DNA of 63,692 nucleotides, counting the filler, from Octopus bimaculoides (taxonomy: Eukaryota), in NCBI RefSeq assembly GCF_001194135.2. It is 8 parts of 7 records of this genome, joined end to end, with 100 filler letters (N's around TTAATTAATTAA, not from the genome) between each part and the next. Parts side by side here need not be neighbours in the genome. Positions count along the whole stretch, not along the records: positions 1 to 3,916 come from NC_069000.1; 7 more parts are not named here. One strand, written 5' to 3'. Position numbers and translations under genes: made by a program. How positions within the stretch are numbered: the stretch's first letter is position 1; every line of letters begins with the position of its first letter. Under the pieces are notes generated by a model. The model saw nothing but the letters and a program-made list of their open reading frames with translations, made no database searches and had not been told where the DNA came from. Positions 1 to 63,692 of the stretch are shown piece by piece.

Positions 1-281
1 GCAGGGTCTTTAAGCTTCCACACCCTTCTCCTCCAAGCCGGTCTACTTCTGGGCACCCATTTAGCCTTGATCCCGAAGTCGCTAACTACTAATCTATGTT
101 GTGGGGTACATTCTTCGCCAGGGAAGGTTTTGGCATTTATAAGCCGCCCTCTTTCCCTATTTCTGGTGAGGATGTAGTCGATTTGGCTAGAGTGTCTGCC
201 GGAGCGGTAGGTGACTAGGTGACTGGCAGGTTTCCTGAAGTTGGTATTGCAGACCATAAGATCGGTTGCATCACAGAACTC
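1..281 (-). mobile_element. RTE-clade LINE fragment, APE endonuclease C-terminal part; runs off the window edge
   Basis: Minus strand reads open for 93 codons: EFCDATDLMVCNTNFRKPASHLVTYRSGRHSSQIDYILTR...FPGEECTPQHRLVVSDF. The NTxF, TY, SQIDY and QH motifs are typical of the RTE-type apurinic endonuclease. Confidence 0.85.
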
Positions 282-935
282 AGAGAGAGAGAGAGAGAAC
301 AAACTGTAGATTGGGTTGTAGGTATTTGACACCTATTTCTAGCACTGGTGATGGTCATTACCAGTAACCCTTAACTATAATTATATCTTTATAATTATAT
401 ATGTAAAAAAAGAAAAATTAAGGCTATCTTTTGTTTTGAGTCGACAATTTATAAACAGACTTCACTAATTTCCGTGAGCACATGCTGTTTTATCAGCTGT
501 GTGTTGTCTTGTCAACTGTGTACTTGTTGTGTGTGTGTGTGTGTGTGTGCCTGCATGCTTGTTCTTGTGTGTGTGCATGCTTGTTCGTATGTGTGTGTGT
601 GTGTGTGCATGCATGCACATGCTTGTTCTGTTTTTATGTATTTATGTGTGTAGAATGTAGATATAACAAAAACACTGTCGCATTTTAAACTTGCATATAT
701 GTTCTTACCTGCTTTATCATCATCATCATCATTGATTAACATCCGTTTTCCATTCTGGCCTGTCATTAGCATAGAAGCACTCCCAGGGCGCTTCTATGAC
801 TTGAATTCTTCTGTTAAGCCCTGGAGGACTATAATGATGAAGGAACTGAGGACTGATCAATGGTGAACCCCTCCTTCTTAGAATTCGAGTGGAAAATTAA
901 CCACAGAAGATTGGAAATGAGGGGTACCATTGAGG

Positions 936-1733
936 TTATGAGAACGTCATTTTTTTTGTTAAAGTTGAAAGTATAGAAGGGGCATTAGTAAATGTTCTTA
1001 AACCATTGTTCTTGGACTTAGAAACAATGAAGTTATTGACTTGCATTAGAATATATTGCAGTTCCAGCTTTCTAAAGTTCTTCAGGCTGTTGCTTAATAT
1101 CTCAATAAAACCTCCAACTCTCCTCTCAGAGTTTACAGTACAAGAGGAAATAAGGAAATCTTCAGATAAAGAAATCATTGGAATTGTGTAATCACTATAC
1201 AGTTGTGAATTGTGTGCACTGTTTGCCAAAGTATTTGCATTTTGAATGAAAAATAATTTAGGTTTGTCAATAAGAGTTGGGCATTTGTTGGGGAAAAACA
1301 TTGGTAAAAACTCTGTTAGGGAGACAGTATCATCAGAGCATTGAATAGTACCAGGCTGTGGTCCTCGGGTTAGAATAATACAAATAAAACAAGCACATTT
1401 TGAATGGTCCAGTTTGCTCACATCGTTAAATATCTGTCTGAGGTCACCAACCTTCAAGTTGTTCCGAGTGATTACTTTAAATCCATACATCTTAAGTGTA
1501 TCTGACATAGAATGTACCTCCTCTCTCGAGATTTCGCAAGCATTACCAAATGACAATACTTCATTGTTAATGACTAGAGCATAGCCTTTTGTAAGATAGT
1601 TCATATTATATATTAAATCCACTGGTGAAAAAGATATATCATGTCCATTTAAACTGACTTCATCTAGATTGCGGTCAACAGGTACACTATCTGTATATAC
1701 TTTTTCGGTTCTTTGAATATTAGCAGATGACAT
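936..1733 (-). CDS. Caspase-3/7-like fold protein, catalytically dead (pseudo-caspase), single coding exon, 265 aa
   Basis: Caspase motifs in order: YNMNYLTKGYALVINN, DHSKCACFICIILT, CPTLIDKPKLFFIQ, EDFL, GFIEIL, ILMQVN, PSILSTLTK. SHG is replaced by TRG (R123, codon 1367-1365). QACRG is replaced by QNANT (A166, codon 1238-1236). No internal stops. Confidence 0.9.
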   Translation of the reverse strand: MSSANIQRTEKVYTDSVPVDRNLDEVSLNGHDISFSPVDLIYNMNYLTKGYALVINNEVLSFGNACEISREEVHSMSDTLKMYGFKVITRNNLKVGDLRQIFNDVSKLDHSKCACFICIILTRGPQPGTIQCSDDTVSLTEFLPMFFPNKCPTLIDKPKLFFIQNANTLANSAHNSQLYSDYTIPMISLSEDFLISSCTVNSERRVGGFIEILSNSLKNFRKLELQYILMQVNNFIVSKSKNNGLRTFTNAPSILSTLTKKMTFS

Positions 1734-1827
1734 GGTTGTTTTTTCTGTTAGCTGTTATAAATATATGTAAATAAATCCAGATATTTTTTGTAGTTTGAGA
1801 TGGGTGCAGATTCAAGAAGGGGCTCAG

Positions 1828-1852
1828 CTACAAAAGAAAAAAGTGAGAAGCA
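1828..1852 (-). promoter_or_regulatory. 3' splice acceptor in the 5' UTR of the caspase-like gene
   Basis: Minus strand reads cttctcacttttttcttttgtag|ctgag, with exon start at 1827, 94 nt before the ATG. In-frame stops upstream of the ATG show this stretch is UTR. Confidence 0.6.
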
Positions 1853-2229
1853 TATTTTAAAAATGAATTACAAAATTTGAAAACAGTTAATCATTTGTAT
1901 AAATCAAATATTTCAGTTTCCAGTAATATGCTACTTAGCCCTGATTCGTTACAGTGTTCTTCATCCTTGAAGACAATACTTTCAGTGGGATAGACACTAC
2001 ATTATTATAACTTACAAGACCTATCCAAATATTAGGTTTTATAAAATTCATATTATTTTGATTTTATATACATCTTCATAACATTGTTTCATTCTGTTAC
2101 AAGTTTTTTCTTTGTGTATGAACAACAATGAGTTGGTTGTGATTTTTGATAAAACAAAAATTTATTCTTTTTGTACACAAAAACAGATATTGTTGTTACT
2201 ACAAATGACAAAACATTGAAAGACTTTTG

Positions 2230-2680
2230 AATGTTATCGTTCTTGGTGTAGTTGTAGCAGCAGATAAAGTGTTGTTACTTGCTTTCCAGCTACTGATTTC
2301 TACTGGCTTTCACCCTCCAACTGTTCATTGCTTTTGTATTGTCAACTGCAGTCTGCCACCTTTGGCTTTCTCCTACAGTGTCTGTCAATACCTTCTGTGT
2401 TGCATCCCAAAAGCTCTCTTTTGGGATGCAGCAGAGTCAAAATTATACTGATTGATAGGCTCAAGTATGTTGAATTTATACCGATTGATTGGGTTCAGAA
2501 GTAAGCATGGTAAAAGACGAAAGTTGTCTGTTCCACACAAAACTGTGATCAGTCAGATTTTGTTGATCATGTGGTCAATACGCTAGTGAAATGTGAAATT
2601 GGGTGATTACTGAATACTCTCATTACATATGATAATGATGTAGATCAGCTGTCAAACTTATTCTGCCATGAACCTTTATA
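2230..2680 (-). mobile_element. Possible highly decayed RTE LINE 3' coding remnant
   Basis: Frameshifted fragments SWQNK, RAFGMQH, QRWQTAV and FICC resemble the RTE ORF2 C-terminus. Weak similarity only. Confidence 0.35.
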
Positions 2681-2744
2681 TGATTTTCCAAAAATCACAG
2701 AATCCGTACACATATTTTTAGGGGTGATTTAAAAAAAAAATTGA

Positions 2745-3425
2745 AACTGTAGTGGAAATATATATTCAGTACCAGGTGTGAAACACTTTCAAACTTGGGA
2801 CACTGGTAGAATGTGTCATACAAAACAACTTTTTCTCTTAGTCTTCTTAACAAAAAAATGTACATCGCAAGTTATTTCATGTTAAAGTTGTCGTATTTCT
2901 GTAATTTCAACCAATCACTGACGTCTATTCAGCTGAATACAGTCAGTGCTGTCCGGTCATAAAAATGTTATTCCCTGTGACATATTTCATCCGGTTTAAT
3001 CGTAATTTATACGCATATATTGTTTATATAATAAATTACGCTGTGCGTATCTGTGTGTGTATATTTTTCCCATAACCTCACTCATAACCTTAACCCTAAC
3101 CCCAACCCTAACCCTAACTCTAAAACCCGAACCCTAACCTAAACTAGAGTTTGATTTGAAGAAGATTTGGCTGTTATTTCTAGGAAATGAAGCACTTGGT
3201 GGAGGTGCATTAATAATTCTTGTAGCTCCAATAACAAGTGCAGGCAATATTCAAGTATTTTGATGGCTTTTCCCCCTTTGTTTACGAACAGTCTAGTTAA
3301 TCGGAAATGTCAGAACTAACGGGGATTAATACCATATACACCGTCACAGCAGTTACTTTTATTCAACAAAATATACAAGTATACAAAGTTTGAAAGTGTT
3401 TCGGTACCAAAAACACTACATAAAA
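2745..3425. mobile_element. Foldback/MITE-like element with imperfect inverted arms and an internal (TAACCC)n-like tract
   Basis: Left arm tgtagtg...gtacc...gaaacactttcaaact is mirrored by agtttgaaagtgtttcggtacc...cactaca near 3384-3419. Degenerate telomere-like repeat at 3073-3143. Related copy at 15173-15437. Confidence 0.5.
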
Positions 3426-3960
3426 AATGTTGCCCGTCAAATCACAAAGGTCCCTAGGTGTTGATATGGCTGTGTGTATATTATTACAAGAGTTCATATT
3501 AGAGATGAAGAATAAATTCAAAAACTATATATTTAATTTACTGGTCGATGATGATACATAATCAAAATGTAGAATCTAGTTGAATGAAGTAATCTATGCA
3601 AGAAAGTTCAGAAATAGGAAATATAGAAATAACAGCGAAGTGATGGCTTTCAGTCATGTGGCCTAGAGAAATAGACGGACATAGCAATGACGTAATCGAC
3701 TAAGAAGCGAAGAGCAGGGTTAGCAAGCTGTTTTTATTAATGGAACGCGAGACATTCTGGAAACTTCCGAGAGAAACGCGAAGCTTCTTGAATAATTAAG
3801 AATCACGTCTCATGACACACATGCCTAAAAAAAAAAAAACTTAGTGAAGGGAGGTTACTCTATACACCTTCTTGCAAGGGAGATCATTAAACTATTTAGC
3901 TACATAGACCACTACANNNNNNNNNNNNNNNNNNNNNNNNNNNNNNNNNNNNNNNNNNNN

Positions 3961-3972
3961 TTAATTAATTAA
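3961..3972. other. Artificial contig linker TTAATTAATTAA inside N runs (also 18347, 25397, 39893, 44657, 52318, 60985)
   Basis: Identical 12-mer centred in equal-length N runs seven times. It places stop codons in all six frames. Confidence 0.95.
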
Positions 3973-4016
3973 NNNNNNNNNNNNNNNNNNNNNNNNNNNN
4001 NNNNNNNNNNNNNNNN

Positions 4017-4058
<42 letters not shown>

Positions 4059-4769
4059 TCATGTTTTACAATGTATGTAGACACTCACACGCACGCACAC
4101 ACACTCCCATACACACACACACACATATGTGGACACACTATGTATACAAATAATATCTGACAGAAGACGCAATAGACTGAGTAGAGTGCAATAATGTTGT
4201 TATTGTATCAAATAGTTGTCAACTGGAGTTTTGTACTTGGTTGATCGCAAATGTAGCGAGTAGCCAAGGGCCAAACCTGAGTGCGCTGTCATTATTTTGA
4301 CGTATTAAACACACACACGTACACACACACCTATACATACGCAACCACACATGCATTCTCTCTCTCTCTCTCGCTCTCAACCACACATTTATATATAAAC
4401 TTACGGTGTTTATGGATAAATTTGTACATAAATTTATATGTATTTATCTAAATAACTTCCATTCACCGTCATGAGTTTACGTATATCTATTTACAAACTT
4501 TACATATGTATACAACATACCCCCCCCCCCNNNNNNNNNNNNNNNNNNNNNNNNNNNNNNNNNNNNNNNNNNNNNNNNNNNNNNNNNNNNNNNNNNNNNN
4601 NNNNNNNNNNNNNNNNNNNNNNNNNNNNNNNNNNNNNNNNNNNNNNNNNNNNNNNNNNNNNNNNNNNNNNNNNNNNNNNNNNNNNNNNNNNNNNNNNNNN
4701 NNNNNNNNNNNNNNNNNNNNNNNNNNNNNNNNNNNNNATATATATATATATATATATACACACACTTAT

Positions 4770-4802
<33 letters not shown>

Positions 4803-7298
4803 CGTATAAGAAGGGATGACCACTAAGTGGACATCCATTATGCTAGAAATAGACCATCTGCGATCAAACAACATCTTTCTGAATTTTCAGATTTTTTCTT
4901 TATGCTAGACCACTGCTTTTAAATTGGTGTTACTTAAATTAATATCCAATTTATCACCCTTATTATTTAAATTTTAAATAATTATGTTCTCTAACCGGCA
5001 ACGGTTACTGCAGTGAATTATCTTCTGCAGAATTGTTTCCGGTATTTAGCGCGCGAGAGCAGGGACTTTTGATAATAACTCCAATGTAATCTGTAGAACT
5101 GTATACATGTCTAATTTCATGTGGACAACGTGTATAGTTCTGCAAATTATATTCAATTAGAACGGTCGTACTGAAGAGCCACGGACGCGTTACGTAAGTA
5201 ATAATTGCGTTAATGGCGAAACCTGGTCTACGATTAATTCTTTATTTTGTATATTTTCATTTGTCTTGCCCATTTATGTTCTGGTGTGTGCTGAATTTTT
5301 CTAGAGAACTATGATCGTTTCTTTTGTGGTCTGATTGTGGTCTATTTCTAGCATAGACTATTCATCGGATAATGCATCAAGATTTCGCTATGTCTTTCGT
5401 GCTTTTGTAGTTGCTAGCACACATTAGCAATTTCTCGCCACTCTCAGTCCTGATCCAGTGTTACATCAAATAACATTAATTAAAGCGCCCTGGTCAAGGA
5501 CGCAACGTACCTCCCATTACTGTATTACCATGAACCCAGCATCCTAACTTGTATGTCATACGATTTCAGGAGTGGTAGTGTTTCTTTTTCTCTGTCAAAG
5601 CGTCGCTAGCCCCCCAAAAGGAAATTAGATGGGGACTGATGTCTCTAAAGTAGACAAAATTTATAGCCACTTGTGTTTCTTTTTAATTGATGTAGCTAAA
5701 GTAGAAAAAGCTTTAGTTATTTATCTTTAAAAGGTTTCGATTACATTTTCTTCTTAAAAAACTCGAGATGCTTGTAATTTGAAAAACAACCTCTTTAAAC
5801 AAGATTGCTGGGAATTGAAAGGGCCTAGTTGTATCGAGTGCACCATATCCTTCGTAGAAAGGTCCTCCCCGATTCCAAGGGGATCTAGGACAATTGCTGC
5901 CTTGGCAGACCCACAAATCGGGCCCTGGGCCATACGCATTGATAAAATTTCTCACGCACGCTCTCACACGTTCCTAATGACATTATGTTTTCATTGTACA
6001 AATTCATGTTTTGCTTTCGCATCGTCAGACACTCAGTGTGTGGCGTAATTTCCACACACACACACACACACACACACACATGCACGCACCCACACTCGCA
6101 ATCACGCGCGCGCGCGCTCACACAGAGGTATTAGTTCTTAATACAGTTATTAATTTTGAACGCCTGAACGCTCTCAAACCATTCTATACTGTCGGGTCTT
6201 GGTGTCGGGCGCATAGTCATAGGCTGGATGAATATAAATACGTATGCTTGGGTTTATGGTGTTAGTTTATGTGTTAGTGTGTGCCTTTAGACGGTTTGAT
6301 AATAATATTAATAATAATAATAATGATGAAAATCTTAATAATAGTTATTAAGCCATTAAAAAAAAAGATGAACACTTAGTAAGTGAAACGTTATTGGAAG
6401 AAAATGTAATCTATTTCATATGTATCTTAATTTGTAATTTTTCTTTAAATACCAAAAGTTATTTTCTGAGAGGTCAGTCACGCTGCTGTAAGTTAGACAA
6501 TAAATAGATGTTTAAAAGAAAAGAGTCATGTTCGAAACGTTTATCGGAATATATCTGGTGCGATTTCATTGTTGTTTCATTAAATGTATTTTCGCATATG
6601 CGAGCAGGAAGAAATCATCTAGGTACACTTATTTATGTTTTCGCATTATATTTTAAAATATAGCGTTTTGAATTAAAGTGTTTTGCAGGTGTATAAATTA
6701 TCTAGGTATACTTATTGAATATTTTCGCATTGTATATTAAAGTAAAGTGTTTTGCAGGAATATATAAACTACAGAATGAGTTAGATTATATATAAAGTGT
6801 TGCTTTTAAAGTGTTTAACGTTTCTTATATTGAGGATTCTTTGATTGTGGATTCTTTGATTTCCTTGTTTCATTCATTCGTCTTGGAAGATTTATATGTA
6901 TATATGTTTGTGGCTTGGAAGTTTCGCCAATTATTATGTGACGGTTATGTATAAGAAACTTCATACAAACAACAAAACAAGAGTACAACGAAACCATTAT
7001 GAAGAGAAAAAAATGAGAAGAATGAGGAGAATGAAAGAAATACGGAAAAAGAAGATGGACAAGTAGGAGAGAGATGAGGAGAGGGGGTAAAAAACGAAGA
7101 AGAAAGAAAAGAAGAATAAAGAGAAGGAAAAGGAGAAGAAAGGAATGATGATGATGATGATGATGATGATGAGGAATAAAAGGTGAAGAAGTTGAAGAAA
7201 AAGAAGCGAAAAGAATGTATGTAAAAAAGAAAGAGATGTAGAGTACAAAAGAAAGCAGCAATCTCAAGAACAACAGAAAAACTACAACAGATATCGTT

Positions 7299-7302
7299 AT
7301 GA

Positions 7303-7395
<93 letters not shown>

Positions 7396-7410
7396 ATTAT
7401 TATTATTTCC
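7299..7410. repeat. Compound (TAT)n(TGT)n microsatellite
   Basis: Seen directly in sequence. Confidence 0.95.
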
Positions 7411-8786
7411 TTTTATTGGTGTCTACTGGAGAAATAAATATATTGGTTAACTATAATGTTTTCGGAAATATTGGCGGTATAACGATTAGAGAGTAAACAA
7501 CAATGTAATGATTACTACAAGGCGAAGAGGAAAAAGAAGAGAAAGAACGCCATCAACGACAGCGACGATGCCATCAAAGCCGAGAGTCTTAACGATAAAG
7601 ACAATAACAGAAATAATAATTGTGTTTCTTTTAATTGCTACGAGTGCAGCAGAATTATAACATTATTAGAGTAGGGGCCGAAACCGGACGTGGTTCCTCC
7701 TGATGATGTCTTGAGCTAACTGGATCCTATAAAGGAGCTGTTGTGGTAGCAGACCACGAAACATGGTTGAAATTCCTGATATNNNNNNNNNNNNNNNNNN
7801 NNNNNNNNNNNNNNNNNNNNNNNNNNNNNNNNNNNNNNNNNNNNNNNNNNNNNNNNNNNNNNNNNNNNNNNNNNNNNNNNNNNNNNNNNNNNNNNNNNNN
7901 NNNNNNNNNNNNNNNNNNNNNNNNNNNNNNNNNNNNNNNNNNNNNNNNNNNNNNNNNNNNNNNNNNNNNNNNNNNNNNNNNNNNNNNNNNNNNNNNNNNN
8001 NNNNNNNNNNNNNNNNNNNNNNNNNNNNNNNNNTAGAGTAGGGGCCGAAACCGGACGTGGTTCCTCCTGATGATGTCTTGAGCTAACTGGATCCTATAAA
8101 GGAGCTGTTGTGGTAGCAGACCACGAAACATGGTTGAAATTCCTGATATTACAAAACTAAATTGAAAAATAAAAGGGGAATGTAACAAATAAAAGAAAAA
8201 CGTGGTTTCACTGACTGGCGTAGAAATGTGTATACACACACTGACATATACATGCATGCATGTGCGCGCGCACACGCACACACACATACACAATCAGGTG
8301 TATACACACACACACACACACGCACACACATATATATAATTCAAAAAGACGTGTAGTAAATACGAATATATGCTACATATACAGACGAACAGAATGCATA
8401 GAAGGTCACCAACTCCTCGTCAGTTATCGACCAGAGGGTCAAACGCAATTTCGACTATTATCGATAATATCGTTTCCACTCTGGTGGCACCGGCAAGAAA
8501 CTTGCCGAGAGTGGAAGCAAAACATAACAAAAGCGAGTCGGGCTCAAGACGAGACCGTTAGTGGACGGACGAGGGACGAAACAAACAGAATAAAGGCTTG
8601 GCGCTAAACAAAGGCAAAAATTAAAATGATAACAATACAAATGCAGCAAAAAAGAAATAAAACTTTCGGGTTGAAAGACAAGACATAAATGGGTAACGCG
8701 AAGGAGAAATGAAAACTGCCCTAAAGGACTCTATCCATGGGAGGAGTTGAGGGAGGAGCTCAGAAAATCGGGACCAGTCGCAGAAT

Positions 8787-8932
8787 TGGCTGTGATAAGT
8801 AGCTTGCTTACCAACCACATGGTTCTTGGTTCAGTTCCACTTCGTGGCACCTTGGGCGACTGTTTTCTGCTATAGCTTCGGGCCGACCAAACCCTTGTTA
8901 GTGAATTTGATAGACGGAAACTGAAAGAGGCC

Positions 8933-8935
<3 letters not shown>
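8787..8935 (+). mobile_element. tRNA-head SINE, family B (tggctgtgtggtaag...ggttcagtccc...gaaactgaaag), ending in (TA)n
   Basis: Box A-like and box B-like motifs. Homologous copies at 25217-25352 (+), 36476-36620 (-), 51462-51612 (+) and 60775-60920 (+). Confidence 0.8.
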
Positions 8936-8990
<55 letters not shown>

Positions 8991-9787
8991 CCTAGCGGTT
9001 CGGTAAAAGAGAGGGTAGCATAGCAGGTGAGTTGTTTTATGATACCATTAGAAAAAAAGTGCTCAGATTTGCATGAAAATTCGCTTAAAATCAATCGTAG
9101 CATCAATGTAATCCCTGATGGAATAGTCCCATAGGGTGGTCACAGTTCAATTATACCCACATTTTAGCTGAAGCGATTGCAGGTTCTGTTATCAGGTGCT
9201 CTGGATTGCACAGTACAATTATTAATTCTATTTTGGGAACTAGCAGTATTAGCTTCACTGTTATTAAGATGGGGAGGTTTTATACATTTGTGATGATAGC
9301 TGTTATTCTTATTTGTGTTGCAAATAGAAGTATCTAATCTATTACAGATTACGTTAATGTAATTTACTCTGGGCTTATGTTACTTATTTTATTAGGATCG
9401 GCTCGGCACTATGATAAACAATAGTCGTGCTTGACACGTTATAGGTATTGTTCGATAAAACAGTAGTAATTGAAAATATTACATTCGGATATGAAGTTGA
9501 ATGGCCATTAGGTGTGTTATGGCTCACAGAATTGAAGTGGTTTATAATTCCCTAAACAGTTGTCACTGGGGTTCATGTAACTATTTTGAGGGGTATTACT
9601 AGTAGCCGGGTAACTGAGACAGCTACATGTAGTTAAAGGGAATGCCCGAGACGGATTTAAGTACATGATGTTGGAGCTAAATCTGACAGTTTGCATACAG
9701 GAAAGGAAAACAATACCACATCCAAAAATAAAAATATTTCAAAATATAAAAGATACACCATCTTGATTATGGCTGGGATATAACAGT

Positions 9788-9930
9788 TTATTCAAAGTAG
9801 TCGTCTTCAGTTTTCCCCGTGGCTTCCAGACGATTCCGGAACCAGGGGCTGGAGATCTACACTGTACTTCTGGGAAGATCTTCTAAAACTGTCAAATTGG
9901 TCTTGGCTTTGCAGGCTGAGTGGCTCCTCG
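9788..9930 (-). mobile_element. Tc1/mariner-type transposase C-terminal remnant
   Basis: Reads VLEDLPRSTV*ISSPWFRNRLEATGKTEDDYFE*, matching the F-R-x-R-L-E-A...G-x-Y-F-E* ending of Tc1/mariner-type transposases. Confidence 0.65.
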
Positions 9931-9942
9931 ATGAACTACTGA

Positions 9943-9982
<40 letters not shown>

Positions 9983-11520
9983 CACTCTCTTTCTCTCTCC
10001 CCACTCTCTTTCTCTCTCCCCACTCTCCCTCTCTCTCACCGACAACGACCATGATATAGTTAGCTTACATGGAAATTTTCATTCAATAGCCTATGGTCTA
10101 AATGCTCAGAAATTCTAGAAACACCTGCAAAAGACTTAAGTATTTACTATAACTATAAATTAAATGCTCTAAAGTGATACCACATATTTCGCCTGTTCAT
10201 TCTCTGTTTTGAATATATATCTACCCGCTCAAAGATTAATCACTTCCAGCCATCTTTGATAGGCAGCTACAACGCCACTCTTTTTCAGTTACAGTACAAG
10301 TTGGAGTTTAAGTGGTAAACATCAAACCGAACACTTACATTATATTACGTTACTAGATGAAAATTATATATATATATTTATATAAAGCAGATGCATTAAT
10401 AGTGGTATAGGTAGTGTTNNNNNNNNNNNNNNNNNNNNNNNNNNNNNNNNNNNNNNNNNNNNNNNNNNNNNNNNNNNNNNNNNNNNNNNNNNNNNNNNNN
10501 NNNNNNNNNNNNNNNNNNNNNNNNNNNNNNNNNNNNNNNNNNNNNNNNNNNNNNNNNNNNNNNNNNNNNNNNNNNNNNNNNNNNNNNNNNNNNNNNNNNN
10601 NNNNNNNNNNNNNNNNNNNNNNNNNNNNNNNNNNNNNNNNNNNNNNNNNNNNNNNNNNNNNNNNNNNNNNNNNNNNNNNNNNNNNNNNNNNNNNNNNNNN
10701 NNNNNNNNNNNNNNNNNNNNNNNNNNNNNNNNNNNNNNNNNNNNNNNNNNNNNNNNNNNNNNNNNNNNNNNNNNNNNNNNNNNNNNNNNNNNNNNNNNNN
10801 NNNNNNNNNNNNNNNNNNNNNNNNNNNNNNNNNNNNNNNNNNNNNNNNNNNNNNNNNNNNNNNNNNNNNNNNNNNNNNNNNNNNNNNNNNNNNNNNNNNN
10901 NNNNNNNNNNNNNNNNNNNNNNNNNNNNNNNNNNNNNNNNNNNNNNNNNNNNNNNNNNNNNNNNNNNNNNNNNNNNNNNNNNNNNNNNNNNNNNNNNNNN
11001 NTATATATATATATATATACATATATATATTTATATAAAGCAGATGCATTAATAGTGGTATAGGTAGTGTTGAAAAGTGAGGACGATGATTATGATGATG
11101 GTGATAATGATAGCAATGATTAATGTTGATGTTATATTTATTCGCCACAATAGCAAACATATTTTACATTATTAATAATAATAGTGATGGCGGTTATTAT
11201 TACTATTATTACTATTGCTATTATCATTTAGAGGAAGATCTGACTGTACTGGAGGGGATAACAACAACAACAACAATAATAATAATAATAATAATAATAA
11301 TGATAAACAGTAATGATAATAATGTTATATTTATTCATCACAATAGCAAATAGAGGTAGGACATAGACAATGTACAAGAAAACGGTAGGAGATTTGTAGC
11401 GAGTTTAGACGTTTAATAAAAACATTATGTAAATGAAACGACAGACAATGTAAGATAAACACGCTCACCCCCACACGCAAACATACACATACACACACAC
11501 GCACACACACATACACGCAT

Positions 11521-11569
<49 letters not shown>

Positions 11570-11834
11570 TGCGCATATGGACACAAACACGCGTACAGGC
11601 ACACGCATATGTTTTAAGTTTATATTTTAATCATTCGATTTATATGAAATAAGATTAAAACATACGCACACGCACACACATATAGGTATACACATATATA
11701 CATGTATGTTTATATATTTATATATATGATATATAATAAACATATCTATCTATCTATCTATCTATCTATCTACATATATATAGGTATATATATACGTGCA
11801 TATACACACATATACAAGCGTTTGTATATTTGTA

Positions 11835-11889
<55 letters not shown>

Positions 11890-12137
11890 NNNNNNNNNNN
11901 NNNNNNNNNNNNNNNNNNNNNNNNNNNNNNNNNNNNNNNNNNNNNNNNNNNNNNNNNNNNNNNNNNNNNNNNNNNNNNNNNNNNNNNNNNNNNNNNNNNN
12001 NNNNNNNNNNNNNNNNNNNNNNNNNNNNNNNNNNNNNNNNNNNNNNNNNNNNNNNNNNNNNNNNNNNNNNNNNNNNNNNNNNNNNNNNNNNNNNNNNNNN
12101 NNNNNNNNNNNNNNNNNNNNNNNNNNNNNNNNNNNNN

Positions 12138-12169
<32 letters not shown>

Positions 12170-12581
12170 GTATATGTATGCATAATGTATGTGTGCGCGT
12201 ATGTGAATGTTTGTGGGTGTATTGCTAGATATCTAAACGGATTAATAGGTAGATCTATCAATGTAAATGGATAGATATGATAATCTTTTGTTACATAACA
12301 AAGACGACCACTATTGACTAAAATTCAACCCAGAGTTGAATTATTTTTTTATTTCAAATATCGACTCTACGATTGAATTAACCGTTTGAAGTTGTTTGAA
12401 AATTTCCTCAGGAGCAAAATATCATCAAAAGACTGTTGTTGATATTTTTTAAACAGATATTCGTAATAACAACATTATCATAAATCATCGCAACGACCAT
12501 ACATAGTAACAATACGAATGACAGCAACAAGAAAGAAAATAACAACTGCGAAGATAACAACAATAAGAAGAATAACAATAA

Positions 12582-12770
12582 TGGTTTCAATCGTTGACAC
12601 GGGTCCAGCAGTTTTTTTGTTTTTTTTTGAGGGGAGAGGACGTCGATTACATCGACCACAGTACTTGACTGGTCCTTATTTTATGACCCCGAAAGGATGA
12701 AAGGTAAAGTCGGCTTTGGCGGACCTGGAAATGAGAACGTATTGATGAAATGCTTCGAAACACTTTTCTC
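12582..12770 (-). mobile_element. SINE family C (gaccccgaaaggatgaaagg core), degenerate copy
   Basis: Shares the gtcgattacatcgacc...tttat(c)gaccccgaaaggatgaaagg core with many copies in the window. Confidence 0.75.
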
Positions 12771-12899
12771 CGATGTGCCGCCTTATTACCACCACCACCA
12801 CCACCACCATACGCGCAGTCTGCCTGATAATTACCCAATTCCTCACAGAGTCTGCAACATGCAGATAGGTCGTGAACATTGAGTTTAACACCTGTGGTA

Positions 12900-13912
12900 A
12901 CGTACAAGAGACTGGACATCAAGACACTGAATTTGTTGACTACAGATTAGATGCACCACCGGAAAGTAGATGTGGACAGGCCATACATAACAAAAGCTTT
13001 AGAAAGACGAGACCTAAGTCAACTTGGAACTATTACTATTGGGATGGCGTATACCTGACAAAAACAGAAAACCTGTACTCCGAATTGTAAATCATAAGAT
13101 TTGTTCCATTAAGACAAATTTGTTTGATGTCCCCGAAAAGGAACTTTCACCAAACGATCGAGGCAGATTGGAACACTATACGTAACTTAGACTGCATAAA
13201 GTAGAAAAGGTAATGAACAGAAAGTGCCCAGACCGGATACAGGATGTAGACCTGGGCTAACTGCGTCACAACGGTGGCATCGTAGTACTGGCTTGAAAGA
13301 GCAGATAGAAGGTTGGATAATCAGAGTCTACAGACTATCGTCATCGCCTCAACAAAGATGGATTGGATCCACAATCCAAGATTTGTTAAAATGTGAAGAA
13401 GTCATCACTTATCTTGTCTCTGGATGCTTGGGACTAGCAAAGAGCAAATACACTCAATGGATAACAAGGCTGTGACCTACCTACAACGGAAATATGTCGG
13501 TGTTTCAAAATCAAGGCAACTAAGAAATGGTAGGAACATCAACCGAACATAGTCACTGACACCATTGATATAACTATACTTTGTAATATGCCTATCTACA
13601 TTGACAGAGAGATAAAGACCAAAACGCCTGACATCGGTATGACGGACATGAAGGTTAGAAGGTCCTATTTATTGATATCGTACATCTTCCGAAAGAAAGA
13701 TTCCATGAAGTCACAGAAAAGCTGACCTATTAAAAAAGCTTGCAGATCGAAATCGGCAGGTTATGGAATACGAAGAGCGACCGAAATGATATCAGTTGGT
13801 AACGGAGTACTAGGACTTATGAACAAGTCAGTAGAAAAGATAACTAGCCATATCGCGGCCAACATCACTAAGAAGATCATTTTACTTGAAACAGTTCACA
13901 TGCTACTTATTA
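12900..13912 (+). mobile_element. Decayed RLE-type non-LTR retrotransposon (R4/Dong-like), 3' part
   Basis: Frameshifted pieces in the expected order: MHHRKVDVDRPY (RT C-terminus), CEEVITYLVSGCLGLAKSKY (CCHC finger), MPIYIDREIKTKTPDI (PD of the restriction-like endonuclease), GNGVLGL...KKIILLETVHML (C-terminus). Confidence 0.8.
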
Positions 13913-14124
13913 CACATACATACACACACGTACATATGCACACATACATACATACATACATACATACATACATACATGCATACATACATATGTCTGTGCT
14001 TGTGTGTACGCATGTGTGTGTGTAGGTGTGTATTTAGATTAGAAATCGTGATGATCACCACGAAGCGAGTAACTACGACATAAACAATAATGACAGTAAC
14101 AGCAACAACAACAACAATAATAAT

Positions 14125-14260
14125 GAAAAGAAGAAGAAGAAGAAGAAGAAGAAGAAGAAGAAGAAGAAGAAGAAGAAGAAAAAGAAGAAGAAGAAGAAGA
14201 AGAAGAAGAAGAAGAAGAAGAAGAAGAAGAAAAAGAAGAAGAAGAAGAAGAAGAAGAGGG
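14125..14260. repeat. (AAG)n microsatellite
   Basis: Seen directly in sequence. Confidence 0.95.
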
Positions 14261-15172
14261 AAAAGAGGAAGAAGAACAACAACAAGGATGCGAAGGAGGA
14301 AATTTAATAGAACAACATTAGATAAGGCTACAAAATGAGAGCAAGGAAAAGAAAGAAAAAATATAAAATAGAAAACGAACGAAAAGTTTAAGAACGGAGG
14401 AAAAGTAGTGACGACTGATAATAAATCTTTTTTATGAGAAGGGTTAATTACATTTAGAAGTCTGAAAGAAAGAAAAAAAATATTCAACGAAATAAAACAA
14501 CGAAAATAAAAATTAACATAATAAACAAACTAGAAAATATTGAAAATTATGTAAACAGTTAAAAAAATCCAAAAATTTGCATGACTGAACAATTATAAAG
14601 ATATATTAAGCGAAGACTATCCGAAAACCAACCCCTAGCTAAGTTAGTCAACAGAATTGAAAGTAAACTCTGATTGAATTGGAGATAAATCAATAAGTCT
14701 TGAGCGTACACAAGCATACGACAGTATGAAATAAATAGAAATATATAACCGACCTTCGTGTGTGTGTATTTGAGAATTGAAATATATTGAGAAAAATATT
14801 TATGAAATAAAATAACTTACGGCAGAGAACGAAGAAATGTTACTATTCTCATCATAGAATATATGCGAAAACAGCAGCAACAACATCATCAACAACAATA
14901 ACAACAACGACAGCAATAACAATGTTAATAATTCAGAGATGCCCCACGAGAATCTACTAACACAATTCAATTTAGGTTAATTCCGTGTAGAGTCGCTTCG
15001 TATTCTTGCAATAGATGTTGGATACGACAGGACAAATGACAATGGGAACTGTAGCTAACAGATGCAGACACAGCACAACACATACACACACACACACACA
15101 CTAAAGACAATGCAAAATTTCCTAACCCTGGTCTAGGAATACCATTATTGTTTTCTACTCTCGGTACAAGGC

Positions 15173-15437
15173 CCGGATCTTTTTTAAAACGGGGGCCACA
15201 TTTTTCATTAATGTTTTACGTAGTGCTTTTGGTACCAAAAGACTTTCAAACTTCGTATACTTATCTATTTTGTGTTATAGAACAGAAACAATATTTTTGT
15301 ATTCGAATTTATTTCATGTAAAAAATTGTCTTATTTCGATAATTTCAACCAATCACTGACGTCCATTCAGCCGATATACATTAAGATTCTTCGTTTTATT
15401 TGCTTTTTTCATTTTAAATTTGCTTTAACCCTAACCC
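15173..15437. mobile_element. Second copy of the TAACCC-containing MITE-like element, cut by an N gap
   Basis: Shares taatttcaaccaatcactgacgtc(t/c)attcagc with 2901-2933 and ends in taaccctaaccc. Confidence 0.6.
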
Positions 15438-15855
15438 NNNNNNNNNNNNNNNNNNNNNNNNNNNNNNNNNNNNNNNNNNNNNNNNNNNNNNNNNNNNNNN
15501 NNNNNNNNNNNNNNNNNNNNNNNNNNNNNNNNNNNNNNNNNNNNNNNNNNNNNNNNNNNNNNNNNNNNNNNNNNNNNNNNNNNNNNNNNNNNNNNNNNNN
15601 NNNNNNNNNNNNNNNNNNNNNNNNNNNNNNNNNNNNNNNNNNNNNNNNNNNNNNNNNNNNNNNNNNNNNNNNNNNNNNNNNNNNNNNNNNNNNNNNNNNN
15701 NNNNNNNNNNNNNNNNNNNNNNNNNNNNNNNNNNNNNNNNNNNNNNNNNNNNNNNNNNNNNNNNNNNNNNNNNNNNNNNNNNNNNNNNNNNNNNNNNNNN
15801 NNNNNNNNNNNNNNNNNNNNNNNNNNNNNNNNNNNNNNNNNNNNNNNNNNNNNNC

Positions 15856-16215
15856 CACAGTATGCAACCGGTACTTAATTTATCGACCCCGAAAGGATGA
15901 AAGGTAAAGTCGACCTCTACGGAATTTGAACTCAGAACGTAAAGACAGACGAAATACTGCTAAACATTTCACCCAGCGTGCTAACGTTTCTTATTTCTTT
16001 ACTGCCCACAAGGGGCTACACACAGAGGGGACAAACAAGGACAGACAAAGGGACTAAGTCGATTACATCGACACCCCAGTGCGTAACTGGTACTTAATTT
16101 ATCGACCCGGAAAGGATGAAAGGCAAAGTCGAACTCGGCGGAATTTGAACTCAGAACGTAACGGCAGACGAAATAATATATCGCCCGGCGTGCTAACGTT
16201 TCTGCTAGCTCGCTG
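15856..16215 (-). mobile_element. Two head-to-tail copies of SINE family C
   Basis: The core ctggtacttaatttatcgacccc...gaatttgaactcagaacgtaa is repeated. Box B-like gagttcaaattcc on the minus strand. Confidence 0.85.
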
Positions 16216-16861
16216 CCTTAGTTATATCATTATTAACTATAGAATTCTATTGAGTCGAAATTATAATTTTTTCGGTTCACTGAAATCATCGCCGTTACTT
16301 TACATAAAAAACACCAATGAATATTTTACCGTTCTTTTGGAAGTCGAATAAAACGAAAACATGCCCAGAGTTAACAACTCAACTATGAAAGATCAACTGC
16401 AGTCTAGCTCCTTACAATCTAAGAGTTCATTCCATTGCCCTTACTAAATTGTGCTATTAGCGCTAATGACCTTTATTTTCATTTTAGTTAATTAGAAAGT
16501 ATTTTAGCTTCATCACTTCAAGTATGGCAGCTCCCCACATCTCTTTCTCTCTTTCTCTCTATCTGATATATATATATATATGTATGTATATAAGTGCACA
16601 TATGTACATATATACATGCATGTATGTATAAATACGCATACAGATGTAATAGTTATTTGTCAAACATCCATGCTTCCTTCCGATTGAATCTCAATTTGTC
16701 TGTCAATCTCTAAAAATAGAGATGACCATGTATGGAACGTCTTCGCTTATAAACCATTTCAATACTTGTCACAATAGTAACAACAGTCAGACTTACCATC
16801 AAGGAGTTTTTCCGTTGTTGATTAAGCTGCAAGAAATCGCTGCTAAGCAGCCTTCAAATAA

Positions 16862-17005
16862 TCTTTTCTACTCTAGGCACAAGGCCCGAAATTTTTTGGG
16901 AGGGGATCAGTTGATTAGACCGACCCCAGTACGTAACTGGTACTTGATTTATCGACCCTGAAAGGATGGAAGACAAAGTCGACCTCGGTGGAATTTGAAC
17001 TCAGC
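16862..17005 (-). mobile_element. SINE family C, partial
   Basis: Same core sequence as the other family C copies. Confidence 0.8.
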
Positions 17006-17903
17006 ATTACTTTGTCTCAAAGTAAATATTTATAAATTTCAGGCAACTTCTAGACATAATACAATTTTAGCCATATTTGGTCTAGGTTTAGGTTTGTGTA
17101 TTATTAGAACTGAAACCAAATTACAAGCAAATTATGTGATGGTACAATGGTACTCTAAGTGACCGAAACTTATTCTTTCTTTAGTTTCGTGTTAAATTTT
17201 GTGAATGCTTTCTAACGCATTAGGAAAGAAAGTGACACACCTGCTATAATGCTTTTGATCATAGGTCTGCACAGGTAGGATTGAGATAAAGATGAACAAT
17301 AAAACAGTTAAGGACGTGAGACAAATTTGTTTTAGTAAACAAGTTTAATCTCCGAGTAAAAGCACTTGTTGTGAGGAAAGAGAGAGCAGTCAAATGTAAT
17401 GTATGTGTTATGAGATCAAAGTTGTTTTGCTGTGACTAATCCGTCTTTTGCTATTTTTTAGCACAATATCTCTAGAGTCACTTTAGTCAATGACATCTTG
17501 TTTTTAAGGCAGTAGAGAGAGAACTGGTTAATATTTTTAGCAGCTCGAGCGACTACATACAGTTTTCTTTGATGAATCGTGAAAAAGGTGTTAATGTTGT
17601 TGTTTAGTTTCGTATGAGCTCTAACCGAACAAAGGCGTCTCATCCATGGTCATCTATTCTGTGTATATCAGGGACTTCATGGTGCAATGTGTACATTAAT
17701 TACAATAGAAGAGTGGTACTTGAGGGAAATTTGAGCGTTATTTCTCGCATGATAATAATATACTTCAAAACTATGTAATAAATACAAGTAATCACAGGAA
17801 CATACACTCATGTTACAAGTGTATGTATGTTTGCGTGTATGAACTAATATATACCTAAACCCATACACACACAAACGCACGCAGATATTCATTATATATA
17901 TAT

Positions 17904-18108
17904 GGATGCACGTGGCCTAGTGGATAGGGTGTCAGCATCATGATCGTAAGATTGTGGTTTCGATTCCTGGACCGGGCGACGCGTTGTGTTCTTGAGCAAA
18001 ACACATCAATTAACTCAGCTAGCAAAAAGAAGTAATGCTGCGATGGACTGGCAACCTGTCCAGCTGGGGTACACATATGCCATTGAAACCGGGAAACCGG
18101 GCCGATGT
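17904..18108 (+). mobile_element. tRNA-head SINE, family A (tggcctagtgg...ggtttcgattcc...ttgagcaaaacac)
   Basis: Box A and box B motifs. Homologues at 23617-23790 (+) and 24003-24240 (-); related heads at 19065-19325 (-) and 47740-48116 (-). Confidence 0.85.
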
Positions 18109-18170
18109 ACAGACAGAGATAGGCAATTATGCTGATAAAAAAGTTAAATATAACAGCTTGGGTTTGAAAT

Positions 18171-18216
<46 letters not shown>

Positions 18217-18405
18217 ATTAAGGGATCAGCAAATATTTGCTTCACCATATACCGAAGTTCAGAAATAGCAGCTAAAAAAGCTGAGAATCCCACAGATATA
18301 TANNNNNNNNNNNNNNNNNNNNNNNNNNNNNNNNNNNNNNNNNNNNTTAATTAATTAANNNNNNNNNNNNNNNNNNNNNNNNNNNNNNNNNNNNNNNNNN
18401 NNCTC

Positions 18406-18870
18406 TACACTATTTACATTTTACGGATATTTGTCCTCATCTTGTTTGTTGTTAACACAACATTTCGGCTGATATACCCTCCAGCCTTCATCAGGTGTCT
18501 TGAGGAAATTTCGAACTTGGGTTCTCATTCCTAAGGTATTTTTCGATGTTGTTATAAATAATAATAATAATAATAATAATAATAATTATTATTATTATTA
18601 TTATTATTATGCCCACAGGCATATGGCGTAGTGGTTAAGAGTGCGGGCTACTAACCCCAAGATTCCAAGTTTGATTCCAGGCAGCGACCTGAATAATAAT
18701 AATAATAATAACAACAACAACAACAACAACATCGGAAAATACCTTAGGAATGAGAACTGGTTCGAAATTTCCCCAAGACACCAAGATGAAGGCTGGAGGG
18801 TATATCAGATGAGAACAAATATCCGTCAAATGTAAATAATGTACATAATTCCTCATCTCTTAACTATAGA
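18406..18870. mobile_element. Palindromic composite element: inverted arm, (AAT)n, tRNA-like head, (AAT/AAC)n, arm; the arms carry a hammerhead-like motif
   Basis: 18406-18552 and 18726-18844 are reverse complements apart from an internal deletion in the right arm. Box A TGGCGTAGTGG at 18624-18634. Box B-like GTTTGATTCC at 18669-18678. Confidence 0.85.
18454..18499 (-). ncRNA. Minimal type I hammerhead ribozyme motif of the Penelope/retrozyme type
   Basis: Minus strand: g-acac CTGATGA a ggctg-gagggtatat-cagcc GAAA tg TT gtgt-t. Stem I is acac/gtgt, stem II is ggctg/cagcc, stem III is vestigial. Confidence 0.65.
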
Positions 18871-19064
18871 ATTGTGAAATCCCTCTACATACTCTTAATT
18901 TACAGCATCTAAGCGGTATTTGTTGAAAATTTTGTTAAAAAGTATCCATTTTTCTGGAAGTTATGAGGCAACAAAATCGGGGGGTGGGGGTACACATCTG
19001 TAGGAATACCTATAAAGACCCCCCCCCCCATTGTTCATGAATAACCATAAGATTGCACTTGGAA

Positions 19065-19325
19065 AGTTCCCCTGAGACACAAGTCCGGGCAAGGTTGTTT
19101 ATGGAAGACTAGCATACCAGCCGACCCTCCTCACGCCACCGAAAGGCAAAAGGGGCCGATACAGCTTGGCACCAGTGATGTTTTCAACTCATTTCTACAG
19201 CTGAGTGAACTGGAGCAACGTGAAATAAAGAGTCTTGCTCAAGAACACAACACACAGCCCGGTCCGAGAATCGAACTCACTACCTTATGATTGTGAGCCC
19301 AACGCTCTAACCACTGAGCCATGCG
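19065..19325 (-). mobile_element. tRNA-head SINE related to family A
   Basis: Minus strand begins gcatggctcagtggttagagcg...agttcgattctcgg and shares ttgctcaagaacacaac with family A. Confidence 0.8.
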
Positions 19326-20209
19326 AGGTAGGGTAGGTAGGTAGGTAGGTAGGTAGGGTGTGTGTAAATGGAATTGTCATGTAATAGATTACATTATATA
19401 TCTGTTCAAACAGATCTGATTCAGGGCTAAATAAATGCCGCAGAGAAATATTCTGAAGTGGGTAAAACATGACGATACAACGAGAACGTCCTCTCTCATC
19501 ACGCAAGAAGCTCGTTCAGTTGACGATCTAAGTTGTTCATATGTACTGAGAATGTAATAGACATGTTGTCTATTTCGTAACTTATTTTTGCAGAGAAATC
19601 TTTACGACATTTTGATCGGTTGATAAAACTGACAATTATTACAGCTATTTTTTTGTCTTGCCTTCTTCACTTTGAAAAACAAACACGTGCGTGTTTTAAA
19701 TATCAATAGCACGGTAAATTTACCAGACACGTTTTACTCTTTGTCATAAAAATAAACCTATTCTCAGCGCCTCCTACTACTCTTATCTTGTCTTACGGGG
19801 AAGTTATTAATTTTTACACTTATTACTAGATAACTAAATCGGAACCGGATTTCAAAACAGAAACATTGACTCACACTAAAGCTTTCCTAGAAGTATAAAA
19901 AGAAAAACGAAACTAGTCGTTTAAATGACTGTCGTTTCTCTCAGAATCTTTTGCATAATGTAAAACCCAGAATTTAAATCATTTACTACAAAAAGTGAGG
20001 AAACATCGCTGACATGAACTTAAGTAAACATAAGAAAACTCGTTTGAGATTGCCTAACTTCTTTAAATTCTGAGAAGGGTGTTGTTAAATAACAAGGATT
20101 ATGTTTCGTCTTCCGCAATCATAACATCAGTGAGTATAAGGTATTTGTTATTGTTTGTACAAATCGATCGGTGTATAGATTTAAAGTGTTCATTTTCCCG
20201 GACGAAAGT

Positions 20210-20452
20210 TTATTTACTTTCACTATGTTATAGCCACCATTTAATGAATAACCATATTTTCCTTGTGGACTTCCTTCGATTCCTATTTTACTCTACGGGA
20301 TCTCTATAGTCATTCACTGTATTTATATAAAATGAAATATTATTAGAAAATGAATAAAAAATATCTTGTGTATTGTAGAAGTATAAGCAATTTATTTCAC
20401 ATAAATTTTATGGACCTCTAAGGTTTCTTTAGGCCACTGTTGAGAACCACTG
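20210..20452 (-). mobile_element. hAT-like non-autonomous element end
   Basis: Starts with CAGTGGTTCTCAAC (20452-20439), a typical hAT/Charlie-type terminus. The other end is not clearly seen. Confidence 0.45.
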
Positions 20453-20539
20453 CTGGTTGTAGGGCAGTCTTAGGCGTTGTGGTACTAAATTTGTTGATGG
20501 TCACAGTGACTGTTCAACCAAGTAGTAGTTTAATCTTTT

Positions 20540-20995
20540 TTATTCCAGCAATGGCCCAAGCTTCTTTCGAAATCCTGATTTTATAGTTTAACATTCTAGT
20601 GGTGTTGGTTACTAGTATTCACTTTCTCACAAACAAATGTTGGCGATCTTTTGGTTTCCTAATGCACAGAAACACCTGTTGCTTGTAAATTCCCTAGTGG
20701 AGTTTTTGAGACGGCTGTCCCTCGAAGTCCCATACCGCATGAAGTTTATACAACGGATCTTATGATGTCCACTGCTTTTGATTTCGCTTCTTCCTAGTTC
20801 GCAAATTTATCAGCACAAATTTATTTCTCATAATGCACTCTATTATTCATGATCTTAAATACCCTAGTCTTGTCCCTGGATAATCTTTAGGCAAAGGTGA
20901 GTAAAGCCCGTGTCTGACGTAAAAGCTTCTTGATTCTTCGTTGTCTACCTTTTATCATTTTGTTGCCACCTGTCGTATAGATATCAAGGTGATCT
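20540..20995 (-). mobile_element. Decayed CR1-like LINE 3' end
   Basis: Frameshifted RQVATKMIKG, LSRDKTRVFKIMNN and DFERSL resemble the QRRATKMxxG, RGDLIxVxKI and FKxxLD motifs of the CR1 ORF2 C-terminus. Confidence 0.55.
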
Positions 20996-21982
20996 CGTTT
21001 CTATTTAATGAAACATATTGTGTATCTTAAAACTACAATTTTAGGAGCAACGATTACTAACCCCTAAGTAAATGATAAAATAAATTTTGGCCGACACATA
21101 GAGAGAGCAATTGGAACAGGGGACTTGCCATTTGAAGGCGTCGTAAAGCGAAAGGGACAGAGAGAGAGAGGAATGTTGTGTGTGTGTGTGTTGATGGGGT
21201 TTGTGTATGTGAAAGTGTTTTGCTGGTGTGTGTATGTGATTGAGAGAGAGAGAGAGAGCGAGATAACTGAATTTTTTTTATTTACTTTTGGAAGTGAGTG
21301 ATTGACAGAAAGAGAGAGAGGTTGTTATGTATGTATGTATGTATGTGTGAATGGCTAGCTTCAGTGACACACACACGCACAAAAACATACGTACGTACAC
21401 CTATGGCATACATGTTTTTTGTACGCATACATGTTCATGGTGAAGATCAGAGAGAGAGAAGGCATGTTTTTGTTTGTATGTATGTTTATATAATGGTCTG
21501 CTATGTAGAAAATGATATGGAAAAATGACAGTTGTCGAATGACATACTTTCGGTTTACGATCACTCATTGAAAAGTGGAAAATTATCCGAAGCAATCGGT
21601 ATTGATATTTCGGAATAAAAATACTTTGAAAAAAAAAAAGAGTTAAAAGCAAAAAGTGGGGTGGGTTAATAAGTTTTAAAAAGCACCCCCACCCAATAAA
21701 AAACGTAATCTCTTGTTGAAAACAGAATTCGAAGTTTTTGGGAGGGGATAAAAAAAAAGGCAGGGTATTAAACATGTCTACCTGGACATTGCTGAATTGT
21801 GTCAGTATTTCAGTTTATAATCACAAACTAAAAGAATGTCTTTATTGGCAAACCCTGGTAGAATGAAAAGTTTTTTAATCAGTTCAAGTTTGGAACTCGG
21901 GGGTTTTACTTACAAAGCGTACATTGTTTTAGAAGCCATTCATTTTTCTCTTACACTACACTTGTTTTTCTTTCGCTCTCCT

Positions 21983-22013
<31 letters not shown>

Positions 22014-22339
22014 TTATCTATCTGTCTATTTATCTATCTATCTATCCATTTTTTGCAAAGTTATGAGGTAACAAAGTCAGCAGAAATGGGGACACATATG
22101 TAGTTATATATNNNNNNNNNNNNNNNNNNNNNNNNNNNNNNNNNNNNNNNNNNNNNNNNNNNNNNNNNNNNNNNNNNNNNNNNNNNNNNNNNNNNNNNNN
22201 NNNNNNNNNNNAGGCTACATATGTTTCTTATTTAGCAGATCCTTGGAAATAATAATTACTCAACAAGGAGTACTCTGCTAGCTATTCATTAGGCCGAGGA
22301 TAACTTAATTGTATGAAGGTTACATTGTTGGTAAGAAAC

Positions 22340-22700
22340 TCCCGATGACAGTACCACCTGACTGGCACTGAACTTTTAACGTTAAAAGCACCATTCGAGC
22401 ATGATCGTTGCCAGTGTCGCCTTACTGGCACATGTGACGGTGGCATGTGAAAAACAACATTCGTACGTAGTCGTTGCCAGTGCCGCCGGACTGGCTCTCG
22501 TGCAGGTAGCATATAAAAAACACCTTTTGAGCGTGGTTGTTGCCAGAACTGCCTGACTGGCCCTTGTGGCAGTGGCACATAAAAGCACCCACTACACTCT
22601 CAGAATGGTTGGCACTAGGAAGGGAATCCAGCTGTAAAAACTTTGCCAGATCAGATTGGAGCCTGGTGCAGCCTTCTGGCTCACCAGTCCTCATACTTAT
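22340..22700 (+). mobile_element. SINE/LINE-tail repeat with an internal 66-bp tandem array
   Basis: gttgccag recurs at 22407, 22473 and 22539. The tail cactacactctc...ggaagggaatccagctgta...gcctggtgcagcc is also found at about 34440-34600. Confidence 0.75.
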
Positions 22701-23616
22701 TTTGGCTCTTTTGTTTGAGTTACCATTCTTAGGTCAAAAGCAGGTTAATAACATGGATAAGATAATTTACTTTCCATTGTTCTCCACCATACATTCAGCT
22801 TTCCAATAGATATAAATACAAACCCTCACAGAACATTATGGGGTCAGTTGCTTTTGCTTCCACATGTAATGTATTGTTTGCTTTCTAGTAAGTAGCTTTT
22901 CCTTAGACACACATTTTATCAAGTGCGTGAGTTTTATCATTGTCTTTCTCTCTTTACCACTGTTGAATAACTGACTGCTTCACACAGCCTTTTGTATGCC
23001 TTTTTGTACACATGATGTTCAAAAGTAAATAAGCGGTAAAAGTTTCTGGGTAAAAATAGATTTCTTCATGTTGATTATAGTGAAGTATAATATACTTTCT
23101 CATGGAGTTTGAATAATCTAACAATAACAAAACCTGTTACAATTATTTGCTTCCTTCTAGTTTATTTCATTTTGATATTTGCCATTTTATATGTACCACA
23201 ATAGAAAGATTCCCAGTTTTGTCAATGCTTGGTTGAACAGTCACTGTGACCATCAACAAATTTAGTACCACAACGCCTAAGACTGCCCTACTACCAGCAG
23301 TGGTTCTCAACAGTGGCCTACAAGGATCTTAGAGGTCCATAAAATTTATGTGAAATAATGAATTAGAAGGTTTTTTCACTTCCCAAACTATAACTTACCC
23401 TTCTGACTTTAGCTAAAAGAATGTTTCTAAGAAACCTGTCTCACTTCACTTCATATCAGTGATGTTTCTGTGAACAGTATCTCTGCAGAGGAAGCCTTCT
23501 CCTTTGCCACATGCTTTGTAGCCAACTCAGTACAGCATACATTTGGCAAATCTCTTCCAAATCAAGACCCCTTCGACTCTTCCAAATCCATCACCTTCTA
23601 TACACATATAACAATG

Positions 23617-23790
23617 GAGATGCATGGCTTAGTGGTTAATGTATTAGACTCATGATCGTAAGATTGTGGTTTCAATTCCTAGACCAAGCAATGTATTGTG
23701 TTTTTGAGCAAAACACTTCATTTCATGTTACTCCAGTTCATTCAGTTGGCAAGAATGAGTTGTAGCTGCAATGGACTAGGATCCTTGGGA
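23617..23790 (+). mobile_element. SINE family A, partial
   Basis: Homologous to 17904-18108. Confidence 0.8.
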
Positions 23791-24002
23791 AACTGGCACT
23801 ATGTGAGTCTATATGACTTGGAAAAGAGCTTTTATATACATATGCTATGTGTGAAAATGTCTCCACTCACTTCAAACCAACAAAGCCACTGGCCTGAAAG
23901 TGTCCTATTATTTTCACACATTGTGTCACAGAGCTATCTCCTATACTCAACAAGACCTTCAATTCCCCAATTTTTATCATTAAAATAAAATAAATGCGCC
24001 CT

Positions 24003-24240
24003 TTTAAAGCCTAGCCAGGCTCATGGGCTCGGTTTCCCAGTTTCAATGGCGTATGTGTTCCCCAGCTGGACGGGACGCCAGTCCACCGCAGCGTTACTCA
24101 TTTTTGCCAGCTGAGTGGACTGGAGTAACGTGAAATGAAGTGTTTTGCTCAAGATCACAACGCGTCACCTGGTCCAGGAATCGAAACCACAATCTTACGA
24201 TCATGATGCTGACACCCTAACCACTAAGCCATGCGCCTCC
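24003..24240 (-). mobile_element. SINE family A, near full length
   Basis: Reverse complement of the family A head and body. Confidence 0.85.
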
Positions 24241-25979
24241 ACACAATTTTTATCATTACAGGGATCTATTGTGAGCTTTGAGTTGACCCTAGTACTTTTT
24301 TGTTTGGTACTTACTCTGTCAGTCTCTTTTACAAAACTGCTAAGTTACAGGGGCCATAAATACACCAATGCTACATGTTTACACTAAATTCCATCTTAAC
24401 TTGTATCCCTTAAAATACAACATATTTATCCTTTAATCCTCTGACTTCTAAAACATTATCATAGTAAGAGACTGTATTTCCTAAATTTTTCAAAACTATT
24501 GGTGTGTTGTAGAAGCTTGTTTCATTAGATTTACTAGAGTTTATCATTAGGTTTACTAAAGATCTGATGTAAGTTTGTGGTTAAATTTAGAAAAATAACT
24601 AGTAACTAAATGACCTGTTAAGTTTGTGTGACTGTTATTTTAAAGTTGAATACAGATAATGCATTGATAAGGTTTCAGTTTAATATGGTTAAAATCTGAC
24701 AATATATTTTGATACAGCTCATCTATCTATCTAGAAAGCACAGTCTAATGAGGTGAACTTCTTTCCTAGTACATCCAGAATATGTGATTGTCATATAATT
24801 CTATATTGTCGTATGTCGCAACAGTTACACCAAAAGAACTGTTAGGGCTGGGTTGTTTTCTTCTGTTTTTTTGTTTTTTTAACCCAGGCAAAATATTTGT
24901 CAAAATGTAGAGTTTCCGTAACATACATGGTAATCTCAATTGCATTATCGTCTCTAGTACAAGTTTATATAATTCTAGAGCACTTAGTGAAGGGATTTAG
25001 AAATAAAAGGATTAATGTTCAACAATGTCAAATAGTCAAGTGGTGGTGGTGGTGGTGGTGGTAGTAGGAGTGGCTGTGGCAATGAGGGGGAGGAATCATG
25101 TTTGAGTGCTTTGGGATAATAGAGTGTTTTAGTGTGCTTAATAGAAGGAAGTTATTTTTAGAGTTAGTCAATAATTTTTTCATGAAAAGTGATTTTAATA
25201 AAGTTTAATGCAGGTTTGGCTGTGTGGTAAGAAATTTACTTTGCTTTACCAACCACATGGCCTAAGGTTCAGTCCTACTGCATGGCACCTAGGCCAAATG
25301 TTTTCTACTGTATCCCCTAGTCATCCACTGTGTTGTGAGTAGATTTGGTAAANNNNNNNNNNNNNNNNNNNNNNNNNNNNNNNNNNNNNNNNNNNNTTAA
25401 TTAATTAANNNNNNNNNNNNNNNNNNNNNNNNNNNNNNNNNNNNNNNNNNNNATACGTTACGTACACGCACACCTATACCGAATTACATAACTTCAAACA
25501 AAGCAGATGAACCAGACAGACAAGAAAAGAAAATACAACAACAACAGCAATAACAACAACAACAACAACAACAACAATAATAACAGCGACTTTTGCCAAA
25601 GCTACGAACTTCCTCGTTCCTCAGTCGGTCAGTCCGATATGCTTATAGAACTAGAAAGAAAAAACAAAACAAAACAAAAAACAAAAAAAAAACACAAAAC
25701 TGCATCAACTTACCTGGTTAGCTCCACGTGTGCTGTTATCATCACGACCATTGTTATAACCATCGCTGTTGCCGTTGTCCTAGTCAACATCATTATCCTC
25801 CACCTCTTTGATATAATCATCATCATCGTTGTCACACGATAGCTGCAGATGTAGAGATGGAGTAGAACCTGCCGCTGCCTCACGCAATCTGTGAGTAATT
25901 CGAAGCGACGCGTGTTTGCATATTTGGGAGGTGTGTTTATTTATATAAATGTATATATTTACGGTTAGGGTCTATCAAT

Positions 25980-26017
<38 letters not shown>

Positions 26018-26646
26018 NNNNNNNNNNNNNNNNNNNNNNNNNNNNNNNNNNNNNNNNNNNNNNNNNNNNNNNNNNNNNNNNNNNNNNNNNNNNNNNNNNN
26101 NNNNNNNNNNNNNNNNNNNNNNNNNNNNNNNNNNNNNNNNNNNNNNNNNNNNNNNNNNNNNNNNNNNNNNNNNNNNNNNNNNNNNNNNNNNNNNNNNNNN
26201 NNNNNNNNNNNNNNNNNNNNNNNNNNNNNNNNNNNNNNNNNNNNNNNNNNNNNNNNNNNNNNNNNNNNNNNNNNNNNNNNNNNNNNNNNNNNNNNNNNNN
26301 NNNNNNNNNNNNNNNNNNNNNNNNNNNNNNNNNNNNNNNNNNNNNNNNNNNNNNNNNNNNNNNNNNNNNNNNNNNNNNNNNNNNNNNNNNNNNNNNNNNN
26401 NNNNNNNNNNNNNNNNNNNNNNNNNNNNNNNNNNNNNNNNNNNNNNNNNNNNNNNNNNNNNNNNNNNNNNNNNNNNNNNNNNNNNNNNNNNNNNNNNNNN
26501 NNNNNNNNNNNNNNNNNNNNNNNNNNNNNNNNNNNNNNNNNNNNNNNNNNNNNNNNNNNNNNNNNNNNNNNNNNNNNNNNNNNNNNNNNNNNNNNNNNNN
26601 NNNNNNNNNNNNNNNNNNNNNNNNNNNNNNNNNNNNNNNNNNNNNN

Positions 26647-26687
<41 letters not shown>

Positions 26688-26689
26688 TT

Positions 26690-26726
<37 letters not shown>

Positions 26727-27579
26727 ATAACTTAAACAGTGTTTACTATATTGCCGTTCCAGATATGACTAACCACCCGCTCTTCCTTTTTGGCGTCACG
26801 TCGGTCTAAAACTAAACTTACTTTGTCCAATATATCCGCTCCATATCTAAAACCATCTTGCTATAATGCGAGGGAATATTCCACTACTATTTCTAGCACA
26901 TTTATGCAACCACATAACATAACAGCACCAGCGTGGTTCCTGTCAAGCTTGTGGTCATTGCAGCGGTCAGTACTTTTACCGTTAGTATTGTCTTCCACAA
27001 TGCCGGCAGCCCTGTGCCACCGGTCACGTTGTGGCGCTAATGCCTCGCTGCATTGTTTGAATGGACGATCGCCTGTCCTTTCAACTGACGCTTCTCGCCT
27101 GATATCGTTTAAAACTCCCAGTCAGTCCTAATCAAGCAGAGCAATGACCAAAGAAAGACACTCCAGCCGTGACTACGGCGATTGTTTTCGTATTTCAGAT
27201 CTATATCGTCATTGTCCAGTATCAGTCACCGCTCTGACTTGTTTTTGTTTTTTCGTTTTTATTTGTAAGGGATTTTTCGCTGCTATTTTTAGCTAGCCGA
27301 ACGACCACTTTCAGAGCTGTCTCGCTATGCCTGATGCTGCTGTTTAATCACTCCTCGAAGTCATCAACCCTGATCGAGCGGACCTATACTTAAAGATATT
27401 CCAGCCGTGACCATCTCGCTTTCTTATGGACATCAAAGACTACATTAACTACACACGATCCTTTCAGTTTTTTTTAAAGAAGTTTCAGCTGTTATTTCTA
27501 GCAACTTAAGCGACCTGGCCGAGGCTCGTTTGGAGCAGTGTTGTAGTGAACAACATTACAGTAGAGAGCTTAATGTGTG

Positions 27580-28700
27580 TATTGCAGTGGCTGTTATTGT
27601 TGTTGTTAGTGTTGTTGTTAGTGGTGGTGGTGGTAGTGGTGGTTGTGACAGTGTTGTTGCAGTTCCAGTTGTTGTTGTTGCTTTGTTAGAAGCTCTGTCG
27701 TTAAACCAAAAGTTGGCAGGTTCACTCCTACACTCCGCTATATTCCGTTGACATGCGTTGACTGTTTAAGCATCAGATAAATCCACGCTCTGTTTGCTGT
27801 TGTTGTTGTTTATGATGGTGGTGATGTAACTGATAACGTTGTTCTTTGTTGTTGTTTTGTAGACATCGATTATATTGATTGATTGTTGTTCAAAAATTTC
27901 TGTTTGTTTTGTTCGTGTGTTTGTTCACGTTACTTTCACTTCCCCTTTAACTTGTTGCTATTTTTCGTATTTTTTGTAGTTGTTGCTATTTTGTTCTTCC
28001 TTTTGTTGATATTGTTTCAGCACCGTGATTGTTGATTTCTGTCATTGTTGTTGTTGTTGTTCTTGTTCTTGTTGCTATTTATTATTGTTGTTGCGAGTAG
28101 TTGTTGTTATCGTCGTCATTGTTAACGCTGTTGCTACTGTTGATGCTATCGCTTCCGTCGTTGTTGCTGTTGTTGTTGTTGTTGTAATCGTCGTGTCCGT
28201 TGTTGCTATCGCAATGTTGCTATTACAGTTGTTCTTCTGATTGTTGTCGCTGTTGTGTCATTGAAGTTAACGTCACTGGCCTTTGTTAGTGTGGCTGTTA
28301 TAGTTGTTGTTGTTGCTGTCGTTGTCTTATTACTATTCTCGTTGCTATCGTTGCGATTGCTTGTTGTAGTTACCCATGACTCTCTCGTCGCAATCGTTGT
28401 TGTTGTTGTTGTTGTTGTTGCTATACTTCTTGTTATCGCCGTAGTTGTCGCGTTGATGTTACTGTCGCTTCGTTGTTATTGTTGTTGCTATAGTTGATGT
28501 TGTGATTCTTGTTGTTGCAGTCGCTGTTGCTAACGTCGTGACAGTTCTTGCTGTTTTTGTTGTTGTTGTTGTTGTTGTTGTTGTTATATATGTTCTCACG
28601 TTTTACGGAAGTTTGATTATATTTGTTTTAAAGTAATTTTTGCAAAGTTTTTGATGTTGTTTTGTTATCGCTGTTTTTTTGTGTTGTGTTCTAATTATTA
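27580..28700. repeat. Long degenerate (GTT)n low-complexity tract
   Basis: Seen directly; it produces poly-Val/Cys/Leu pseudo-ORFs. Confidence 0.9.
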
Positions 28701-28763
28701 AATTTTTTTTTTTTTGCAATTAATCTTTTTTGTTTCAAATTAACAATTATTTGTTGTTGCATG

Positions 28764-28765
28764 AG

Positions 28766-28821
<56 letters not shown>

Positions 28822-28889
28822 GTATTATTATTATTATTAGTAGTAGTAGTAGTATTTAAGGTAATTGTACAAATTCTACTACTACTACA

Positions 28890-28922
<33 letters not shown>

Positions 28923-28984
28923 CTTGTAGCATCTAATACCACTATTACTACAGCTGCAACTACCTCTGTTACAACTACTGCAAA

Positions 28985-29041
<57 letters not shown>

Positions 29042-29067
29042 CACCACCACCACCACTACTACTACTA

Positions 29068-29115
<48 letters not shown>

Positions 29116-29125
29116 TTACTACTAC
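28764..29125. repeat. Compound trinucleotide array (AAT)n,(ACT)n,(GCT)n,(ACC)n
   Basis: Seen directly in sequence. Confidence 0.95.
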
Positions 29126-29659
29126 TGGTGCCACTGGTGCCGCTTCCTTTGTAGTACATAAGTGCTCAGTATTAAATAGGCTCCGAAGCTCCATCAAGCT
29201 TTTTATTGGAGCTTCTGTTAATTTTAAGCAAAGATCTGCAGAGTATTTAAACTCGTTTCCTCACGAAAATCTAAGTAATTCGACTTCTCTGGCAGAACAT
29301 ATACACTACCTTAAGGGGGAAAACTATACCACACGACATAGCTTAGTGGATCATTGACTCTAGCCCTTGATGAAAAAAAAAGGCATTCCTCCCGTTGGGT
29401 ATGCTTAAAGGAATCTATACATATACTGTCCTATGACCCAGCACAATTATGAAAAAATCATCACGAGGTATTCTTCCATTGTGTTCATAAAGTCTATAAA
29501 ATTTACAACTTTTACCACAAATCCAGATGCAGTGGGACAACTACTCCTACATAGCTACCAACCAATTTATTTTCTCTCATATGTAATTCAAACGTAGCAT
29601 AATCATAATCTCACTTAATTAACTGGTTCATTAACCTATCTTCATATGCCTTTATTCTA

Positions 29660-29874
29660 CGAGGAGATGCAGAAATGTTCCTGGCTTTGGGTAAGAGAAA
29701 ATACAAGATCAGTTAATTATGATTCTATTCAACATATTCCTCTCTCACATTCACACACTTATTGGCAACGGTACTTTTGTTTTTCTAAGCCCTGTAAAAG
29801 AACTCGGAAGGTTGGGCCTCCAAGCAGGCCTTTCGCGACACCCTTAAAGCTAGATGCTTCTTAGCACCCCCTCG
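29660..29874. mobile_element. Complete mariner-derived MITE with imperfect TIRs and TA target duplication
   Basis: TA|cgaggagatgcagaaatgttcctggcttt ... aaagctagatgcttcttagcaccccctcg|TA. A partial reverse copy lies at 44878-45015. Confidence 0.85.
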
Positions 29875-30132
29875 TATTTCATTTATTTATTCCTTCAAAG
29901 ATTTTTTTTTCACAGATGTTTTTCCCCTCTAAGAAAAACAATTTGTTTTAAATCTCTGAGCGAGAGATATACAATAACAGTACCGAATATTAAAGTTAGT
30001 ATGCCAACAGAATGTGGCATACAATAAAGGACTGGAAAAGATGTTTTCCTGGGGCTAAAACAACAATAACATCGTCCTTTATAAGACTGCCACATTATGT
30101 TGCCATATACATCTTTGGCCATTCTTCTCCAT

Positions 30133-30242
30133 TTATTCATACTTCTACACCTCTCCTGGCGTATAGCTTGTATAATACCCACTCAGTTTATTCATACTTC
30201 TACACCTTACTTGGCTTATAGCTTGTATAATACCCACTCAGT
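30133..30242. repeat. 55-bp tandem duplication (2 copies)
   Basis: ttattcatacttctacacc...gcttgtataatacccactcagt starts at 30133 and again at 30188. Confidence 0.9.
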
Positions 30243-30804
30243 TGCTGCACTATTATTAACTAGCGTCAAACGTTTCCTAGCTTATAATTTATTTAATACC
30301 TATCCTAATGAAACACTAGTTAAACTAAATTAATATATTTACCTTACCAGATTTCTTTACGCAAAATTTTTATTTACTTATTTTTTTAATCATTTATTAC
30401 AGTATATAATATTTATTACTTTATTCATTTCCTCCCAATATGTTATAGTTTGCTCTACTCAAACCGATGAAATGGTAAATTTTATTCATTTATTTATTTG
30501 CTTTAATTTTATTCATTTATTTATTTACTTATCTATTCATTTACTTCCAATAAACTTGCACTTTCAGTAATATTAATAATGTGCCAGACATCTATAACTA
30601 TCTTCTCTATAACCAGTTCAAATTTAACTCTTTCACCACTCTCTGCTATATGAGATTCGTTATACCGATGGGCTTCCATATCAAATTCATTGTACTGATA
30701 GGCTATAGTTTGAAGCACCCATTTAACGTATTTTATCTTGTTTTCAACTCTCTAACATCAATCTCCCACTCCCACCTCCTCTGGTCATTAATCGTGAAGA
30801 ACAC

Positions 30805-31095
30805 TATCAGGATTTTCCTCAATGGTGGCTATTGTCGGACGTCTAGACCTTCGGTCATCTTCCAGATACTCCATTCCTCTCCTAAGATCCGTTGCCCTTT
30901 TTCACTGTTGATAAAGCTGGAGTGTCCATCCCCTAAGGTAGCAACAATGTCAGCATGAATATCCTCGGGGCCAAACCTCTTTTTCTGCAGGTACTTGCTA
31001 ACACCACGGTGCCAAACTTTGTCGATTTTCAGGAGAAATCGATACTAGTTGCTTTTGAAGTGTTCTTCGAACAGTAAGATGTCAGTTTAGCTGGA
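30805..31095 (-). mobile_element. Mariner transposase N-terminal (HTH) remnant
   Basis: Reads KIDKVWHRGVSKYLQKK..DIHADIVATLGD, then after a frameshift DTPALSTV, then RRGMEYLEDDRRSRRPTIATIEEN, matching the mariner LEDxxRSGRP motif. Confidence 0.85.
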
Positions 31096-31174
31096 AAGAA
31101 AAAATACTATTAGTAATAAGAAAGGTTGAAATGAATGCAAGATTTCACTGCTCTAGCATCACTCTTTCATTATC

Positions 31175-31305
31175 CGCCGAGATCAACTTTGTCCTTCATC
31201 CTGTCGTGGTTGATAAAATAAGTACCAATTGAGGATTGCGGGCGATGTAATCAACTTATCCCCTCTCCCGAAATTGCTGGCCTTGTGCCAAAAGTTGAAA
31301 TCGAT
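31175..31305 (+). mobile_element. SINE family C, partial
   Basis: Family C core and tail sequence. Confidence 0.7.
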
Positions 31306-31909
31306 ATATATCTTCCCGCTCAATGATGAAACACTTCTAGCCGTCTTTGACTGGCAGCTTCAGCACTACCTTTTATTAGTTGCATTTCAAACCGGTGTTT
31401 TAGTCGTAAATCAAACTAAGCACTTATAACACATACCTGTTGCTTTTAGTGATCAAGCGCAAACTCTTTATATATTAATATTTACTATAATATAATATAA
31501 TACATATATAATATAATACACACACATGCACACACACACACACACACACNNNNNNNNNNNNNNNNNNNNNNNNNNNNNNNNNNNNNNNNNNNNNNNNNNN
31601 NNNNNNNNNNNNNNNNNNNNNNNNNNNNNNNNNNNNNNNNNNNNNNNNNNNNNNNNNNNNNNNNNATATATATATATATATACATAGATATAAACAAGCA
31701 TACACAAGCACGCGCATGCGTACACTCACTCACATCGTACACACATGGTTGTGTTCAGGGGTTAACTGTTCAAAAGAACGAGGTCGGGTCAATAACAGCA
31801 GAGAAGTCAAAATATTAAAACTGATAGTCAACACGTTTTATTAAAGCACTCACACATATACATACATGCATACATACACATATACATATGCAGTTACACA
31901 TATATGCTT

Positions 31910-31954
<45 letters not shown>

Positions 31955-32720
31955 CACGCATACATAGATACATAAACATATACAGCCACACATATCTTTT
32001 ACTTGTTTCAGTCATTAGACAGTGGCCATATATATATATATATACAGAAAGAAAGAGAGAGAAAGAGAGAAATGGAGATAGCAATAGATAGAGGGAGAGA
32101 GAGAGATAGAGAGAGAGANNNNNNNNNNNNNNNNNNNNNNNNNNNNNNNNNNNNNNNNNNNNNNNNNNNNNNNNNNNNNNNNNNNNNNNNNNNNNNNNNN
32201 NNNNNNNNNNNNNNNNNNNNNNNNNNNNNNNNNNNNNNNNNNNNNNNNNNNNNNNNNNNNNNNNNNNNNNNNNNNNNNNNNNNNNNNNNNNNNNNNNNNN
32301 NNNNNNNNNNNNNNNNNNNNNNNNNNNNNNNNNNNNNNNNNNNNNNNNNNNNNNNNNNNNNNNNNNNNNNNNNNNNNNNNNNNNNNNNNNNNNNNNNNNN
32401 NNNNNNNNNNNNNNNNNNNNNNNNNNNNNNNNNNNNNNNNNNNNNNNNNNNNNNNNNNNNNNNNNNNNNNNNNNNNNNNNNNNNNNNNNNNNNNNNNNNN
32501 NNNNNNNNNNNNNNNNNNNNNNNNNNNNNNNNNNNNNNNNNNNNNNNNNNNNNNNNNNNNNNNNNNNNNNNNNNNNNNNNNNNNNNNNNNNNNNNNNNNN
32601 NNNNNNNNNNNNNNNNNNNNNNNNNNNNNNNNNNNNNNNNNNNNNNNNNNNNNNNNNNNNNNNNNNNNNNNNNNNNNNNNNNNNNNNNNNNNNNNNNNNT
32701 GCAGTTACACATATATGCTT

Positions 32721-32766
<46 letters not shown>

Positions 32767-33686
32767 GAACATATATATATATGCATGTACGACTGGCGTC
32801 CAAACAGTTTCTCTATCAAATTCACTCACAGTGTATTAGTCAGCCCGGTGTGGGACTGAACCCGCACCCTCGGAGTTTCAAAGTGATCTTCTTAACGGTG
32901 TCCGAATGCATATTTTACCACTTTCCAGCGCCATCTCACTCCTTATTCGCTTCATTCGTTGCGCTTATTTATTTCTTCCATGAAAATCTGCAACGATTTT
33001 GTACGTTGTTTTTAAAAAGAGCATAAACCAAAAATGGCGTTGTCTTCTGACTCTTGTTCATGCGATATGTAGCTTAGTTGTTCACGAGAAGAGGAATGTT
33101 CTTTTATTTAAGGCCCAGTAACAGATAAATTCTCTCCTTGTGATTTATTTATGGACATAGATAAATTGAATTTCACTGGAAACTTCAAACTTTTGTGTAC
33201 GAAAGCTATTTCACTGTGAGATACTATCATGGCTTTTCTGTGTATAAAAGCAACTTCTCTTTTGGAACAACCTATCAGAAAAGTAAACCTGAATAATATG
33301 GAACATTAATCTTTCTTTTTACTACCAGTCTAGTGCCACAATATAGCCGAAGCTGATGTAGGTTACATAATTGTATGGTGGCAGCATCTACTTTTAACAT
33401 AAACCTTTGCAGAAGAAGTCTAGGAGATTACAAAGAATTTAACAACTCAGTTGGACAATTAGACCTGCCAGAGTCTGAGAGCGAATCTATAGATTTATAC
33501 ATTGGAATATCGTATTGTTAATGGCGTTGACTGCAAGTCAGGGTTCTCGCTGTTCGATGGACATTTGACGATTTATTATCAACTGCCAGATATTTGTACA
33601 CATCAACAAACAATTGTTAGACTCATTAATCCGAAACGCTTTGGCTGACGGGACGCTTTGGCGATTATAGGCGTAGCATCTGTATG

Positions 33687-33722
<36 letters not shown>

Positions 33723-33965
33723 TGTGAGCGTGTGTGCGTGTGCCTTATTGTTCGTTTGTGTCTTCCATCAGCGTTTGACAGCTGGTTTCGTTTCGTTTCG
33801 TTTAAGTTACCCGTAACTTAGCGTTTCTGCAAATGCATAACTTCATTCAGACACATATGAGTAGACATTTAGCTGTAGAAGCAGTCATACAAATACACAT
33901 ACATCTGTGTGTGTATTTGTGTGTGTGTTTGGAAACAAGCTTTGATTGCTTTCTTCCCTTTCTTC

Positions 33966-34026
<61 letters not shown>

Positions 34027-34274
34027 TTTCTTTCTTTTGCAATCTTCCCCCCCCCTTTCATTCTGCACTTCATTTTGAAAAAGGAACTGTGCCTCTTGAC
34101 ATTTCTCTGTGAATGCAAAAGTTTCTTGGATTGCTTTTAGTCATTTGTTTTGTTCTTGTTCTTTTGGGTTTTTTCCTTCCTTTCTTCTTTTTTTGACATG
34201 TGCTCCGAGACACAATGTTCCAACAGAAAGTACTATTTCACGTTCTCTCTAAGTTTATAAGATTGTTATGACAT

Positions 34275-34323
<49 letters not shown>

Positions 34324-34729
34324 ATACATGCATAAACACAAATATTCATACATAGATACATAAATGCATACAGACGGACAGATAGGGAAACAGGCAAACA
34401 GGCAGACAGATAGATAGGTCGGTTAATTACAGGGTTGAAAGCACCAATTACACTCTCGGAGTGGTCGGCATTAGGAAGGGCATCCAACTGTAGAAACTTT
34501 GCCAGATCAGATTGAGCCTGGTGCAGCCTCTGGTTCACCAGTCCTCAGTCAAACCGTCCAACCCATGCCAGCATGGAATGCGGACGTTTAACAATGATGA
34601 TGATAATGATATATATATATGTGTGTGTATGTATAAGCAATATAGCACGATGTGAATTATAGACATTTGGTTGCTATTTCTAGCAACAGTCTGAGCAGCT
34701 CTCTAGAGACGCCACTGTTGGCTGTTGAG

Positions 34730-35105
34730 GTGGTATGTGGTGCTCATGTGACTGGGAAGTGATTGATGTGGCGGAGGATGGGGGGGGGGAAACTGGGGGT
34801 AGGAGTGAGATGTTAGAGGAAAGGTAGGAGAGGAGAGTGGGACGGATTGTGCGTGTGTGATGTGTGTATGCGTGTGTGTGTGTGTTGTGCGTGTGTGCAT
34901 GCTGATTATTTGTGTGCGTGTGTGTACCTGCACGGCGTGTTGCATTATTGAGTTTGTGTGCGTGTGTGTTTGTGTCTGTGTGTGTGTTTGTGTGTTTGGT
35001 TGCATGCATGTATGCGTGATGTGTCTGCGGTTTGGGTGTAAGCGTATATGTGTGTGTGTGTGTGTCTATGTGCATATATATGTAATATGCGCGTACAGCA
35101 TTGTA

Positions 35106-35136
<31 letters not shown>

Positions 35137-35422
35137 CTGTGTGTGCGTGTGTATGTGTGTGCGTGTGCGTATGAAAGTAACGGTGCAGGAAAAGCTGTGG
35201 TGGTGGAGAGGATGTGTTGGCGGGAGAATAAATTGAAAGAAAATGAAGGAAAGATCGATAGAAAGGAAGATGAAGAAGGAATGAACGAGGGAAAAAGTGC
35301 AAGAGGAAGAGAATGAGGGAGAGAGTGAGTGAGGGTGAGAGAGAGAGAGAGACAGACAGAGTGATAAAGAAAGAAAGACAAAGAGGGAGACAGAAAAAAG
35401 AGAAAGGGTGAAACAGAGTGAC

Positions 35423-35459
<37 letters not shown>

Positions 35460-35702
35460 AAAGAAAGACAGAGGCAGAGAGAGGAAGAATCAGGAGAAAG
35501 AGAGAAAGAGAAAGATAGAGAGAGACAGACAGAGTGAGAAAGAAAGAGAAAAAGAGACACAGTGAGAGAGAATGAGAAGGAGAGAGAGAGAGATTAGAGA
35601 GATATGGTTAGAAGAGCGAGCGAGCAAAAGAGAGAGGGAGAGAGAAAGACAAGGGTGGAGGCTGAGGGAGAGGGAGTGACAAAGAAAGAGGGAAGAGGCA
35701 GA

Positions 35703-35747
<45 letters not shown>

Positions 35748-35900
35748 GGAAAGAAATGAACGGAGAGGCGAATGAAAACGAGCAGTCATGCGTATAACTA
35801 CTGACGCACACACACACACACACATAGTAACATAAACACATACGCCTTTCTATGCATGCATACAAACATACACACACACACACAGACACATAGAGACAAC
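34730..35900. repeat. Long compound (GT)n-like, then (GA)n-like, then (CA)n low-complexity block
   Basis: Seen directly in sequence. Confidence 0.9.
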
Positions 35901-36117
35901 GACATTACACCTTTCTACACAAAACATAAACACACATACACACACACACACGCACACACACACACGCAGAGCACAAACTTATGTACAGACGATTGACGAT
36001 TGCGTTAACACACTGGCAGACGACACAGCACAGACAAATACACACAAAAGACAGCACTCGTTCGAGCAGATGATCTATCTTCCTTCCTTCCTTCCTTCCT
36101 TCCTTCCTTCCTCTCTC

Positions 36118-36162
<45 letters not shown>

Positions 36163-36655
36163 NNNNNNNNNNNNNNNNNNNNNNNNNNNNNNNNNNNNNN
36201 NNNNNNNNNNNNNNNNNNNNNNNNNNNNNNNNNNNNNNNNNNNNNNNNNNNNNNNNNNNNNNNNNNNNNNNNNNNNNNNNNNNNNNNNNNNNNNNNNNNN
36301 NNNNNNNNNNNNNNNNNNNNNNNNNNNNNNNNNNNNNNNNNNNNNNNNNNNNNNNNNNNNNNNNNNNNNNNNNNNNNNNNNNNNNNNNNNNNNNNNNNNN
36401 NNNNNNNNNNNNNNNNNNNNNNNNNNNNNNNNNNNNNNNNNNNNNNNNNNNNNNNNNATATATATATATATATATACGACAGACTTCTTTCTATTTCGGT
36501 CTTCCAAATCCACTCACAAGGCTTCTGTCAGCCCGAGGCTTAAGTTGAAGACACTCGCTGGAGGTGCCACGCAGTGGTACTGAACCCAGAACCATGAGGT
36601 TGGGCAGTAAGCTTCCTAGCTGGATGCGCCTTAGCTCTATGATTAAGAACACCAT

Positions 36656-36729
<74 letters not shown>

Positions 36730-37083
36730 GCCGGCACCTCCACCACCACATTCTCAGTCAATGGAACGAAACATTGCATTACACAGTTCTAGCTATACTA
36801 TGGTTGTGAATAGAGGATGCTCACAACTGGAACGCCTTTGATCATTAGGTCTATCTGATTACCTATGACCTATGGTTAAAGTATACTTAACAACCAGAAT
36901 GTCGAAAATTACAGGGTCTTTATGTATGCGAAAGAAAGGACTTCACAAAACCAGCAAGGACACGGTTACAGAGGAAGTATCACTTACAAGTCACTAATGA
37001 AATTATGTGACCATGTCAAACGTCACAGTATGTAATAAGTTTAGTATGTAATAAGTGCGTCTGTACGTGTGTGTGTGTTTGTG

Positions 37084-37143
<60 letters not shown>

Positions 37144-37213
37144 ATACACAATTTGGCACACAGGTCTATACGTATAATGACATCCATACTTGCATACATG
37201 CTTAGAATTGCGC

Positions 37214-37276
<63 letters not shown>

Positions 37277-37309
37277 ATATATAACTAAAGTGTGAGAAAG
37301 GGAAAGAGG

Positions 37310-37341
<32 letters not shown>

Positions 37342-37779
37342 ATAAGTATTTTCCATAGAAGTAGAAATAAAAAAGACGTTGAAAATGCATTTGGTTTGAA
37401 AAGGGATTGCAAAGTAAACGAAGTTAATGGTAAGTCATTTTATATACTTGTATGAAGGATTTATAGTTTAGGGCCTTTTAAACAGCCGTTGGGGAATGCA
37501 TCATTTTGATTGGTTATTTTAAGCAAGTGATTTTCAGATTTGAATAGCAAGCATTTGTCTTACAGACTTCGGAGAGTGTATCAATTAAATTGGTTGGTTT
37601 GAACACGAGATTTATGAATCGTGAATTCGAATACCGAGTAAGTTTATTACGGTTCATGCAGAGTGTAAAATCTTCAGCTTTTGATTTTCTCTTATGATAC
37701 ATCATAATGTATTAAGTTTTGTTTGCAATTTGAAAAAAGAAAAAGAGTACATATTGTCGATCTATCTGTATTTGATCTC

Positions 37780-38790
37780 TAAGATTTTGTCACGTCGGTA
37801 CAACATAAAATCGTTTGTTGTTTGGGGATTAACCTGTGTGAGAATCTAAATATTAACTAATAAGTATTTTTCTGATATTAGGATACCGTATTTAGTGGCA
37901 GTGAACGGTCTTTCTGCTCCTCGGGTTAATGCAGTCTTTCCTGTGTAATGTTCGTTACAACCATTACATTTAATGACATAAAGTCGATTTCTTGATTCCC
38001 AGGTCATATAATTCTTAAAGGTAAATATTTTTTTTGGTTATTTAGATTCAAACAACATGCCTTTAACTCGATTAATGCAGTTTAAACATTTAGGATAACC
38101 ATACTTTTTCAACTATTGCAGTTGTATTTTTTGTGAGTAATTTGGCGATGATAATTCCTTTTTGGAGATATTGGTTACATTTTGCTTTCGACGATTTTGT
38201 GTATCTCGTCCGTTTTAATACTTTCTTTATTCAGCAACGATGTATATTCCTCAATAACGAATCATAACATTTGATACTATTACATCTGTATTTCTTGGGG
38301 TTTGCACTGATATATAAGGTAGGGTTTTAAGAGTTTCAGTAGTGTCTTATATCTTTCGTAGTTCCTGCATTTCTATCACTTTCTCCCGTTTTATCTCATT
38401 GATAACTACTGTCTTTCAAGTAATACTCGCTTAAATTACTTTTGCCCCCGTTACAAACTTTGATATAATTGCATGCAATCTTATTATCCATGATATACTT
38501 ATTTTTTATGCTTTGGATGGTATGAAGTACTTAGTTAAGTAAGATATGACAAAATTAGCATAAGTTGGCGCGGGTATTGTTCCCATCGCAGTCCCAGTAT
38601 TTCATCCCAGCCCCTTCTCATGTGAAATCATAGAATAAAATACATCAAATAAGGCAATAAGAGTATTTCGATTAGCATCTTTCGAAAGGTAGTCTAAAAG
38701 ATCTACTCTACATCTTAGAGAATTTGTTATATATTTTAACACTAGTTTTAAGTGTATCCAAGAGTATCACTGAGTCTTGTGCTTCATGAC
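37780..38790 (-). mobile_element. Decayed Penelope-like retroelement (RT plus GIY-YIG endonuclease)
   Basis: Fragments IALFDVFYSMISHEKGL and TGTAMGTIPAPTYANFV (38551-38595; RT GTAMG motif), followed by LYVIKCNGCNEHYTGKT (about 37930-37985; GIY-YIG). Confidence 0.85.

Positions 38791-63692: not shown

What the first reader, a model, noticed from the sequence alone, without database searches (positions are those of the whole stretch)
936..1733. Intact effector-type pseudo-caspase with the whole active site dismantled
Seen in sequence: a full, stop-free 265-aa caspase-3/7-like ORF with a short prodomain. The catalytic His is Arg (TRG, codon CGA), the catalytic Cys is Ala (QNANT, codon GCA), the first S1 arginine appears absent by eye alignment, and the SWR-bearing L3 loop is about 6 residues shorter. 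Each catalytic change needs at least 2 nucleotide substitutions, yet the structural core and reading frame are preserved. Established knowledge: the best-known inactive caspase homologues (c-FLIP, nematode CSP-2/CSP-3) act as decoys or dimer partners; c-FLIP carries DED domains, which are absent here. Inference: a selected non-catalytic regulator, such as a dominant-negative or allosteric partner of executioner caspases, rather than a decaying pseudogene. Possible cleavage sites YTD15|S and YSD181|Y could let it be processed.
Basis: partly seen in the sequence, partly recalled or inferred. Interest (0 to 1): 0.8.

Follow-up and report, generated by a model that had tools for sequence, protein, structure and literature searches.

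The report
Conserved inactive caspase-3-like gene of octopuses
The window (Octopus bimaculoides) carries an intact caspase-3-like gene that has lost its catalytic residues yet has stayed open in at least five octopod species, so it is a retained "dead" protease and not a decaying pseudogene; what it does has not been tested.

Summary
Window 936-1733 (minus strand) is a 265-aa ORF with a full caspase domain (Pfam E 1.8e-25) and a confident AlphaFold caspase-3/7 fold. Arg (CGA) replaces the catalytic His, Ala (GCA) replaces the catalytic Cys, QACRG reads QNANT, and loop L3 is 6 residues shorter.

The window is O. bimaculoides chromosome CM046620.1. Orthologues occur in O. sinensis, O. vulgaris and an unidentified octopod, and two paralogues in Argonauta hians. 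All have a single-exon coding sequence and all lack Cys (A/A/A/A/A/T) and His (R/Q/Q/R/V/V).

The reading frames stay open although dS exceeds 1 between Octopus and Argonauta. Within Octopus, dN/dS is 0.5-0.65. The coding sequence has 0-1 indels, all in frame, where flank rates predict 12-22. Simulated neutral drift keeps all three ORFs intact in only 0.2-0.4% of runs. Pseudogene and assembly-error readings are therefore rejected.

The proposed role as a regulator or partner of executioner caspases remains an inference. The dimer-interface strand and an N-terminal [YF]TDSVPV motif are conserved, but the canonical linker Asp is lost.

Inactive caspase homologues are already a known kind (FLIP, dipteran decoy caspases, CSP-2/3, bivalve active-site variants). 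This is a new, apparently undescribed octopod member of that kind. Interest is moderate.

The parts
936..1733 (-). Complete single-exon coding sequence (265 aa plus stop) of a caspase-3-like pseudo-caspase
   Evidence: ORF list; Pfam Peptidase_C14 E 1.8e-25; caspase-3/7 PDB hits; AF2 pLDDT 79, pTM 0.76; Foldseek top hits caspase-3/7, TM to target 0.75-0.90
1674..1697 (-). Residues 13-20, YTDSVPVD: conserved short motif in the predicted-disordered N-terminal peptide. It is a candidate caspase cleavage site (TD|S), and cleavage would leave a new N-terminus reading SVPV
   Evidence: Residues 13-20 are invariant in the Octopus sequences except one V/I change (sp3, residue 19). FTDSVPV occurs twice and FTDSAPD once in Argonauta P0007. 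Regional pN/pS 0.31 for residues 1-20. pLDDT below 50. Cleavage itself is inferred
1536..1538 (-). Codon TGC, Cys66, in the column of the S1-pocket arginine (caspase-3 Arg64)
   Evidence: 40-sequence alignment. The column holds C/R/G/A/E across the family, so it is unconstrained
1365..1367 (-). Codon CGA, Arg123, in the catalytic His column (SHG reads TRG)
   Evidence: Other family members have Q, Q, R, V, V
1230..1244 (-). QNANT in place of the QACRG pentapeptide; Ala166 (GCA, 1236-1238) sits in the catalytic Cys column
   Evidence: Family members have A, A, A, A, T at the Cys column
1191..1193 (-). Asp181 (YSD|Y) in the shortened inter-subunit linker. It is a possible non-canonical cleavage site, conserved only within Octopus
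   Evidence: The canonical Asp column reads Asn (LAN|S)
1119..1124 (-). Arg204-Arg205, invariant in all family members, within an L3 loop 6 residues shorter than normal. It may be the remnant of the SWR arginine
942..980 (-). Residues 252-264, PSILSTLTKKMTF: the strand that forms the dimer interface in caspase-3/7 (beta-6). It is well conserved in the family and similar to active caspases
   Evidence: Predicted strand 253-256 with high pLDDT. p10-like region pN/pS 0.42
1828..1843 (-). CTTTTTTCTTTTGTAG, 95-110 nt upstream of the ATG: a polypyrimidine tract ending in AG, conserved in three Octopus-clade species. It is a candidate 3' splice acceptor, which would imply an upstream non-coding exon
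   Evidence: A similar element lies at -81 in Argonauta L007. O. sinensis has two XP accessions for the same protein. Splicing is not shown
1911..1920 (-). GAAACTGAAA (GAAANNGAAA, resembling an IRF/ISRE site) inside a 26-nt block identical in three species, 178-187 nt upstream of the ATG
   Evidence: Absent from the Argonauta upstream regions. Function is unknown

Best explanation
The ORF is one member of a small family of caspase-3-like pseudo-enzymes so far found only in octopods (Octopus bimaculoides, O. sinensis, O. vulgaris, one unidentified octopod, and two copies in Argonauta hians).

Shown: the protein keeps the whole caspase alpha/beta fold. It has lost the His-Cys dyad, the QACRG pentapeptide, the first S1 arginine, part of loop L3 and the canonical inter-subunit Asp. 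It therefore cannot be a conventional cysteine protease. The reading frame has been kept open, under relaxed purifying selection, since before the Octopus-Argonauta split.

Inferred: the protein acts without catalysis, through interaction surfaces inherited from caspases. The best-conserved parts are the p10-like half, which includes the beta-6 strand that forms the dimer interface in caspase-3/7, and a short disordered N-terminal motif, [YF]TDSVPV, that looks like a caspase cleavage site. The most likely mechanism is that it pairs with, or competes as a decoy substrate or binder for, the active octopod caspase-3-like enzyme (closest relative found: O. vulgaris CAI9722933, 32% identity end to end) or its regulators. 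That would tune executioner caspase activity, as FLIP(L), nematode CSP-2/3 and dipteran decoy caspases do.

My sub-confidences: selected non-catalytic caspase homologue about 0.9; acts on the caspase pathway about 0.45; direction of the effect (inhibitor or enhancer) unknown.
For: Caspase domain and fold.

Loss of catalytic and S1 residues.

The same losses appear in all family members from independent assemblies. The family is monophyletic in 100 of 100 NJ bootstraps.

Synteny: O. sinensis flanks align at 89-93% around the gene.

Selection:
- dN/dS is 0.50-0.66 within Octopus (bootstrap CI 0.34-0.94; Fisher p 0.001-0.02).
- dN/dS is 0.18-0.59 between Octopus and Argonauta depending on the method (ML 0.18-0.37), with dS about 0.7-2.5.
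- dN/dS is 0.64-0.72 between the two Argonauta paralogues.
- Neutral simulation keeps all three Octopus ORFs intact in 0.2-0.4% of runs.
- The coding sequence has 0-1 indel events, all in frame, against 12-22 expected from the indel density of the adjoining non-coding DNA, P at most 1e-4.
- Constraint is strongest in residues 1-20 (pN/pS 0.31) and in the p10-like half (0.42).

Alignment to the active O. vulgaris caspase-3-like protein runs end to end, prodomain included, E 2e-43.

Precedents for regulatory inactive caspases: PMC7586951, PMC11121540, and PMC3141678, which cites Bryant et al. 2010.
Against: No expression, protein, interaction or activity data were obtainable.

The only third-species contigs look genomic: they are bounded by microsatellites and collinear with the genome upstream.

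No canonical AATAAA or ATTAAA lies within 935 nt downstream of the stop.

Constraint is weak. Within Octopus, overall coding divergence (8.8%) is no lower than that of the alignable upstream flank (7.4%) for the closest pair. NG86 omega alone is only in the lower 8% of neutral simulations.

The nearest active caspase is only 32% identical, so co-evolution with a particular partner is not evident.

The linker cleavage site is not conserved in Argonauta. The N-terminal motif is missing from the annotated Argonauta P0006 model.
Confidence: 0.6

Rival explanations
1. A decaying pseudogene or neutrally drifting duplicate whose ORF is open by chance.
For: Catalytic residues are lost. dN/dS is high (0.5-0.65). 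Coding divergence is similar to the alignable flank for the closest species pair. NG86 omega is only marginally below neutral simulations.
Against: Six intact ORFs occur in five species, including Argonauta at dS above 1. The probability that all three Octopus ORFs survive substitutions alone is 0.002-0.004. Indel depletion has P at most 1e-4. There are 81 invariant residues across the family, concentrated in core strands and helices.
Confidence: 0.03
2. A sequencing or assembly error hides a normal SHG/QACRG caspase.
Against: The Cys column is Ala in five of six family sequences and Thr in the sixth. The His column is Arg, Gln or Val. These come from independent assemblies and SRA runs (GCA_001194135.2, GCA_006345805.1, GCA_951406725.2, GCA_054771915.1 and three Logan runs). 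The changes are accompanied by loop deletions.
Confidence: 0.01
3. A neofunctionalised protein whose retained function has nothing to do with caspase regulation. It might be a scaffold or binding protein using the caspase fold, an immune-induced factor, or an unconventional hydrolase using another nucleophile such as the family-specific invariant Cys132 (TIQC) or Cys198 (SSCT).
For: The family sits on a long branch and is only 32% identical to the nearest active caspase. Family-specific invariant motifs (TIQC[SL]D, S[ST]CT, [EN]RR) replace caspase motifs. A conserved GAAANNGAAA element lies upstream. Other pseudo-enzyme families have acquired unrelated roles (general knowledge).
Against: No independent evidence for any such role. 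No partner His is evident for an alternative dyad, because the His column is R, Q or V. The best-conserved surfaces are those caspases use for dimerisation, and the N-terminal motif is caspase-site-like.
Confidence: 0.3
4. The conservation comes from the opposite strand: an exon of the tropomodulin/leiomodin-like host gene, within whose span the ORF lies antisense.
For: A gene call on the opposite strand spans the locus (L005 1-17515).
Against: The opposite strand has only 56-61-aa ORFs in this interval, with no Pfam hit. The caspase homology lies on the minus strand. The Argonauta copies lie in other genomic contexts, with cyclin/galectin and HlyIII neighbours.
Confidence: 0.01

Closest known systems
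c-FLIP(L) / CFLAR, the vertebrate pseudo-caspase
   Same: It has a caspase fold with the catalytic Cys and His replaced, is kept by selection, and acts by heterodimerising with an active paralogue (PMC7586951, PMC11121540).
   Different: FLIP is a caspase-8/10 paralogue with tandem DEDs. The octopus protein has no DED or CARD, a 47-residue prodomain, and is closest to caspase-3/7. Its origin is independent.
Dipteran caspase-like decoy molecules (Aedes aegypti CASPS18; Bryant et al. 2010, as cited in PMC3141678)
   Same: They are short-prodomain, effector-type caspase paralogues made inactive by loss of catalytic residues. They arose by gene duplication and are proposed or shown to modulate a paralogous active caspase.
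   Different: They arose independently in insects. I could not read the primary paper, so details rest on the citing paper and my memory. The octopod family is old (dS above 1) and only 32% identical to its nearest active relative. No partner has been identified.
C. elegans CSP-2 and CSP-3
   Same: They are non-catalytic caspase homologues that restrain CED-3 auto-activation by binding it (established knowledge; not re-read here).
   Different: They are truncated or partial caspase homologues; CSP-3 is essentially a small subunit. The octopus protein keeps both p20- and p10-like halves in one chain.
Molluscan caspases with altered active sites: Crassostrea Cg3A (His to Tyr), the Cg3/7-like group (PMC7836458) and Euprymna EsCasp2_1X with QANSV (PMC9389742)
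   Same: They belong to the same phylum and show the same phenomenon: expanded caspase repertoires containing members with mutated His/Cys or pentapeptide.
   Different: Those were only catalogued, many lack a p10, and none is orthologous. No octopod or cephalopod effector-type pseudo-caspase family was found in the papers searched.
Active octopod caspase-3-like (O. vulgaris CAI9722933, P0160)
   Same: It aligns end to end, prodomain included, at 32% identity and E 2e-43. It shares ILT.G, QIFTDIS and KPKLFFIQ, and also has a single-exon coding sequence.
   Different: P0160 keeps THG, QACRG, R.GS, a full-length L3 with SWR, and a long linker. Its Pfam score is 216 bits against 90-107 for the pseudo-caspases.

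Membership tests
Caspase superfamily (Peptidase C14A fold) | Significant match to the caspase domain across both p20 and p10 | tested here: met
   Pfam PF00656 E 1.8e-25, profile positions 1-232 of 233; PDB caspase-3/7 E about 1e-19
Caspase superfamily (Peptidase C14A fold) | Caspase alpha/beta fold | tested here: met
   AF2 mean pLDDT 79.3, core above 90. Foldseek top 50 hits are all caspases (mostly caspase-3/7), probability 1.00, TM to target 0.69-0.90. This is a prediction, not a solved structure
Catalytically active caspase | His-Cys catalytic dyad (SHG ... QACXG) | tested here: not met
   Arg123 and Ala166; the pentapeptide reads QNANT
Catalytically active caspase | S1 pocket: Arg (p20 R.GTD), Gln (QACXG) and Arg (L3 SWR) | tested here: not met
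   The first Arg column holds Cys66. Gln164 is kept. L3 is 6 residues shorter; the invariant RR204-205 might stand in for the SWR arginine, but the alignment there is ambiguous
Catalytically active caspase | Asp in the inter-subunit linker for activating cleavage | tested here: not met
   The canonical column is Asn or Gln (LAN|S, LAQ|S) in Octopus and Ser in Argonauta. Other Asp residues in the linker sit at non-conserved positions
Pseudo-caspase (inactive caspase homologue kept by selection) | Fold retained, catalytic residues lost, and ORF maintained across species | tested here: met
Pseudo-caspase (inactive caspase homologue kept by selection) | Expressed as a protein | not testable with these tools
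   No RNA-seq or proteome access. The only indirect hints are that gene models exist in four annotations and that there are two XP accessions in O. sinensis
Pseudo-caspase (inactive caspase homologue kept by selection) | Binds and modulates an active caspase or its regulators | not testable with these tools
   No multimer prediction or experiment was available. The beta-6 strand is conserved
c-FLIP / caspase-8-like | Tandem death effector domains | tested here: not met
   No DED (PF01335) hit. The N-terminal peptide before the caspase domain is 47 residues and predicted disordered
Processed retrogene | Intronless copy of an intron-containing parent, with a poly(A) remnant or target-site duplications | tested here: not met
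   The coding sequence is intronless in all members. However, the nearest active relative also has a single-exon coding sequence. No poly(A) tract or signal lies downstream. A conserved candidate splice acceptor upstream suggests the gene is spliced in its 5' UTR

The most novel reading that the evidence does not exclude
The conserved disordered N-terminal motif [YF]TD|SVPV may be a caspase-cleaved switch. Cleavage after Asp15 would expose an N-terminus reading Ser-Val-Pro-Val. From memory, this closely resembles the IAP-binding motifs of Smac (AVPI), Hid (AVPF), HtrA2 (AVPS) and the Ser-initiated caspase-3 small subunit. The dead caspase would then be a caspase-activated IAP antagonist or IAP sink, and so a feed-forward or buffering element of octopod apoptosis built from a caspase body. 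The triplication of this motif in one Argonauta paralogue would fit selection acting on the motif itself.
Probability: 0.1. Interest if true: 0.6.

Novelty: new member of a known kind. Interest (0 to 1): 0.4.

Why it matters
Cell-death control in cephalopods is barely characterised. A conserved, lineage-specific inactive executioner-type caspase would be a candidate regulator of apoptosis, or of non-apoptotic caspase signalling, in animals with unusual neural complexity, rapid senescence and regeneration. It would also be a further independent case of the recurring evolution of protease-dead caspase paralogues, alongside FLIP in vertebrates, CSP-2/3 in nematodes and decoy caspases in Diptera. 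That would allow comparison of which caspase surfaces are reused when catalysis is given up. The finding is not surprising in kind: mollusc caspase repertoires are known to contain active-site variants.

Tried and rejected
1. Retrogene origin. It was attractive because every family member has a single-exon coding sequence at dispersed loci, and the O. bimaculoides copy lies antisense within a TMOD/LMOD-like gene. I dropped it as a claim because the nearest active caspase-3-like gene also has a single-exon coding sequence and no poly(A) or signal remnant was found.

2. Using the Logan contigs of the third species as expression evidence. Rejected: they start in (AT)n, end in (GT)n, and are collinear with genomic upstream DNA, so they look like genomic contigs.

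3. Identifying that third species from its SRA accessions in the literature. There were no relevant hits.

4. Reading Bryant et al. 2010 on the mosquito decoy caspase. The paper is not held.

5. Relying on pairwise dN/dS alone. A neutral simulation with the observed transition bias gives an expected NG86 omega of 0.72, range 0.46-1.11, so the observed 0.50 is only suggestive. ORF and indel integrity and the Argonauta comparison carry the argument.

6. Resolving the sister group by NJ. The family is monophyletic, but its sister is unstable: a cnidarian sequence, two mosquito sequences, or octopus P0160 in 37, 29 and 23% of replicates. This is probably long-branch attraction. A first, slower tree script timed out.

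7. Looking for squid or other non-octopod orthologues. None appeared between the family (E at most 1e-124) and generic caspases (E at least 1e-55) in two large protein searches. Unannotated ORFs in squid genomes could not be searched.

8. Identifying the ORF fragment at window 1-332. There was no Pfam hit and no significant PDB hit (best E 0.017, an unrelated BTB zinc-finger protein).

Full report
**What is there**

The 3916-base piece contains one long ORF, window 936-1733 on the minus strand. It is 265 aa; the next longest ORF is 86 aa. It matches the Pfam caspase domain over almost the whole profile (PF00656, E 1.8e-25, residues 49-262 on profile positions 1-232 of 233). Among solved structures it matches caspase-7 and caspase-3 best, at E about 1e-19 to 1e-20.

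An AlphaFold2 model built on a 40-sequence alignment has mean pLDDT 79 and pTM 0.76, with the core above 90. Confidence is low only in the first 40 residues, L1, the linker, L3 and L4. Foldseek against the PDB returns only caspases, mostly caspase-3/7, at probability 1.00 and TM to target 0.69-0.90. The caspase fold is therefore intact as far as prediction can tell.

**Active-site check**

In the HMMER alignments and in the 40-sequence alignment:
- The catalytic His column holds Arg123 (CGA, window 1365-1367).
- The catalytic Cys column holds Ala166 (GCA, window 1236-1238), and QACRG reads QNANT.
- The first S1 arginine column holds Cys66.
- About eight residues after the pentapeptide are deleted.
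- The canonical inter-subunit Asp column is Asn (LAN|S).
- L3 is six residues shorter and contains an invariant Arg-Arg pair.

His to Arg needs only one substitution at the amino-acid level. The S1 column is Arg in O. sinensis and O. vulgaris and so is simply unconstrained. YSD181|Y is specific to Octopus.

**Where it comes from, and relatives**

The exact protein is encoded on Octopus bimaculoides chromosome CM046620.1 (GCA_001194135.2). It lies antisense within the span of a tropomodulin/leiomodin-like gene call.

Relatives found:
- O. sinensis XP_029647315 and XP_029647317, 83% identical, in a syntenic locus whose flanks align at 89-93%.
- O. vulgaris CAI9737443.
- A 73%-identical ORF in Logan assemblies of three SRA runs from an unidentified octopod.
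- Two paralogues in Argonauta hians, 44-45% identical, at two other loci (GAB1600383 and GAB1601997).

All have single-exon coding sequences. All lack the dyad: the Cys column is A/A/A/A/A/T and the His column is R/Q/Q/R/V/V.

The family is monophyletic in 100 of 100 NJ bootstraps. Its sister is unresolved, probably through long-branch effects. The closest active caspase by distance is the O. vulgaris caspase-3-like protein CAI9722933. It aligns end to end, prodomain included, at 32% identity and E 2e-43, and it also has a single-exon coding sequence. No squid or non-cephalopod orthologue appeared in two very large protein searches. Unannotated ORFs could not be searched.

**Is it under selection?**

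Pairwise dN/dS:

| Comparison | dN/dS | Notes |
|---|---|---|
| Within the Octopus trio | 0.50-0.66 (up to 0.77 with YN00) | Four methods; bootstrap CI 0.34-0.94; Fisher p 0.001-0.02 |
| Octopus vs Argonauta | 0.18-0.59 depending on method (ML 0.18-0.37) | dS about 0.7-2.5, near or beyond saturation |
| Between the two Argonauta paralogues | 0.64-0.72 | |

I checked how much weight omega can bear. Neutral simulation with the observed transition bias gives an expected NG86 omega of 0.72, range 0.46-1.11. The observed 0.50 for O. bimaculoides versus the third species lies only in the lowest 8%. For the closest pair, coding divergence (8.8%) is no lower than that of the alignable upstream flank (7.4%).

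The stronger evidence is frame integrity:
- Simulated neutral substitution leaves all three Octopus ORFs intact in 0.2-0.4% of runs.
- The coding sequence has zero or one indel event, the one being an in-frame 6-nt deletion. The indel density of the adjoining roughly 340 nt of non-coding DNA predicts 12-22 events (P at most 1e-4).
- Open frames at dS above 1 in Argonauta cannot be neutral.

Constraint is uneven. pN/pS is 0.31 in residues 1-20, 0.81 in residues 21-41, 0.67 in the p20-like core, 0.48 in the linker and 0.42 in the p10-like half. The pseudogene, assembly-error and antisense-exon explanations are rejected (and the independent assemblies).

**How it probably works**

Shown: the protein is not a conventional cysteine protease; the fold is kept; the gene is retained.

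Inferred: it acts through surfaces inherited from caspases. Two features stand out.

The first is the C-terminal strand PSILSTLTKKMTF, which corresponds to beta-6, the caspase-3/7 dimer interface. It is highly conserved and close to active caspases.

The second is the predicted-disordered N-terminus. It carries a motif, YTDSVPVD, that is almost invariant in the Octopus species (one V/I change in the third species). The motif recurs as FTDSVPV twice and FTDSAPD once in one Argonauta paralogue. It looks like a caspase site (TD|S).

My preferred mechanism is a non-catalytic partner or decoy for the active caspase-3-like enzyme or its regulators. This is analogous to FLIP(L) (PMC7586951, PMC11121540), to dipteran decoy caspases (Bryant et al. 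2010, via PMC3141678) and to nematode CSP-2/3. Whether it inhibits or enhances cannot be said.

A more novel reading is that cleavage at Asp15 exposes an N-terminus, SVPV, like an IAP-binding motif. That resemblance is from memory and untested.

A neofunctionalised role unrelated to caspases remains a serious rival, at about 0.3. Supporting it are the long branch and family-specific invariant motifs such as TIQC[SL]D and S[ST]CT.

**Gene structure hints**

A CTTTTTTCTTTTGTAG element 95-110 nt upstream of the ATG (window 1828-1843) is conserved in three species. It looks like a 3' splice acceptor. O. sinensis has two XP accessions for one protein, consistent with alternative non-coding 5' exons. 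No canonical poly(A) signal lies within 935 nt downstream. None of this proves expression.

**Novelty**

Inactive caspase homologues are a known kind. Molluscan caspase repertoires with mutated active sites have been catalogued in oysters (PMC7836458), and one squid caspase with QANSV is listed without comment (PMC9389742).

In the literature I could search, I found no description of this octopod effector-type family. Databases label its members simply 'caspase-3-like'. I therefore class it as a new member of a known kind, of moderate interest (0.4). Expression and interaction tests are the decisive next steps.

Noticed in passing
window 1-332 (minus strand), continuing into masked sequence in L005 11402-13660: An open frame (MSNTYNPIY...SQIDYILTRN...QHRLVVSDFGIKAKW...) runs off the piece into an N-masked block. 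From memory it resembles the end of the AP-endonuclease domain of a non-LTR retrotransposon, but Pfam and PDB searches gave no significant hit.
   Followed up: partly
window 3085-3143: A degenerate (TAACCC)n array of about 9 copies, 78% matches. This is an interstitial telomere-like repeat, the reverse complement of TTAGGG.
   Followed up: no
window 500-620 and 283-298: A (GT)n / TGCATGCTTGTTCGTATGTGTG compound microsatellite about 320 nt downstream of the gene's stop, and a short (GA)n run. In the third species a (GT)n run starts only about 10 nt after the stop, where its contigs end.
   Followed up: no
window 1911-1920 (minus strand); L001 9819-9829; L002 153-163: GAAACTGAAA (GAAANNGAAA, resembling an IRF/ISRE site) lies inside a 26-nt block identical in three octopus species, about 180-200 nt upstream of the ATG. 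It is absent upstream of the Argonauta copies and of the active O. vulgaris caspase-3-like gene. It could hint at immune-regulated transcription, but about 0.3 chance occurrences are expected per window by my rough estimate.
   Followed up: partly
L005 1-17515 (minus strand of the locus), i.e. around the whole window: The pseudo-caspase gene lies antisense within the span of a gene call whose 325-aa product has a tropomodulin/leiomodin LRR domain. It is probably nested in an intron. The Argonauta copies are not in that context; their neighbours are cyclin and galectin genes, and an HlyIII-family gene.
   Followed up: partly
L001 about 9690-9790 (O. sinensis, upstream of the orthologue): A 52-nt insertion that repeats the adjacent sequence (GTGTCTATCCCACTGAAAGTATTGTCTTCAAGGATGAAG...). 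It is a local tandem duplication absent from O. bimaculoides and the third species.
   Followed up: no
L007 10001-11086 (Argonauta hians P0007): This paralogue has the N-terminal NGKPTIFTDSVPV peptide duplicated in tandem. A third copy is inserted in loop L3 and flanked by a repeated TTRTNR[RG]Y. It also has a 40-residue basic C-terminal extension. This is either real internal duplication of the motif or a model or assembly artefact.
   Followed up: no
L008 3001-3867 (O. vulgaris): The closest active caspase-3-like gene of Octopus (THG, QACRG, SWR intact) also has a single-exon coding sequence. Intron-poor executioner caspase genes may be a feature of octopods.
   Followed up: partly
literature, PMC9389742 Table 2: A Euprymna scolopes CARD-containing 'caspase-2' isoform is listed with the pentapeptide QANSV, so it has no catalytic Cys, without comment. 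Cephalopods may have more than one lineage of inactive caspase homologues.
   Followed up: no
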